From NCBI GenBank assembly GCA_964016885.1, contig OZ024753.1, forward strand, positions 37,076,001 to 37,140,000: a stretch of 64,000 nt of DNA. The letters are read 5' to 3'. The position numbers were made by a program, and so were the translations under genes. Position 1 is the first letter of the stretch. Each line of letters starts with the position of its first letter. Shown one piece after another: positions 1-64,000 of the stretch. Origin of the DNA: Eledone cirrhosa (taxonomy: Eukaryota). The notes beneath the pieces are model-generated. The model was not told the origin of the DNA and made no database searches. It saw nothing but the letters and a program-made list of their open reading frames with translations.

Positions 1-277
1 ATCTACCTATCTATTCATCCATCCATCCAATCTACTAATTACCCCATTCGCTATCTAATTATCTATATATCTTACACAGTAGGTATATTTATTACGACTT
101 CATTGCTTCAAAATTTCTCGAAACAACGTCTTTTATAATCTCTGCAGTATACAGACCAACTAATTATTGACACTACCCTCAAGAACATCGCATACAAAGG
201 TGAAACGCAATTTAACTCTAATGTAATTTCAATGATGCCCTCACACGAGGTTCTATGTGTATGAATCTCTCTCTCTC

Positions 278-326
<49 letters not shown>

Positions 327-698
327 GGGGGTAAAAACCGGGAGGTTATATCCTTTTGAGAAGCAAACTTAGTAAAGAGTTCAAAGATTTCAAGAAAAAT
401 ATTTCAGGAGGTTTCTTATGAACTGTATTTTCTTAATCTGAGGGTGCACCATCGAAAAGTAGGAGGGTAGACCCACCCAATAATCACCCCTTCCTGGTGA
501 CTTGCGCGTCTTGAGGATCGAACTCAAAACTATTAGACTTGATAGTACAACGCTATCAACTCAGCTATTCCACTTGTAAAACAAACAATATATTGTCATA
601 TACGCATTTATAATATCTAAAAGGACAACTGTTTCCATCTTAGTACGAACCAATCTCTCTCTCTATATATATATACATACATACATACATACATACAT

Positions 699-783
<85 letters not shown>

Positions 784-914
784 CCTATATATATATATAC
801 ACACACATTTACATATATATATGTATAGAAACATATACATATATACATGTATATATACATATCTATGTATACACATACACGCACATATATATGTATGTAT
901 ATATACATACATAC

Positions 915-992
<78 letters not shown>

Positions 993-1384
993 ATATACAT
1001 ACATATATACACAGAAATATATATATATATATATATCTTGCACAAAGAACACTGCTTGCTCTTTCGTCGGTTTTGCATAAAAATGGAACCAGTGTATTTT
1101 CGTATCGGTGTTTCGTTTGAAAGCCAAAGTACTAGGAAGTATTGAGGTAGGTTCTAGAAGCTAACATCCGGTGTCCCATGACGTTAACAACACTACTTGT
1201 TGATATTTACTCACAAGTGTGTATAGCAGAGATATAGAAGCTCTATTGATATTAACAATTGTAAGTAAGATTTACTACGCTGTCTAAATGTAAATCTGCG
1301 CCAGTTGTGTCTTGTCTGTGTGTTTTGTATGTATGTTAGGTGTGCAAACACACATAGAATCACACATCCACTTACAAACACACC

Positions 1385-1489
<105 letters not shown>

Positions 1490-1698
1490 TAGAAATAGAA
1501 GCTTTCGCCGTATTTTTTTTACTGAAGAAGTTTTAGCCTGATAGTGGGGTTTAGAACCCTCTAAGAAATGGAAAAAGATTAGTATTGACGTACGCACACA
1601 CACACTGAGATCCCAACATACACATAGATTCATACACCACTTCCCCAGATTTCCACAACCACAGATGCGGAAATATGAACTCACATTTGGACGAACCT

Positions 1699-1732
<34 letters not shown>

Positions 1733-1925
1733 GCATTTAAATATAGCCACGGATGCATTTATCAGACACACAACCATTCTCACATCCAAACATTTATACT
1801 CACACATACATACGACCACAACCACTCACACATGCACACGTATGTCAGTGTATTTCCGTATTTTGGCCTTTGCGGAAGAGGAAGTTGTATAGATAACGAT
1901 TTCTTTCATTAAAAAAAAAGTATAG

Positions 1926-1979
<54 letters not shown>

Positions 1980-2564
1980 AGCAACTGTTTCCTAAAGGAT
2001 AAGTTTACTCTGTTGTTTAGAGAGGCGATCAAAAACTACATTTTCAAAGAACTGAAAGAAGAGAGAGAGAGAGAGAGAACAAAATATGGTACTTTCTGAT
2101 AAGTGGCAAATATTTAAGATATTCTTGCGTTTCTTTTCACTCATTATTTAAACTATGGATAGTGGGAGGACAAATAAGACCAGAAGACCAAAATATTTTA
2201 ATGTTAGCACTGACAGGGGGGGGGGGGGGGGGCAGAATCTGTAGGAGGCTGAAGAGTTTGAAGAGAAAGTTTCTTTGCAGTATTTAGATATAGTTATGTT
2301 CTTAGTTTAAACCCAGTCTGGATTGAACCAGGAATTTGGTTCTCGATCGGTTTACACGCCAGTACTGACTGAGGGCAATGCAGAGTAGAATCACTTGGAG
2401 GCTGGCTGGCTAGTGAGAAAGCCTCCTTGCAGATATTTAGTTACAATTCGCTACAACCCTTTATGTTCCAAGTTCAAATCCGGTACAAGTTAACCCTTTC
2501 ATTACAATATTTCAATATTTCTAATGAAAAATACTTCTGTGCTTCAAATAATTTTGAAAATAAT

Positions 2565-2775
2565 GGTTTCTGATTTAGGCACAAAGTTAACAATTTTGCA
2601 GGGGAGGGGAAAGTCAATTAGATCAATCCCAGGGTATTACTGGTACTTTATTTTATCGACCCCGTAAGGACGGAAGGTAAAGCTAACTTCTGTGGGGTTT
2701 GAACACAGAACATAAAGGGCTATAAAGTGTACGCTGCAAAGCATTTTGTCCGACGCTCTACCGATACTGCCAATC
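2565..2775 (-). mobile_element. SINE-A copy
   Basis: Matches the SINE-A consensus on the reverse strand. Confidence 0.8.
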
Positions 2776-3410
2776 TTTGAAAATAAGGAAAAAAATTTGA
2801 ATATATTTTGTAAGTAATATAACTAACTTTCTGAATATTAAGTTGGTGTTTAGAACATAACTTAATATAGGTGAGTACGAGAAATTATGATGGAATGTTT
2901 CTAGATAAATATAAACATTTTAAAACATACTGCCCTGTAATGTAGAAACGGGGAAGGTTTGAGACGGTTTGAAGTCACATCTGGCTGTCTCTTGTGATAG
3001 AATCAGGCATATGTATAAAGTTTATGTCCGTTTGGGTTGTTGGGTTGTATTAGGAGGTAGGCTCGGGTAGAATATTTGTGTGATAGGCTACCAGATGTTT
3101 ATGTGCATGTCATTTTGTGTATCTATGGTTGATAGTGAGTGAATGTGTATGCGCATGTGTATTTGCAATTACTGGGAAGTATGTGTTTTAAGTGGTAGTA
3201 GTTTATATATAAAAATGGAATTAACATATTGGTAATTCTTTATCAGTGGTAGGGGATCTTAACAGATGTATGGGGAGGGGCTGTATTTCTTTTGGTGTGT
3301 TTACTTTTTATTCAGGATTTTAAAGAAATAATAAGGAAAGACAAAAAATCCTTAATAAAAACGACCAAACTGGTGCACTCTCGTATTTTCAATATCTGTC
3401 TGTCTCGAGC

Positions 3411-3592
3411 TCGTGGCTTAGTAGTTAGAGAGTTGGATTCCTAATCGTGGGGTTGCGAGTTCATTGGGTCCTTGATCAAGACACTTTATTTCATGTTGCT
3501 CTTTCTGCCAGGATAGTATTGCGACCAGTAGATAGTATCGGAATGGAAAGACCAATAGAAACATTGTTTCCTTGGTCCGATTTGACGAGGTC
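3411..3592 (+). mobile_element. SINE-B copy (diverged)
   Basis: Aligns with 23927-24137. Confidence 0.75.
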
Positions 3593-3639
3593 CACCCCAC
3601 TCGGCAAGCGAATGAGATCTGGGATATTGTCGATCGATC

Positions 3640-3692
<53 letters not shown>

Positions 3693-4366
3693 TGTTATAT
3701 TACACAGACTGTGTTTATATGTATAAAATGGAATAAATTAACATTTTGTAAAAGAATTAAAATGAAAATAAAGATTCTGTGCCAACCAAGGGCACTCGAA
3801 CACGGTTCAGTCAGTTTCAAGAACCCGACGAGACTTTGTAGAAAAATCCTTGGAGCCATCATTGTCGGTTGCACGCAACGAACCAGTAACATTATTAACT
3901 AACTACTTAGTCGTACTCTATTACTTCTGGTATTCTTCTATCGTTATTATTTATATAAATTACTAATTAATAAAAAGAAGTTGCTTCTATCTGATTTAAG
4001 ATTAACTCCAACTGTGGTCTGAGAGATTTACAGCTAATTTATTCTGTTCGACTGATGCTTGGTAGATATTGTTTGATGTAGCGAGGTGAGAGAATGTCAA
4101 ATGTTTTCTTTATTTTTCCTTTGCTTTTGAACAGATCTTGTCAAAACAAGGCAACATTTAGTAAGCCACTGAAGTAATAATAATTTAATAAAAATATAAG
4201 TGAGAAAAGAATCACATCGCACATATTACTAAATCTTCCCATATCTATCTATCTATTTATCTAGCTTAGCATACTATCTATGTATCTAGCTTAGCATACT
4301 ATCTATGTATCTAGCTATCTATCTACCCATTATATTTCATCTATCTATCATCTTTCACCAACCTAC

Positions 4367-4401
<35 letters not shown>

Positions 4402-4849
4402 TTTCCCTAAATGTTGGCTAAATCCAATAAGCTATCTTTTTAACAATAAAATGCCTGACTTCCTGCTGTTTCAGAATAAAGCAATTGCTGCGGCTTGTAT
4501 CTTTGTTGTTACTGTTTAGCTCAGGTCAACGATGTTTAGATAACTTTATGATGAAAGAAATTCCAGCGGCGACCATCTTAGGCATTTACGATTACATTAT
4601 TCGAATATGTGTTTTTCCACGACTGTAGGATGTGATTTGGGAGATTACCTACTATTTTCAGCACATCGAGAAACCACAGTCTATGATCATTGGTATGTCT
4701 GCATTTTTGTTGGTGTTTACAGTGGTAATCGGGAATTGGGTTTCTTACTCTTGGGTTTCGTACATAAAATTATGATAGAAAGTTTTGCATCGTAAAACGA
4801 AAGGCAGTTTTAGGCAGTTCATTATCAAAGGGTTAAGTGTTTCAGAAAT

Positions 4850-5291
4850 GCTGGGTTTAACGTTGTAGTATAGTGGTGTGGTTTCATAAGTGCTGGGTAT
4901 AGTATATAGGGGTGAGGTTTAAGGGTGTAAAAGTTGACCACTAGGTTTCAAAAGTGCTGGGTATAGTATATAGTGGTGAGGTTTAGGGGGGGGGGGGTTA
5001 TAGTTGAGCCCTAGGTTTCAAAAGTGGTGGGTTTAGTATATAGTGGTGTGGTTTAGAGGGGTAATAGTTGAGCCCTAGGTTTCAAAAGTGCTAGGTTTCA
5101 AAACGTATATAGCGGTGTGGTTTAGGGGGGTAATAGTTGAACAAGCTGTCACTAATAACAGGGGGCGCAAGCTATCCTATCGCGATGTCATCTCCAGAGA
5201 TTCTGGTATTGAAATCCAGGACTTGGCAACGGCAATGAGCGACAGACCCACGAGGAGATCAATTGTTGAGTCCATTTCGACTGAGGCCGCC

Positions 5292-5325
<34 letters not shown>

Positions 5326-5405
5326 TAGTTGAGCCCTAGGTATAGTTGTAGTATAGTGGCGTGGTTTAAAGGGTAATAGTTGAGTCGTAGGTTATAGAAG
5401 TGCTG
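4850..5405. repeat. Degenerate ~60-bp minisatellite (host of the LINE insertion)
   Basis: Unit tagtggtgtggtttagaggggtaatagttgagccctaggtttcaaaagtgctggg. Confidence 0.8.
5141..5323 (+). mobile_element. 5'-truncated non-LTR retrotransposon end with (TGA)n tail and 9-bp TSD
   Basis: Open frame ..GRKLSYRDVISRDSGIEIQDLATAMSDRPTRRSIVESISTEAAG* followed by (tga)n. AATAGTTGA is duplicated at 5132-5140 and 5324-5332. Confidence 0.75.
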
Positions 5406-6310
5406 GGAGTGTAGGGTAGAGTTGTCATGTGAGTGAAGCAGGATAGTTGATCGTTGATCAGGCGATGTAGAGAGATAATTTAGGTGTTATTATAGTTTAG
5501 CAAACAGAAACGGGGAGTCAGATAATCACGTGTTTATTTTAGTATGTGAATACACACACATACATACACAGACACAGATTCAAACAAACACACACACACA
5601 CACACACGTACATACAGATAACCACAGAAATGTACAGACAAACGTACACACAGAACAACACTCACACAAATGTACAGACACACACACATACGTACATACA
5701 GATATAGATAAATGTACAGACAAACGTACACACAGAACAACACACACACGTACATACAGACAGACACACGCACACACACATAGACACACACACACACACT
5801 TAAGTATAGACAGAAAGTCATCCAACATGTTTTCCCATTATCAGTGACAACATCAACTGGAGAGCCCTAGGCAACATGACAGCCTGTATGAGATAGACCG
5901 ATCTACTAGAAAGAGCAGTTAAACATCTCTCAAATCACACCCTACTGGCTTAACAAATAACACATTGGATAAAGTAGCTCTAGATTTCCTACAAATTCGA
6001 AAAAAGGTGTGATGGTCACGTTTGGAAATGCTGTGATCATATCTTAGGGTTAAACATCAAGCAATAGACATTCGTCGGTTTCGACGATGAGGGTTTCAGT
6101 CGTTCAGTCAACTGGATGACCTTCTTGTTAAATTAATTTGATTGTAGTTATGTATTTCAAAGCCCTTATTTTAGTATATGTACTTCAAGAACATAACACA
6201 TAGCCAGCCTGGCAATCGAATTCCCAACCTCATGATTGTGAATTCAACTCTATAACAACTAAGCCATGCGTCTTCACATTACAGGTCTTTATACTCCTTT
6301 ATATTGTTTC

Positions 6311-6511
6311 GGGCGGTAAAATGGCCGAGTCGTTAGAACGTCGGATAGAATGCTTTGCAGTATTCGTTCCGACTTTCTGCTGAGGCCAACTTTTTTTTCA
6401 TCCATTTAAGGTCGATAAAAAGTACCAGTCAAGTACTGGGTCGATTCTTCCTCTATATCTCTTTCTCATTTCCTTTCTTCCATTCTCTCTATCCTTCTCA
6501 GGAAGAAATCT
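6311..6511 (+). mobile_element. SINE-A-related copy with alternative pyrimidine-rich tail
   Basis: SINE-A-like head and core, then a tail shared with 23662-23815 and 47643-47800 (minus). Confidence 0.6.
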
Positions 6512-6955
6512 AAACTCAACCGAACTCAACATTGAAAAGTCTTGATATCATATTAATTTCGCTTATGTTGATAATAAATACCAAGAAGATATAACAATAA
6601 ATAAGCAGATAAGATAGACAAATAACACAAATAACAAAGGGTTCATTGAGTTAAGTAGGGGCTGGGGTAGTTATATAGAAGGTGGGGTGGTTATGTATGG
6701 GGTGGGGTGATTATGAAGGGGCTGGGTGGTTATGTATGGGGTGGGGTGATTATGAAGGGGCTGGGGTTAAAATCAACAAAATCAAAGGAAAGTTCAATGT
6801 CTGTTAAAATGGCCAGACTAAATAAAAACGGTTTGAAAATAAGATGCAGGATATCGGTAATTCTGGGATGAAAGAATCTGTCTATAATGTCAGCTGTGAG
6901 ATTGTTGAACCGATAATATATATATATATATATATATAATGCGTGTATGTATGTA

Positions 6956-7031
6956 CAGGGGTCCCCAAAAATGTATTCACACTTTGATTAGAATGTTGTT
7001 GTAGTGTGTATACATTGTTGGGGACACCCTG
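6956..7031. mobile_element. ~76-bp Tc1/mariner-type MITE, TA TSD
   Basis: TA-CAGGG(T)GTCCCCAAAAATGTAT..ATACATTGTTGGGGACACCCTG-TA. Confidence 0.8.
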
Positions 7032-7044
7032 TATATGTATGTGC

Positions 7045-7082
<38 letters not shown>

Positions 7083-7838
7083 GGCTTTTGAACCGATATA
7101 TTATATATATGTATATATGTGTGTGTGTATAAATAAACACACAAATATTTATACATATATACATATGTATATGTGTATTATGTATTTGACCATCCGATAT
7201 GTTGTTTAACGGTTTCTTTTTTTTCATCTCCCCTTTTCTTAAAAAAATATTTCACCTAATCCAAACACAGAAACGTTTAGAAGAATCTGTTCGTGTATTA
7301 TATATTAAACTAACTCCCACTCTTTACCTGCCACACTGTGCTCAGGATGTATACTCCTTCTTCAGCCCATATGTTAATTCTTTCTCTATCACATTCTCTT
7401 ACTATTCCCCCCCTCTCTATATATATGTATATATGTTGTCAAACGTGACATCGGAGCACCCAACCAACATATCGTCTATTTATTTGTTAAACAGAAGAGA
7501 AAGAGATGAAAAAAATGATGTTTGAAGTGTAAAACAGAGATAAAAACGAATCATGTGTATTGAATGAGGAAAAGGAGGAAAAAATTGGTGATATATAAAA
7601 TCACACACACACACTCACACAAACACACACGAATGCATGCACACGCACACACACACACACGAATGCATACTCACGCACACACACATCAACGCACATATAT
7701 ATATATGAACGCTCCGGAGCACACAAACATACAACGCACATGTAAGCAGAAACGCATAAACGCATATACATACACATATACATATGGCCAGACACACACC
7801 CATACACGAACGTACATGTAAGCAGATACGTGTACGCG

Positions 7839-7950
<112 letters not shown>

Positions 7951-8575
7951 CATAGATAGAAAGCGATTTACGATTGAGTGGTGAATATATATTTATAATA
8001 AACAAAGTATGATAGAGATGACACGCAAATACAAGCACTTGACACGCCATGTGTTGGCTTAAAAAACAAAGCTGTGTGTGTTTAAGTGTGTAGTTGTTGT
8101 AACTGTTGTTGTTATTGGCTAACCCCAGTTCAGTTGGGACTGTTTTGAAATATGATAAAACTAGGTTCAAGATATGGCCACCCATACTTTCGCTGAGATT
8201 ACATTATTCAATGAGTTTCCCACCCCCTTTTGAAGGCGATGTGTAATTTGAAGGAAGTTTATCTCCTATATTTAGCAATTTAGATGATCCCTCGAACGTG
8301 TTCGTCTCTAGTGAAGTGTATGTGTATGGTCAGGTGTATGGTGAGGTGTAAAGTACTATGAGAAAAGTTAGTCAACATATTTGACTTGTTATTGTCAGTT
8401 GCAGTTACATTAAAAACGTTCGTTGATTCCTCGTATATATGTAAAACTGCATAGTACCAATGATAGACCCTGGTCTCGCTAACTCACCCCCTCCCCCTCC
8501 TCAGCTATGCACACCAGAATACTTACCGGCTTTCCTTACCCAACTTGATAAAAAAATTTTTTTATTTTTCTGCAG

Positions 8576-8705
8576 ACTTCCAGCCTTCCTCTTTCTCCGA
8601 ACTTTGGAAGAGAGGAATGATTCTTCAAACAAAGAAATCTGGTCCGAAAGCTTGCGACAAAATGGACGCCGTTAACTGTTAGTTCCCAGCGTCTCTTCAA
8701 TATTG
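8576..8705 (+). other. Candidate non-coding (UTR/lncRNA) internal exon, 130 nt
   Basis: Strong acceptor tttttatttttctgcag and donor TTG|GTAAGT around unique, higher-complexity sequence. All three frames contain stops. Confidence 0.45.
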
Positions 8706-8859
8706 GTAAGTACATTTTAACTCTTAACCTCCCATAATAAAGCTTCTAGCTGTTTTACAGCTGCCCTTCATTCCTCTTTTCTTTTTCGTTTTCTTATGCA
8801 TAATCTGAATCGCATTGGCCGTCAATATTTGAAATTCTATTTGTATCTTATATTTTTCC

Positions 8860-9047
8860 CGGTGGATTGAAAGAATCGGTAGAGGGTCTGACGCCATGCT
8901 CTGCAGCAAAGAGTTACGGCCCTTTATGGTCTGAGTTCAAATCCCGCCGTGGTTAACTTTGTCTTTCATCCTTACGGGGTCGATAAAATAAAGTACCAGT
9001 AATACACAAGGATAATTGCTGGCCTTGTGCCAAAGTTAGAAACAATT
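8860..9047 (+). mobile_element. SINE-A (tRNA head plus Meta/MESC-like central domain)
   Basis: A-box-like head, GAGTTCAAATCCC B box, central tctttcatccttacggggtcgataaaataaagtaccag. Confidence 0.85.
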
Positions 9048-9495
9048 ATATTTTTCCCTTTTAAAAACGTATTTTATGACTTGTCTCACTAGCTCTATTT
9101 GATTATCAACTGTAGAGAGTACTCGATACTTCCCTTAGTCTGTCATGGCTTACTAGCTCTATACGGACGTTTAAATTGAATAAATAGATAAATAAATAAC
9201 AAAAGCAGAACATTCTTAAAAAATGGATTTGTTAATTCAAGTGTTTGTAGTACGTGTTCTACTGGATAAATTGTTGTGAATCTTCGCAATATTCAAGAAA
9301 TGACTTCAGCTTTTAATGTGATGCAGAATGTCTTGTAAAGGGGGTTTCATGTGGTACAGGACTTTAAGAGTTAATACACGTGTGTATGTGGGAATTTCTG
9401 AATGTATGTATAATTTCGTTGTGTAAATGTATCTACATTTTCTTTTGTGATTTAAAAGTATTGCCTTTAAAATAGTCACATTTATACACACAGAG

Positions 9496-9541
<46 letters not shown>

Positions 9542-9697
9542 ACATAGACACACAGACACACAGACACACAGACACACAGACAGGCAGACACGACACAGAG
9601 ACAGACAAGCACAGGCACATAGACAGACAGACACAGACAGTTACAGACAGACACACAGACAAACAGACACAGACAAACACACAGACACACACACATT

Positions 9698-9790
<93 letters not shown>

Positions 9791-10069
9791 TACAATTAAC
9801 TAGGTAGGTGTTCAGAAGAGGTCTGAAGACCTTAAGGAGATAGCTTGACAACCATAAAACTGAATGATTGATTGATTGGGGGGGTGGGTGTATGAGAAGG
9901 TGGTGGGTCAGAGGAGGGGGAGGGTCAGAGTAGGGTGGAGGGTTCATAGTAAGGGAGGTCAGAGGAGGAATGGGGGGTCGGAGAGGGGGAGGGGAGTCAG
10001 AGGAGGGGGAGGTGTTGAAGTGAAGATTACTCTTGAAATGATCAATGAAATAAAGACATGGCTGACGGC

Positions 10070-11755
10070 CATGACGATGGTGATGGTGGTGACGGTGGTG
10101 ATGGTGGTGATGGTGGTGATGATGGTGGTGATGGTGGTGACGGTGGTGATGGTGGTGATGGTGGTGATGGTGGTGATGATGGTGGTGATGGTGGTGATGA
10201 TGGTGGTGATGGTGGTGACGGTGGTGATGGTGGTGATGGTGGTGACGGTGACGATGGTGATGATGGTGGTGATGATGGTGGTGATGGTGGTGACGGTGGT
10301 GATGATGGTGGTGATGGTGGTGACGGTGGTGATGATGATGGTGGTGGTGATGGTGGTGATGGTGGTGACGGTGACGATGGTGATGATGGTGGTGATGATG
10401 GTGGTGATGGTGGTGACGGTGGTGATGATGGTGGTGATGGTGGTGGTGATGGTGGTGACGGTGGTGGTGATGGTGGTGATGGTGGTGACGGTGACGATGG
10501 TGATGATGGTGGTGATGATGGTGGTGATGGTGGTGATGATGGTGGTGATGGTGGTGACGGTGGTGATGGTGGTGATGGTGGTGACGGTGACGATGGTGAT
10601 GATGGTGGTGATGATGGTGGTGATGGTGGTGACGGTGGTGATGATGGTGGTGATGGTGGTGACGGTGGTGATGATGGTGGTGATGGTGGTGGTGATGGTG
10701 GTGATGGTGGTGACGGTGACGATGGTGATGATGGTGGTGATGATGGTGGTGATGGTGGTGACGGTGGTGATGATGGTGGTGACGGTGGTGATGATGGTGG
10801 TGATGGTGGTGGTGATGGTGGTGACGGTGGTGGTGATGGTGGTGATGGTGGTGACGGTGACGATGGTGATGATGGTGGTGATGGTGGTGACGGTGGTGAT
10901 GGTGGTGACGGTGACGATGGTGATGATGGTGGTGATGATGGTGGTGATGGTGGTGACGGTGGTGATGATGGTGGTGATGGTGGTGACGGTGGTGGTGATG
11001 GTGGTGATGGTGGTGACGGTGACGATGGTGATGATGGTGGTGATGATGGTGGTGATGGTGGTGACGGTGGTGATGATGGTGGTGATGGTGGTGACGGTGG
11101 TGATGATGGTGGTGATGGTGGTGGTGATGGTGGTGATGGTGGTGACGGTGGTGATGATGGTGGTGACGGTGGTGATGATGGTGGTGATGGTGGTGGTGAT
11201 GGTGGTGATGGTGGTGACGGTGGTGATGATGGTGGTGATGGTGGTGACGGTGGTGATGATGGTGGTGATGGTGGTGACGGTGGTGATGATGGTGGTGATG
11301 GTGGTGACGGTGGTGATGATGGTGGTGATGGTGGTGATGAGGTTGATAGTGAAGGCGACGGTGGCGGTGACGGTGACGATTGCGGTGATGATGATGATTG
11401 TGGTTACGGTGATGATGGTGTTAGTAGCGATGGTGATGACGACGATGTCGTTGGTGGTGACGATGACGATGACGATGAGGTTGATAGCTATAGTGACGAT
11501 AGCGGTGATGACGATGATGATGATTAATGGTGATGATGGTGGTGATGGTGGTGATGGTGGTGATGGTGGTGGTAGTGATGATGGTGGTAGTGATGATGGT
11601 GGTGAAGGTGATGATGATGATGGTGGTGGTGGTGGTGGTGACGATGATTAATCGTGATGGTGATGATGGTGGTGGTGGTGGTGGTGACGATAATTAATGG
11701 TGATGGTGATGATGGTGGTGGTGGTGGTGGTGGTGGTGACGATGATTAATGGTGA
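10070..11755. repeat. Cryptic GGT/GAT/GAC trinucleotide array
   Basis: About 1.7 kb of interspersed ggt, gat and gac triplets. Confidence 0.95.
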
Positions 11756-12145
11756 TGCAGCTAATGGCTAAATTTAAAAGAAGGACAAGCGTTTTACCAA
11801 TATGCTGGTGGTGACAGAAGCTGGAGTAGAAGCATATTTTAACCAGGGACGGATGGACCTCCGTCGGTCTCGACGATGAGTGTTTCAGTTGTTTGATTAA
11901 CGGATCGGCTCGTAAAATTAAGGAGTACATGGCTGAGCATTCGAAATATATGTATGCCGATGACGTCATTTCTCAGGGAGATTCAGTGAGATACAAAGTG
12001 TGACAAGGCTGGCTCCTCAAATCACACTGGTTTTTAAATAGTTTCTGTCAACCCAATTCCATTCACAAGGCTTGAGTCGACCCCGAGGCTTTGGTAAATG
12101 AGCCTTGCACAAGATGCCACGCAGGAGAATTGAACCCTGGATATA

Positions 12146-12364
12146 AAAGGATCGATCGACTTTCGTCAATCGGACCGAGGAAACAATGTTTCCATCGGTC
12201 TTTCCAGTTGCTAGTACTATCTATCGGTCGCAACTCCAGGTAGAAGGAGAAACGTGAAATAAAATGTCTTGCTCAAGGACATAACGCATCGCCCGGTCCA
12301 GGACTCGAACTCACAACCTCAAGATTGTGAATCCAATTCTCTAACCACTCAGCCACACGCCTTC
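12146..12364 (-). mobile_element. SINE-B nested in an older SINE, 12-bp TSD
   Basis: ACCCTGGATATA at 12134-12145 and 12365-12376. The host SINE spans ~12030-12412. Confidence 0.85.
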
Positions 12365-12429
12365 ACCCTGGATATAGTGCCTGTAAATCGAACTTCTTAA
12401 CCATTCGGCTACGCTGTATTAATACACAG

Positions 12430-13570
12430 GAAAGTACACACACACGCGCACACACACGCACACGCACACGCACACGCACACGCACACGCACACGCACACG
12501 CAAGCACGCACAAACACGCACACACACACGCTCGCGCGCGCGCAAACACACAAATGCGCACACACAAAAACACGCACACACACAAACACATAAACACACA
12601 TGAACACACACATACACACACACTCAGGCGCCGCACACACAGGAAAGAGGTACAGAAACACACACTCAGACAGATAAACATACACACACACACACACGCA
12701 CGCACACGCAAACACGCACAAACACGCACACACACACACATAAACACACATGAACACACACATACACACACACACACGCGCGCGCAAACACACAAATGCG
12801 CACACACAAAAACACGCACACACACATAAACACACATGAACACACACATACACACACACTCAGGCGCCGCACACACAGGAAAGAGGTACACAAACACACA
12901 CTCAGACAGATGAACACACACACACACGCACGCACACGCAAACACGCACAAACACGCACACACACACACACATACACACACGCACGCAAACACACAAATA
13001 CGCACACACAAAAACACGCACACACACACAAACACATAAACACACACGAACACACACATACACACACACTCAGGCGCCGCACACACAGGAAAGAGGTACA
13101 CAAACACACACTCAGACAGATGAACACACACACACACGCACGCACACGCAAACACGCACAAACACGCACACGCACACACACACACACATACACACACGCA
13201 CGCAAACACACAAATACGCACACACAAAAACACGCACACACACACAAACACATAAACACACACGCACACACACATACACACACACACAGGCGCCGCACAC
13301 ACAGGAAAGAGGTACACAAACACACACTCAGACAGATGAACACACACACACACGCACGCACACGCAAACACGCACAAACACACACACACACACACACACG
13401 CGCGCGCGCAAACACACAAATACGCACACACAAAAACACGCACACACACACACAAACACATAAACACACACGCACACACACATACACACACACACACACA
13501 CAGGCGCCGCACACACAGGAAAGAGGTACACAAACACACACTCAGACAGACAGACAAACACACACACACA
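12430..13570. repeat. CA-rich minisatellite with ~210-237-bp units
   Basis: Anchor caggcgccgcacacacaggaaagaggtaca at ~12624, 12861, 13071, 13287 and 13501. Confidence 0.9.
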
Positions 13571-13749
13571 CAGATAGATAAACACACACGTTGACAGACA
13601 CACAGACAAAAAAAAAAAGCTGATTCCATCCAATCTGAGAAATATGAGCCGGCAGGTGATATAGACATGCCACCAACATTTTTATCAGTTTTATAATTCA
13701 TAACATTCTGACGGTAGCTATCTTTTGAAGCCCACCACTACGTTATAAA

Positions 13750-14815
13750 TAATTGTTTCTACTTTTGGCACAAGGCCAGCAACCACCCAGTGCATTACTG
13801 GTACTTTATTTTATCGACCCCGTAAGGATGAAAGGCAAAGTTAACCTCGGCGGGATTTGAAGCATAAATAATAATGATGATAATTGTTTCTACTTTTGGC
13901 ACAAGGCCAGCAATTACCCCAGTGCATTACTGGTACTTTATTTTATCGACCCCGTAAGGATGAAAGGCAAAGTCAACCTCGGCGGGATTTGAAGCATAAA
14001 TAATAATGATAATAATTGTTTCTACTTTTGGCACAAGGCCAGCAACCACCCAGTGCATTACTGGTACTTTATTTTATCGACCCCGTAAGGATGAAAGGCA
14101 AAGTTAACCTCGGCGGGATTTGAACTCAGATCGTAAAGGGACGTAACTATGCTGGAAAGCATGGCGTCCGACCCTCTACCGATACTGCCAATCCACCGCC
14201 ATAAATAATAATGATAATAATTGTTTCTACTTTGGGCACAAGGGCAGCAATTTGAAGCGGAGGGGAAAGTCGATTAAATCAAAACCAGTACATTACTGGT
14301 ACTTTATTCTATCGACGGGATTTGAACTGAAGACGTTAAGAGACGTAGCTATATGTTGCAAATTATGGTGTCCGACACTCTACCGATACTGCCAACTCAC
14401 ATAATGATTTCTAGTATAGGCACAAGGCCAGTAATTTGGGTGAAAGGGGAAAGTCTATTAAACCGACCCCCAGTACATTACTGGTACATTATTTTATCGA
14501 CCCCGTAAGGATGAAAGGCAGTGTCAACCTCGGCGGGATTTGAACTCAGAATGGTAAGGGCCGTAACTCTATGCGTCAAAGCATGGTGTCCGACCCTTAC
14601 TGATACTGCCAATCCACCGCCATTGATAATAATTGTTTCTACTTTTGGCACAAGGCCATAAATTACCCCAGTGCATTACTGGTACTTTATTTTATCGACC
14701 CCGTAAGGATGAAAGGTAAAGTTAACCTCGGCGGGATTTGAACTCAGATCATAAAGGGAGGTAACTCTATGCTACAAAGCATGGTGTCCGACCCTCTACC
14801 AATACTGCAAATCCA
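13750..14815 (-). mobile_element. Head-to-tail array of six tRNA-derived SINE-A copies
   Basis: Repeated ..ctggtactttattttatcgaccccgtaaggatgaaaggcaaagttaacctcggcgggatttgaac.. (B box GTTCAAATC on the minus strand). Two truncated 131-132 bp units plus four near-full copies. Confidence 0.9.
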
Positions 14816-15263
14816 ATAATGATATGGCGAGAGGTGATGGTAATTGCGATGATGATGATAATGGTGATAACAACAATAACAATAACAATAATAATAATGA
14901 TGATAAGGAAAAAAAATCTGGTGGTAAGGTTTGTTAAGGTCTTTTTTGCTGATTTATTTATTACTTCTATATAAAAAGGGAATATGATAAAATAAATGTT
15001 TTGTGTCTGGGATGATAGGGCTGTTGTGTTAGTTAGCTAACATATGGTAGATTTTATCAGTTGGACTCCGATGTTGGTTGGTTAAACTTTAATTATAAAC
15101 GGATGTAGAACTACAGACGTACACCAATATATACCCCCTCGACATACACAGTTTAATAGATATGCTTTCTCTTACACGCGCACACACACATACACCCGCA
15201 CACACACACACACATAGATATATATATATATAAGCATGCTTTTCCGAACTCGACCAATTTTAC

Positions 15264-15315
15264 GACATTCCTGATGATTTCATACGAATGAAACAGTCCT
15301 AGTCCTGTAGAAGTC
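15264..15315 (+). ncRNA. Type I hammerhead ribozyme (family H1)
   Basis: gacattc-CTGATGA-tttc-atac-gaat-GAAA-cag-tcctagtc-ctg-TA-gaagtc; same family as 52329. Confidence 0.7.
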
Positions 15316-15320
15316 ATTCT

Positions 15321-15361
<41 letters not shown>

Positions 15362-15439
15362 ATGTGTGCGTGTTTAACCCCCAGCTTAACTCTGTTCGAA
15401 CAGAGATCGTTGATCAAAGATGTTCCAGTTGTGACCATC

Positions 15440-15480
<41 letters not shown>

Positions 15481-15483
<3 letters not shown>

Positions 15484-15636
15484 GAGTGTCGGTTTGATAA
15501 GTTCATAGGCTGACCAAGATACTCTCATGGAATGACCACATTTGGTTTATTTTTCAACATAGTCACTGGAAGGAAGAGTTGAAATTAATGTATACGAGAT
15601 TACACAGCTCTAGTATCAATCCTTCTAAGTCAGCCT
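15481..15636 (+). mobile_element. Internally deleted mariner-like relic
   Basis: TA-CGAG..ataagttcataggctgac left end and tttttcaacatagtc motif; the inner part of the right TIR (gtcagcct) is interrupted by (GT)n. Confidence 0.5.
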
Positions 15637-15843
15637 GTGTGTGTGTGTGTGTAAATAAATGCAGACACATTTATATACATACACCCATTTATATCAGAGT
15701 GCAGAGTCTACGAAAAAAAAAAGAATAAAAGAAGACGAAGAAAAGAAAAAGAAGAAAAAGATAGATAAAAAAAGAAGAAAAAAAACGAAGAATCAACCCA
15801 TTATTTGACTTGCACATCTATGCTCCACACACGCATCCTCGTG

Positions 15844-15959
<116 letters not shown>

Positions 15960-16388
15960 CAACAACAACTTAATTAAAGCAACGTAACTCTGTCTGAGGT
16001 TGTCCGGTCGAATGATGGAACATATGGTCAGAAGATTAATAAATCAGCTCAAGCTACGAATACAGTTAATCTGATACACTGATACATTCGCTCAACGGAC
16101 AACGGTAGGGATCAGATATTTTAGTAATAAGATATAACTGGGTTCAAAGAGCTTGTCCAAATCTTTCTTCCCAATCTGTCGTCCATTTTATTTTGTACTG
16201 ATAACGTCCATATCTACAACTTCAATTACAATAATTTCTAATTTACGCACAAGGCCAGCTATTTATGAGCAGAGTGTTGATTAGATCAACCCGAGTATTT
16301 TACTGGTGGTTTAATTTTATAATACTCTGACTAATTGATTAATGCTTTAGTTAATTTATTCATTAAGCAAAGATTGTCATTAATCGAC

Positions 16389-16441
<53 letters not shown>

Positions 16442-16601
16442 CAGAAGATCCCGTTAAGGGTGAAAGCAGCGATTCTTTGCTTAAACTTTATTTTAATAAA
16501 TATTTGCTCTACGGTTCTTATATATTTGATATATATTTATCCTTATCGAGCCCTCTTTGAATTTTAGTCTTCAAATGTATTATTATTACTATATATATAT
16601 T

Positions 16602-16720
16602 GTCTGAGTTCAAATCCCGCCGAGGTTGACTTTGCCTTTCATCCTTGCGGGGTCGATAAAATAAAGTACCAGTAATACACTGGGATAATTGCTGGCCTTG
16701 TGTCAAAAGTAGAAACAATT
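16602..16720 (+). mobile_element. 5'-truncated SINE-A
   Basis: B box, core and tail ggccttgtgtcaaaagtagaaacaatt. Confidence 0.8.
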
Positions 16721-16722
16721 AT

Positions 16723-16772
<50 letters not shown>

Positions 16773-17628
16773 AAGGGAAAATATAAAAATGGGAAAACTC
16801 ATCGCTAGAACACCCGATAAACCACCGAAATGCCGTCAAAGACAGCGATGGACAAAAATCCCTCAGAGAACAGAGACCAGCGGCCAGTGGTCAACAGAGA
16901 CAATCTACAAGGTGGGTGACAGGCAGATGAAATATAGAAATGACTGAAATGTTAGCAATCAACCTGATATTAAAATATCGATTTCTAATTTAAGCATGGG
17001 GCCAAAAAATTTGGGTGAAGGGTAAAGTTGATTAAATCTATCAGAGTACATGACTGATACTTAAATATATGGAACTAGGAGGGTGAAAGGAAAAGTTGAC
17101 CTTGGGATTTGAATGTAAAGAACTAGAACTCGAAAAAATATCATAATGGATGGCATTTCTTCCGATGTTTTACGATTTCTGGAAATCCACCACCCTCAGC
17201 TCAGATTAAAATATTAATATTGCATCTATTTACTTCATTGGTTATATACACACATCATATGTACATACATTATATATACATATATTTACGTAAGGTGTAT
17301 CAAATTCAAAAGAACGGAGAACCGTTTGAGAGAAACAGACTACTGTAACTTGAGGCAATGAAATTCTAGACTCTTGATTTGATGTTTATGACCTTACTGC
17401 TTAATAAACACTGAAATTCACAAGTAGTTTTAGTGCACACACCACACATATACACCACACACACACCACACACATGCACACGCACTCACACAGACTCACT
17501 CTCTCACATGAATGTATATCTCCAAAATGGCTGACTGAATACAAACGTGCTTTTTCTTTTAAAATGTTGTTGCTTCCTTCCTCTTCTTACTCTCTATATT
17601 TTCATTTTATCTTTCATGTCTCATTCTA

Positions 17629-17664
17629 TCTTCTGATGAAGGAATAGTGTCCGAAACGCAAGAA
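17629..17664 (+). ncRNA. Degenerate Penelope-type hammerhead motif
   Basis: tctt-CTGATGA-AGGA-atagtg-TCC-GAAACG-CA-AGA. The cleavage-site U is missing. Confidence 0.4.
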
Positions 17665-17755
17665 CTTTTTTCGTACTATATCAAGCATCAAGCGTTAAAT
17701 TAATATATTTCTTCATTGTAATATGTTGTTCACGTTGATGTTTCCCTTTATTCTT

Positions 17756-17801
<46 letters not shown>

Positions 17802-17975
17802 TAATACATCTACAAACATATGCGTACAGATGTACACTAATACTAGTAAATATATAAGTTATGTCAAAGTACCTAGGTGGTTCAATGCAGGGGATGCAGA
17901 ACAATTATATGAAAGACGTAAAATAAGAAAATTATAAAATTTAGTAAATTTTAGTAAGTAAGTTAATTTTATGTC

Positions 17976-18015
<40 letters not shown>

Positions 18016-18704
18016 ACCCTTAATTTCTGAAGGTTAGTTAGTACTGAAAACCCTGTAAATATGGAGGAAAAACTTCATAGAGTCCCCTGACGCAACCTTA
18101 AAACGCACACAATTATATATATACATACACACAAATATATATATATAACATTTTGATTTTATAAATATACTAAACATAAGAAAGCGAAATATAAACCACT
18201 CTAACACCTATTAAAGAAATCTAAAAGGATATTTTTTTCAAATATATCCTTGTTTATTTTATTTTATTCACCCCTTTCCTAACTTTCAAAAGGATTAAAG
18301 CAGTTTTTGAGATATTTTTCTAAAGATTAACATAGAAACTTTCGAGGCTTACATAATCATTCATCACATAATATTTTGTAATTCAATATTTTGACTATTG
18401 CCAAACCAGGACTAATTAGAAAAGAATACTTTTACCAAACATAGGTTTCCATAATTACCATATAAACTCATGGAAAAGGTCAAATGTTTTGGGACTATTT
18501 TTGAAGTTAAACTTTTGGGGTGAACTATAACATGGATGAGCTAAGCAAAATATTTATTGCATTTTTCAATAAGAGAAATTAAAATAAAATACATTTGAAC
18601 CTCGGTTCATGAACGTAGTTCGTACCTGAAGGCCGTTCGAAATGTTGATAAATACAAAGAGAAAGAGAGAGAGGCCGGTAGACATGGCAATAGTAACTAA
18701 CAAT

Positions 18705-18957
18705 ACAGCTCTGATATTTTACGAACATGTGGTTCGAATGTTTCAGGAAAGAATCGCTGGACAGATTTTACAGGCAAAATCAACTGACAAGAGGCCTCGA
18801 GCAAGATGGTTGAATAACATCAATGAGCTCGGCTGATTTCGCTCGTGGATCCAGCCAGATCAGTTGGAAACGGTCGCTTCTGACAGGACCCGTTGGAAGG
18901 AGTGTTTCAGGACTCTGCCACACCACGACCCTCTCGGGAATAAGTGGGCGAAGAAGG
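18705..18957 (+). mobile_element. RTE LINE 3' fragment (same family, unamplified)
   Basis: HVVRMFQERIAGQILQAKSTDKRPRARWLNNINELG; 3' end ...gtgggcgaagaag. Confidence 0.8.
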
Positions 18958-19430
18958 AATCTTTAGAAGTTAGATCATAAAATGACATTTTTGTTGCTTG
19001 TCGTAATTCGAATCCTACGAAAGCATTAAAATTCTATTTCAATAGATAGATAGATAGATATATAGATAGATAGATATTTGGGCGAGAGAGAGAATCACAC
19101 ACACACGTATATGTATGCGTTACGTGTTTGCGTTCACGTGTGCATGTATTGAGTATAAACGATATGTCTATATACAAATGTGTGATACGTACATGTGTAT
19201 AAGCGCTTCTGTGTGCGCATGTGAGTAATGTGTATGCTTGTATTCGTAGATACACAAATGAACATATTGTTTGCATTCATACCTTCAGATTCGTTTTATC
19301 ATATCTATTTCGATAACAAGACACGAGCTATTAACAGTAGGAGTTACTTTACACACACACACTCAAATAGATTAGCAGTAGGCGCTGTGTGGCATACATA
19401 CACGAACGCAGACACACATTCTCTCTCCTG

Positions 19431-19494
<64 letters not shown>

Positions 19495-19619
19495 GATACA
19501 TATACACACACACACACACCTACTCATGTACATCCCAACACACACATACTTTCTCTTTCTATCCAACCTTTCATTACGTTGTTAGTATATTAAGACTGAT
19601 TCGTGTCTCATGTTCTCAC

Positions 19620-19860
<241 letters not shown>

Positions 19861-20408
19861 CATCTAAGCCTTCTGTGAATCTCATATATAAAGAGGTGCC
19901 GAAACATCTTGTTTGGTCAGCATATAGACAACATAGGTACATAAATACACACATACAAATATATATTATATAGAATATACGAGAGAAAATTACTGACAGG
20001 AGGATTGGCTACAGAAATAGATAGAAGATAAAGTGTGTAGGAGAGTCATAGTGAGAGAGAAAGTGTGTTGTATGTGTGTGTGAGAGAGAGAGGGCGGGAG
20101 GAGAGAGTAAGCGGATGAGTACTTGAGAGAGTGGGTCAGCGAGTGAGTGAGTCAGCGAGTGGGTGATTGGATAAGGGGGGGTGAGCAGGTGAGTGAGCGA
20201 CAGGGCGAGTGAGATAGAGAGAGAGAGAGAGAGAGAGAGGCAAGAAGAAAGAAAAAGAGAGAGACAGATAAGTAGGAGACGAGATTTCAAGACCAAAATG
20301 AGGTGGGCGTGAGTGAGAGGGAGAGGCATAGAGAGAGAGAAAGAGGCAGGGAGAGAGAGAAGTAGGAAACTATATTTCAAGACCAAGATGAAGGGATGGG
20401 TGAGTGAG

Positions 20409-20466
<58 letters not shown>

Positions 20467-20667
20467 GGAAACTATATTTCAAGACCAAAGAATATAACTG
20501 TTCAGAAGAGAGATAGGTGACACTAGATAACAGCAATAACTTACTGCGGAAAAGGAAAAAAACACAAACTGAAATTATCTTAACGATCAATTTAACGATA
20601 GAGCAATGTTTACAAATTGTAGCAATTAATGTGAGGAAAACATTCTCTTTAATTAACTGGCGATGTT

Positions 20668-20875
20668 GGTGGTGGATTGGCAGAATGTGAGCGTCTGACA
20701 ACATGCTTTGTGGCATATAACGGCTCTTGGTGATCTGAGTTCAAATCCCGCCAAAAGTTAAACTTTGCATTTCATCCTTACGGGGTCGTTAAAATAAAGT
20801 GCAAGCAATGCTACTTTATTGGGGTGGATTTAATTGACATTCCCCTCCCCACCCTGAATTGTTGGCCTTGTGTCT
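20668..20875 (+). mobile_element. SINE-A copy
   Basis: ggtggattggcagaa head, B box and core. Confidence 0.75.
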
Positions 20876-20926
20876 TATATATCATCATCATCATTATTTA
20901 AGGTCCATTTTTTTTACGCTAACATG

Positions 20927-20970
<44 letters not shown>

Positions 20971-21467
20971 AATAAGGGCGCTGCGGAGTTGCAAATGGGT
21001 TACATATGAAAAAAGTTTGTCCTTCATCAGTGATCTTCCAACCATCATAGGCATTTCATCGCTTTAAAGACCATATACCTCCGGTTGGTGCGAGCAACGG
21101 CTAAAAAAAAGTCGTTGGGACACGTAAATAAAGGGGACGCGAGGGTAAACAAACAAAATGGTGAAGCAACAGTAAGTGAGGAAGAATATATATATAGTGA
21201 AAGAGTATCAGCGGCCTTTAGACTCACCTGATAAATGAAACAATTGTTAATACTGTGAATAAAACACTTTTTGTACAGCCGACCATGTTATTCTTCACCC
21301 TTTCACTACTATTACTCCAAGAATAACCTACATGGCAATTCTCGCAAACTAGCTACCTAACTAAGGAAACCTCTTGTTGAGTCAAACAACGCCATACGTT
21401 AAACTATCCACAGTACAGACTACTCAAAACCTCAAACTGGATTACCTTCAATGATAACTTGTTCCCC

Positions 21468-21522
<55 letters not shown>

Positions 21523-21529
21523 AATAAAT

Positions 21530-21722
21530 TATCGAGAATCGGAACTTCGGCCCACGAAATAACGAAAAACAATCTTCGAAATGTGCGGCAAAGTGCTCAA
21601 TGGTTCGAATAAACCAGAGCTATAACTAACGTTTAATACCAACACACTGAGACAATGCTTAAACAATCATTCGCACAGCCAAAAATACGACCAAGAAAAT
21701 TCGGGTCAAACAAATAAAAATA
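21530..21722 (+). repeat. Unclassified dispersed repeat (second copy at 61725-61920)
   Basis: The two copies align (gagaatcg..gaaaaacaa..gctcaat..accagagcta..cacactgagac..cgaccaag..ttcgggtcaaacaaataaaaa). Confidence 0.7.
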
Positions 21723-21987
21723 TATATGAATGGAAAATGAAAAATGAAAAATGAAAAATGAAAACTGAAAAATGAAAAATGAAAAATGAAAAATGAAAAA
21801 TATATATATATATATACCCATGTTAGCATAAAAAATGGACCTTAAATGTTATATTCCTATAAGGAAAGCACAATCAACCCTAGGTGGCCATCTTTGTTTT
21901 TATTTTTCTCATGACAGGCTGAATGAATTGGGGCCCAGAACCTAACGAAACTTGAGTACCTGTTTATGTCAGTGTTGTAATTATATA

Positions 21988-22034
<47 letters not shown>

Positions 22035-22120
22035 GAAAAATTGAACAGGGACAGAACAGAGAGGCAGTACGATAAATGTTTATTAAATTCACGCTCAGGA
22101 GAGTGGGGGGTAGGTGGGGG

Positions 22121-22152
22121 ACGACGTTTCGGGCATAAGCCCTTCTTCAGGT
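22121..22152 (-). ncRNA. Penelope-type minimal hammerhead motif
   Basis: Minus strand ac-CTGAAGA-A-GGGC-ttat-GCCC-GAAAC-GTC-gt, the typical PLE pLTR motif. AATAAA lies downstream on the same strand. Helix I is only about 2 bp. Confidence 0.6.
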
Positions 22153-22320
22153 GAGAGTTCAAAAGGTGTGTAGGGGAGTGGTGGAGATATATACGGACTT
22201 TTAACATCTGCAACTACTTCGCATTTTCTTATTCTAAATATACTCCGTCATTCCTATGTAGGAAAAATACGTTGAGTGCTTGAATTGAATTGCATCAATA
22301 TTTTCAATATTTACCGTAAG

Positions 22321-22351
<31 letters not shown>

Positions 22352-22436
22352 AAAAGTTCTATTTAAATTGTTGGGATACAACAAGCAAATATTTTTATAA
22401 CTGATATAAAGCATTCAACGAATATTTGGAGTAAAA

Positions 22437-22679
22437 ATACGATATTAACAAATGGAAATTATATTTATAAAACCACATTTATTTCATTATACATATTTCA
22501 AGGACACCAAGTTAAATTATGGTGTGCTTTATAATATAGATCAGTTTTATAAATAAAACTGATCTATATTATATTTTATCTGATGAAAGCACACCATAAT
22601 TTAACTTGGTGTCCTTGAAATATGTATAATGAAATAAATATGGTTTTATAAATATAGTTTCCATTTGTTAATATCGTAT
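22437..22679. repeat. Nested inverted repeats (94-bp arms plus a 42-bp inner hairpin) carrying an H3 hammerhead
   Basis: 22437-22530 is the reverse complement of 22586-22679. The inner palindrome spans 22531-22572. Confidence 0.85.
22573..22635 (+). ncRNA. Type I hammerhead ribozyme (family H3) inside an inverted repeat
   Basis: attttat-CTGATGA-aagcacacca..tggtgtcctt-GAAA-tatgta-TA-atgaaat. Helix II differs in sequence from the 61317 copy but still pairs. Confidence 0.7.
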
Positions 22680-22991
22680 ATATATATATATAAGAGAAAG
22701 TCAAAAAGAGTAGAGAGACGTTGAATGAATTAAACTGCACTAAGGTGACCCCTGCCGAACTACGTCAAATATTCTATTAGTTACATTTTATTTATTATTA
22801 TTTTTTGTTTTGTTTTTGCAAAGTAAAAAAAAAACCTGCTGTTATGACTGCCAGGTTTATGTAAAATACGTCATATAACTCGGGCAATATGCACTAGTTT
22901 AGTTGCAGTTTCCTCGCAGCGTGAGAAACTACAGATGCAACATGAATTAACATGTAAATTACAGTGGTTAGGGTAGTGTATAGATCTCTCG

Positions 22992-23140
22992 TAGAAGTTT
23001 ATATAGAAAAGGCGTCTACATACGAATGAAACAGCGCTAGACCTGTAGAAGCCTTTTCTATATAAACATCTGCCTTTATTCTACACATGTATTGAGTACC
23101 TTATTTACTGTGGTTAACCCCGGCTCAACTCGGGACCTAC
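22992..23140 (+). mobile_element. Family H1 element, 5'-truncated with short inversion
   Basis: tacgaatGAAAcagcgctagacctgTAgaagcc preceded by its own inverted 3' flank; same tail as the other H1 copies. Confidence 0.6.
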
Positions 23141-23141
23141 T

Positions 23142-23215
<74 letters not shown>

Positions 23216-23333
23216 GAAGAGAGGGGATGTGTAGTTGCGGGGTAAGATATACTTAAAAATAAGAAAGCAAACTAATGAAGGAAATCTTTCTCCCGTTCAT
23301 GCTTTCTTATATCTCTCTCTCTATATATATATA

Positions 23334-23551
23334 TAGGAACAAGTATGACCCCGACGGCAGAGTTCAAGCCGTTTCGACGGCTAATTCTTTTTTATTTATT
23401 TATTTATTTTTTTAGTCCAGAATTAGCCGTCGAAACGGCTTGAGCTCTGCCGTCGGGGTCATACTTGTTCCTATTACCCACTCTACTACCCTAAGTATTG
23501 AGTACTTTGGTGCGTTATAGTCCATCTGGTTCCTTACCACATTTCCTTCGT
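23334..23551 (+). mobile_element. Family H2 fold-back element (hammerhead 3' half plus tail)
   Basis: Arms 23334-23388 and 23419-23473. The right arm reads gtc-GAAA-cggc-ttgagctct-gccg-TC-gggg. TA-flanked. Confidence 0.65.
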
Positions 23552-23926
23552 TATATATATATATAGGAGATGAATAAATTGGGCATGAGACTCGTTTATT
23601 ACCAAATGCCAAAAGAGCTCAATGTATTAACGACTTATAGAAGAATGCAAAACAAAGCCTAGTACTGGGATCATTTCTTCTTCTATATCTCTTTCTCATT
23701 TTCTCTCTTTCATGTTCTATCCTTCTCTGGAAGAAATCTGCTGTATTCAGACCTGGAGAGGAGATGGGCTCTGCCAGGTCTTAAAAATGTCCTAGAAACG
23801 TTGTATGTATGTCAATATGTTTCGACCGCGACTCCTTCAAAGGTTACAGGATACGAAAAACGACAGTATATGCTACAGGGTCTACACTAAACTAATTTGG
23901 CACTATATACGACTCCTTTATAGTAT

Positions 23927-24137
23927 GGCGCGTGGCTGAGTGGTTAGAGAATTGGATTCGCAATCGTGAGGTTGTGAGTTCGATTCCCGGACCAGGCGAT
24001 GCGTTATGTCCTTGAGCAAGACACTTTATTTCAAGTTGCTCCTTTTACCTGGAGTTACGACCGATAGATAGTTTAAGCAATTAGAAAGACCCATAGAAAC
24101 ATTGTTTCCTCGGTCCGATTTGACGAAAGTCGATCGA
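23927..24137 (+). mobile_element. SINE-B (tRNA-derived, CORE-like domain)
   Basis: A box TGGCTGAGTGG, B box GTTCGATTC, CORE-like tgtccttgagcaagacactt, tail ..ggtccgatttgacgaaagtcgatcg. Confidence 0.85.
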
Positions 24138-24627
24138 CTGTATGCTCTACAACGCCCAGCACTAATTCAATCTGACTCTATATCTACCATATCAAAATCT
24201 CCAGTATCGAACAGAATACAATAAAAGGACTAAAGTAATGCACATTCGTATTTTTTTTAACGTAATAAAATATATGTAAATACTTATAAGAATGAGCAAG
24301 AAATAACTACAAGGCACACATAAACACACACACACACACACACACACACTCGTGGTACAGGCAGAAAAGACAGCTGCACAAATATGCGTTGCGTTAATGA
24401 CATCTCTCTCTCTCTGTATATTATGTGTTAAATAGTAGACAGAGTTATCTCTTGCTGACACTAACCTAGTTTTGTTGTTGTTGTTGTTTGTATTTGTTTT
24501 GTTCTTTTGTTGTTATGTTCTGCTGTTAAACATATGGCGACGAAAGTAATACAAAATACATGCACCACCCACCAACACCTACACCTACACCCTATTGTTC
24601 GGGATACGGGAATATCCTTTATTTATA

Positions 24628-24807
24628 CCGTATATGCCGGTGTACAAGTCGATCCGGCGCATAGATCGACCCCTAAAATTCTAAGGTGTAGTTCAGGTGA
24701 AGCAGCATGCATACTTCCACATTTTATATTCGGCGGTCAAGTCGACTCCTGGTTTTGGAGAGATATTTTTAGGATTTAAATGTCGATTTGTACGCCGGCA
24801 TATAAGC
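24628..24807. mobile_element. pogo/Tc2-type MITE, TA TSD
   Basis: TIRs CCGTATATGCCGGTGTACAAGTCGA and TCGATTTGTACGCCGGCATATA.., with internal subterminal repeats. Confidence 0.7.
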
Positions 24808-25162
24808 TACCCCGAAAAGACTTGCTACATACAAGCCGGAACCGATAGGCCCCGCGGTCGGGTTCACACCATCTTTTATACCAACCCTGTTCTTTTCCCT
24901 GTATAGAATGGAAGGCTTAAGATTTAAATACCTTACGAAATTTCCTTACTGCATAAGTATTTCTGATACGTATCTCAATGGTTTATACTATTTTTATCAT
25001 ATATGGAAATAAGGGAGACAATGCCGACATGGTTCAGCCTATTTCACCTCGTCAGTGAAGCTTAGATTTAAACGCAGCAATCTGCTTCGCCGAGGAAATC
25101 TAGTAAGAAATAAGATCGGAACTCGGAACATGTAAAGTGTTGTCTCCCATACTTGCAGTCAA

Positions 25163-25370
25163 TAATTGTTTCTAGTATATGCAAAAGGCCAGCATTTTGA
25201 AGGGAAAGGGGAAAGTCGATTAAATCGACCCCAGTGCGTGACTGGTACTTTATTTATTGACCCCGTAAGGATGAAAGGCAAAGCTAACTTCGGCGGGATT
25301 TGAACTGAGATCATATATGCCGTAACTCTATGCTGCAAAGTATTGTTTCGACGCCCTACAGATAGAGTTG
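25163..25370 (-). mobile_element. SINE-A copy
   Basis: Matches the consensus on the reverse strand. Confidence 0.8.
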
Positions 25371-26437
25371 CAGTAAATAATGAATATAGCATTACACTTA
25401 AAGCGTTGTTTATTTTCCTAGAGTTTCTAATTAGGTCTTTCTTTATCACTAACCATATTAAATGTATTAACTCTAAGCTAAGTATTATAGCTTGGCTTGT
25501 TTTGATAAGTTATAACATAGTAACATGAAGATAACAACGTAAAGATTCCACAAAGCTTTGTTTAACTGTAAACTGTAAAGTTGATGGGCGGGATGGCGGT
25601 TAAGTAGTACTATTTATGTGGGTGGTAGGAAGGTGGGTATAGGGTGGAGGATATGGTGGTGGTGGAATGGTAGTGGTGGTGGAATGGTTGTAGTGGTGAT
25701 AGAATGGTTGGAGTGGTGGTGGAATGGTTGTACTGGTGGAACGGTAATAGTGGCGGAACGGTAGAGGTAGTGATGGTGGTGGTGGTAAAATGGTGGAACG
25801 GTGGAGGCCGCGGTGGGCTGATAGTAGTGGAGGGATGGAGGTGGTGGTGCGAGGGTAGGTGAAGGGATCAGGGTGGTGGCAGTGGTAGCAATGGTGGTGG
25901 TAGTGGTGGTGGTGGTGGCAGTGATGACAGTGGTGGCGGCAGCAACTCTTTGAAAGATTTGTGAATCAAATATTTGCAAGTAGAATGGGTTTCTTAAGAA
26001 ATGGTTGTTCTAAATTTCAGTATAGAAAATATCGGATTACTGTAAGACGATATGGGTGAAATAGAAATAATAATAATAAATAATAATAATAATAATAATA
26101 ATAATAGAAGAGAAAGAATGGAGGAATGGGGGTGGATGGGGGAGAAGACAGATAGGAAAGAAGAGACAAACTGATACAGATAGACAGATAGATAAATAAA
26201 TAGATAGATAGATAGGTAGGTAGGAAGAGAGATAAGAGAAGTAGGCAGACAAAGAAAGAGAGATAGAGAGAGAGATATAGACAGACCGACAAAGAAAGAA
26301 AGAGAGAGAGAGAGAAACAGACAGACACAGACAGATAAATATATATAGAGAGAGAGAGTGAGTGAGAGAGAGAGAGACAGACAGACAAACAGACCGACTG
26401 GCAAGAGAGAACAAGTGGCCAAGTGAAAGTGACAACT

Positions 26438-26489
<52 letters not shown>

Positions 26490-26491
<2 letters not shown>

Positions 26492-27123
26492 AACAAACAG
26501 CGAGAGAGAGAGCAACAAACGGAGAGAGAGAGCAACAAACGGCGAGAGAGAGCAACAAACAGAGAGAGAGAGAGCAACAAACGGCGAGAGAGAGCAACAA
26601 ACAGAGAGAGAGAGAGCAACAAACGGCGAGAAAGAGCAACAAACGGCGAGAGAGAGCAACAAACGGCGAGAGAGAGCAACAAACGGCGAGAGAGAGCAAC
26701 AAACGGCGAGAGAGAGCAACAAACGGCGCGAGAGAGAGCAACAAACGGAGAAAGAGAGAGAAAGAGCAACAAACGGCGAGAGAGAGCAACAAAAGGCGCG
26801 CGAGAGAGAGAGCAACAAACGGCGAGAAAGAGCAACAAACGGCGAGAGAGAGCAACAAACGGCGAGAGAGAGCAACAAACGGCGCGAGAGAGAGCAACAA
26901 ACGGAGAGAGAGAGAGAAAGAGCAACAAACGGCGAGAGAGAGCAACAAACGGCGCGAGAGAGAGCAACAAACGGAGAGAGAGAGAGAAAGAGCAACAAAC
27001 GGAGAGAGAGAGAGAAAGAGCAACAAACGGAGAGAGAGAGAGAAAGAGCAACAAACGGCGAAAGAGAGCAACAAACGGCGCGAGAGAGAAAGAGAGCAAC
27101 AAACGGCGAGAGAGAGAGCAACA

Positions 27124-27166
<43 letters not shown>

Positions 27167-27170
27167 ACAA
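26490..27170. repeat. (GA)n-gcaacaaacgg compound minisatellite
   Basis: About 20-30-bp units with variable GA length. Confidence 0.9.
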
Positions 27171-27914
27171 ACAGCAAAAATAGCGAGAAAATGCTATGAT
27201 TGGAGGATGTAATTCTATTAGAAATAGTAAGCAATGGAGTTAAAGAGGTCGGGACGAGGACACAATTTGAGAAGTTAGTGGTAGTGAGAGAGAGAGAGAG
27301 AGAGAGAGAGAGTGAGAGAGAGAGAGACTGAAAGAGTAATGATTTACGTTGGAGAGAGAGAGGGGGTGAGGGAGAGGGAGTGGGGACGAGGGAGAAGGAG
27401 TGGGTTCGAGGAGGGGGCCAGTGATGTAATTTTCTTCAGAGAATCAAGAAGATTTATAAATGTCCCTCTACTAAATTCTCTACATCCTTCCTTCTTTCTT
27501 CCGTTCTTCCTCTCCTTGTATTTTTATGTTGATAATCTTTCGTCTTTCTCTCTGTGTGTGCCTATTTGTGTGAGTGTGTGAGTATTTGTGTGAGTACGAG
27601 TGCATGTGTGTGTGAACTTGTGTGTATCAATTTGTGTGAGTGTGTCTGTGTGAACTTGTGAGAGTGTGTATATGTGTTAATTTGTGTATTTGTACCTACC
27701 ATTCTCCCCCCCCCCCCCCCTCTCTGTTTGCAAGGGTGTATACCAACACTAGTACTGACAAGCTGTCATGGTGGCCTAATTGTTTAAAATCTATGTATTG
27801 TTTTTGTATGTTAAATGATTCAAAGGCAAAATAGATGTATATGTAATACATTTACACACATTACATAAACAGCCACAATACATATACCGTAAATGTAGGC
27901 AACATATTAGCGCT

Positions 27915-28826
27915 ACGTCTCCGAACTGAGAGATCACAGCTCTGATACTATGGGCATGTGGTTAGAATATGTCAGGAAAGAATCGCTGGACAGATATGTA
28001 GCTCGGAGATCAGAGAATCACTCCAGGTAGAGCCACGACTTCTCCGAATTGAGGGATCACAGCTCCGATATTACAGACATGTGGTTAGAATGTTTCAGGA
28101 AAGAATCGCTGGAGAGATATGTAGCTCGGAGATCAGAGAATCACTCCAGGTAGAGCCACGACTTCTCCGAATTGAGGGATCACAGCTCCGATATTAAAGA
28201 CATGGGGTTAGAATGTCTCAGGAAAGAATCGCTGGACAGATATCTAGCTCGGAGATCAGAGAATCACTCCAGGTAGAGCCACGACTTCTCCGAATTGAGG
28301 GCTCACAGCTCCGATATTACAGACATGGGGTTAGAATGTCTCAGGAAAGAATCGCTGGACAGATATGTAGCTCGGAGATCAGAGAATCACTCCAGGTAGA
28401 GCCACGACTTCTCCGAATTAAGGGCTCACAGCTCCGATATTACAGACATTTGGTTAGAATATCTCAGGAAAGAATCGCTGGACAGATATGTAGCTCGGAG
28501 ATCAGAGAATCACTCCAGGTAGAGCCACGACTTCTCTGAATTGAGGGATCACAGCTCCGATATTACAGACATTTGGTTAGAATATCTCAGGAAAGAATCG
28601 CTGGACAGATTTTATAGAGAAAAACCAACCAGCAAGAAACCCAGGGGTAGACCCCCCCGAGAAAGATGGTTGGATAACATCGATGAGCTTGGCTGGTCTC
28701 GCTTGGGGATCCAGCCAGATTAGTTGGAGACAATTGCTTCTGACAGGACCCACTAGAAGGAGTGTTTGAGGACTCTGCCCCTCATTACCCTAGCAGGAAT
28801 TAGTGGGCGCAGAAGAAGAACAACAA
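27915..28826 (+). mobile_element. RTE-clade (Rex3/Expander-like) LINE 3' fragment with an internal 123-bp tandem amplification
   Basis: Translation SSEIRESLQVEPRLLRIEGSQLRYYRHVVRMSQERIAG..KPRGRP..RWLDNIDELGWSRLGI resembles the RTE ORF C-terminus. About 5.6 copies of a 41-codon unit; (gaa)/(caa) tail. Confidence 0.85.
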
Positions 28827-29972
28827 ATTATATAGACATTACATAGACAGCTACAATACATATAAATGTATGCAACAGATTTCTTATATGAATGTCGTCT
28901 GTAAATGTTGTATTTTTGAGTTTACATGTTAATGTTTGAATCAGTAAAGTAGATGTTAGAAAAATAACTTATTTTGATATAAGAACTTAATCTGAAAGAG
29001 AGAAATCTAAGTAATCTGAATTAGATTACAAATGGAATCCTAGATAATACTTATCAATGCGTGGCACGTTATCTTGTCTTTTACTCGTTTACCAGTTTCA
29101 GTCAATAGACTGCGGCCATGCTGGAGTACCGCCTTTAAAGGTTTTAGTATCTGCTAGCAAAGCTTTGGGTCGACTCAAGTCTTACGAAAGTTTATATATG
29201 AAAACGATGCAAAAATCCGTCGAATGGACTTCACATGTTCAATCGTAGTCTCTCCTTTTACCATTTTCCTAGTTTCAATCAGTAGACTGCGGCCAGGCTG
29301 GGGCACAACCTTCATGTAGTCCATGATATTGACCCCAGCCTGCTACTAATACCATTGTAACCCAGTACAACCAGCTTCATGATAGAGTGGTCACCGACTA
29401 AACCGGCTCTCCTCGTCAGGTGAGGAGAGTAAATGAAACCCCAGCAGCACTGAAAAACATGTAGGAATATATCTATATATGCTCGCATCTATGTACGTAC
29501 GTAGGTACATATCAACGTATGCTCGTATCTACATACGCACGTATATATCTACATACGCACGAAGGTATATATATCTATGTATGTACGCAGTTATCTATGT
29601 ATGTACGTATACATATATGAACATAGATATATACAGAACGTACGTAGGTATATATCTATGTATGCTTGTATCTATGAACGTACGTATGTATTTACATAAG
29701 CACGTAGGTATATATCTCTATGTATGTTTATATCTATGTATATATCTATATGGGTATTTTTCTAATCCAACTAAGTAGTATATTAGATATTAAACTTTAG
29801 ATATACTTTCCTCTACTGCCGAGAGAAATGTTGTTTACTGTTCAGTTGTTACAACATAAGTTCTGATAATACCTATCTAAATGGATTTTGTTGAATAATT
29901 TCGTAAAAGAAGGTTTTAAAATGAATTACTTTTGACTTAAGCTGTATGATGTGTGTCTAGGTCTATTGCTAA

Positions 29973-30030
<58 letters not shown>

Positions 30031-30149
30031 CAAATCTAGGGTGAGCAAACAAGAGCACAGATGTCTATTGGTGTATATATTGTATCTTTCAGACACTTGA
30101 AAACGAAACAAAAGATGTAATGTAGTGTGTGTATATATATACACACACA

Positions 30150-30199
<50 letters not shown>

Positions 30200-30674
30200 C
30201 ATATATATATATATATATACACAACTATATATATATATATATATATATATGTGCATATATATATATACACACCTATATATATATATATATATATATATGT
30301 GCATATATATATATAGGTAAATATATTTGATCGTGTGCTCATACCCACATTGTACAGACAAACGAACGGAAGGAAAGTAAATTGCTTTTACAGAGACAGA
30401 GAGAGAGAGAGAGGTGTGGTGAGAGATTGAGAGAGAGAGAGAGAGAGAGAGAGAGGTGCGGTGAGAGAGAGAGAGAGGGGTGGTGGCTATGAAACAATGA
30501 ATCTGTTCTGAGAAAGAAAATTCTGTCAGCAGATAACATTAGTTACCAACAGATAAGACACCAGTATATTTGTTTTGCAGAGTTACTGTCGTTAGTCTGT
30601 TTGGTGCTAAGTTTGGTATCATCATGATATTAATGATGATGATGATGATGATGGCTATCATCATCATATTTATA

Positions 30675-30845
30675 GGCACGGGCGTGGCTGGGAGGCTAAG
30701 AAGTTTGTTTCGCAACCACATGTTTCTGGATCCAGTCCTACTGCGCGGCACTTTTGGGCAAGGGTCTTTCTATAACTTTTTATAACTGTTTTACCAATGT
30801 CTTGTAAATGGGATTTAGTATACGGAAATTGCAGAAGCCTGTTGC
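30675..30845 (+). mobile_element. Third tRNA-derived SINE family (diverged)
   Basis: ggcgtggctg..taagaagtttg..caaccacatg..gggcaag. Related pieces at 36040-36140, 48340-48455 (minus) and 54470-54590. Confidence 0.6.
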
Positions 30846-30906
30846 ACGTAAATCCTCCCCGTGTAACCTTGCCACTGTTTCTTAAGTCAACCGGATATTC
30901 ACACAC

Positions 30907-31005
<99 letters not shown>

Positions 31006-31077
31006 GTTAATAAATGAAACAAAAAACAAAATAGAGAAGGCAATTTTACAGTTATATTGGGTTCGTTTCTCTCTCTC

Positions 31078-31123
<46 letters not shown>

Positions 31124-31194
31124 ACACACACACTTATACAGTCAGGGAGAGAGAGACAAGCGAACATTGAGGCACACATAGACAATATATATAT

Positions 31195-31226
<32 letters not shown>

Positions 31227-31480
31227 TGTGTGTGTGTCTGTGTGTGTGTATATATATATATATATACACACACACACAAAGACAAACTCACCCACACGAT
31301 TTATCCTGAAACTTGTCTATTTACCTCTAATCTAATCTGTCTTACGCTTCTTTTAACAAAATGGATCCTAAAAGCTTTTTTTCCCCTCTTCATTGGGCCA
31401 CGGTTTAAGTGATGTCTTTATTCCGTTTAGATGAGTAGGATGTAGACAGGCAGACAGGCAAATATTTACGTATTTCTGAT

Positions 31481-31561
<81 letters not shown>

Positions 31562-31656
31562 TTGTGTGTGCGTGTGATAAACTGCTCAAATCTTAACATT
31601 CGTGAACGATTTCTTTGATAGGGGGAAGAAGAGGTCCAGTAACTCATAGGCACGAG

Positions 31657-31742
<86 letters not shown>

Positions 31743-31896
31743 GGAGAAAGAAGGGAGGGAGGAAGGAGAGTCTATGGATGGAGAGAGGGGCAAGGAAAAA
31801 GGGACAGGGAAGGGAAGTGGTGAGGGTGTTCACGGGCGCACGTGTTTCTGTGTAGATATATATATATATATATACACATATGTGTGTGGTCTATGC

Positions 31897-31947
<51 letters not shown>

Positions 31948-32464
31948 CATGTGTCTGCGGTCGGTGTGTGTATGTATGTATGTATGTATGTATGTATGTA
32001 TGTATGTATGAGAGCAATAGAATCTGGGAGGTAAATATTTGTGGTTGATGGATAAATTGAAAGATTGCCTACAAGGAACAATTAAGTCTACATATTTGGT
32101 AGAGATAATTAATTTACTGTGTATGTGTGTGTATGTGTGTGTATGTGTGTGTATGTGTGTTGGGCCTCCGTCGGTTGTTCAACCAGTAGAAATGCCTGCT
32201 CGTGAAATTAACTTACAAGTGGACTGAGCATTCTACAGACACGTGTACCCTAAACATAATTCTCAAGGGGACCTAATGGACCTAACGTGTGTTACATGAC
32301 TAACCTTTTCTCGAGCTGTGTGGACTTCAGAAACGCGAAATAGAATGCCTTAAGAATAAAACCCCTAGTCGACAATCGAACCCATGTCCTAACGATCAAG
32401 AACTGAACACCCTGACCACTAAGCCTTAAGGAATTTTCTCTTATAATAATTTATATTATAATGT

Positions 32465-34340
32465 TTCACATCTGGTTTGCTATATTACCTGATTTAACGG
32501 ACTATATTTCACATCTGGTTTGCTATATTACCAGCCTTGATAGACGATATTTCACATCTGGTTTGCTATATTACCTGATTTAACGGACTATATTTCACAT
32601 CTGGTTTGCTATATTACCAGCCTTGATAGACGATATTTCACATCTGGTTTGCTATATTACCAGCCTTGATAGACGATATTTCACATCTGGTTTGCTATAT
32701 TACCTGATTTAACGGACTATATTTCACATCTGGTTTGCTATATTACCAGCCTTGATAGACGATATTTCACATCTGGTTTGCTATATTACCAGCCTTGAAG
32801 GACTATATTTCACATCTGGTTTGCTATATTACCAGCCTTGATGGACTATATTTCACATCTGGTTTGCTATATTACCAGCCTTGAAGGACTATATTTCACA
32901 TCTGGTTTGCTATATTACCAGTCTTGATGGACTATATTTCACATCTGGTTTGCTATATTACCAGATTTAACGGACTATATTTCACATCTGGTTTGCTATA
33001 TTACCAGCCTTGAAGGACTATATTTCACATCTGGTTTGCTATATTACCAGCCTTGATGGACTATATTTCACATCTGGTTTGCTATATTACCAGCCTTGAT
33101 GGACTATATTTCACATCTGGTTTGCTATATTACCAGCCTTGAAGGACTATATTTCACATCTGGTTTGCTATATTACCAGCCTTGATGGACTATATTACAC
33201 ATCTGGCTTGCTATATTACCAGCCTTGAAGGACTATATTTCACATCTGGTTTGCTATATTACCAGCCTTGAAGGACTATATTTCACATCTGGTTTGCTAT
33301 ATTACCAGCCTTGAAGGACTATATTTCACATCTGGTTTGCTATATTACCAGCCTTGAAGGACTATATTTCACATCTGGTTTGCTATATTACCAGCCTTGA
33401 AGGACTATATTTCACATCTGGCTTGCTATATTACCAGCCTTGAAGGACTATATTTCACATCTGGTTTGCTATATTACCAGCCTTGAAGGATTATATTTCA
33501 CATCTGGTTTGCTATATTACCAGCCTTGAAGGACTATATTTCACATCTGGTTTGCTATATTACCAGCCTTGAAGGACTATATTTCACATCTGGTTTGCTA
33601 TATTACCAGCCTTGAAGGACTATATTTCACATCTGGTTTGCTACATTACCAGCCTTGAAGGACTATATTTCACATCTGGCTTGCTATATTACCAGCCTTG
33701 AAGGACTATATTTCACATCTGGTTTGCTATATTACCAGCCTTGAAGGACTATATTTCACATCTGGCTTGCTATATTACCAGCCTTGAAGGACTATATTTC
33801 ACATCTGGCTTGCTATATTACCAGCCTTGAAGGACTATATTTCACATCTGGCTTGCTATATTACCAGCCTTGAAGGACTATATTTCACATCTGGTTTGCT
33901 ATATTACCAGCCTTGAAGGACTATATTTCACATCTGGCTTGCTATATTACCAGCCTTGAAGGACTATATTTCACATCTGGCTTGCTATATTACCAGCCTT
34001 GAAGGACTATATTTCACATCTGGCTTGCTATATTACCAGCCTTGAAGGACTATATTTCACATCTGGCTTGCTATATTACCAGCCTTGATGGACTATATTT
34101 CACATCTGGTTTGCTATATTACCAGCCTTGATGGACTATATTTCACATCTGGTTTGCTATATTACCATCCTTGAAGGACTATATTTCACATCTGGTTTGC
34201 TATATTACCAGCCTTGATGGACTATATTTCACATCTGGTTTGCTATATTACCAGCCTTGATAGACGATTTTTCACATCTGGCTTGCTATATTACCAGCCT
34301 TGAAGGACTATATTTCACATCTGGCTTGCTATATTACCAG
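32465..34340. repeat. 43-bp minisatellite, ~43 copies
   Basis: Unit ctatatttcacatctggtttgctatattaccagccttgaagga. Confidence 0.95.
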
Positions 34341-34811
34341 ATTTGAGGAACTATTCAAGAGATGCAGTTTCCTGCGAAACAGAACGTTATGGGTTTTACA
34401 TTTTTTTTTAACAGAAAAAACTATATATATATTTGGAACATTAAGGACCTTGTACTTTTACCTTGAAATCTTTGAATATGGGGACGCTAATGAGAAAAGT
34501 ACGTTTGATGCTAATACAACTTAGAACATCACCCATATATATATATATACAAGACATTTAAACATACATAGTCAGAGAATATATATATATATTAAGTTAA
34601 AAATGTACATCTACATATGCATACTGAAATACTAGTATGCATATGAATACACACACGTATACATATGTAGATGTAACAAGTCTTTCACTGGTTACTTTAC
34701 TGTGAGTAACCCAGCTATTCTGTATGTAAACACACAGACAAACCGGTTTTTAGAGTCATACTGGTTTTCGAGGAAACACCTTTCCTCTATTCTCCAGAAA
34801 GCCAGACAAGG

Positions 34812-34856
34812 AATATTGAACTAGTTTCGTTGTTGTTACAACTCATCAGCAATATT
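34812..34856 (-). ncRNA. Minimal type I hammerhead ribozyme (copy 1)
   Basis: Minus strand AATATTG-CTGATGA-GTTGT-aaca-ACAAC-GAAA-CTAG-TT-CAATATT: intact core, 5-bp helix II, palindromic helix III, 7-bp helix I, GUU triplet. Confidence 0.8.
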
Positions 34857-35278
34857 TACCTATCTACCGGCCTTTCTGGAGAATCGTAAAAGCACATATC
34901 GTTATATGCTTTTTCTATGAAAATTAGTAGTGGGCAGACTAATTTGCATAGAGTGTGAGTACGCACCGGTTCAGCGGAGACGATAAAAACAAATAACGAA
35001 ACGAAATTAAATTTCGTTTCGTTTGTAACTCACTTTTGTATGACTGACGCTTAAACAATTAAGTTAAAAATGTACATCTACATATGCATACTGAAATACT
35101 AGTATGCATATGAATACACACACGTATACACATGTAGATGTAACAAGTCTTTCACTGGTTACTTTACTGTGAGTAACCCAGCTATTCTGTATGTAAACAC
35201 ACAGACAAACCGGTTTTTAGAGTCATACTGGTTTTGGAGGAAACACCTTTCCTCTATTCTCCAGAAAGCCAGACAAGG

Positions 35279-35323
35279 AATATTGAACTAGTTTCGTTGT
35301 TGTTACAACTCATCAGCAATATT
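35279..35323 (-). ncRNA. Minimal type I hammerhead ribozyme (copy 2)
   Basis: Identical to 34812-34856, 467 nt away. Confidence 0.8.
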
Positions 35324-36441
35324 TACCTATCTACCGGCCTTTCTGGAGAATCGTAAAAGCACATATCGTTAATTGTTTAAGCGTCAGTCATACAAAAGTG
35401 AGTTACAAACGAAACGAAATTTAATTTCGTTTCGTTATTTGTTTTTATATATATATATATTCTCTGACTATGTATGTTTATAAGTCAGTCTTGTATATAT
35501 AGATGATGTTCTAAGTTATATTAGCATCAAACGTACTTTTCTCATTGGGAGCAAGTAAAATATTTAGATATATTAGGCTGCAATTTTTATGAAATTACAT
35601 TAGATTAGATAAACTTAAATAGAGAAATGTTAATACTTCTCAGATGAAAATTCGGTAGAAAAAAATAGTTCATCCTCCCACCAGAATAAAAATTAAAAAT
35701 TTTAAATAAAACCAAGCGTAAAAGATAAAAAGAAAATAGGAAAAGAACTTTTAAAAAGGTTAAAGTGTGACCTTGATAAAATCTGGAACATTTACTGGTT
35801 CTTCTACCTTGTCACACATCCCGAAATTCCTCAGTTGGCTTTATAGAGATCATAATAAGCGTTGATATTTTCAGTTGACAACGAGGTAGGTGGAGGATAG
35901 GGAAAGATGGCTGACATCCAGATATTATTGCCTTGTAATAAATGTTATATGACAGAGTAAAATACGTATTCTATAAAATGTCAGGGTGTTATGTTTATTA
36001 TTAATGTAGTGAAAAGAGATTTGAACTAGGTTGAATTAGGCGCAGAAATTAGATGTGTGTGGTTAAAGAAATTTGTCTCGCAACCAACAAATATGGTTTC
36101 CTGGTTCGATTTGGCAACAGAAGTTTGTCCTCCACCCTATTCTTCTTGATTTACAACAAAGCTTTTTTTTTACAATATTTTTCTGCAGAAAAACGAACTA
36201 CAATCATCGATGTATGAATACCTGTTTGTGCTGTTAGATTTAGCCATTATATATGCATACACATACATGAAATACTCAAAACTTTGCTCATCAATTTCAT
36301 GAGTAGGCTGCTTCGCTGATCGTTTCAACTGGAACACTCTTCGTTGAAACCGACAGAGATCCAATATACAAATTTCGCTGAGAGTTGAGCACTTGCGCTT
36401 TTTGTTCTAATACACAGGTAAAGAAAACACAAACACATACA

Positions 36442-36616
36442 CTATCGGTAGAGAGTTGGACACCATGCTTTGCAGCATAGAGTTACAGTCCTTTATCGTC
36501 TGAGTTCAAATCCCACCGAGGTAAACTTTGCCTTTCATCCTTACGGGGTCGATAAAATAAAGTACCAGTAACGCACTGGGTTATTACTGGCCTTGTGCCA
36601 AAAGTAGAAACAATTA
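36442..36616 (+). mobile_element. SINE-A copy
   Basis: Head, B box, core and tail all present. Confidence 0.85.
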
Positions 36617-36637
36617 TATATATATATATACACACAC

Positions 36638-36677
<40 letters not shown>

Positions 36678-36794
36678 ACACCCTATCTATGTATATATAT
36701 ATACATGTATATATACCCACACACACATATATATATATATATACACACACCCCTCACACTCACACATTATATACATACATATATATATATATAA

Positions 36795-36950
36795 AATATA
36801 GAGAAGGCTTCTACAGGACTAGAACTGTTTCATTCGAGAGAAATCATCTTCCCGAATGAAACAGTTCAAGCCCTGTAGAAGCCTTCTCTATATTAAATAT
36901 TTATACTCTGCTTTGTATTGAGTACCTTACTTACTGTGGTTACCCGGGAT
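36795..36950 (+). mobile_element. Family H1 element, fold-back palindrome of the hammerhead 3' half plus tail
   Basis: Arms 36795-36836 and 36853-36894 contain cgaatGAAAcag..ctgTAgaag. Tail gtattgagtaccttacttactgtgg. TA-flanked. Confidence 0.65.
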
Positions 36951-36958
36951 AAACTTAT

Positions 36959-36995
<37 letters not shown>

Positions 36996-36998
36996 CAC

Positions 36999-37061
<63 letters not shown>

Positions 37062-37299
37062 CACACACTCATCCATACATTCATATATACACATATACCC
37101 ACACACTCACACACTCGTTCATACATACATGTACGCACACACACACGTGTGTATGTGTATGTGTATGTGCGTATATGTGTGTGTGTATGTGTGTTTAAAT
37201 AAATCGCCAATTGTTTCATTCATTGCTATCATTGATATAGATGTCAGCCTGGTCTCAGTGATAAAGTCTTCATTTTATTTTACTCACTTCCCCACCTCC

Positions 37300-37551
37300 A
37301 CCATCACCACTAACAGAAACGAATTCGTTCAATCGCTTGATTCCTCTCACTCGCAATTTCCTCTTTATATATCCGGTAAACAGAATCTTTTTTTCTTTTA
37401 AATTCTGTTTTTTTATTTAACACCAACACGAGAGACACTGATTGCAGTTAAAGAAAAGGAGGGGGAGCATTTGATGTGAGATAAACAGACGTTGTTGTCC
37501 GCAAGGAAGCACGAATCAATCTACAGAACCGAGATTTTGGCCAAGGTAACT
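37300..37551 (+). other. Candidate non-coding exon ending in AAG|GTAACT
   Basis: Unique sequence between repeats with a donor-like site at 37546. The 5' boundary is undefined. Confidence 0.25.
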
Positions 37552-37569
37552 GTGTTATAGTGAATAATG

Positions 37570-37840
37570 GCTTCTACTATAGGCCCAAGGCCTTCAATTA
37601 TTCCAGTATATTACTGGTACTTTATTTTATCGACCCCGTAGGGATGAAAGGCAAAGTTAACCTCGGCGGGATTTGAACTCAGTCCGTAAAGGGACGTAAC
37701 TCTATGCTGGAATGCATGGTGTCCGACTCTCTACCGATACTGCCCATCCACATTTCTACTATAGGCCCAAGGCCAGTAATTTGGGGAGAGGGGAAAAAGT
37801 TAATTAAATCGACCCCAGTGCATTACTGGTGCTTTATTAT
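37570..37840 (-). mobile_element. SINE-A copy plus adjacent partial copy
   Basis: Two tandem reverse-strand matches. Confidence 0.8.
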
Positions 37841-38427
37841 ATTGTATTGTCATGAGCTCGATTCTCGGTACTTTATTTCATGTTGTTCAAATCACTGAAG
37901 CTGGAAAGGCGAGTCGTACCTGTAAATTGAACACACTATGTCACATAACTGTCACACACTATGTCACATATAACTGTCACACACTATTTCATATATAATT
38001 GAAAGGACAAGCCTTGCCGCACACTGTGTCACATATAATTGAAAGGACAAGCCTTGTCACACACTGTCACATACAATTGAAACAACAAGCCTTGTCACAC
38101 TTTCACCTGTAATTCAAAGGGCAAACCTTGTCACACACACTGTCATGCTTATCACATTGTGGCCTGTTTGTCACGCTGAATCTCCCTGAGAACTACGTTA
38201 AGGGTACATGCGTTGATGGACTACTCAGTCACCAGCACGTTAATGTCCACGAGCAGGCTTTTTCCGTTTATCAAACATCTTGAAAACTCGTTCGTCGGAA
38301 CCGACGGAGGTCCAAATCTACAGTTGCCAATGAGCGGAACATATGAGAAAATAATTTTGTACCAAATGAGTTTTTAAACCCTTAAACTGAAGAGAAAAAC
38401 GTTGAAACAATAGAATCTCTGAATATG

Positions 38428-38780
38428 TTGACATTAAGGACCTTGCACTTTTACCCAGAAATCTTTGAATTTGGGACATTAAGGATCTTGCACTTTTACC
38501 CAGAAATCTTTGAATGTGGTAACATTAAGGACCTTGCACTTTTACCCAGAAATCTTTGAATCTGGGACATTAAGGATCTTGCACTTTTACCCAAAAATCT
38601 TTGAATTTGGTGACACTAAGGATCTTGTACTTTTACCCAGAAACTTTTGAACTTGGGGACACTAAGGTTCTTACACTTTACCCAGAAATATTTGAATATG
38701 GGGACACTAAGGACCTTGTACTTTTAACCAGAAATTTTTGAATATGGGAACAGAAAGGATGTTGCACTTTTACCCAGAAA
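38428..38780. repeat. 45-bp minisatellite, ~8 copies
   Basis: Unit gacattaaggaccttgcacttttacccagaaatctttgaatttgg; a lone monomer sits at ~34436-34490. Confidence 0.9.
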
Positions 38781-38882
38781 GGGGTCGGTGATATGTGAGA
38801 TTTTGTTTGTTTGTTTGTTGTTTTTTGGTGACAATTTTCAAAACGTTGGAGTTTGTGACACACTTTAAAAAGTAAAGACAAA

Positions 38883-38917
<35 letters not shown>

Positions 38918-39269
38918 ATTGTATGCATGTATATATATATATAAACACATAAATAAGATGTAGTCCATTGTCCCATAATATTCAAGATTACTATCAGCGC
39001 CACCCTCCACTACCTGTAGCTCTCGGTAAAGATAGGCTATAACGAAGGAACTGATGTTGATGACGAAGATGACAAAAACGATGACGATGACGACGATGAT
39101 GATGATGATGATGATGATGATTATGTTAATGACGATGATGATGATGACGATGGATAATGGTGATGGAAACGATGATAACGATGATGACGACTCACGAAGA
39201 TGAGACTGATGTTGGCGATGATCGTGACGACGGCGGCGATGATACAGCTAACTGCAGAACAAGATATAT

Positions 39270-39324
<55 letters not shown>

Positions 39325-39891
39325 TGTGGTGGGAGATGGGGGCCCGGGGGGTGCTACAAGAGACAGTATAGAATTGCATTGGTGTAGTAATGGCGATATT
39401 TTGGTGAAGGCACTGCTGAAAAACGATATGACGGTTGACAGTTTTTGGCTAAGCCGACAGACACCTAGCTGCTGTAAAGGCCGTACAGCAAAAGATTTAG
39501 GTCACAGACAGATGGATGTTTTGTGTATATGTATGGGTTTCTGTGTGTGTGTGTGTGTGTGTGTGTACATTCGTATGTGTGTGCAAATTTGTGTTTATGT
39601 GTGTGTTTGTGTGTATTTTTATATATATATATATATGTGTGTGTGTGTATGTATATGTGCGTGTATGTATATGTGCGTGTGAACGTATATGGGAATGTAT
39701 GTGAATGTATGTATGTTTGTAAATATATGCACGTTTGTGAATGTGTGCGTGTGTATGTGTGCGTGTGTGCCTCTATGTGTGAGTATATGTGTGCTTCTGT
39801 GTGTGTGTCTGTATGTGTATATGAGAGAGAATGGGGTGGGTTAGCAAGCGTGAGAGAGAGATAAACAAACAAGCTTGTGAAACAATATTCA

Positions 39892-40078
39892 TAATTGTTT
39901 CTACTTTAGGCACAAGGCCAGCAATTATCTCAGTGCATTACTGGTACTTTATTTTATCGACCCTGTAAGGATGAAAGGCAAAGTCAACCTCGGCAGGATT
40001 TGAACTCAGATCGTAAAGGGACGTAACTATGCTGGAAAGCATGGCGTCCGACCCTCTACCGATACTGCCAATCCACCC
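39892..40078 (-). mobile_element. SINE-A with ~17-bp TSD
   Basis: gaaacaatatt(c/a)ataat at 39879-39895 and 40079-40095. Confidence 0.85.
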
Positions 40079-40155
40079 GAAACAATATTAATAATGGCAG
40101 CCGAGATGTGTTCTATACACAGGATCGCTTTGTCTATATACATGTAATATCTAGG

Positions 40156-40368
40156 AACGATCGACTTTCGTCAAATCGGACCGAGGGAACAATGTTTCCG
40201 TTGGTCTTTCCAATTGCTAATACTATCTATCGGTCGCAACTCCAGGTAGAAGGAGCAACGTGAAATAAAGTGTCTTGCTCAAGGACATAACGCATCACGT
40301 GGTCCAGGAATCGAACTCACAACCTTACGATTGCGAATCCAATTCTCTAACCACTCAGCCACACGCTT
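40156..40368 (-). mobile_element. SINE-B with 15-bp TSD (one mismatch)
   Basis: catgtaatat(c/g)tagg at 40141-40155 and 40369-40383. Confidence 0.85.
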
Positions 40369-40929
40369 CATGTAATATGTAGGTCTGCAAGCTACATGAG
40401 AAGATGCATGGCTAAGTGATTAGGGTGTTCGATTCTCTGAGACACATTATGCCATTGAGCAAGAATATATTCCACGTTGCTCCAGTCCACTCAGCGTTGT
40501 CCCAGTGTCACACTGGATCTTCTTGGGTACTGTAGACTGCTCCCTCGCTTGCAGGTTAATTTCTCTGATACAGTCGCGTCGAAATCGATGGAGGCCCAAC
40601 ACGTACTACAAGCTCTCTCTCTCTCTTTCATGTATTACACACATACCGACACACACTGCACATACTGATACACTCCCGCATACAGGTTACACACATACAT
40701 ACACACACAGGCATACACCTACGCATTCATATATACACATACACACACATACACAGTCTAAATAAAATCCTATTGTAAACCTTGCCCAGATTTAAACCAT
40801 TGAGAGTAAATATTCATGTGTAGACCCACAGTCTCCAGAAATATGGATACATATAAGATATTTTCCTAGGTTTATATTTTCTTTAAAAACATTAGCCACT
40901 TGTACCAATTAAAACATCTGCAAAAAGTT

Positions 40930-41150
40930 CTTGTGGTTAGAATGTCTAAGGAAAGAATCGCATGACAGATTTCGTGAGCAAAGGAAGACCACGAGTAAGA
41001 TTGTTGGATAATATGTACGAGCTCGGTTGGTCTCTCTTGTAGATCCAGCTGGAACATTTGGAGAGGTTGGCTTCTAATAAGACCCTTTGGTAGGCGTGAC
41101 TGAGGACCCTGTCCTCTCCTCCAAGACCATAGGAATACGTGGAGGAGAAA
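40930..41150 (+). mobile_element. Diverged RTE LINE 3' fragment
   Basis: Aligns by eye with 18705-18957 (tgtggttagaatgtctaaggaaagaatcgc..ttggataat..gagctcggttgg). Confidence 0.65.
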
Positions 41151-41469
41151 AAAAAAGCAAAAGCATAAAAAAAAGAAAAAGAAAATATAACAGAAATATT
41201 GGTCATTCTTTAATTATATTCTTTATTTTTATTTCCTGTTTGTGTTGTACTGCACAGGTAGAGCCGCTAGAGCCCAGGACAGAATGATTCACTGCATTTG
41301 TTCAGGATTACTGTGCCCTGATTTCAAAATCCGCCGAGGGAAACTTCCCCTTTGAATGAAAAAGTACCAGTTTAATACTGATGTCGGTTCGTCTTTGCTT
41401 CCCGCTCAGTCACTCTATTTTCTCCTCTGTTCAGACCCGAAGGAATTTATGTAGAGATCTGTTCCTTGT

Positions 41470-43365
41470 TATATTATATAGACAGCTCAGGGTATTAGTG
41501 TGGGTGTTGGTTGTTATATTATATTAACTGGTCAAGATACAGATGTGGGTGTTGGTTGACTGGTCAAGATACAGATGTGGGTGTTGGTTGTTATATTATA
41601 TTGACTGCTCAAGTTACAGATGTGGGTGTTGGTTGACTGGTCAAGATACAGATGTAGGTGTTGGTTGACTGGTCAAGATACAGATGTGGGTGTTGGTTGT
41701 TATATTATATTGACTGGTCAAGTTACAGATGTGGGTGTTGGTTGTTATATTATACTGACTGGTCAAGTTACAAATGTGAGTGTTGGTTGTTATATTATAT
41801 TGACTGGTCAAGTTACATATGTGAGTGTTGGTTGTTATATTATATTGACTGGTCAAGTTACAAATGTGAGTGTTGGTTGTTATATTATATTGACTGGTCA
41901 AGTTACAAATGTGGGTGTTGGTTGTTATATTATACTGACTGGTCAAGTTACAAATGTGAGTGTTGGTTGTTATATTATACTGACTGGTCAAGTTACAAAT
42001 GTGAGTGTTGGTTGTTATATTATATTGACTGGTCAAGTTACAAATGTGAGTGTTGGTTGTTATATTATATTGACTGGTCAAGTTACAAATGTGAGTATTG
42101 GTTGTTATATTATACTGACTGGTCAAGTTACAAATGTGAGTGTTGGTTGTTATATTATACTGACTGGTCAAGTTACAAATGTGAGTGTTGGTTGTTATAT
42201 TATATTGACTGGTCAAGTTACAAATGTGAGTGTTGGTTGTTATATTATATTGACTGGTCAAGTTACAAATGTGAGTGTTGGTTGTTATATTATATTGACT
42301 GGTCAAGTTACAAATGTGAGTGTTGGTTGTTATATTATATTGACTGGTCAAGATACAGATGTGGGTTTTGGTTGTTATATTATATTGACTGGTCAAGTTA
42401 CAAATGTGAGTGTTGGTTGTATATTATACTGACTGGTCAAGATACAGATGTGGGTTTTGGTTGTTATATTATACTGACTGGTCAAGATACAGATGTGGGT
42501 GTTGGTTGTTATATCATACTGACTGGTCAAGATACAGATGTGGGTGTAGGTTGTTATATTATACTGACTGGTCAAGATACAGATGTGGGTGTTGGTTGTT
42601 ATATTATATTGACTGGTCAAGATACAGATGTGGGTGTTGGTTGTTATATTATATTGACTGGTCAAGATACAGATGTGGGTTTTGGTTGTTATATTATATT
42701 GACTGGTCAAGTTACAAATGTGAGTGTTGGTTGTTATATTATATTGACTGGTCAAGATACAGATGTGGGTTTTGGTTGTTATATTATATTGACTGGTCAA
42801 GTTACAAATGTGAGTGTTGGTTGTATATTATACTGACTGGTCAAGATACAGATGTGGGTTTTGGTTGTTATATTATACTGACTGGTCAAGATACAGATGT
42901 GGGTGTTGGTTGTTATATCATACTGACTGGTCAAGATACAGATGTGGGTGTAGGTTGTTATATTATACTGACTGGTCAAGATACAGATGTGGGTGTTGGT
43001 TGTTATATTATACTGACTGGTCAAGATACAGATGTGGGTGTTGGTTGTTATATTATACTGACTGGTCAAGATACAGATGTGGGTGTTGGTTGTTATATTA
43101 TACTGACTGGTCAAGATACAGATGTGGGTGTTGGTTGTTATATTATATTGACTGGTCAAGTTACAAATGTGAGTGTTGGTTGTATATTATACTGACTGGT
43201 CAAGATACAGATGTGGGTGTTGGTTGTTATATTATACTGACTGGTCAAGATACAGATGTGGGTGTTGGTTGTTATATTATACTGACTGGTCAAGATACAG
43301 ATGTGGGTGTTGGTTGTTATATTATATAGACAGATCAGGGTATTAGTGTGGGTATTGCTTGGTTG
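41470..43365. repeat. 45-bp minisatellite, ~40 copies, with higher-order blocks
   Basis: Unit gactggtcaag(t/a)taca(a/g)atgtg(a/g)gtgttggttgttatattata(t/c)t. Confidence 0.95.
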
Positions 43366-43920
43366 CCATAATATATTGACAGGAGGAACCGATGTGGATG
43401 TTGCTTTGTTCGATCAACCGAGCGCCAAGCTCGTGTATTCCAAAACATAGAAAAAAAAAACGATGTGTCCTGAATGTAATTCCTCCAAGGCTGAATGGAC
43501 TGGGACCATAGTTGACAAGGCTGACTGGACATTTGAATTACAGCTACAATCCATCTGACAGGCTTTAACACTTCCCACCAATCTAATTCCACCCAAACCC
43601 CTTCCGGCATTATTTCTTGGGCTGCTCATATCGTACTAATAAAACACGAAATTTATAAATACACACACACATACACACCCAAACATATGTACACGCACAC
43701 ATAAATATCCTTAGACAGCATATGTAAAAGTTTTAGGAAATGTAAATATATGTAATTAAATGTAAATAAAGACTGTAAACGGAAAATGTATGTAAACTAT
43801 ATAATGAAGATTTATTTCCAAAGATTGAAAAGTATATCACTATCAAAATGTACTCAGAAAAAGTAACTACATTTTATAAATACAAACACATACATACACG
43901 ATACACAGTGTATATAAGAT

Positions 43921-44142
43921 TAAAGAAAGTGCTCAAGTGCAGAAATTCTATAAAGATAGCTTACAAAATAGGGTGAAGACCTTTAAAAGATGGAAAAAGG
44001 AGTTACCATTGGCTGCTCTGGGTGAAATGGAGTTCAATTCCTCATAGCGGCCAATGGCAACTTCTTTTTCCGCCTTTTAAGGGTCTTCCCCCTATTTTAT
44101 AAGATATATTTATAGCATTTCTGCGCTTGAACACTTTCTTTA
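43921..44142. repeat. Imperfect ~100-bp inverted repeat (foldback/MITE-like)
   Basis: Arms 43921-44020 and ~44043-44142 align with scattered substitutions. TA-flanked. Confidence 0.75.
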
Positions 44143-44224
44143 TACTTCTATATATATTCTCAGCGCTTAAAGGCCAAAAATTCGGCTTCGTACATTGCTT
44201 GTATATATATATATAAAAGGAGTT

Positions 44225-44405
44225 GATTGACTTTTCGTCAAATCGGACCGAGGAAACAATGTTTCCGTTGGTCTTTCCAATTGTTAATACTATCTATCGG
44301 TCGCAGCTCCAGGTAGAAGGCAATGTGAAATAAAGTGTCTTGCTCAAGGACATAACGCATCGCTTGGTCGAGGAATCATGATTGCGAATTCAGTTCTCTA
44401 ACCAA
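44225..44405 (-). mobile_element. SINE-B copy
   Basis: Reverse-strand match with an internal deletion. Confidence 0.75.
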
Positions 44406-44406
44406 T

Positions 44407-44461
<55 letters not shown>

Positions 44462-44751
44462 AGAAAATGTAAATATATTTCAATCAACGTAAGTATATTC
44501 TACATAATAAAGATTTATGTTCATTATAAAATGTACTCAAGATACATATTTAGTTATCGTTAAAAGGTTAGTCGAACGGGAGGTCCCCTACGTGTATTTT
44601 TACATCTCTGAGTAGAGTGGTTAAGGTTTCACCTCTGGAGGAATTTATATATACATGTTTTGAGTACAAACTACAGATAAGAGCAATCAACACAATACAG
44701 AAATTGAGAATATTAATATCAACAGTTTTCCCTATTTTTACATCATTTTTA

Positions 44752-44797
44752 CAAACTGTTTCGAAGCTGTAAATACGACCAGCTCTTTCAGATGCGA
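44752..44797 (-). ncRNA. Degenerate hammerhead-like motif
   Basis: Minus strand CTGAAAG-AGCTG-gtcgtattta-CAGCTTC-GAAACAGT; the core is imperfect. Confidence 0.3.
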
Positions 44798-44824
44798 TAA
44801 AGAAAGGGGAGTTTTGAGATGAAG

Positions 44825-44862
<38 letters not shown>

Positions 44863-44865
<3 letters not shown>

Positions 44866-44964
44866 ATGTATCCCCCCAAAAATGTATACACACTTCAACA
44901 GCATTCTAATGCATATTGCCTGTACAGGTAATCAAAGTATGTATACATGTTTTGGGACACCCTG
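44863..44964. mobile_element. Same MITE family (opposite orientation, small insert)
   Basis: ccccaaaaatgtatacacact..gtatacatgttttgggacaccctgta. Confidence 0.7.
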
Positions 44965-44998
<34 letters not shown>

Positions 44999-45024
44999 TG
45001 TATGTATGTATGTATGTATGTATG

Positions 45025-45300
45025 GTCAGGTCACCAGTTGGTGCTATTGGTAACATGTATCCCAGTACAACCTGTCTCATGGTCGGGTTGTTGGCGACTA
45101 AACTGGCAACCCCACCAAGGTTTCTTGGTGAGGAGGGTGACTTTGGACATCCTGCAGGACTAAAAACAAAACCTGTCAAAGGGCAAAGGAGCTCTTAAGA
45201 GTCAATGGCCATCCAAAATCACCGGGAGAGATGACCCCTTAGCCTTTGTCAAGGCAGAATTCTAGGAGAAGGAAAACTCTGATATAACACCTGCAACCCT
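45025..45300 (+). mobile_element. Probable LINE (RTE-like) 5' region relic
   Basis: The motif ctaggagaaggaaaactctga recalls RTE 5'UTRs. A related fragment lies at 29355-29430. Confidence 0.35.
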
Positions 45301-47131
45301 GATGGTATCCAATGATGTTGACTTGTTCTTCTTTTTGGTAAATATCATCTTGGTTAAGAGAATGGGACTGGCTTTGTGCAGTGCCTTTGCTCACTATAAA
45401 AGCTTCACGGCACAGGCATTGCTTTATATCTGGAGATCTCTCTGCACTTGTCATCAAATGGTACCATGGGCCCAGCACTATGTGTCAGTAATTGTCACAA
45501 GTGTAGTGTTTGTACCAGAGTTTTCAAGTCGCTGGCTGGACTAAAAAGTCACACTCGTTCAGCGCATCGGTAGGAGTTCTCCTACATGGATATAAAGTAA
45601 TGGCCGTACTCGAAAACGAGTTGGCAGCCACCATGTATGTATGTATGTATGTATGTATGTATGTATGTATGTGTGTGTTTACGTTTGTGTGTGCATATCT
45701 TTGTTTCGTAATTGAGCAGTTCGACAAACAGAAAGTACTAAAGTATCAGACTTGTTAAACTACGTACTGAGGTTGTTATGCTAGACTAAATAGATTTAAG
45801 GCGGTGTCCGAGTCAAACCAGTAAAAGAATAAAAGGATAATGGAAGAAATATATATGGATTGCCTGTCAGTAGGTTCTAATTTCCTTGATTTATAATTTA
45901 GTGAGATTCAATAAAATTCTTACTTTTGTAAATATTTTTTAGCAAAGAACCCAAATGGAAAAAAAAATGTGTAGTACGAAATAACTACTAGTTGTAGCTC
46001 GATTCTGGTAACCCTTACCTAAAGTCCCTATATGGTGGTAACTGGTCGGGGGAAAAAAGGAGACGATCCAATGAAATCCAATAAATCCTACCTCTTCAAA
46101 ATTCCGACGTAGCAAACTTGCTTAAAGAGCAAACGACTGTGTATGTGGGCATGTGTGTGTGTTTGTGTATATGTGTGTGTGTGTGTGTGTGTCCGGGTAT
46201 TCGTGTGTATTTGTGTATGTGCATGTCTGTGCTTGTGTGTATGTGTGTGTGCTCTTATGTGTGTGCGTATATGTACGGGTATTCGTGTGTATTTGTGTGT
46301 GTGTGTGTGTGCTCGTATGTGTGTGTGAGTCTATGTATTCGTGTGTGTGTCCGTCCGGGTGTCGTGTGTGTATGTAGTGTCGTGTGTGAACAAATCTGCA
46401 GCGGCTGTAATGGTTGCACCTAAACCTAAAGTATTTACTCATGTATCCACTCATACTCACACTCACTTCTACAGCCCCACTAGAAACTAAAAATCCTCCC
46501 CCAAACCCCCTCTCTGTGTCCTATCTCTCTCCATCACCCCCTCCATTTTATTGTCTTTTTCCTCCTCTTTCTTTTCCTTCTATTCAATATGTTTACCACA
46601 CACAACACACACACACACACACACAACATACACTATGCATGCTCTCACACACACACACACACACACACAACATACACTATGCATGCTCTCACACACACAC
46701 ACACACACACAACATACACTATGCATGCTCTCACACACACACACAGGTACACATACACAACATGCACCACACACACACACACAACATACACTATGCATGC
46801 TCTCACACACACAGGTACACATACACAACATGCACCACACACTCACACAACATACACTATACATGCTCTCTCACACACATACAGGTACACATACACAACA
46901 TGCAACACACACACAACATACACTATGCATGCTCTCACACACATACAGATACACACACACAACATGCACCACACACACACACAACATACACTATGCATGC
47001 TCTCATACGCATCCTCGTACACACATTCAACATATACCATACACACGATCACACACACTTGCTGTTATGCACACACAAGACACAAACACAGACACATCAT
47101 ATACCATACACACGTTCACACACTCCCCCCT

Positions 47132-47212
<81 letters not shown>

Positions 47213-47397
47213 TTCAAAAGTGATTCACCTGGATTACATTAATAACTAGTTGTGTTATTTGTATTGAGAGGTGTTTAATGTTTGGAGAGATTGAAAGCAA
47301 GATTTAAACTAAGACTATATGATAAGGTTAGAGCTAAATATCACATGTACTTCATCTGACTCTACCCTTTTCTGAGTCCTTGAACGTAGTATATAGG

Positions 47398-47541
47398 CAG
47401 ACCTGCCAACCTCTGAAAACCCAAAATGGGGAGATTTTACATAATGAAAGTTATACCCATTTTCACAAGAGAAGGCATCTCACACCCACCATAAAGTGGA
47501 TGGGAGATCTCCCCGTCCGACGGGGAGAATTGACAGGTCTG
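47398..47541. mobile_element. Non-autonomous hAT-like element
   Basis: TIRs CAGACCTGCCAA and TTGACAGGTCTG. TATAGG is duplicated on both flanks (6 bp visible; hAT normally gives 8). Confidence 0.6.
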
Positions 47542-48897
47542 TATAGGTAAAGTACAATCAATAGTAGATGTAGTGGTGGTGATGGTGGCGGTGGTGGTAT
47601 GGTCTCTTAACACCTAATGAAGTCGTAGGGGCACCGTAGGGGTATACAGCGTTTCTGGGCCATTGTTTTAAAACCTGGTGGAGTCCGTTTCCTCTCCAGG
47701 TCAGAATACAGCAGATTTCTTAGAGGGAAGAATAGAAAGTGAGAGATAGGATGTGAGAAAATGTTAGAGAGGAAAAATCAACCCCCCTCCCCCAGTACTA
47801 GATTGATATTTTTTTTATTGACCTTGAAAGGGTGGAATACAAAGTTGACCTTGGTAGGATTCGAACTCAGAGAGCACAGAGCCGATACGAATACCACAAA
47901 GCATTCTATCTGATGTTCTAACAACCCTGCCAATTCGTTATCTTTATAGTAGCCATTAGTGTGTTAGATTTTATTCCTGGTATCTGCATTCTAAGTTCAA
48001 ATCCCGCCAGGGTCCATTTTCCCTTTCATTCTTTCAGGGTTATTTTAGTGCCAAATTTTAGTGCAGGCCTTTCTCCTTTTAGCTGTCATATCGCTTTAAT
48101 TTAGTCGATATCACTCAGTACATTTTCGTTTCATGTTTGATACATATATTATCAATCTCTATTTGTCGAATAGCTAAGCTACGGTAAATAAACACAGACA
48201 CATACGTAAACAGAGACAAGAACATATACATGTACATGCAGAAGCTCGCGTACACACACACACATACACATACATACACATACACATACACACATGTATA
48301 TATATACACGCACCTACATACGTATATATACAACAAGTGTCTGCAGTTTTTGTCTATCAAATTTCGCCCACACATCATTGGTCAAGCCTCGCAACTGGAG
48401 AAGCAGAACCATGTGATTGTGAAACGAACTCCTTAACATACACCATGTCTGCGCCTATATATATACATATATGCATATGCTTGTGCGTATATATATATAT
48501 AAAGAAAACAAATATATAAATATAAAAGGAAAACAAATCATGGCCACCATTTTAATTATACATGACAGACGTATTAATATTATTAATAATATTAATAATT
48601 CTATTAAAAATGAACAGAAAAGATTATGTTCTACGTGGAACTAAATATATCAAACTTGCAGAGCTGGTGTATTTTTTGTGGTGGCTTTAAAGTTATAATA
48701 ATACTGTGTGGTGGTGTGTATTGCTAATACATGTATTTATTAAGGGGTTTTCGAAGTTAAAGCTTCCAGACTTGGCGACTAATCTGATTAGATTTGTTAC
48801 AACATATGTGTTAGTGCAGCTCTGCACGTAGTACACATGCACACATACACAGACAGGCATACATACTCACATTCATCCATATCATTGAATTTCTAAT

Positions 48898-48931
<34 letters not shown>

Positions 48932-48980
48932 GTATATATATATGTATATATACACACACACATATATATATATGTATATA

Positions 48981-49046
<66 letters not shown>

Positions 49047-49135
49047 AATATATATTTCCCCTGTGCATGTACATGTCTGTCGCCTGTATACAGCCTACCA
49101 CACATATACATATTCACCCATCTCTACTACTACTA

Positions 49136-49213
<78 letters not shown>

Positions 49214-49305
49214 TCTCCCCCTATGCATGTATATGCCTGCGCCTGTATATGTGTATACAACCCAATTTTGCCCATAGAAATAGATAAGCACTCACAGGCA
49301 TGCAC

Positions 49306-49392
<87 letters not shown>

Positions 49393-49429
49393 CGTTCACA
49401 CAAACACGCACACATGCTCACCAATGCAA

Positions 49430-49465
<36 letters not shown>

Positions 49466-49544
49466 GCACCCACATCATTAAATGCACATATGATCTGACT
49501 GGGTCAGAACGAAAAATCGTCTAGACTTCCTCACCCCCTCTCTC

Positions 49545-49932
<388 letters not shown>

Positions 49933-50089
49933 ACGAAGTTACACAAACATAATCTCATACATTAATATATCCATACGCATGCACGTGAGCTTTACGCATT
50001 TATATGTGTAGGTGTGTGTGAGTAAGTGTGTGTGTTTATGTGTATGTATATATATATATATATATACATATACACACACATATATAAAT

Positions 50090-50150
<61 letters not shown>

Positions 50151-50199
50151 TATATATATATACACACACATACGCATTAACATCTACATAGAAATCTCC

Positions 50200-50515
50200 G
50201 CCAGTTCCAACGTCGTGTCTTCCAGTTGTTCGAAACAACGGAACAGCCTACTTCATGAATTTGATGTGGCTGAGTATTCCACAGACACGTGTATCTTGAA
50301 CGTAATTCTCAGGGAGATTCAGTGTAACACAGTGAGGCACAACAAAGTTTGACATTTTCAATTACATATACAGCGCATTTTTATTAGTTGAGTGGGCTGA
50401 AACATTTTGAAATAAAGAGTCTTGCTGAAGGACATAATGTGCTGCTGGGAATCGAACTCACGACCCCACGATCACGAGAAAAACATTCTAACCACTAAGA
50501 CACGCACCTTCACAC
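50200..50515 (-). mobile_element. Longer SINE-B-related subfamily
   Basis: tRNA-like head plus CORE-like motif plus body ..ctcagggagattcag... Related pieces at 11850-12020, 32160-32430, 37920-38315, 54610-54805 and 60590-60760. Confidence 0.7.
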
Positions 50516-50841
50516 AAATCTCTGCATACACGTGCTTTTGTGAGTAAATTAAACAACGCATTCACCATCATACATGAACATATGCATATGTGTATGTATG
50601 CATATATGTTTGTATGTATGCATATATGCATATATGCGTGTGTTCATGTATGCATATGCATATATATATATATATATATATGTATGCATGTGTGCGTGAA
50701 TATATGTATATGAGTATCCGAGCATTTAAGTGCTCATGTATGTGATTGCAGGTATATGTTTCTGCGTGTGTATGTGTGTGTATGCGTGTGTATGTGTGTA
50801 CAATTCAATTTTGCCCGCAGAAATAAACAGATAAGTGTTTA

Positions 50842-50916
<75 letters not shown>

Positions 50917-51068
50917 TCTGAAACCAACAGCCCTTCCCCTACCCCAACTCTTCCTGTTTATATTTGGTAAAAAATTCATAACCAATCCGTAGCTCCGCCA
51001 TAAACCATCTTATGTGTGTATATGAGTGCGTGTTTGTGTGAGTATATATATATATATATATATATATA

Positions 51069-51144
51069 CAGGGTGTCCCCAAAAATGTATACACACTTTA
51101 ATTAGAATGGTGTTGAAGCGTATATACATTTTTGTGGGACACCC

Positions 51145-51146
<2 letters not shown>
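51069..51146. mobile_element. Same MITE family
   Basis: cagggtgtccccaaaaatgtata..tatacatttttgtgggacaccct, in (TA)n. Confidence 0.8.
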
Positions 51147-51199
<53 letters not shown>

Positions 51200-51346
51200 T
51201 GAGCCATATCATGATTGTGTGTATGGCATATCTATCTATATATATATATGTGTGTGTATATAGATATAGATATTTATGTTTGTGTGTTTATGTATATATA
51301 TAGGTGTGTGTATATAGATATAGATATTTATGTTTGTGTGTTTATG

Positions 51347-51379
<33 letters not shown>

Positions 51380-51446
51380 TGATGTGTGTGTGTGTGTGTC
51401 TGTGTGTATTGAGCCATATCATGATTGTGTCTATGGCATATCTATC

Positions 51447-51479
<33 letters not shown>

Positions 51480-51509
51480 ATATATAGATATATTTATGTC
51501 TGTGTGTTT

Positions 51510-51549
<40 letters not shown>

Positions 51550-51660
51550 ATGTGTGGGGTGTGTGTGTCTGTGTGTGTGTGTATGTATGTATGGCATATC
51601 TATCTATCTATATATATATATATGTGTGTGTGTATATATATATATTTATGTTTGTGTGTT

Positions 51661-51695
<35 letters not shown>

Positions 51696-52110
51696 CTGTG
51701 TGTCTGTGTGTATTGAGCCATTTTATGATTCCGACACCCTCTATACCCACTGCCGCCATAATTGCTTCTCAGTTTGTCCACAATTCCTAATCTGACAATT
51801 GATTATGCGATGCCCGTCAGACACACGCCAGCAGTGCTGAAATAGCTGAGATGGCTGAAAAACAAAGGTGTGAGTGAGTGCGTGTGTGTATGTGAGTGTG
51901 TATGCGTGTATGTGTGTGTATGTGTTACTATGTACGTACGTGTGCATGTGTCTGTGTGTGTGTATTTTTTCCATATCTCAATTTTCTGAAGAAGACCTTA
52001 ACCGGAAACGTGCTTTATTGCATTTTTCTCACTTATCAAGAACGTTAAACTAATAACTGATTTCTTTTTATTTTGTACCACATTCCCTCTTGGTTTTATT
52101 CTTTTGTTTA

Positions 52111-52185
<75 letters not shown>

Positions 52186-52385
52186 GGTACGTTATTCCGG
52201 GTTGAATCGGAGGTAACCACAGTAAGTAAGGTACTCAATACATAGCAGAGTATGAAAGTTTTAATATAGATGAGATTCTATAAGACTAGAACTGTTTCAT
52301 TCTTTAGAAATCATCAGGAATCCCATCAGAGATTCCTGATGATTTCTAAAGAATGAAACAGTTCTAGTCCTGTAGAATCTCATAT
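52186..52385 (-). mobile_element. Family H1 HHR element with 5' inversion (back-to-back hammerheads)
   Basis: 52271-52324 is the reverse complement of 52329-52382. The tail at 52205-52265 matches the tails at 23070-23125 and 36895-36948. TA-flanked. Confidence 0.7.
52329..52381 (+). ncRNA. Type I hammerhead ribozyme (family H1)
   Basis: gagattc-CTGATGA-tttc-taaa-gaat-GAAA-cag-ttctagtc-ctg-TA-gaatctc: perfect 7-bp helix I, GUA triplet, U-U at the base of helix II. Confidence 0.75.
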
Positions 52386-52544
52386 ATATATATATATATA
52401 TCTAGGGAGTGTAGCAACGAGGTACTGTAGGTTCACCCGGGTGAGCACTCGATGTTCAGGTTCACGTGGTATCGAGGTGTAGAGCTACTACAGAGGTCCG
52501 ACGATCTTTTGATTCCAGAGTCGGGCCAGATTGATACAGATCGA

Positions 52545-52580
52545 ACCTTGAGCTGATCAGTAGCGAAACGCGCGTCACCA
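52545..52580 (+). ncRNA. Degenerate hammerhead motif with palindromic helix III
   Basis: GCT-gatcagt-AGC-GAAA-CGCGCG-TC. The 5' core is decayed (ccttga). Confidence 0.35.
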
Positions 52581-52634
52581 ACCAGTAAACGTAATGAAAT
52601 AGTAACCCCATATACATATGAAAGTATATACATA

Positions 52635-52753
52635 TAAAAGGCAAAGTCGACCTTAGCGGGATTTGAACTCAGAGAACAGAGATCCGTAAAGGGACATAAC
52701 TATACCACAGGGCGCGTTGTCCGGCGCTCTACCGATACTGCCAACCCTCCGCC
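52635..52753 (-). mobile_element. SINE-A 5' half
   Basis: Head and B box on the reverse strand. Confidence 0.7.
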
Positions 52754-52785
52754 CTAATACTATATTTAAAGAAATTTTGGGATTT

Positions 52786-52821
<36 letters not shown>

Positions 52822-52917
52822 AGAGTTCAACAAGATTCAATGAATACATCAAAGAATGAGTTTTACAATAGATTGGAAGCACTCTACAGTAAAAATATTT
52901 TCCAGAGTTATTAATAT

Positions 52918-53092
52918 TAATTCCAAATATTAACAAAATAGATATTCTTGTGATCAATTATATTTTATTATACATATTTCAGTTATATTTTATTATATAT
53001 ATTTCAGTTATATTTTATTATATATATTTATATAAAATATAATAAAATATAATTGATCACAAGAATATCTATTTTGTTAATATTTGGAATTA
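52918..53092. repeat. Inverted repeat (~55-bp arms) with an inner 25-bp unit x3 matching the H3 hammerhead 3' half
   Basis: Arms 52918-52972 and 53038-53092. The reverse complement of the inner unit is GAAAtatatataataaaata. Confidence 0.75.
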
Positions 53093-53105
53093 TTATATAT
53101 ATATA

Positions 53106-53296
53106 TAGGAACGAGTAAGACCCCGACGGCTGAGCTCAAGCCGTTTCGACGGCTAATTCAGTCCAGAATTAGCCGTCGAAACGGCTTGAGCTCAGCCGTC
53201 GGGGTCTTACTCGTTCCTATTACCCACTCTACTACCCTAAGTATTGAGTACTTTGGTGCGTTATGGTCCATCTGGTTCCTTACCACATTTCCTCCG

Positions 53297-53336
<40 letters not shown>

Positions 53337-53483
53337 CGAAGGAATTGTGGTGAGGAACCAGGTGGACCATAACGCACCAGAGTACTCAATACTTAGGGTA
53401 GTAGAGTGGGTAATAGGAAAAAGTCCAGAAATAGCCGTCGAAACGGCTTGAGCTCTGCCGTCGGGGTCTTGAACTTTTTCCTC
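53106..53483. mobile_element. Two family H2 fold-back elements tail-to-tail across a (TA)n tract
   Basis: Perfect hairpin 53106-53159/53166-53219, tail to ~53298, (TA)n, inverted tail 53333-53420, then another hammerhead 3' half at 53422-53483. Confidence 0.7.
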
Positions 53484-53712
53484 TCTCTATATATATATAT
53501 ATTACTGTCCCTGGTACGATTTTGAACACAGAACTGTGACGCACTGAAGAAGTTCATTCATATGGTAGAGATGGTAAATTTGGTTTTCTATCCTCTCTAT
53601 CTTTCTAAATTGTGACAGGCAAAGCGGGATACTGTAACAGAAGTAAGAACGAACGATGGAGGAAACAGGAAAATGTGTGTGTGCGTGTATGGGTGTGTGT
53701 GGGTGTGTGTGG

Positions 53713-53751
<39 letters not shown>

Positions 53752-53896
53752 GTCGGTGGGTGAATGAGAGAGAGGTAGATGGGAGAAGGAGGAGTGTTAA
53801 AACTAGTTCGTCTTAAAGGGGCCTCAGTCTTGTTCCTATATAGACCAGCAGTCCGGCACACACTCACCACACACATCTTATTCTTATCAGGAATAT

Positions 53897-53942
<46 letters not shown>

Positions 53943-53965
53943 ATATAAAGATATATATATTTATA

Positions 53966-54023
<58 letters not shown>

Positions 54024-54043
54024 AATATATATATCTATATATG

Positions 54044-54076
<33 letters not shown>

Positions 54077-54337
54077 TATCATCATTGTACGCCCGCTTTT
54101 CCCTGCTTGTGTGTGTGTGCATGTATGTATGTATGTGTGTGAGTGTATGTATATATGTGTGTGTACGTATGTATATGTGTGTATGTATGTGTATATGTGT
54201 GTGTGTATGTATATATATGTGTGTGTGTGTGTACGTATGTATGTGTGCACGATAACTCGTGTGCCTTGTTATTTTCAATCCTTATCCAGCTATCAATTTA
54301 AGGAAACACGCACACACACACACAGAGGGGTACCCAT

Positions 54338-54378
<41 letters not shown>

Positions 54379-55099
54379 CACACATACATATACACACAGA
54401 CGCATGCATATACACAACCTTTTAGTGTTATGTTAAATAAAAGCCTTCAATTCAGGTTTACTATATAACTGATTAAGAAGTCATGGGTTCTATCCTATTG
54501 GGTGGAATCTTAGGCAAGTGTCATTTACTATAGACTCTCTTCAGGCTTTATGAGTGAAATTTGGTGGACGGAAACTGTGTGGATGCCTGTCCAATTGACT
54601 GTATCTATAATTCAAAAAGACCAGCCATGTCATATTGTTACATATTGTTACATATTCTGAGAATTAATTACGTTTAGCGTACACGTGTTAGTGGAATGCC
54701 TAGCCACTTGAACGCTTATATCACGAGCTGGTTGTTCAGTTTATCGAAGCCCGTTTATGGAAGTCAACAGAGGAAACTAACGTCGAAACCGACGGAGGTC
54801 CACCACATCCCATCCTATTCCAATTTGTCAACAAGGGAGAGATGAAATACATAGTCTCATGACGATTCCGCCCAGGTAAAAATGTCTGTAGAATACTCAA
54901 CCACTTTCACATTAATCCACAAGTCAGGTGTTCAGTTGAAAGAACGACTGACTGAATGCTCATCGTCAGAGCCGACGGAGGATCATTTATGTAATGTTGA
55001 AGAACTAATGAACTTATTAAAGCATATTCCTCAGTGCTGGCCTTTGTTAGGTAACGATGAATTAATCAGCATTCGTAGTTAATGTTTCTTTTTAATGTC

Positions 55100-55335
55100 T
55101 AAAGTCTGTCTCGAGTCTGGAGGTTCATCAGATCAGTGCTTATCCTGGTTTCAGTGGCGTGAAGCGACTGAGAGTACAATACTTCCCCCTGGACAGGACG
55201 CCAGTCCATTGCAGGGTTAAACTCCCAGCTATTGCTGGTACTCATTTTCAGCTGAATATACTGGAGCAACGTGAAAAGAAATATTTTGCCCAAGAACACA
55301 ACTCACAACCTAGTCTAGGAATCGAACCCACGATA
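55100..55335 (-). mobile_element. tRNA-SINE with B-type head and a different body
   Basis: ggaatcgaaccc B box (reverse), gagcaacgtgaaa..gcccaagaacacaac CORE-like motif, distinct body ctggacaggacgccagtcc. Confidence 0.6.
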
Positions 55336-55735
55336 TTATGTTAATTTACGAGTCGGGTATTCATTGGTGATCGAACTGTCAAAACGGTATCACATATTCT
55401 ACATTAGTTCAATACGTTTCCGGCAGTATTTAGTCTGTACGTGTACACATATGAGTAAGTGTGTGTGTGTGTGTGTGTGAGTGTGTGTGAGTGTGTGTGG
55501 GTGTGTATGTGTGAGTGTGGGTGTGTGTGAATATGTAGGTGTGTGGGGTGAGTGTGTGGGTGTATGTATGTGTTGGGGGAGGTTGCTAGTTTTGTTCCTT
55601 ATGCATTTATGCATATGTATATGTATGTGTATATTGTGTGTGAGTGGAGGGGGGCGGGTGATTTTATTCCATATGTGTGCATTTATGTATACGTGTGGGG
55701 CCTAATCTTGCTCTGCATGTGTGTGTATTAGAGTA

Positions 55736-55767
<32 letters not shown>

Positions 55768-55869
55768 TGTGTGTGTGTGTCTGTGTGTGTGTATGTGTGT
55801 GTGTATGTGTGTGTGTGTGTGTCTATGTGTGTGTGTATCCGTGTCTGTGTGTGTATGTCTATGTGTCTA

Positions 55870-56545
55870 TGTTTGTATAGGCTGTCTATATGTATGTATA
55901 TGGCTGTGTATATGTGTGTATATGGCTGTGTATATGTGTATCTATGGCTATGTGTATATGTGTGTATATGGCTGTGTATATGTATGTGTATATGGCTGTG
56001 TATATGTATGTATATGACTGTGTATATGTGTGTATATGACTGTGTATATGTATGTGTATGACTGTGTATATGTATGTATATGGCTGTGTATATGTGTGTA
56101 TATGACTGTGTATATGTGTGTAAATGGCTGTGTATATGTGTATCTATGGCTGTGTATATGTATGTATATGACTGTGTATATGTGTGTAAATGGCTGTGTA
56201 TATGGCTGTATATGTGTATGTATATGGCTGTGTATATGTATGTATATGACTGTATATATGTATGTATATGACTGTATATGTATGTATATGGCTGTGTATA
56301 TGTATGTATATGGGTGTATGTATATGTGTGTATATGACTGTGTATATGACTGTATGTATATGGCTGTGTATATGGCTGTGTATATGTATGTATATGGGTG
56401 TATGTATATGTGTGTATATGACTGTATGTATATGACTGTGTATATGACTGTATGTATATGGCTGTGTATATGGCTGTGTATATGTATGTGTATGGGTGTA
56501 TGTATATGTGTGTATATGACTGTATGTATATGACTGTGTATATGT
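55870..56545. repeat. Degenerate tatg(g/a)ctgtgtatatg minisatellite
   Basis: Seen directly. Confidence 0.85.
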
Positions 56546-56737
56546 CCTATTTTGCTTCTCAATCCGCCGCCACTACAAGATGCTATGTCAAACATAACAA
56601 ACAGTTGAAGCTCTCTTAACATACAGCTAATACACACATCTATTATATCACTCACACGTGTTATCCGGTCTTTCAACGTTTTAAATATTTTGATTGACAC
56701 TCACAGGCGAACGTGCACAAATACCTAGCTGCATTTC

Positions 56738-56780
<43 letters not shown>

Positions 56781-57132
56781 GTGTGTGTTATACATATATA
56801 TGTATATGTGTGCGTGTGTGTGTGTATATATATATATACATATGTGTGTGTGTGTGTGTGTATATATATTTGTGGGTGTGTGCGAATGTATGTGCGCTTG
56901 TGTGGGAGGATGTTTGTATGTATGTTTGTGTTTGTGTGTGTCTGTGTCTGTGTGTGTGTGTATGTGTGTGTGTGTGCTGGGGCGTGATTTATCACATTCG
57001 TTGTATGATATTAAAAAAAAAAAAAGAACTTCAGACAGTTTAACAGATTTTTTTGAAAATGAAAAATTACATCTCATAAAACATATTTGACAGAAACGCG
57101 CGCGTGCACACACACACTCTCTCTCACACACA

Positions 57133-57215
<83 letters not shown>

Positions 57216-57335
57216 ATACTGTGTCCAGAGAAGCAAATGCATACACACATATGCATGCCTCTCTCTCTCTCCACACACACAGACACACATTTTTTTTATT
57301 TCAATTTAAATAGCATATTGCATCTTGTGTTTGCA

Positions 57336-57389
<54 letters not shown>

Positions 57390-57396
57390 TATATAT

Positions 57397-57632
57397 AGGA
57401 AAGGAGTCAAGACCCCGACGGCTGAGCTCCGGCCGTTTCGACCGCTAGATCCGAACGGATATAGGAAAGATCAGCAAAAAGATTCTGGATCGCGTTCGGT
57501 TCTAGTTGTCGAAACGGCCGGAGCTCAGCCGTCGGGGTCTTGACTCTTTTCCTATTACTCACTCTCCTACCCTAGGTATCGAGTACTCTGGTGCGTTATG
57601 GTCCACCTGGTTCCTTACCACACTTTCTTTGT
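57397..57632 (+). mobile_element. Family H2 fold-back element (diverged subfamily)
   Basis: Arms ~57397-57457 and 57494-57553; GAAA-cggc-cggagctca-gccg-TC-gggg; same tail. Further fragments at 60928-60985 and 61052-61145. Confidence 0.65.
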
Positions 57633-58139
57633 TATATATACATATATATATATATACACACACAAAATAGGGACCGCACAGGACAAACCCAATGTAAAAA
57701 AAAACGTAAAGACGGACAGTCCCATTTTCTCAGAGTTTATGTGCGTATACATACATACATACACATGTGTGTAAATGTATGTATGTATGTGTGAGTGCGT
57801 GTTTGTGTATGTGCTTACGTGTGTCTATGTGTGTGTGTGCGTGTGTGTCTCCTTGAATTGCATGGGTTTAAACATTAGAGAACATTAAGCTGCCATAATT
57901 TCAGCTCAGTTGAATCCGAACATAATGAGACCCACACCATGTTGTAATAAACACCTCAACATTTCAACATACATACACACATATCTACATATATATACAT
58001 ACACACCTATCTACATACGCACATACATATATGCATACATACATATCTACATACATATATATATATACACACATACACATATACATACACACATATATAT
58101 CTACACATATATATATATCTTCATACACACAAACATATC

Positions 58140-58175
<36 letters not shown>

Positions 58176-58749
58176 CGTACATACATTCACACAAACATAC
58201 ATTCACGCAAACACATACATACATACATAATACATAAATATATACATACATACACATACATACATACACATACATACACACATATCTACATGCATACATA
58301 CACAGATACATACACACATACATACATACATACATACATACACACATACATATACATATATATACATATACATACATGCCTATTTAGACACCCAACTATA
58401 CATCTTTTTCTCCAATATCTGCTCTACAGATGTGCCAAAAACAAAACGACAAAAAACCCTCCTCCAAACAACAACAACAACAACAACAGCAGCAACAACA
58501 ACTAGGCAAATGCAATATACTGCCGATAAAACCTTTCTTATTTTTACTTTTTATTTTCTATTTTATCCGCAGCTTACTAACATCAACAATAACACGTGTG
58601 GCTGGATGTAAGCAGATGTTACAGAACAATGTAACTAGCTAGCTAGAGCTGGCAAATATGAAAAAAAAAAGTCTGTTTGTCGTGGGTGGATATGGGTCTT
58701 TTTATGGGGGTGGAGAAAAGGTTTTTTTTTTTTTTTTTTTTTTTGCAAA

Positions 58750-59158
58750 TCAAGAAACGGATTGGCCATATGGGGGCATTTGGACAAAGCCCGGTGGGTC
58801 GCAGGGTTGGGTAATAAAGAAAAGAAAGAGAAAACAGCTGATAATAAATGTTACGTAGAAGTGAGATCACTCACAATCGCTGCACAACAACATTTGTAGC
58901 GAAAATAGAACGCGCCTTAACTGAGTAGTGAAAACATGCATCTGGTCCTTAGCAGTCAGCAGTCTGTTTATATCACTCGATGTCCGGACCGGTTTTAAGA
59001 CCGGCTCTGCTTCTGCGCATTACCCTTCTCCGACAGATGTCACTTCTCGTCTGCTTCTACGAACAGGTTTTATTAACCAGCTAAATCAGAGTTCTCAAAC
59101 TTTCTCCTCTTTCATTCAAATATAATTTTTCTACAAACCATTTCACTCCCAGGTGAGA
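58750..59158 (+). promoter_or_regulatory. Candidate promoter plus 5'UTR first exon ending in CAG|GTGAGA
   Basis: Non-repetitive, relatively CpG-rich stretch with an inverted CCAAT box (gattggcc ~58760) and a donor GT at 59153. Confidence 0.3.
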
Positions 59159-60873
59159 ATATCAATCAACCAAGAGAGAGGGAGAGATGTTTATATTTAG
59201 AGAAGGATGGATACATAATAGCACGTGTATATTATGTTTTTATAATAGTACATGAAATTGTGAACTTTGATCACGGACCCTCAGTACAGCCTCTATTAGA
59301 ATCTGGTAATCCACGGATCATAGGCTAGGAGCCACTGAGCTAGGTAGACGTATCATTTTACTATTAAATACGAAAGCGATTTGGTTAACACTTACGCATC
59401 ATAGGAATTAAACTTACCACGACATAGGAATTAAAGGGTTCAGTATAAAAAAAAAAAACCCTCACAACTTTATACATAAATGAAATACCCCCAAAACATA
59501 AATTCTACAGAATCGGCAGAAGGCATTACGGTGTAATGTGTCGCCATGTTTGATTTTATCTTTCTTCCTTCCGGCGTTGATAAATACCAGTCACTAGTCA
59601 AGTACTGGATCTCGATTAGATCGGCTAAATCCCTTTCCCTAAATGTGTGGTCCCGTGTCATGTTAGAAAAATATCCCTTATCTGACAGGGAGGAAAATCA
59701 ACCTGTTAGAAATAGCAGTCAAGTTTCACTCAATTCATACAAAACGCACAAATAAGAAGCATTGTAGAGTACACAATACAGTAAATTTTATTTCACTCGT
59801 ATTGGAAAAAAATACTATTACACCTGTCTTCAAAGTAGAAGAAAAAGAAGGTGCACGAACCAGACCCCTGAAACTGCAATATGATGAGGAAACCACTCGT
59901 CTTGGAGAAGGGTGTAATAGTATTTTTTTATTTTTTTTATTTAAGGGTAGTTATATTTTTCCTTTGATTTTTGATGTGGTTTAGACTAATGGGGTCTTCA
60001 AAATCATCGTAAATTCCTAAATTACTCGTTTTATGTAGTTCCACTAACCAAGAACTATATTATTCTCGTCCCATACTCTAAGAAGAGATGATTACTGTTA
60101 GAAAACCTCTGATCATGTGTCTCCCCAATCAGAGTTTCTAACAGCAACAATAACAACAGAACATGTGGGTGTATATACATGTGGCTATATGTATGTGGCT
60201 ATGTGTATGTGGCTATATGTATGTGCGTGTGGCTATAAGTATGTGTATGTAGCTATATGTATATGTGTGTGTGACTATAAGTATGTGTGTGTGGCTATAA
60301 GTATGTGTGTGTGGCTATAAATATGTGTGTGTGTAGATAGATAAATGGATAGATAGATAGATTTGAATAAAAAATTAAGGTTTGGTTTCGATATGACTGA
60401 AACCAGTAAAAGAATAAAATATTGGTTTCTGATATAATGACACCTGTGTGTGAGTGAGAGTAGATTCTTGAGTGAGGTTTGTAAGTGTGAGTGAATGCGA
60501 AAGTAAACATGGTTCTTAGTTGTGGGAGCTGAAATATGTTTTATAAATATATTATTACAACCGCTTAGTGAAGGCCACGTGACTTTTCTGCTTACGTCTG
60601 CAAGGTCAGGAGTTCAATTATCAACGGTACGTTGTGTCCTTGAACAAGACATTTCATTTCACGTTGTTGCTGTCCACTCAGCTGGAAAGAATGAGTTGTG
60701 CCTATATTTCACAAAGGGTCCAGCTTTGTAACACGAATCTCCCTGAGAACTAACTACGTGAATGATGGCGAACATTGTGGTGATTATTACTTAGTGTAGT
60801 GGTACTTAACATTTTTGTTGGCCCCATTGCTTTACAATAACATCTCAATAAATATGACGCCCCCTTTCTCTCT

Positions 60874-60929
<56 letters not shown>

Positions 60930-61316
60930 AGTCGAGGCCCGACAGCCGAGCTCTTGCCGTTTCAGTTGTTAGTTCCGAACTTATTCTATCCTGATTCATA
61001 TATTGTCCTGTAGAAGCCAATGCTATATAAAAGAATGATATATATATATATAAAGAGGGTGTGGTAAGATACCAGGTGGACCATGATGCATCAGAGTACT
61101 CAATACTTAGGGCTCCGGCCGTTTCGACAGCTAGATCTGAACTTCAATGTAAAACTTAAATAATTATATATATATATATATATATAATTTGTCATATATA
61201 TATAGTTTGTCATGTTAGTACTTATGGTATATAAATATTGAGTTTTGTTGTAATTAATCACTGCCAAGACTGGAATTGAGCCATCAGCACAGTTGAGGTA
61301 TGTCACACATCAATTT

Positions 61317-61388
61317 ATATATTTTATCTGATGAGGACGTACTGAAAAAACAGCACAGTACCTTCGAAATATATATAATAAAATATAT
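61317..61388 (+). ncRNA. Type I hammerhead ribozyme (family H3)
   Basis: atatattttat-CTGATGA-ggacgtactg..cagtaccttc-GAAA-tatata-TA-ataaaatatat: 11-bp helix I, 10-bp helix II with one mismatch and one G-U, palindromic helix III, AUA triplet. Confidence 0.8.
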
Positions 61389-61447
61389 TTTGATTACATT
61401 GAATGACTATATTTATTAATATTTTGAATTAATATATATATATATAT

Positions 61448-61628
61448 ATACAAGTTAATATAAATTAATATATGATAAACACATAAGTGTTTGTATTGTA
61501 AAAGACGAAGTTAGCTAGAATGAAATAAACTAATCCAAATGAATATAGTTTGCCTGTCTCGATAACTTCGTCTTTTACAATACAAACACTTATGTGTTTA
61601 TCATATATTAATTTATATTAACTTGTAT
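61448..61628. repeat. Perfect ~66-bp inverted repeat beside (TA)n
   Basis: 61448-61513 is the reverse complement of 61563-61628. Confidence 0.85.
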
Positions 61629-62052
61629 TTCACGGCTCAGAAATGCTTCTTTCTTTGAGCTAATTAATTGTAAAGGACTGTTTGAGTTTATAACTCTAAA
61701 TATAATATTATATATATAAATATAAATTAGCGAGAATCGTATTTCGGCTTTGGAATTAGCGAAAAACAACTTCCGAGATGTGTGGCAAGCGCTCAATAAT
61801 TCTGACGAACCAGAGCTACAACATACGTTAAAAGGCCAAACACACTGAGACGATGGTTAAACCGTCATCCGCACAACCATAGAAACGACCAAGTAATTCG
61901 GGTCAAACAAATAAAAAAATATGTGATTGAAAAATATGTGATTATATATATAATTATTTCAAGTTTTACATCGAAATTGTCGTTGCATCCCTTGCTACAG
62001 AAGTCTGATTGACTGAGGTGGTCCCTATACAATCAATGATGAGAGAAAGGAA

Positions 62053-62135
62053 TCAACTCCTCCCTCCATCAAGTGAACTCATTAAGATATTCGAAGGAAA
62101 CATCATCAATAATATATAGACTCGGTGTATGTCAG
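62053..62135 (-). CDS. Tentative second exon of the signal-peptide gene (ADIHRVYILLMMFPSNILMSSLDGGRS*)
   Basis: Pyrimidine-rich acceptor ttttttcctttcgtattcattgttgtag ending at 62136. Of the three frames, phase 1 runs longest, but it reaches TGA after 27 codons. Confidence 0.25.
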
Positions 62136-62454
62136 CTACAACAATGAATACGAAAGGAAAAAACAATTGTATGTGTCTGTGTGACTGTTTGGTGTTTAAA
62201 AAATATGTAAACTTCAAAAAGTATTACTCTAAGAGAGATAGATAGGTAGATAGATAGAGAGTAGATAGATAGAGAGTAGATAGATATGTATTTAGAGAAG
62301 AATAAAATTGGAGAGAGAGACAGAGAATCACTGAGAGATAGATAGAGAGAGAGAGAACAGAGAGATAGATAAATGGAGGTAGAGAGACAGAGAATCACTG
62401 AGAGATAGATAGAAAGAAATGGAGATAGAGAGAGAGAGAGAGAGATAAAGAGGG

Positions 62455-63500
62455 AACAGAGAGATAGATAAATGGAGGTAGAGAGACAGAGAGTTAGATA
62501 AATGGAAGTAGAGAGATAGAGAGTTAGATAAATGGAGGTAGAGAGATAGAGAGTTAGATAAATGGAAGTAGAGAGATAGAGAGTTAGATAAATGGAGGTA
62601 GAGAGACAGAGAGTTAGATAAATGGAAGTAGAGAGACAGAGAGTTAGATAAATGGAGGTAGAGAGATAGAGAGTTAGATAAATGGAAGTAGAGAGATAGA
62701 GAGTTAGATAAATGGAAGTAGAGAGACAGAGAGTTAGATAAATGGAAGTAGAGAGATAGAGAGTTAGATAAATGGAAGTAGAGAGAAAGAGAGTTAGATA
62801 AATGGAAGTAGAGAGATAGAGAGTTAGATAAATGGAAGTAGAGAGATAGAGAGTTAGATAAATGGAAGTAGAGAGAAAGAGAGTTAGATAAATGGAAGTA
62901 GAGAGATAGAGAGTTAGATAAATGGAGGTAGAGAGATAGAGAGTTAGATAAATGGAGGTAGAGAGATAGAGAGTTAGATAAATGGAAGTAGAGAGATAGA
63001 GAGTTAGATAAATGGAAGTAGAGAGATAGAGAGTTAGATAAATGGAAATAGAGAGATAGAGAGTTAGATAAATGGAAGTAGAGAGATAGAGAGTTAGATA
63101 AATGGAAGTAGAGAGATAGAGAGTTAGATAAATGGAGGTAGAGAGATAGAGAGTTAGATAAATGGAGGTAGAGAGACAGAGAGTTAGATAAATGGAAGTA
63201 GAGAGATAGAGAGTTAGATAAATGGAAGTAGAGAGATAGAGAGTTAGATAAATGGAAATAGAGAGATAGAGAGTTAGATAAATGGAAGTAGAGAGATAGA
63301 GAGTTAGATAAATGGAAGTAGAGAGATAGAGAGTTAGATAAATGGAGGTAGAGAGATAGAGAGTTAGATAAATGGAAGTAGAGAGACAGAGAGTTAGATA
63401 AATGGAAGTAGAGAGACAGAGAGTTAGATAAATGGAAGTAGAGAGAAAGAGAGTTAGATAAATGAAGTTAAAGAGAAGGAGAGTTAGATAAATGAAGAAA
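62455..63500. repeat. 30-bp purine-rich minisatellite, ~34 copies
   Basis: Unit gagagatagagagttagataaatggaagta. Confidence 0.95.
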
Positions 63501-63528
63501 TAAATATGAAAAAATAATATTTACTTAC

Positions 63529-63589
63529 CCAGTATGACAGGAGTAATCAATAGTAAAATGAATTCAATCAAATGTGAAAATAATCCCAT
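63529..63589 (-). CDS. Candidate first coding exon of a secreted or membrane protein (signal peptide MGLFSHLIEFILLLITPVIL|G)
   Basis: Minus strand reads caaaATGG (good Kozak), then 20 mostly hydrophobic codons plus 1 nt, then a consensus donor G|GTAAGT. A phase-1 intron after a signal peptide is a common architecture. No homology evidence. Confidence 0.55.
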
Positions 63590-64000
63590 TTTGGTTTGTG
63601 GAAACAGAAGCAAAAATAAAAATATGATGAATCAAAAGATTAATTGAAATTGTGTTCCGTCAAAAATTTTTTTTTTAATATACTAATATATATATATATG
63701 TATATATATATATGTATGTGTGTATGTGTAGAGGTATGTATGTAACTTTTCTTCCAACTTTATATAGATAGATGTAGATATATATATATATATAAAGTAT
63801 GTATGTATATGCACGAGTGTGTGTGTAATGTATGAAGATTTTCGCTGTTTTTTCAACAGTATAACGATATTTGTTTAATCCAGCTGAAGATCTATCTGTA
63901 TATATATATGTGTGTGTATGTGTGTATATATATATAATTATTGAATTTTTTTTTTTAGAAGCGTGGAGTTAAAGTAAAAGAAATTTTTTTTTTTTCAAAT

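Follow-up and report, generated by a model that had tools for sequence, protein, structure and literature searches.

Hammerhead repeats inserted head to head at (TA)n sites in Eledone cirrhosa: a probable family of non-autonomous Penelope-like elements

Animal non-LTR retrozymes are short, low-GC tandem units that carry a type I hammerhead ribozyme and no open reading frame (ORF). They form anything from dimers to long arrays, have a weak palindromic helix III and are linked to Penelope-like elements (PLEs) (PMC7229834; 10.64898/2026.07.22.740005). The Eledone family described here is alike in all these respects. The retrozymes of Cervera and de la Pena 2020 produce RNAs of 170-400 nt (PMC7229834), whereas the Eledone unit is larger, at 467 nt. 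Two fixed ends, inverted arms and a (TA)n target likewise set the family apart: the words 'inverted' and 'microsatellite' are absent from the main text of PMC7229834, and the two-ended, inverted-arm anatomy is not found in the main text of the Li et al. 2026 preprint (10.64898/2026.07.22.740005). Circles and cleavage have been demonstrated for animal retrozymes (PMC7229834; 10.64898/2026.07.22.740005); in the Eledone family both are predictions.

EN+ PLEs share with the family their partial tandems, an adjacent inverted 5'-truncated copy, an optional tail at one end and an AT-rich target (PMC8557442, PMC3846280). Their tail measures 30-40 nt, as against 70-75 nt in the Eledone family, which differs further in having no ORF and in placing its hammerhead 230-300 nt upstream of the ends. 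In anole Poseidon PAc, as in Eledone, a hammerhead lies upstream of two adjacent priming sites. In vitro, the PLE protein cuts both strands and extends them, with initiation at two neighbouring internal sites that delimit the tail, and hammerhead cleavage was not needed by the one PLE so assayed (PMC11167929). The Chlamys non-autonomous PLEs (e.g. MRC1) are likewise non-coding PLE derivatives with pLTRs and multicopy head-to-tail insertions, but the MRC1 clade lacks canonical hammerheads and has 3' sequence in common with known autonomous families (PMC8557442).

Anatomy of the insertion and its family

The window is a stretch of 64,000 nt of the E. cirrhosa genome (assembly GCA_964016885.1, contig OZ024753.1), and positions are given within it. 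We number the 467-nt unit U along the minus strand, with U1 at 35371 and U467 at 34905. The features of the insertion and its surroundings are as follows.

34591-35448, no strand: whole insertion, 858 bp, two head-to-head arms of the 467-nt unit, compared with 89 other copies
34591-35371, minus strand: long (inverted) arm, a 781-nt tandem of U1-467 plus U1-314 that closes at the family's second fixed end
35369-35448, plus strand: short arm, U310-389, 80 nt, a 100% inverted copy of 34983-35062, with the family's main fixed 3' end against (TA)n
35058-35371, minus strand: direct repeat 1 (U1-314), 314 bp
34591-34904, minus strand: direct repeat 2 (U1-314), 314 bp
35258-35350, minus strand: type I hammerhead 1 with extended helix I; core 35316-35286, predicted cut after 35286 (GUU)
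34791-34883, minus strand: type I hammerhead 2; core 34849-34819, predicted cut after 34819 (GUU)
34939-34952, minus strand: motif TCTATGCAAATTAG resembling a U6-type upstream element, single copy in the insertion, with 14-nt identity to the -77 element of one host U6 gene
34902-34907, minus strand: TATA-like box in the sequence, 42-43 nt past the motif; predicted transcription start at about 34876-34872
34983-35057, minus strand: internal tail copy (U315-389) between both fixed ends, with a 14-bp hairpin at 34995-35023
35073-35142 and 34606-34675, minus strand: long AT-rich hairpin immediately upstream of the tail, from repeat and folding analysis
34579-34592, no strand: (TA)n target, left, read from the sequence
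35446-35460, no strand: (TA)n target, right, read from the sequence
34489-34578, plus strand: left arm of an older fold-back outside the element, 88% identical to the right arm
35461-35546, minus strand: right arm of the same fold-back, 88% identical to the left arm

As an earlier note on this DNA had described, the two 314-bp direct repeats are near-identical, with two differing positions and a period of 467, and the element is non-coding: no ORF longer than 40 aa lies inside 34591-35448. The outer limits given there, 34489 and 35546, do not hold, for they belong to the 88%-identical, single-copy inverted repeat, which is foreign to the family. That repeat has only four weak partial matches elsewhere in the genome and flanks none of the other family copies compared. 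We rejected it as the ends of the element, or as the terminal inverted repeats (TIRs) of a MITE or composite DNA transposon, because it is single-copy and does not move with the interior. The fold-back is older host sequence, into whose central (TA)n the element was inserted. The '5' inverted segment' of the same note exists, as the 80 inverted nucleotides at 35369-35448; it carries the main fixed 3' end, however, and it is the long tandem that forms the inverted arm.

Several other repeats lie near the insertion. A 43-bp minisatellite at 32464-34354 (44 copies, 95% alike) stops 135 nt left of the fold-back; a 46-bp tandem repeat of 8 copies occupies 38414-38780, with about one related copy at 34436-34488, left of the fold-back; and a 123-bp tandem repeat (at least 5 copies, 96% alike) spans 28000-28610, possibly starting earlier.

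The family is large. Across the 3.0-Gb host genome the 314-bp repeat has 951 candidate matches, and the 40 that were scored are all at least 99% identical. The exact end-plus-TA junction occurs 1,835 times genome-wide (control, 0), which puts the family at a minimum of 1,835 insertions. Contigs of organism A confirm the high copy number, and contigs of two other organisms match in part. In another organism (run X5, record 18), a 496-nt contig spans one whole unit at ~97% identity and a depth of 4.5; its length is that expected for a collapsed tandem or circle.

For anatomy we took the first 90 end-plus-TA places on contig C1 and dropped one identical twin, L076, which left 89 copies. An inverted arm of at least 22 nt adjoins in 63 of these, a short inverted stub is found in 10 of 19 others, and 7 run off the fetched stretch. 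The main outer end lies at U387-389 against (TA)n, and 45 of the 50 inverted arms with their outer end in view stop at U314-321. Family insertions are thus bounded by two fixed ends that lie 70-75 nt from each other along the unit. Fourteen insertions chosen solely by their match to U1-314 give a similar picture: in 13 an end at U388-389 abuts (TA)n or AT-rich DNA, and one has only the U315 end. The inner junctions between the arms are variable, mostly with overlaps of a few bases. In 28 of the 63 copies the inverted arm exceeds the direct arm in length, which means that it did not arise by folding back of the first cDNA. Eleven loci show flank matches of 19-56 nt that include letters other than TA, like a long target duplication, a feature that the window copy does not resolve. 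Variability within the unit is lowest in U434-467 (0.9%) and in the tail (1.2%).

A sister mini family (L187-L216, L251-L280) has units of ~420-540 nt with the same helix III, promoter-like motif and tail. Two hammerhead patterns give 13,340 and 18,081 matches to it (controls 0 and 511), more than 30,000 in total. Its ends fall at the homologous site with or without a preceding T5 run.

An array of 147 units, ~69 kb long, with higher-order repeats of 4 to ~25 units, lies at G000:C5:87617700-87686400 (L037-L044). Together with the position of the window copy inside an inverted repeat, this array invites a DNA-level explanation, whether a spreading satellite monomer or a composite DNA transposon with TIRs at 34489-34595 and 35444-35546. 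Such an origin is extremely improbable and largely refuted by the fixed, strand-specific ends of the family. The outer repeat is single-copy and absent around the other copies compared, and the array itself ends at U389 plus (TA)n. Common alleles of the array are, moreover, not mixed in the dispersed copies: 214T was seen in 3 of 86 loci, each time in every pass, and neither 166C (0 of 85) nor 442A (0 of 73) was seen. The array is for this reason not supported as the main source of the dispersed copies, although just ~10 of the 89 loci belong to its subfamily; it looks like a product rather than a source.

Hammerhead ribozyme and U6-like motif

On the minus strand, each direct repeat contains CUGAUGA, a 5-bp helix II, GAAA, C-UA-G and a GUU triplet, and the window copy has the full type I core (CUGANGA, GAAA and NUH; three helices, with helix I open). 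The type I hammerhead claimed for each repeat is therefore borne out by intact core elements, and by matches of both to Rfam Hammerhead_HH9 (38.6 bits, E 6.3e-8). A search of the window at Rfam's curated thresholds returned no match, the hammerheads lying below the HH9 gathering score of 52 because a minimal helix III costs score. We discarded the sub-threshold miRNA-type matches in the window as AT-rich hairpins. Folding of the extended helix I agrees with the claim (z -4.2; 0 of 200 shuffles as stable). Helix III consists of 2 bp and a 2-nt loop, too little for ViennaRNA to form a hairpin. The palindrome does pair with a second copy, at -6.6 kcal/mol, in keeping with the dimer-type hammerhead proposed earlier and with the dimer form with palindromic helix III described in PMC4209133.

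Other genomic copies keep the ribozyme core. In the sampled loci it is intact in 201 of ~210 passes, a count that takes in the window copy and the twin L076. Of 78 loci, 37 have U-A and 40 have A-U at helix II pair 64/75, and pair 31/106 is A-U in 30, G-U in 20 and G-C in 25; helix I is altered on both sides in the sister family. This covariation represents few independent events. The hammerhead is conserved and covarying in the family and is under selection.

Hammerheads with GUU are cut more slowly than those with GUC or GUA. The earlier note took the GUU triplet for a suboptimal variant, but the triplet is no defect of the window copy. It is a fixed subfamily character, with GUU in 41 loci and GUC in 38; in the sister family the triplet is mostly GUA (56 of 59 loci). 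Divergence within insertions is similar for GUU (0.85%) and GUC (0.96%), which argues that GUU lineages are mobile, and GUU is given as an active NUH site in PMC3138052. Weak cleavage is predicted from the GUU site combined with the minimal helix III.

Hammerhead tandem repeats with their own promoter are represented by newt satellite 2, with an snRNA-type Pol II promoter, and schistosome Sm-alpha, with a Pol III promoter, as cited in PMC2220036. These are the only precedents that our literature search gave for U6- or snRNA-type promoters in retrozymes or non-autonomous PLEs, in a literature that includes supplements to 10.64898/2026.07.22.740005 that may bear on the point. Unlike the newt and schistosome promoters, the Eledone motif matches the upstream element of host U6, U6atac and RNase MRP genes and is accompanied by a TATA-like box. 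Its 12-nt form at U422-433 is conserved between both mini families. Among 15 U6 loci fetched, 11 of them from one array (some with a promoter insertion) and 2 without the motif, it stands at -76 to -78 in three distinct promoters. It is also present in 1 of 6 U6atac loci and in the sole RNase MRP gene, and in none of 12 U5 loci, whose flanks reach 11.3 bits at unrelated offsets. On a weight matrix that rests on the 3 U6 promoters, the motif scores 17.3 bits, the best in the window (next, 10.5), and none of 479,684 control positions reached 13.8 bits; the matrix is coarse, since sister-family copies within the control set fell short too.

The host genes have their TATA at -30, 46-48 nt after the motif. 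A TATA at that spacing was not found in the unit, where the distance is 42-43 nt, 4-5 nt shorter. In the sister family the motif is kept in 31 of 59 hammerhead loci, the rest being truncated or lacking it, and TATA stands at +42 in 30 of the 31. The motif and TATA-like box of the unit therefore resemble a U6-class promoter but depart from the host spacing. From these similarities, the unit is likely transcribed from a built-in U6-like promoter, with a predicted start at U29-33, on the 5' side of helix I. The terminators of host U6 genes consist of T7-T10, and T runs in the unit are no longer than T4-T5, which makes read-through of the latter plausible.

The U6 genes form a tandem array with a period of ~1.8 kb (G000:C19:31780605-31840331), in which some copies have an insertion between TATA and start, and the U5 genes one with a period of ~870 bp (G000:C9:32792224-32828232). 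Promoter-less snRNA copies lie by or near (TA)n (U6atac at L246:1500, U6 at L230); they are possibly retrocopies made by the same machinery.

A U6-like promoter motif, and a main end that follows the T5 run at U383-387 with two last letters that could derive from the TA target, would also suit a SINE-like element, whose Pol III transcript ends at that run, is copied by a LINE from its 3' end and acquires inversions by L1-style twin priming. This is very unlikely. L1 twin priming is not known to produce a separate fixed second end or template overlap between arms. Here the second arm stops at a fixed end of its own, 70-75 nt upstream, and it overlaps the first arm in template position. Against a SINE-like origin there are also the sister-family ends at the homologous site regardless of the T5 run, the T7-T10 terminators of the host and the absence of a poly(A) tail.

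Penelope-like class and candidate partners

The family combines two sets of traits. Like PLEs, it has partial tandems with an adjacent inverted 5'-truncated copy (63 of 89, with a stub in 10 more), a one-sided tail between U387-389 and U314-321, and an AT-rich or microsatellite target with (TA)n flanks. Like retrozymes, it is dispersed in many copies, its low-GC tandem units being a few hundred bp long, free of ORFs and each equipped with a type I hammerhead. We consider it highly probable that the element is a non-autonomous Penelope-like element, or animal non-LTR retrozyme, copied in trans by a Penelope RT/GIY-YIG protein. With equally high confidence, this class assignment included, we regard the window copy as a young insertion of a protein-less hammerhead repeat family. 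It is a known kind of element, whose variant features are the strict two-ended TA insertion, the long tail, the mobile GUU subfamilies and the U6-like motif.

Mobilisation by a PLE, as the earlier note proposed, is supported by the two fixed ends, the inverted arms and the TA target. That note also called for a search for an autonomous PLE sharing the repeat. Among 50 of the 10,596 GIY-YIG candidates in the genome, BLAST, a profile of both mini families and inspection by eye revealed no autonomous Penelope with the unit sequence; unit matches at these loci are separate mini-element insertions. The hammerhead pattern scan of the GIY-YIG loci required C3/G8, and U3/A8 variants were read by eye. 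No PLE ORF lies beside the 60 sister-family loci, and two hammerhead patterns designed to exclude the present family gave just the sister mini family among the first 100 places listed for each. Several intact-looking RT + GIY-YIG families do end in (TA)n, one of them with ORFs of ~97% protein identity and ends ~63 nt apart. The families that end in this way include L167, L169, L176, L179, L184 and L185, and several show hammerhead-like cores downstream of the ORF; by eye, these cores are of a U3-A8 variant with a CCGG palindromic helix III.

Copied template, proposed cycle and meaning

The arms indicate what kind of RNA was copied. Had the template been a linear RNA cleaved at both hammerheads, direct arms could be no longer than 303 nt. 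Direct arms exceed 310 nt in 69 of the 89 copies, one unit in 54 and two units in 27. Breakpoints fall within 5 nt of the cleavage site in 6 of 145 cases, with 3.4 expected (p = 0.13). Because the arms cross the cleavage site without an excess of breakpoints, the template was either circular or a multimer left uncleaved. No scars occur at U84-90, which disfavours template jumping from one cleaved linear monomer to another.

These results weigh on the proposal of the earlier note that the minus-strand transcript of the window copy is cut twice and releases a 467-nt monomer, the mobile RNA. In its favour are the two intact hammerheads 467 nt apart, a palindromic helix III able to pair between them, and the strong predicted structure of the monomer (folding z -10.2). 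The proposal is nevertheless unlikely. A linear monomer caps direct arms at 303 nt, yet 69 of 89 run past 310 nt and so beyond the cleavage site. The window copy also has no promoter motif upstream of its first hammerhead, and no host gene was found in the 16 ORFs examined out of 47 long stop-to-stop frames in the window, which gave two sub-threshold low-complexity matches. Moreover, the 80-nt inverted arm of a read-through RNA is predicted to fold onto the tail that contains both priming sites.

The window copy itself is likely a dead end, because its sole promoter motif (34939-34952) lies between the hammerheads, downstream of the first. A transcript started there would include a single ribozyme and end before reaching the tail, and release of a 467-nt monomer from this copy would need read-through from outside. 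In 41 of the 89 other copies, the motif and two hammerheads occur in one arm.

Variation among passes indicates where the templates came from. Repeats in the same arm diverge by 0.84%, the two arms by 1.0% and separate loci by 6.3%. Low divergence alone proves little, because the nearest other locus is just 0.74% away, and it is fixed rare alleles that carry the argument. Forty-eight alleles that occur in no more than two loci each are present in every pass of 32 of the 77 loci, 25 of them in both arms; L110, for example, has 2 such alleles in all 6 covering passes of both arms. Both arms of an insertion come from one template source. Among the 27 loci with deep coverage, rare alleles are fixed throughout the passes in 10, and variants shared by some passes only occur in 10. 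At L081, two changes are common to only the outermost pass of each arm. Such partly shared variants would need mixed multimer templates or later conversion, as a single circular monomer is insufficient.

The same element class could therefore move with an always uncleaved, linear read-through multimer as its template, the hammerhead being a weak or protein-assisted relic and circles irrelevant to mobility. We put this at somewhat below an even chance. The missing breakpoint excess at the cleavage site (6 of 145 against 3.4, p = 0.13), the amplification of GUU subfamilies as well as GUC and the pass-specific variants of 10 of the 27 loci, L081 among them, all suit such a template. So does the finding that hammerhead mutants of anole PAc still insert in vitro (PMC11167929), as does that of 8 of 9 Xenopus retrozyme dimers uncleaved, as given in the preprint (10.64898/2026.07.22.740005). 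On the other side, rare alleles fixed in every pass of young insertions such as L110 call for a one-unit bottleneck, arms exceed two units in 27 of 89 copies, and the core is conserved and covaries between families.

By the patterns of variation, circles have roughly an even chance of being part of the cycle. The fuller reading, which we hold tentatively and consider possible rather than probable, is a self-transcribing retrozyme with a captured host U6-class promoter in a self-cleaving, circularising 467-nt RNA, copied by a Penelope dimer through double rolling-circle reverse transcription from two fixed internal sites, with both arms from one circle. For the main reading, that of a non-autonomous PLE, we propose a cycle of four steps. 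Multi-unit copies would be transcribed from the built-in U6-like promoter, reading through the weak T4-T5 runs. Two hammerheads with paired palindromic helix III would then cut slowly, so that multimers remain in uncleaved form and a fraction of the 467-nt monomers is closed into circles by ligation. The Penelope protein would nick both strands of a (TA)n target and prime each at one internal RNA site (U387-389 and U314-321). Finally, both cDNAs would extend through the ribozyme site and be joined 5'-to-5' at variable points via microhomology.

The element class is known, and the link between retrozymes and Penelope was argued in 2026 from co-occurrence and pLTR trees. The Eledone family adds evidence at the level of single insertions, in the form of two fixed priming ends, head-to-head arms and rare alleles common to both arms. 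It bears on the origin of Penelope inverted arms, for which self-priming on antisense RNA and priming of both strands are the two explanations, and its anatomy fits the in-vitro result of two-site initiation (PMC11167929). The circle-template model can be tested directly, given thousands of young copies and a unit of 467 nt. The U6-like motif offers a possible answer to how an upstream promoter survives retrotransposition, namely by being carried inside a tandem or circular unit. If the circle reading is true, the promoter would travel with the circle.

Follow-up and report, generated by a model that had tools for sequence, protein, structure and literature searches.

The hairpins of family H2 in Eledone cirrhosa are minimal insertions of a Hydra-like Penelope retrotransposon in (TA)n. 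Their most probable source is dual priming on one element RNA, with run-off of both cDNAs at the RNA 5' end and head-to-head joining. The hairpins were analysed in a window of 64,000 nucleotides (the whole stretch of DNA, contig OZ024753.1, positions 37,076,001 to 37,140,000) and in the genome at large. In unit coordinates +1 is the A of a TYAGT motif in loop II of the element's hammerhead ribozyme; the first base of the ribozyme core lies 43 nt upstream of +1, cleavage is predicted after +41, the two fixed insertion ends fall at +58 and +138, and the first ATG is at +232.

Results

Anatomy of the hairpins in the window

A sequence-only reading of the window had described three copies, at 23334, 53106 and 57397, each with a hammerhead-derived right arm and an inverted left arm. 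All three were confirmed, each with (TA)n on both flanks. Their right arms run through the helix II 3' strand, GAAA, helix III, GUC and GGGG into a common 80-nt tail. The description of the hairpins as perfect held for 53106, where 55 of 55 nt are paired (a 3-nt TAT overlap with the target counted in) around a 6-nt loop, but not for 23334, with 1 mismatch in 56 nt and a T-rich spacer of 30 nt, or for 57397, with 4 of 63 nt mismatched and a spacer of 35 nt. The interval 53106-53483 contains two insertions from different subfamilies with one (TA)n tract common to both. In the second (53336-53481) the tail-bearing arm is the inverted one and is shortened, and the 108-nt tail-to-tail repeat in this interval is a by-product of the two neighbouring insertions. 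The features are as follows:

53108 to 53159, minus strand: insertion 1, inverted arm, unit +58 (inner fixed end) down to +7
53160 to 53297, plus strand: insertion 1, tailed arm, unit +1 to +138, opening at the A of TYAGT; helix II 3' strand at 53166-53177, then GAAA and helix III; predicted cut after 53200; inner end at 53217; then the 80-nt tail
53298 to 53335, no strand: (TA)n target tract common to insertions 1 and 2
53336 to 53424, minus strand: insertion 2, tailed arm, inverted and shortened, unit +138 down to about +50
53422 to 53481, plus strand: insertion 2, tail-less arm, +1 to the inner end, with a 3-nt overlap with the other arm
23336 to 23388, minus strand: copy 23334, inverted tail-less arm, +58 to +6
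23389 to 23413, no strand: copy 23334, T-rich filler, absent from the parent
23414 to 23551, plus strand: copy 23334, tailed arm, +1 to +138
57398 to 57457, minus strand: copy 57397 (older B subfamily), inverted tail-less arm, ending near +2
57458 to 57492, no strand: copy 57397, 35-nt spacer
57493 to 57632, plus strand: copy 57397, tailed arm, about +2 to the outer end
61052 to 61142, minus strand: further B-type copy with an internal deletion, +2 to +32 joined to +79 to +138

The spacer of 57397 had no genome match beyond the window itself and differs from the loop of B-type parents. A pattern scan of the window found no H2 copy with a CUGANGA core, as the sequence-only reading had noted. 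Its placement of the symmetry centre in loop II was right as to the loop, the centre sitting at the loop's 3' edge; its view that the CUGAUGA half had been replaced by an inverted copy was wrong, as both the loop and the 5' strand of helix II are absent, not replaced in situ. In an Rfam scan of the window, the 150 matches listed of 355 included no hammerhead at H2, where they comprised only low-scoring miRNA-like hairpins.

Other repeats were seen in the window. A different repeat at 34300-35900, arranged as a partial tandem with an inverted piece, resembles a pLTR from another Penelope family. It carries two hammerheads with the canonical CUGAUGA core (Rfam HH9), at 34796-34867 and 35263-35334 on the minus strand, both below the gathering score. 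A short palindrome at 52270-52385 carries two whole minimal hammerheads, with CUGAUGA on both strands and a (TA)n end. A 99-nt inverted repeat at 22432-22684, with a CUGAUGA core in the right arm and none in the left, is likely another Penelope-type stub, and the sequence at 23926-24040, with a tRNA-like head and the look of A and B boxes, is probably a SINE.

Family size and parent element

A 32-nt helix III motif had 34,362 exact matches in the genome, and short head-to-head palindromes of the family numbered 16,851; the reversed control gave 0 in both searches, so that chance cannot account for the family. Unselected DNA of 661 kb, chosen without regard to sequence yet partly adjoining dense regions, held 46 tailed and 42 tail-less arms, and from this sample we infer about 100,000 insertions genome-wide.

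Of the first 30 matches examined in the genome, three ran on upstream into a GIY-YIG frame, and a protein search led to a tandem array with a period of 3,531 bp. The 3,531-bp unit comprises one 784-codon frame, with an RT followed by a C-terminal GIY-YIG domain (YRDD and YIG-type motifs), a 3' UTR of about 1.1 kb and a hammerhead fold. The earlier proposal that the repeat is the hammerhead half of a retroelement was right. The encoded protein had 2,049 homologues, the top match carrying PF01541 and the best full-length ones being about 40% identical; a Pfam scan of the protein directly returned 0 families. The element has the marks of an endonuclease-bearing PLE: a single frame joining an RT to a C-terminal GIY-YIG endonuclease, partial and full tandems as pseudo-LTRs with an inverted 5'-truncated copy, and a one-sided tail in 86 of 89 short insertions, which is 80 nt long where 30-40 nt is usual. 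Since the target is (TA)n, target-site duplications are unreadable.

The array spanned by L121 and L122 (G000:C1:437198001-437218000) has 4.5 near-identical units in which a variant at unit position 884 alternates with a period of two, the pattern expected from a two-unit template or from block duplication at a later time.

The parent hammerhead ribozyme

An intact parent had been predicted to read gacccc-CTGANGA. The parent does have the helix I partner (ACCCC) and the helix II 5' strand, and it was the core that departed from the prediction, being mostly UUGANAA (U3-A8). By genome counts the element lacks the canonical hammerhead core of the Hydra clade in most copies (YUGANAA 7,509 versus YUGANGA 93, of them 17 CUGANGA), and on account of this noncanonical core it is named 'Hydra-like'. 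All four bases occur at core position 7. In a hand count of the first 100 listed A8 matches, the core pair 3-8 was U-A in 75 and a C·A mismatch in 25; the C-G and U·G states are found in older copies.

In the three helices around the core of the parent's type I hammerhead, 89% of alignment cells were paired, as against 31-50% in slid controls, and 4 pairs showed two-sided change. The covariation score of 0.140, which was reached in 1 of 500 shuffles, gives modest support, as the alignment has related rows, one row that is a stray 10-nt filler and one that is misaligned. Folded freely, the pLTR RNA scored no better than shuffles (z −0.22 and −1.48), and we therefore claim no structure for the tail. 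In a tree of core states the deep branches carried C-G and U·G, and the shallow ones U-A and C·A; the tree was made from 39 of 93 rows, with positions 3 and 8 masked and a midpoint root in place of an outgroup, so that no order of the core changes is claimed.

Outer ends and the origin of the two arms

All insertion ends lie at unit +58 or +138, and at both sites TAT comes next in element and target alike. Under strict arm mapping, which was used for the counts out of 89 and 86, 86 of 89 short insertions combined a +58 end with a +138 end, the difference being the 80-nt tail. Long two-armed insertions with both outer ends captured follow the same rule of one +58 and one +138 end. An anole Penelope protein is described as extending both target strands in vitro from two sites inside the RNA that delimit the tail (PMC11167929). 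We infer that in Eledone one site is used per strand, and that the RT-endonuclease is dimeric. At L121:5813-5925 TAT comes after each of the fixed ends, together with a C/T-rich CTAC motif that is similar at the two; within the tail, a CTACTAC stretch is predicted to pair with sequence just past +138.

The two arms of an insertion are closely related. In 81 of 90 pairs both arms belonged to one subfamily type; the exceptions were mostly indel misregisters or single changes, and two (L185, L209) look chimeric. Arms differed by a median of 1 mismatch per 43 nt within an insertion and 6 between insertions. At least 12 subfamily types were found, each with matched arms, and long arms have private variants in common. 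In multi-unit insertions the terminal units agree with each other and not with the internal units (3 sites in 2 insertions), which for those two insertions argues against a circular monomer template.

Matched arms are also expected if a single cDNA or antisense RNA folds back at the template end and is copied to +58, with the centre later trimmed or deleted; self-priming has been proposed for head-to-head palindromes by Arkhipova et al. (PMC3846280). At least three long insertions are near-symmetric (L123, L124 and L127, two of them picked for equal frame lengths), and the palindrome arms of L276:2506-2771 and L295:612-834 end at one upstream point, −32 (the start of helix II) and −83 respectively. 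Against such a fold-back, the tail-less arm reached further toward the 5' end in 29 of 86 short insertions under every reading and the tailed arm in 33, with 24 ambiguous. A tail-less arm that is the longer one would not come from copy-back of the tailed arm without later deletion, an argument that is weakened because palindrome centres can be deleted after insertion. Long insertions are also head to head, and the arms of most end at unrelated points, hundreds to thousands of bases apart; L121/L122, for instance, pairs a 280-nt arm with a 16-kb arm. Fold-back at the template end also needs a second precise stop at +58, and it does not fit the occasional chimeric pairs. On balance we regard it as unlikely.

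The 5' limits at +1 and +42

The further-reaching arm stopped between −3 and +7 in 84 of 89 short insertions, and in the unselected 661 kb, 34 of 42 tail-less and 21 of 46 tailed arms started between −4 and +16. The expectation that breakpoints are non-random was thus borne out by their strong clustering in loop II. TYAGT is constant across subfamilies and the remainder of loop II diverges; we take this motif to resemble the insect initiator.

At 83 loci the sequence read on past +138, giving 51 long arms (through the ORF) and 32 short ones, with L372 (which starts at −31) and L261 (a long divergent arm) assigned by hand. Only 1 of the 51 long arms started at +1 to +16, compared with 15 of the 32 short arms, and 45 of 51 long arms passed through; +1 is therefore no road block. 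In the direct tandem template jumps (n = 24) the segment copied first ended at −3 to +5 in 17, at +40 to +42 in 7 and nowhere else. Jumps of the first class are as expected for an RT reaching the end of its template, where R2-type jumping takes place.

The base before +1 was G in 24 of 52 non-T cases, compared with 49 of 219 nearby bases (p = 0.0009). T preceded +1 in 68 of 120 truncated arms and is uninformative, since it can be either parental sequence or A-tailing. Full-length L1 carries a cap-derived G (PMC11702581), which the extra G at −1 resembles. According to PMC2377424 the Penelope of D. virilis has an internal promoter; in the Eledone unit a Drosophila-type downstream promoter element, as given there, was not visible at the expected place. 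The +1 site is likely to be the start of the element RNA. Almost no full-length arms start at +1, so the source of long templates is not explained by this putative promoter alone.

Template jumps (L244-L272, L333-L385, short class) landed on RNA 3' ends from about +200 to +970, many of them from +200 to +360, hinting at short transcripts with both priming sites. Extra priming sites at +200 to +360 were considered and rejected, these being template jumps.

The jump cluster at +42 (7 of 24) is significant (p = 5e-7), and each of the three segments of L350 ends at +42. A hand count of the first 50 of 757 very short palindromes gave 16 with both arms exactly at +42 and non-parental filler, 4 blunt and 5 ambiguous; in a second subfamily, with 178 places, 4 of the first 50 were +42 junctions. 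Starts at +39 to +44 were seen in only 2 of the 88 unselected arms, making this class a few percent of insertions. In three tag groups the U-A core was present in 75 of 77, 13 of 27 and 2 of 7 long copies, and the yield of +42 ends relative to +1 stubs was 6.8, 2.5 and 0.5 in the same order. Ends at +42 are thus scarcer where long copies often have C3·A8, with no tie to helix III strength, although the counts are small and subfamily ages differ as a confounder. The scarcity with the C·A mismatch suggests ribozyme cleavage in vivo.

Dual priming could be right while +1 and +42 are points at which the RT stops at RNA structure or protein, or while +1 is a splice-acceptor-like processing site. 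The TYAGT motif does read as a pyrimidine tract plus YAG, and +42, at the 3' foot of helix III, is a natural pause site. Passage of most long arms through +1 and the extra G at −1 speak against this reading, as does the dependence of +42 frequency on the core 3-8 pair rather than on helix III strength; the arms also retain the AG and have no upstream exon in common. We consider stops or processing slightly less likely even than fold-back at the template end.

Junctions between the arms

Among 70 short insertions there were 66 distinct junctions, and of 69 classified, 33 had overlaps, 26 filler and 10 blunt joins; these counts used a tolerant arm extension that overstates some arm lengths. A sample biased by a query beginning at +2 (L001-L030) was left out of the junction, breakpoint, arm-limit and unselected counts and kept in those of the base before +1. 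One long insertion, L133 (G000:C2:78829001-78839000), has a 273-nt piece of the 3' UTR caught between its two arms.

The sequence-only reading had attributed the palindromes to a cDNA that folds back on helix II and primes itself, the RNA stem setting the inversion point. Clustering of the centres in loop II and the match between arms would agree with this, and stem-centred junctions do exist, on helix III (25 of the first 50 of the 757 very short palindromes), a class that may come from end-joining or from deletions that arose afterwards between short direct repeats. A cDNA primed on its own helix II should retain the parental loop and 5' strand of that helix at the palindrome centre, whereas 0 of 90 junctions kept the 5' half of the loop or the parental helix II 5' strand, and fold-back on helix II is thereby refuted for the main class. 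Moreover, the arms go beyond the stem into the loop and halt at +1. That the stem dictates the inversion point is contradicted by the long insertions, which invert at unrelated points; their asymmetry, the fixed +58 outer end and tailed arms that lack the other arm's sequence, as at 53336-53481, are all left unexplained. As a general account, self-priming on helix II is very improbable.

Equally improbable is an already palindromic master, whether a MITE or another short non-autonomous element, which would account for the huge copy number and uniform outer ends but not for the diversity of junctions (the earlier reading had itself named descent from one such master as a finding that would overturn it), for matched arms within each subfamily type, or for asymmetric ends and sizes continuous up to full elements; it is refuted as a general origin, with secondary copying of some stubs possible.

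Discussion

According to the dual-priming model, both strands of a cut (TA)n site would prime on one element RNA at two fixed sites, a dimeric RT-endonuclease presumably using one site per target strand. Both cDNAs would run off the 5' end of the RNA and then be joined head to head, with host end-joining trimming and linking the arms. If +1 is a capped transcription start, an RNA starting there would be without the catalytic 5' half of the ribozyme and would have its priming sites just 58 and 138 nt from its start, so that stubs would result. Read-through RNAs from upstream would give long and tandem copies, and a minority of them may be self-cleaved at +42 by the U3-A8 ribozyme. That this whole cycle operates in the genome, with dual-site priming by a dimer, a loop promoter seeding the roughly 100,000 stubs and germ-line cutting of read-through RNA by the U3-A8 ribozyme, is proposed tentatively, as a conjunction somewhat more likely to fail in some part than to hold throughout.

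The hairpins are ordinary debris of Penelope insertion. So large a family makes a good test bed, with base-level predictions for the two priming sites, the start site and the cut site, and its natural ribozyme mutants serve as controls.

Comparison with known systems

The head-to-head hairpin layout is already known (PMC8557442, PMC3846280, PMC11167929); what the Eledone family adds is the rule of one end of each kind, two classes of template jump, an excess of G at −1 and the association of +42 ends with core pairing. A literature search, with most subscription journals outside its scope, found no paper mapping such ends. PMC8557442 and PMC11167929 state as open the origin of tandem, inverted and tailed PLE insertions and in vivo cutting by the hammerhead.

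Endonuclease PLEs (Craig et al. 2021, PMC8557442; Arkhipova et al. 2013, PMC3846280) are described as having insertions with an inverted 5'-truncated pLTR and a one-sided tail. They resemble the Eledone family in the head-to-head inverted copy, the one-sided tail, the partial and full tandems, the hammerhead in the pLTR and the microsatellite target. Their tails are 30-40 nt, compared with 80 nt in Eledone, where stubs of 58 plus 138 nt dominate, and the sharp 5' limit in loop II and the second at the cut site are mapped here. In these papers the mechanism is left open or self-priming is proposed, on an antisense template in PMC3846280.

With the Hydra clade, as characterised in PMC8557442, the element shares the change of DKG to DKT, the CxCX5C linker, the CxxC and CxH motifs around conserved E and N, the (TA)n target and the single RT-EN frame; at the place of the N-terminal RWK it reads RWR. 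Hydra-1_Obim is a different family, its listed protein and ribozyme differing from those of the 3.5-kb Eledone unit, and the element's motifs were not found in the supplement of that paper. The Hydra ribozymes listed there are all CUGANGA with short loops, whereas in the Eledone element the core is U3-A8 or C3·A8 and loop II measures about 32 nt.

The anole Poseidon element PAc (Frangieh et al. 2024, PMC11167929) is alike in the extension of both target strands, the AT-rich target and the pair of internal start sites, which lie downstream of the hammerhead and delimit the tail. For PAc the paper reports no difference in start site between strands, while in Eledone the two ends of an insertion use different sites in 86 of 89 cases, and both Eledone sites carry a TAT match to the target. 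It likewise reports no RNA reads ending at the ribozyme cut; in Eledone, genomic ends at the cut exist.

The Cercyon PLEs of Schistosoma (Cervera and de la Pena 2014, PMC4209133) have the same compensatory U3-A8 core change, and their hammerheads likewise have a long helix II, a short helix I and a palindromic loop III. The Eledone family differs in mixing C-G, U·G, U-A and C·A states and in a helix III of 5 pairs.

Two other categories of repeat were rejected. The non-LTR retrozyme (bioRxiv 10.64898/2026.07.22.740005) consists of short non-coding tandem units, each with a whole hammerhead, whereas the Eledone stubs have half a ribozyme and the tandem units encode protein. A MITE, with one master, terminal inverted repeats and a common interior, does not match the diverse junctions and subfamily-matched arms.

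Twin priming of L1 (PMC11702581) is alike in that the second target strand primes on the RNA, the cDNAs are linked by end-joining and a cap-derived G is found. L1 inverts non-overlapping parts at variable sites, whereas the Eledone cDNAs overlap and have fixed starts, and the product is a palindrome.

Follow-up and report, generated by a model that had tools for sequence, protein, structure and literature searches.

Does a hammerhead ribozyme whose helix III resembles the TA repeats around it use its own cleavage to aim an element at such repeats? The question is raised by a motif at 61317-61388 in the window, the 64,000-nucleotide stretch of the Eledone cirrhosa assembly analysed here (contig OZ024753.1, positions 37,076,001 to 37,140,000), where the first-pass annotation saw a complete hammerhead and proposed that cleavage leaves a (UA)n 3' end free to anneal to genomic (TA)n tracts. 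We believe, at a probability of roughly 85%, that the motif is a type I hammerhead in a truncated, 239-nt end of a Hydra-clade Penelope-like element (PLE), that it likely cuts only as a dimer, and that copying of the element likely starts about 50 and about 145 nt past the predicted cut, so that the cut is not the source of the end that lands in (TA)n.

The ribozyme itself is the part of the earlier claim that stands most simply, in that every part of a complete hammerhead can be located in the sequence:

61317 to 61327, plus strand: 5' arm of helix I, A and U only, from sequence and fold
61328 to 61334, plus strand: catalytic core CUGAUGA, from sequence
61335 to 61365, plus strand: helix II, made of 3 bp, a C·C mismatch, 6 bp and an 11-nt loop, from alignment and covariation
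61366 to 61368, plus strand: core GAA, from sequence
61369 to 61376, plus strand: helix III palindrome ATATATAT, 2 bp as a monomer and a predicted 8 bp between two molecules
61377, plus strand: unpaired A17, assigned by its position within the hammerhead fold, with the predicted cut between 61377 and 61378 at an AUA triplet
61378 to 61388, plus strand: 3' arm of helix I, from sequence and fold, forming 11 A-U pairs

The cut is placed after A17, at the AUA triplet, by the NUH rule. The CUGANGA and GAA core, the U16.1-H17 step, helices I and II and the termini at helix I are those of a type I hammerhead, and the 9-bp helix II carries a single C·C mismatch. The 72-nt fold is computed at -11.3 kcal/mol (z -2.38; equalled by 3 of 200 shuffles), and in the best monomer fold helices I and II are formed while helix III is open. 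Besides this copy, a descriptor scan of the window returned the 22572-22636 relative and two hammerheads that belong to another family; an Rfam search of the window returned nothing at the gathering score. Across the 3.0-Gb genome, a tight family pattern finds 21,362 exact matches, against 0 for a reversed-pattern control, and the motif is thus abundant far above chance. Among the sequencing runs listed for it none is of RNA, which has no bearing on its expression. Judged on its sequence, the motif at 61317-61388 is a real type I hammerhead. The relative that had been noted near 22573 likewise has an intact hammerhead motif, at 22572-22636, and the helix I said to be conserved between the two differs in extent, with 11 bp in the 61317 subfamily and 8 bp including a G·U at 22572.

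Other hammerheads are present as well. Two copies of another type I motif with an ACTAGT helix III lie 467 nt apart on the minus strand, at 34812-34856 and 35279-35323, and look like a tandem retrozyme-type unit. Elsewhere in the genome, one subfamily (loci L068 and L153-L182) has T, A, G or C at core position 7, a position that hammerheads tolerate. A hammerhead of another family, on the minus strand near 1241 of locus L005, has an unrelated helix I and a 10-nt ATATATATAT helix III, so that TA palindromes recur among the hammerheads of this genome.

Helix III had been described as a (TA)n microsatellite, and this description has to be given up. Rather than a pure repeat of variable length, it is a palindrome fixed at 8 nt in which length changes are rare; it is pure TA in 7,174 of the 21,362 pattern matches, and the other 14,188 (66%) carry ATATGTAT, as does the 22572 relative, a sequence that remains self-complementary through G·U. 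The suggestion that the palindrome permits dimerisation is, as a prediction from computed folds, borne out. For the 61317 copy the active dimer is computed at -28.2 kcal/mol and two active monomers together at -15.6, and the 8-bp intermolecular helix is retained when the dimer takes its best fold, as would be expected of a dimer hammerhead with a short palindromic helix III that is unstable as a monomer and forms 8 bp as a dimer. The 22572 copy behaves differently, its active dimer (-23.6 kcal/mol) being outscored by another dimer fold (-26.1 kcal/mol). PLE hammerheads are reportedly also treated as dimers by Lunse et al. 2016. Dimer cleavage through a short palindromic helix III is, in the accessible parts of PMC4209133 and PMC6765202, the published view of PLE hammerheads, and on the computed folds the 61317 hammerhead would likely cut only as a dimer through its 8-nt palindrome.

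At the same time, the helix III duplex is weak. The AUAUAUAU and AUAUGUAU duplexes are computed at -3.2 and -2.2 kcal/mol, weaker than four published Hydra palindromes (-4.9 to -9.7 kcal/mol), PLE hammerheads are described as cutting poorly in vitro (PMC4209133, available text), and in many subfamilies positions 10.1 and 11.1 form an A-U or G·U pair or do not pair, all of which would suit a relic that has lost catalysis and is retained only for protein binding or as a promoter structure. We nonetheless regard such a relic as unlikely, given that tens of thousands of copies, across subfamilies with a diverged helix II, combine an intact core and helix I with a helix III that is self-complementary, a count to be read with the qualification that the searches fixed the core and so do not themselves measure its conservation.

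Helix II provides the evidence for selection on structure. The first-pass annotation called the helix II of the relative completely different, which overstates the divergence: both copies are built alike, with 3 bp, a C·C mismatch and then 6 bp, and of the 9 pairs 6 differ between them in both bases, 1 in a single base and 2 not at all. The conclusion drawn there, that the structure is under selection, fares better, as does the proposed comparison of helix II across copies for compensatory change. In an alignment of the 61317 copy with 17 natural copies, picked mainly from 136 clustered copies and spanning subfamilies, 92.4% of cells pair, and both sides are changed in 7 of the 9 helix II pairs over these 18 chosen representatives. 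Double-changed cells between subfamilies number 28 in helix II, versus 9.8±2.3 in shuffles with none of 500 as high, although the 18 rows are related and the shuffle counts are hence not probabilities; the number of double-changed pairs, taken alone, is not above shuffles (129 of 500). Variation in helix I across the same rows consists of G·U pairs only, and the two helix III pairs are invariant.

What, then, carries this ribozyme? The features that bear on the answer, with sites A and B denoting two end positions discussed below, are:

61197 to 61435, plus strand: 5'-truncated 3' end (part of the pseudo-LTR) of a putative Hydra-clade PLE, ending at site A
61432 to 61450, no strand: (TA)n tract that borders end A; the 4 nt with which it begins are inseparable from the element's own last ATAT
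22546 to 22679, plus strand: sister-subfamily copy with the intact hammerhead motif at 22572-22636, ending at site A in (TA)n
22349 to 22557, minus strand: inverted partner arm of the 22546 copy, carrying a tail of about 90 nt to site B

The 239 nt at 61197-61435 are 95% identical to the 3' end of two longer copies, L031 and L032, which belong to the subfamily of the 61317 copy and align with each other over 2,372 nt at 88.9%, from broken RT/EN frames through the hammerhead. Open frames of 750 aa (L116), 699 aa (L118) and 542+233 aa (L117) lie upstream of other family hammerheads, and the frames of relatives show RW(H/R), DKT, YRDD, CxCX5C, YIG, CxxC and CxH, with CCHH absent. DKT is present in all three frames that cover it; RWH in L117 and RWR in L103 and L010 have a third residue other than the K of an RWK-type motif; CxCX5C is found in four of the five frames that cover it, being altered in L116; and CDLC and CRH in the L117 frame are the CxxC and CxH around the endonuclease E and N. 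In the accessible text of PMC8557442, DKT, RWx, CxCX5C and CxxC/CxH in the absence of CCHH are diagnostic of the Hydra clade. By its motifs, the element thus has the one frame of an EN+ PLE, with an RT and, C-terminally, a GIY-YIG-type endonuclease, linked to a hammerhead. In addition, it has the pseudo-LTR-ORF junctions, inverted 5'-truncated partners and one-sided tail of PLEs and the insertion into (TA)n of the Hydra clade. Atlas neighbours carry HTH_animal, GIY-YIG and RVT_1 and serve as leads only; Pfam matched neither the RT nor the GIY-YIG family in 10 natural frames, and a PDB sequence search gave weak, unrelated matches only. On its motifs, the family, with more than 20,000 copies, is assigned to the Hydra clade; it is a new and very abundant family of a clade already known. 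Its layout reads hammerhead, end A, hairpin 1, end B, hairpin 2, ATG, RT/EN frame, a 3' region of 1.2 to 2 kb, and hammerhead again. Copies that span the junction into the ORF give 64 matches, 34 of which keep the whole hammerhead upstream. The inverted arm at 22349-22557 lacks 13 nt, including most of CUGAUGA.

Most copies are short with no ORF nearby, and a 239-nt copy might by itself be taken for a free non-autonomous hammerhead repeat, a retrozyme or SINE, unrelated to the coding element. Indeed, a type I hammerhead in short non-coding copies is also what metazoan non-LTR retrozymes have, and those, as described in the accessible parts of PMC7229834 and 10.64898/2026.07.22.740005, are tandem non-coding units, whereas the 61317 copy is a single ragged fragment of a coding element and is continuous with an ORF in its relatives. 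The 5' ends are ragged, longer copies continue into the RT/EN frame (as the continuity of L031 and L032 demonstrates), and the 61317 locus holds no head-to-tail array of the unit, all of which makes a free repeat most improbable.

The surroundings of family copies hold other repeats. The 61317 copy's terminal (TA)n is followed immediately by a 72-bp inverted repeat of a different family (61448-61628), which is also found beside the copy in L117. At L033, a tandem array of a unit of about 430 nt (4533-8641) adjoins a family copy.

If cleavage aimed insertion, the ends of copies should meet (TA)n at the cut, a test that the first-pass annotation itself put forward. They almost never do. Among 32 copies from the first 30 pattern loci, (TA)n is met at +48 to +60 in 21 and at +142 to +157 in 9, the remaining 2 being one that continues into the ORF and one with an internal TA run; the 61317 copy itself ends at site A, 58 nt beyond the predicted cut. 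In the genome as a whole, helix III runs into (TA)n in 62 matches, compared with 21,362 that read through the predicted cut (about 0.3%), and 72 matches start from (TA)n at helix III, compared with 34,418 to the downstream stretch (about 0.2%, an approximate ratio between patterns of unequal length). The read-through and end-mapping patterns require the 3' arm of helix I and are blind to copies ending at the cut, and the count of 62 comes from a separate pattern. When copies are sampled by downstream sequence alone, 0 of 29 start at the predicted cut, and aligned mapping places 2 of the 64 ORF-junction copies within 5 nt of it, no more than scatter. A class of cleavage-defined 5' ends, suggested when 3 of the first 31 junction copies seemed by eye to start near the cut, was rejected once all 64 had been mapped by alignment.

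The 62 and 72 matches, together with an inverted pair (L113/L114) that ends in helix III on both arms, are the evidence for the idea that cleavage generates a (UA)n 3' end which anneals to (TA)n in the genome and so aims insertion, a process that we now consider extremely improbable and, as the main route, largely refuted. Besides being so few, these matches have the wrong composition: the G of ATATGTAT is kept in only 8 of the 62, versus 66% of intact copies, and 5 are of a G subfamily yet have their junction ahead of the G, an indication of microhomology upstream of the cut. Among 12 of these loci examined individually, slippage has expanded the repeat in 2, where the element carries on beyond it, and in 2 more the run enters the 3' end of another copy. 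Insertion into (TA)n is also seen in published Hydra families, whose helix III palindromes are something other than TA repeats, and the Hydra-clade supplement reports a (TA)n preference in all but one family (PMC8557442, in the parts available). Copies almost never end at the cut, and the cut is therefore unlikely to aim the element at TA repeats. On the ends as mapped, ribozyme cleavage appears to set neither end of the copies, and the counts indicate that the likeness of the palindrome to the (TA)n target is incidental to targeting. Rare mis-starts at helix III may make up a small residue, to which the one inverted pair could belong.

Two further observations concern helix III. At L112 and L115 its TA run is joined to the 3' end of an opposite copy, and helix III may on occasion be a small insertion target itself. 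Within the window, a third family member (52817-53097) is an inverted pair of one site-A and one site-B arm. Both arms begin close to helix III and are separated by a stuttered 25-nt piece, and the plus-strand arm starts about at the predicted cut; it is a single case.

Downstream of the hammerhead, each of the two ends is placed immediately 5' of a small hairpin. Junction copies read in the order given above, with a middle hairpin between hairpin 1 and end B, and hairpins 1 and 2 both fit RCTC…YYGAGYRC, 83-98 nt apart in 13 copies. Of 100 short-ended copies, 85 stop -2 to +8 nt from hairpin 1, and 40 of 56 tailed copies stop 0-11 nt from hairpin 2, positions that are blurred by AT microhomology. 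The 28 inverted pairs comprise 21 A+B, 5 A+A and 2 A+junction, with 0 B+B; the 22349-22679 locus is an A+B pair, and its minus-strand arm contains the first hairpin:

22411 to 22432, minus strand: tail hairpin 1, the RCTC…YYGAGYRC motif with point changes

The 3' flanks of both hairpins pair in an 11-bp long-range helix with 4 of its 11 pairs changed on both sides, in a leader structure derived from the same 14-row alignment that was used for its covariation. The hairpin stems are invariant across the 14 junction copies, which represent about two lineages, so that hairpins 1 and 2 draw no direct support from covariation. A search for a junction copy of the 61317 copy's own subfamily gave 0 matches, and hairpin 2 is thus seen only in sister subfamilies. 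With these qualifications, the hairpin pair beside the two ends likely marks where copying starts.

The same motif is not confined to this family. In the window it has 8 matches (1.35 expected; two overlap) and 3 matches (0.61 expected) beside other families, and such hairpins occur in other (TA)n-bounded repeat families at 23480, 36905, 52231, 53226, 53382, 57557, 21593 and 61789. By eye, the motif is also seen at the ends or starts of Hydra-2_Amil, Hydra-1_Ajap, Hydra-2_Ajap and Hydra-1_Crog, from coral, sea cucumber and crustacean, and is not seen in Hydra-1_Amil or Hydra-1_Obim, both of which end close to the hammerhead.

A general pathway for copying can be proposed. The GIY-YIG-type endonuclease would nick (TA)n, as has been proposed for the Hydra clade, and the element's protein would bind both tail hairpins. 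Target-primed reverse transcription would then start inside the RNA, a few bases 5' of each hairpin, with 3-5 nt of AU microhomology helping each start; one start per DNA strand would give an inverted pair with one tailed arm, and 61197-61435 and other short copies would be the product of early stops. As template, the pathway would use either RNA left uncut or RNA that had been cleaved as a dimer and re-joined into a circle. In the anole PLE, according to the accessible text of PMC11167929, reverse transcription begins internally at two sites that correspond to the tail, and the main template is RNA that has not been cut. Going one step further, the two hairpins about 95 nt apart and their covarying long-range helix may form, in the leader of Hydra-clade elements, a two-fold RNA scaffold that holds a dimeric RT-endonuclease, each subunit starting 5' of one hairpin and one serving each strand of the (TA)n break, a proposal that we would back and doubt in equal measure.

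One history for the template, which follows the model in the available part of PMC4209133, is that dimer cleavage of tandem transcripts releases a unit that is re-joined as a circular template, with the cut site restored and no mark left on the ends. The compensatory changes that keep helix II would fit such a circle, and the circle would be stable to a lone hammerhead whose helix III has 2 bp. In addition, copies longer than 2 kb end at site B, and for these a start at the hairpins needs a tandem or circular template. Linear templates could, however, come from tandem genomic copies, and hammerhead mutants of the anole PLE insert normally in vitro, with no reads ending at the cut in the accessible account (PMC11167929). 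We regard the circle as a tentative possibility, somewhat doubtful on present evidence. It is compatible with copying from the twin hairpins, the difference being one of template history only, and the DNA does not separate an uncut template from a re-joined circular one.

Much of this is familiar. In its RT and C-terminal endonuclease motifs, its type I hammerhead near the 3' end, its palindromic helix III and its (TA)n target, the family is like the Hydra clade of Craig et al. 2021 (PMC8557442), and in its inverted truncated copies and one-sided tail it is like PLEs in general (PMC8557442). So far as the accessible literature goes, a helix III palindrome, a hammerhead close to the 3' end, cleavage predicted to need a dimer, tails and insertion aimed at (TA)n have all been published for the Hydra clade or for PLEs, and a PLE that ends in a hammerhead, has a palindrome for helix III and targets (TA)n is ordinary for the Hydra clade. 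The hammerhead sequence differs from that of Hydra-1_Obim, an octopus member in PMC8557442, so that this is a separate family, and the likeness of the frames to the Hydra-1_Obim protein was judged by eye. Compared with the published clade, as described in the available parts of the same paper, helix III here consists of A-U pairs throughout or of A-U pairs plus a single G·U, the long helix II contains a C·C mismatch, the 3' region is 1.2-2 kb, and the tail is about 90-100 nt versus the 30-40 bp described. The copy number here exceeds 21,000 exact motif matches. The accessible text of PMC8557442 makes no mention of twin tail hairpins, and neither they nor the family were found described in the literature searched, as far as it could be consulted outside subscription papers and Repbase.

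The dimer hammerheads of PLEs (Cervera and de la Pena 2014, PMC4209133; PMC6765202, both in part) are also of type I, with a long helix II and a short palindromic helix III, and include many solo copies from truncated PLEs (PMC4209133); unlike them, the palindrome here resembles the element's own target repeat. A closer parallel for the ends is PAc, a Poseidon element of the green anole (Frangieh et al. 2024, PMC11167929, in part), where two internal RT starts downstream of the hammerhead bound the tail, the target is AT-rich, both strands are extended and uncut RNA is used. PAc belongs to another clade, its hammerhead overlaps the start codon, and its reverse transcription starts within the ORF, in an AC-rich stem-loop that shares no homology with the target (PMC11167929); unlike in PAc, both ends here lie before the ATG, in AU microhomology, each preceding one copy of the hairpin motif.

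The genome counts extend the in-vitro result from the anole, that cleavage does not set copy ends, to a second clade through DNA evidence. The scaffold, if true, would account for the Penelope inverted pair with its one-sided tail, and would leave a copy that ends at site A dead as a template, but not a tandem or circular RNA. If the twin-hairpin reading is true, it would name the RNA signal that fixes both start sites, and the long-unexplained tail and inverted insertion of Penelope would become testable with a 170-nt RNA.
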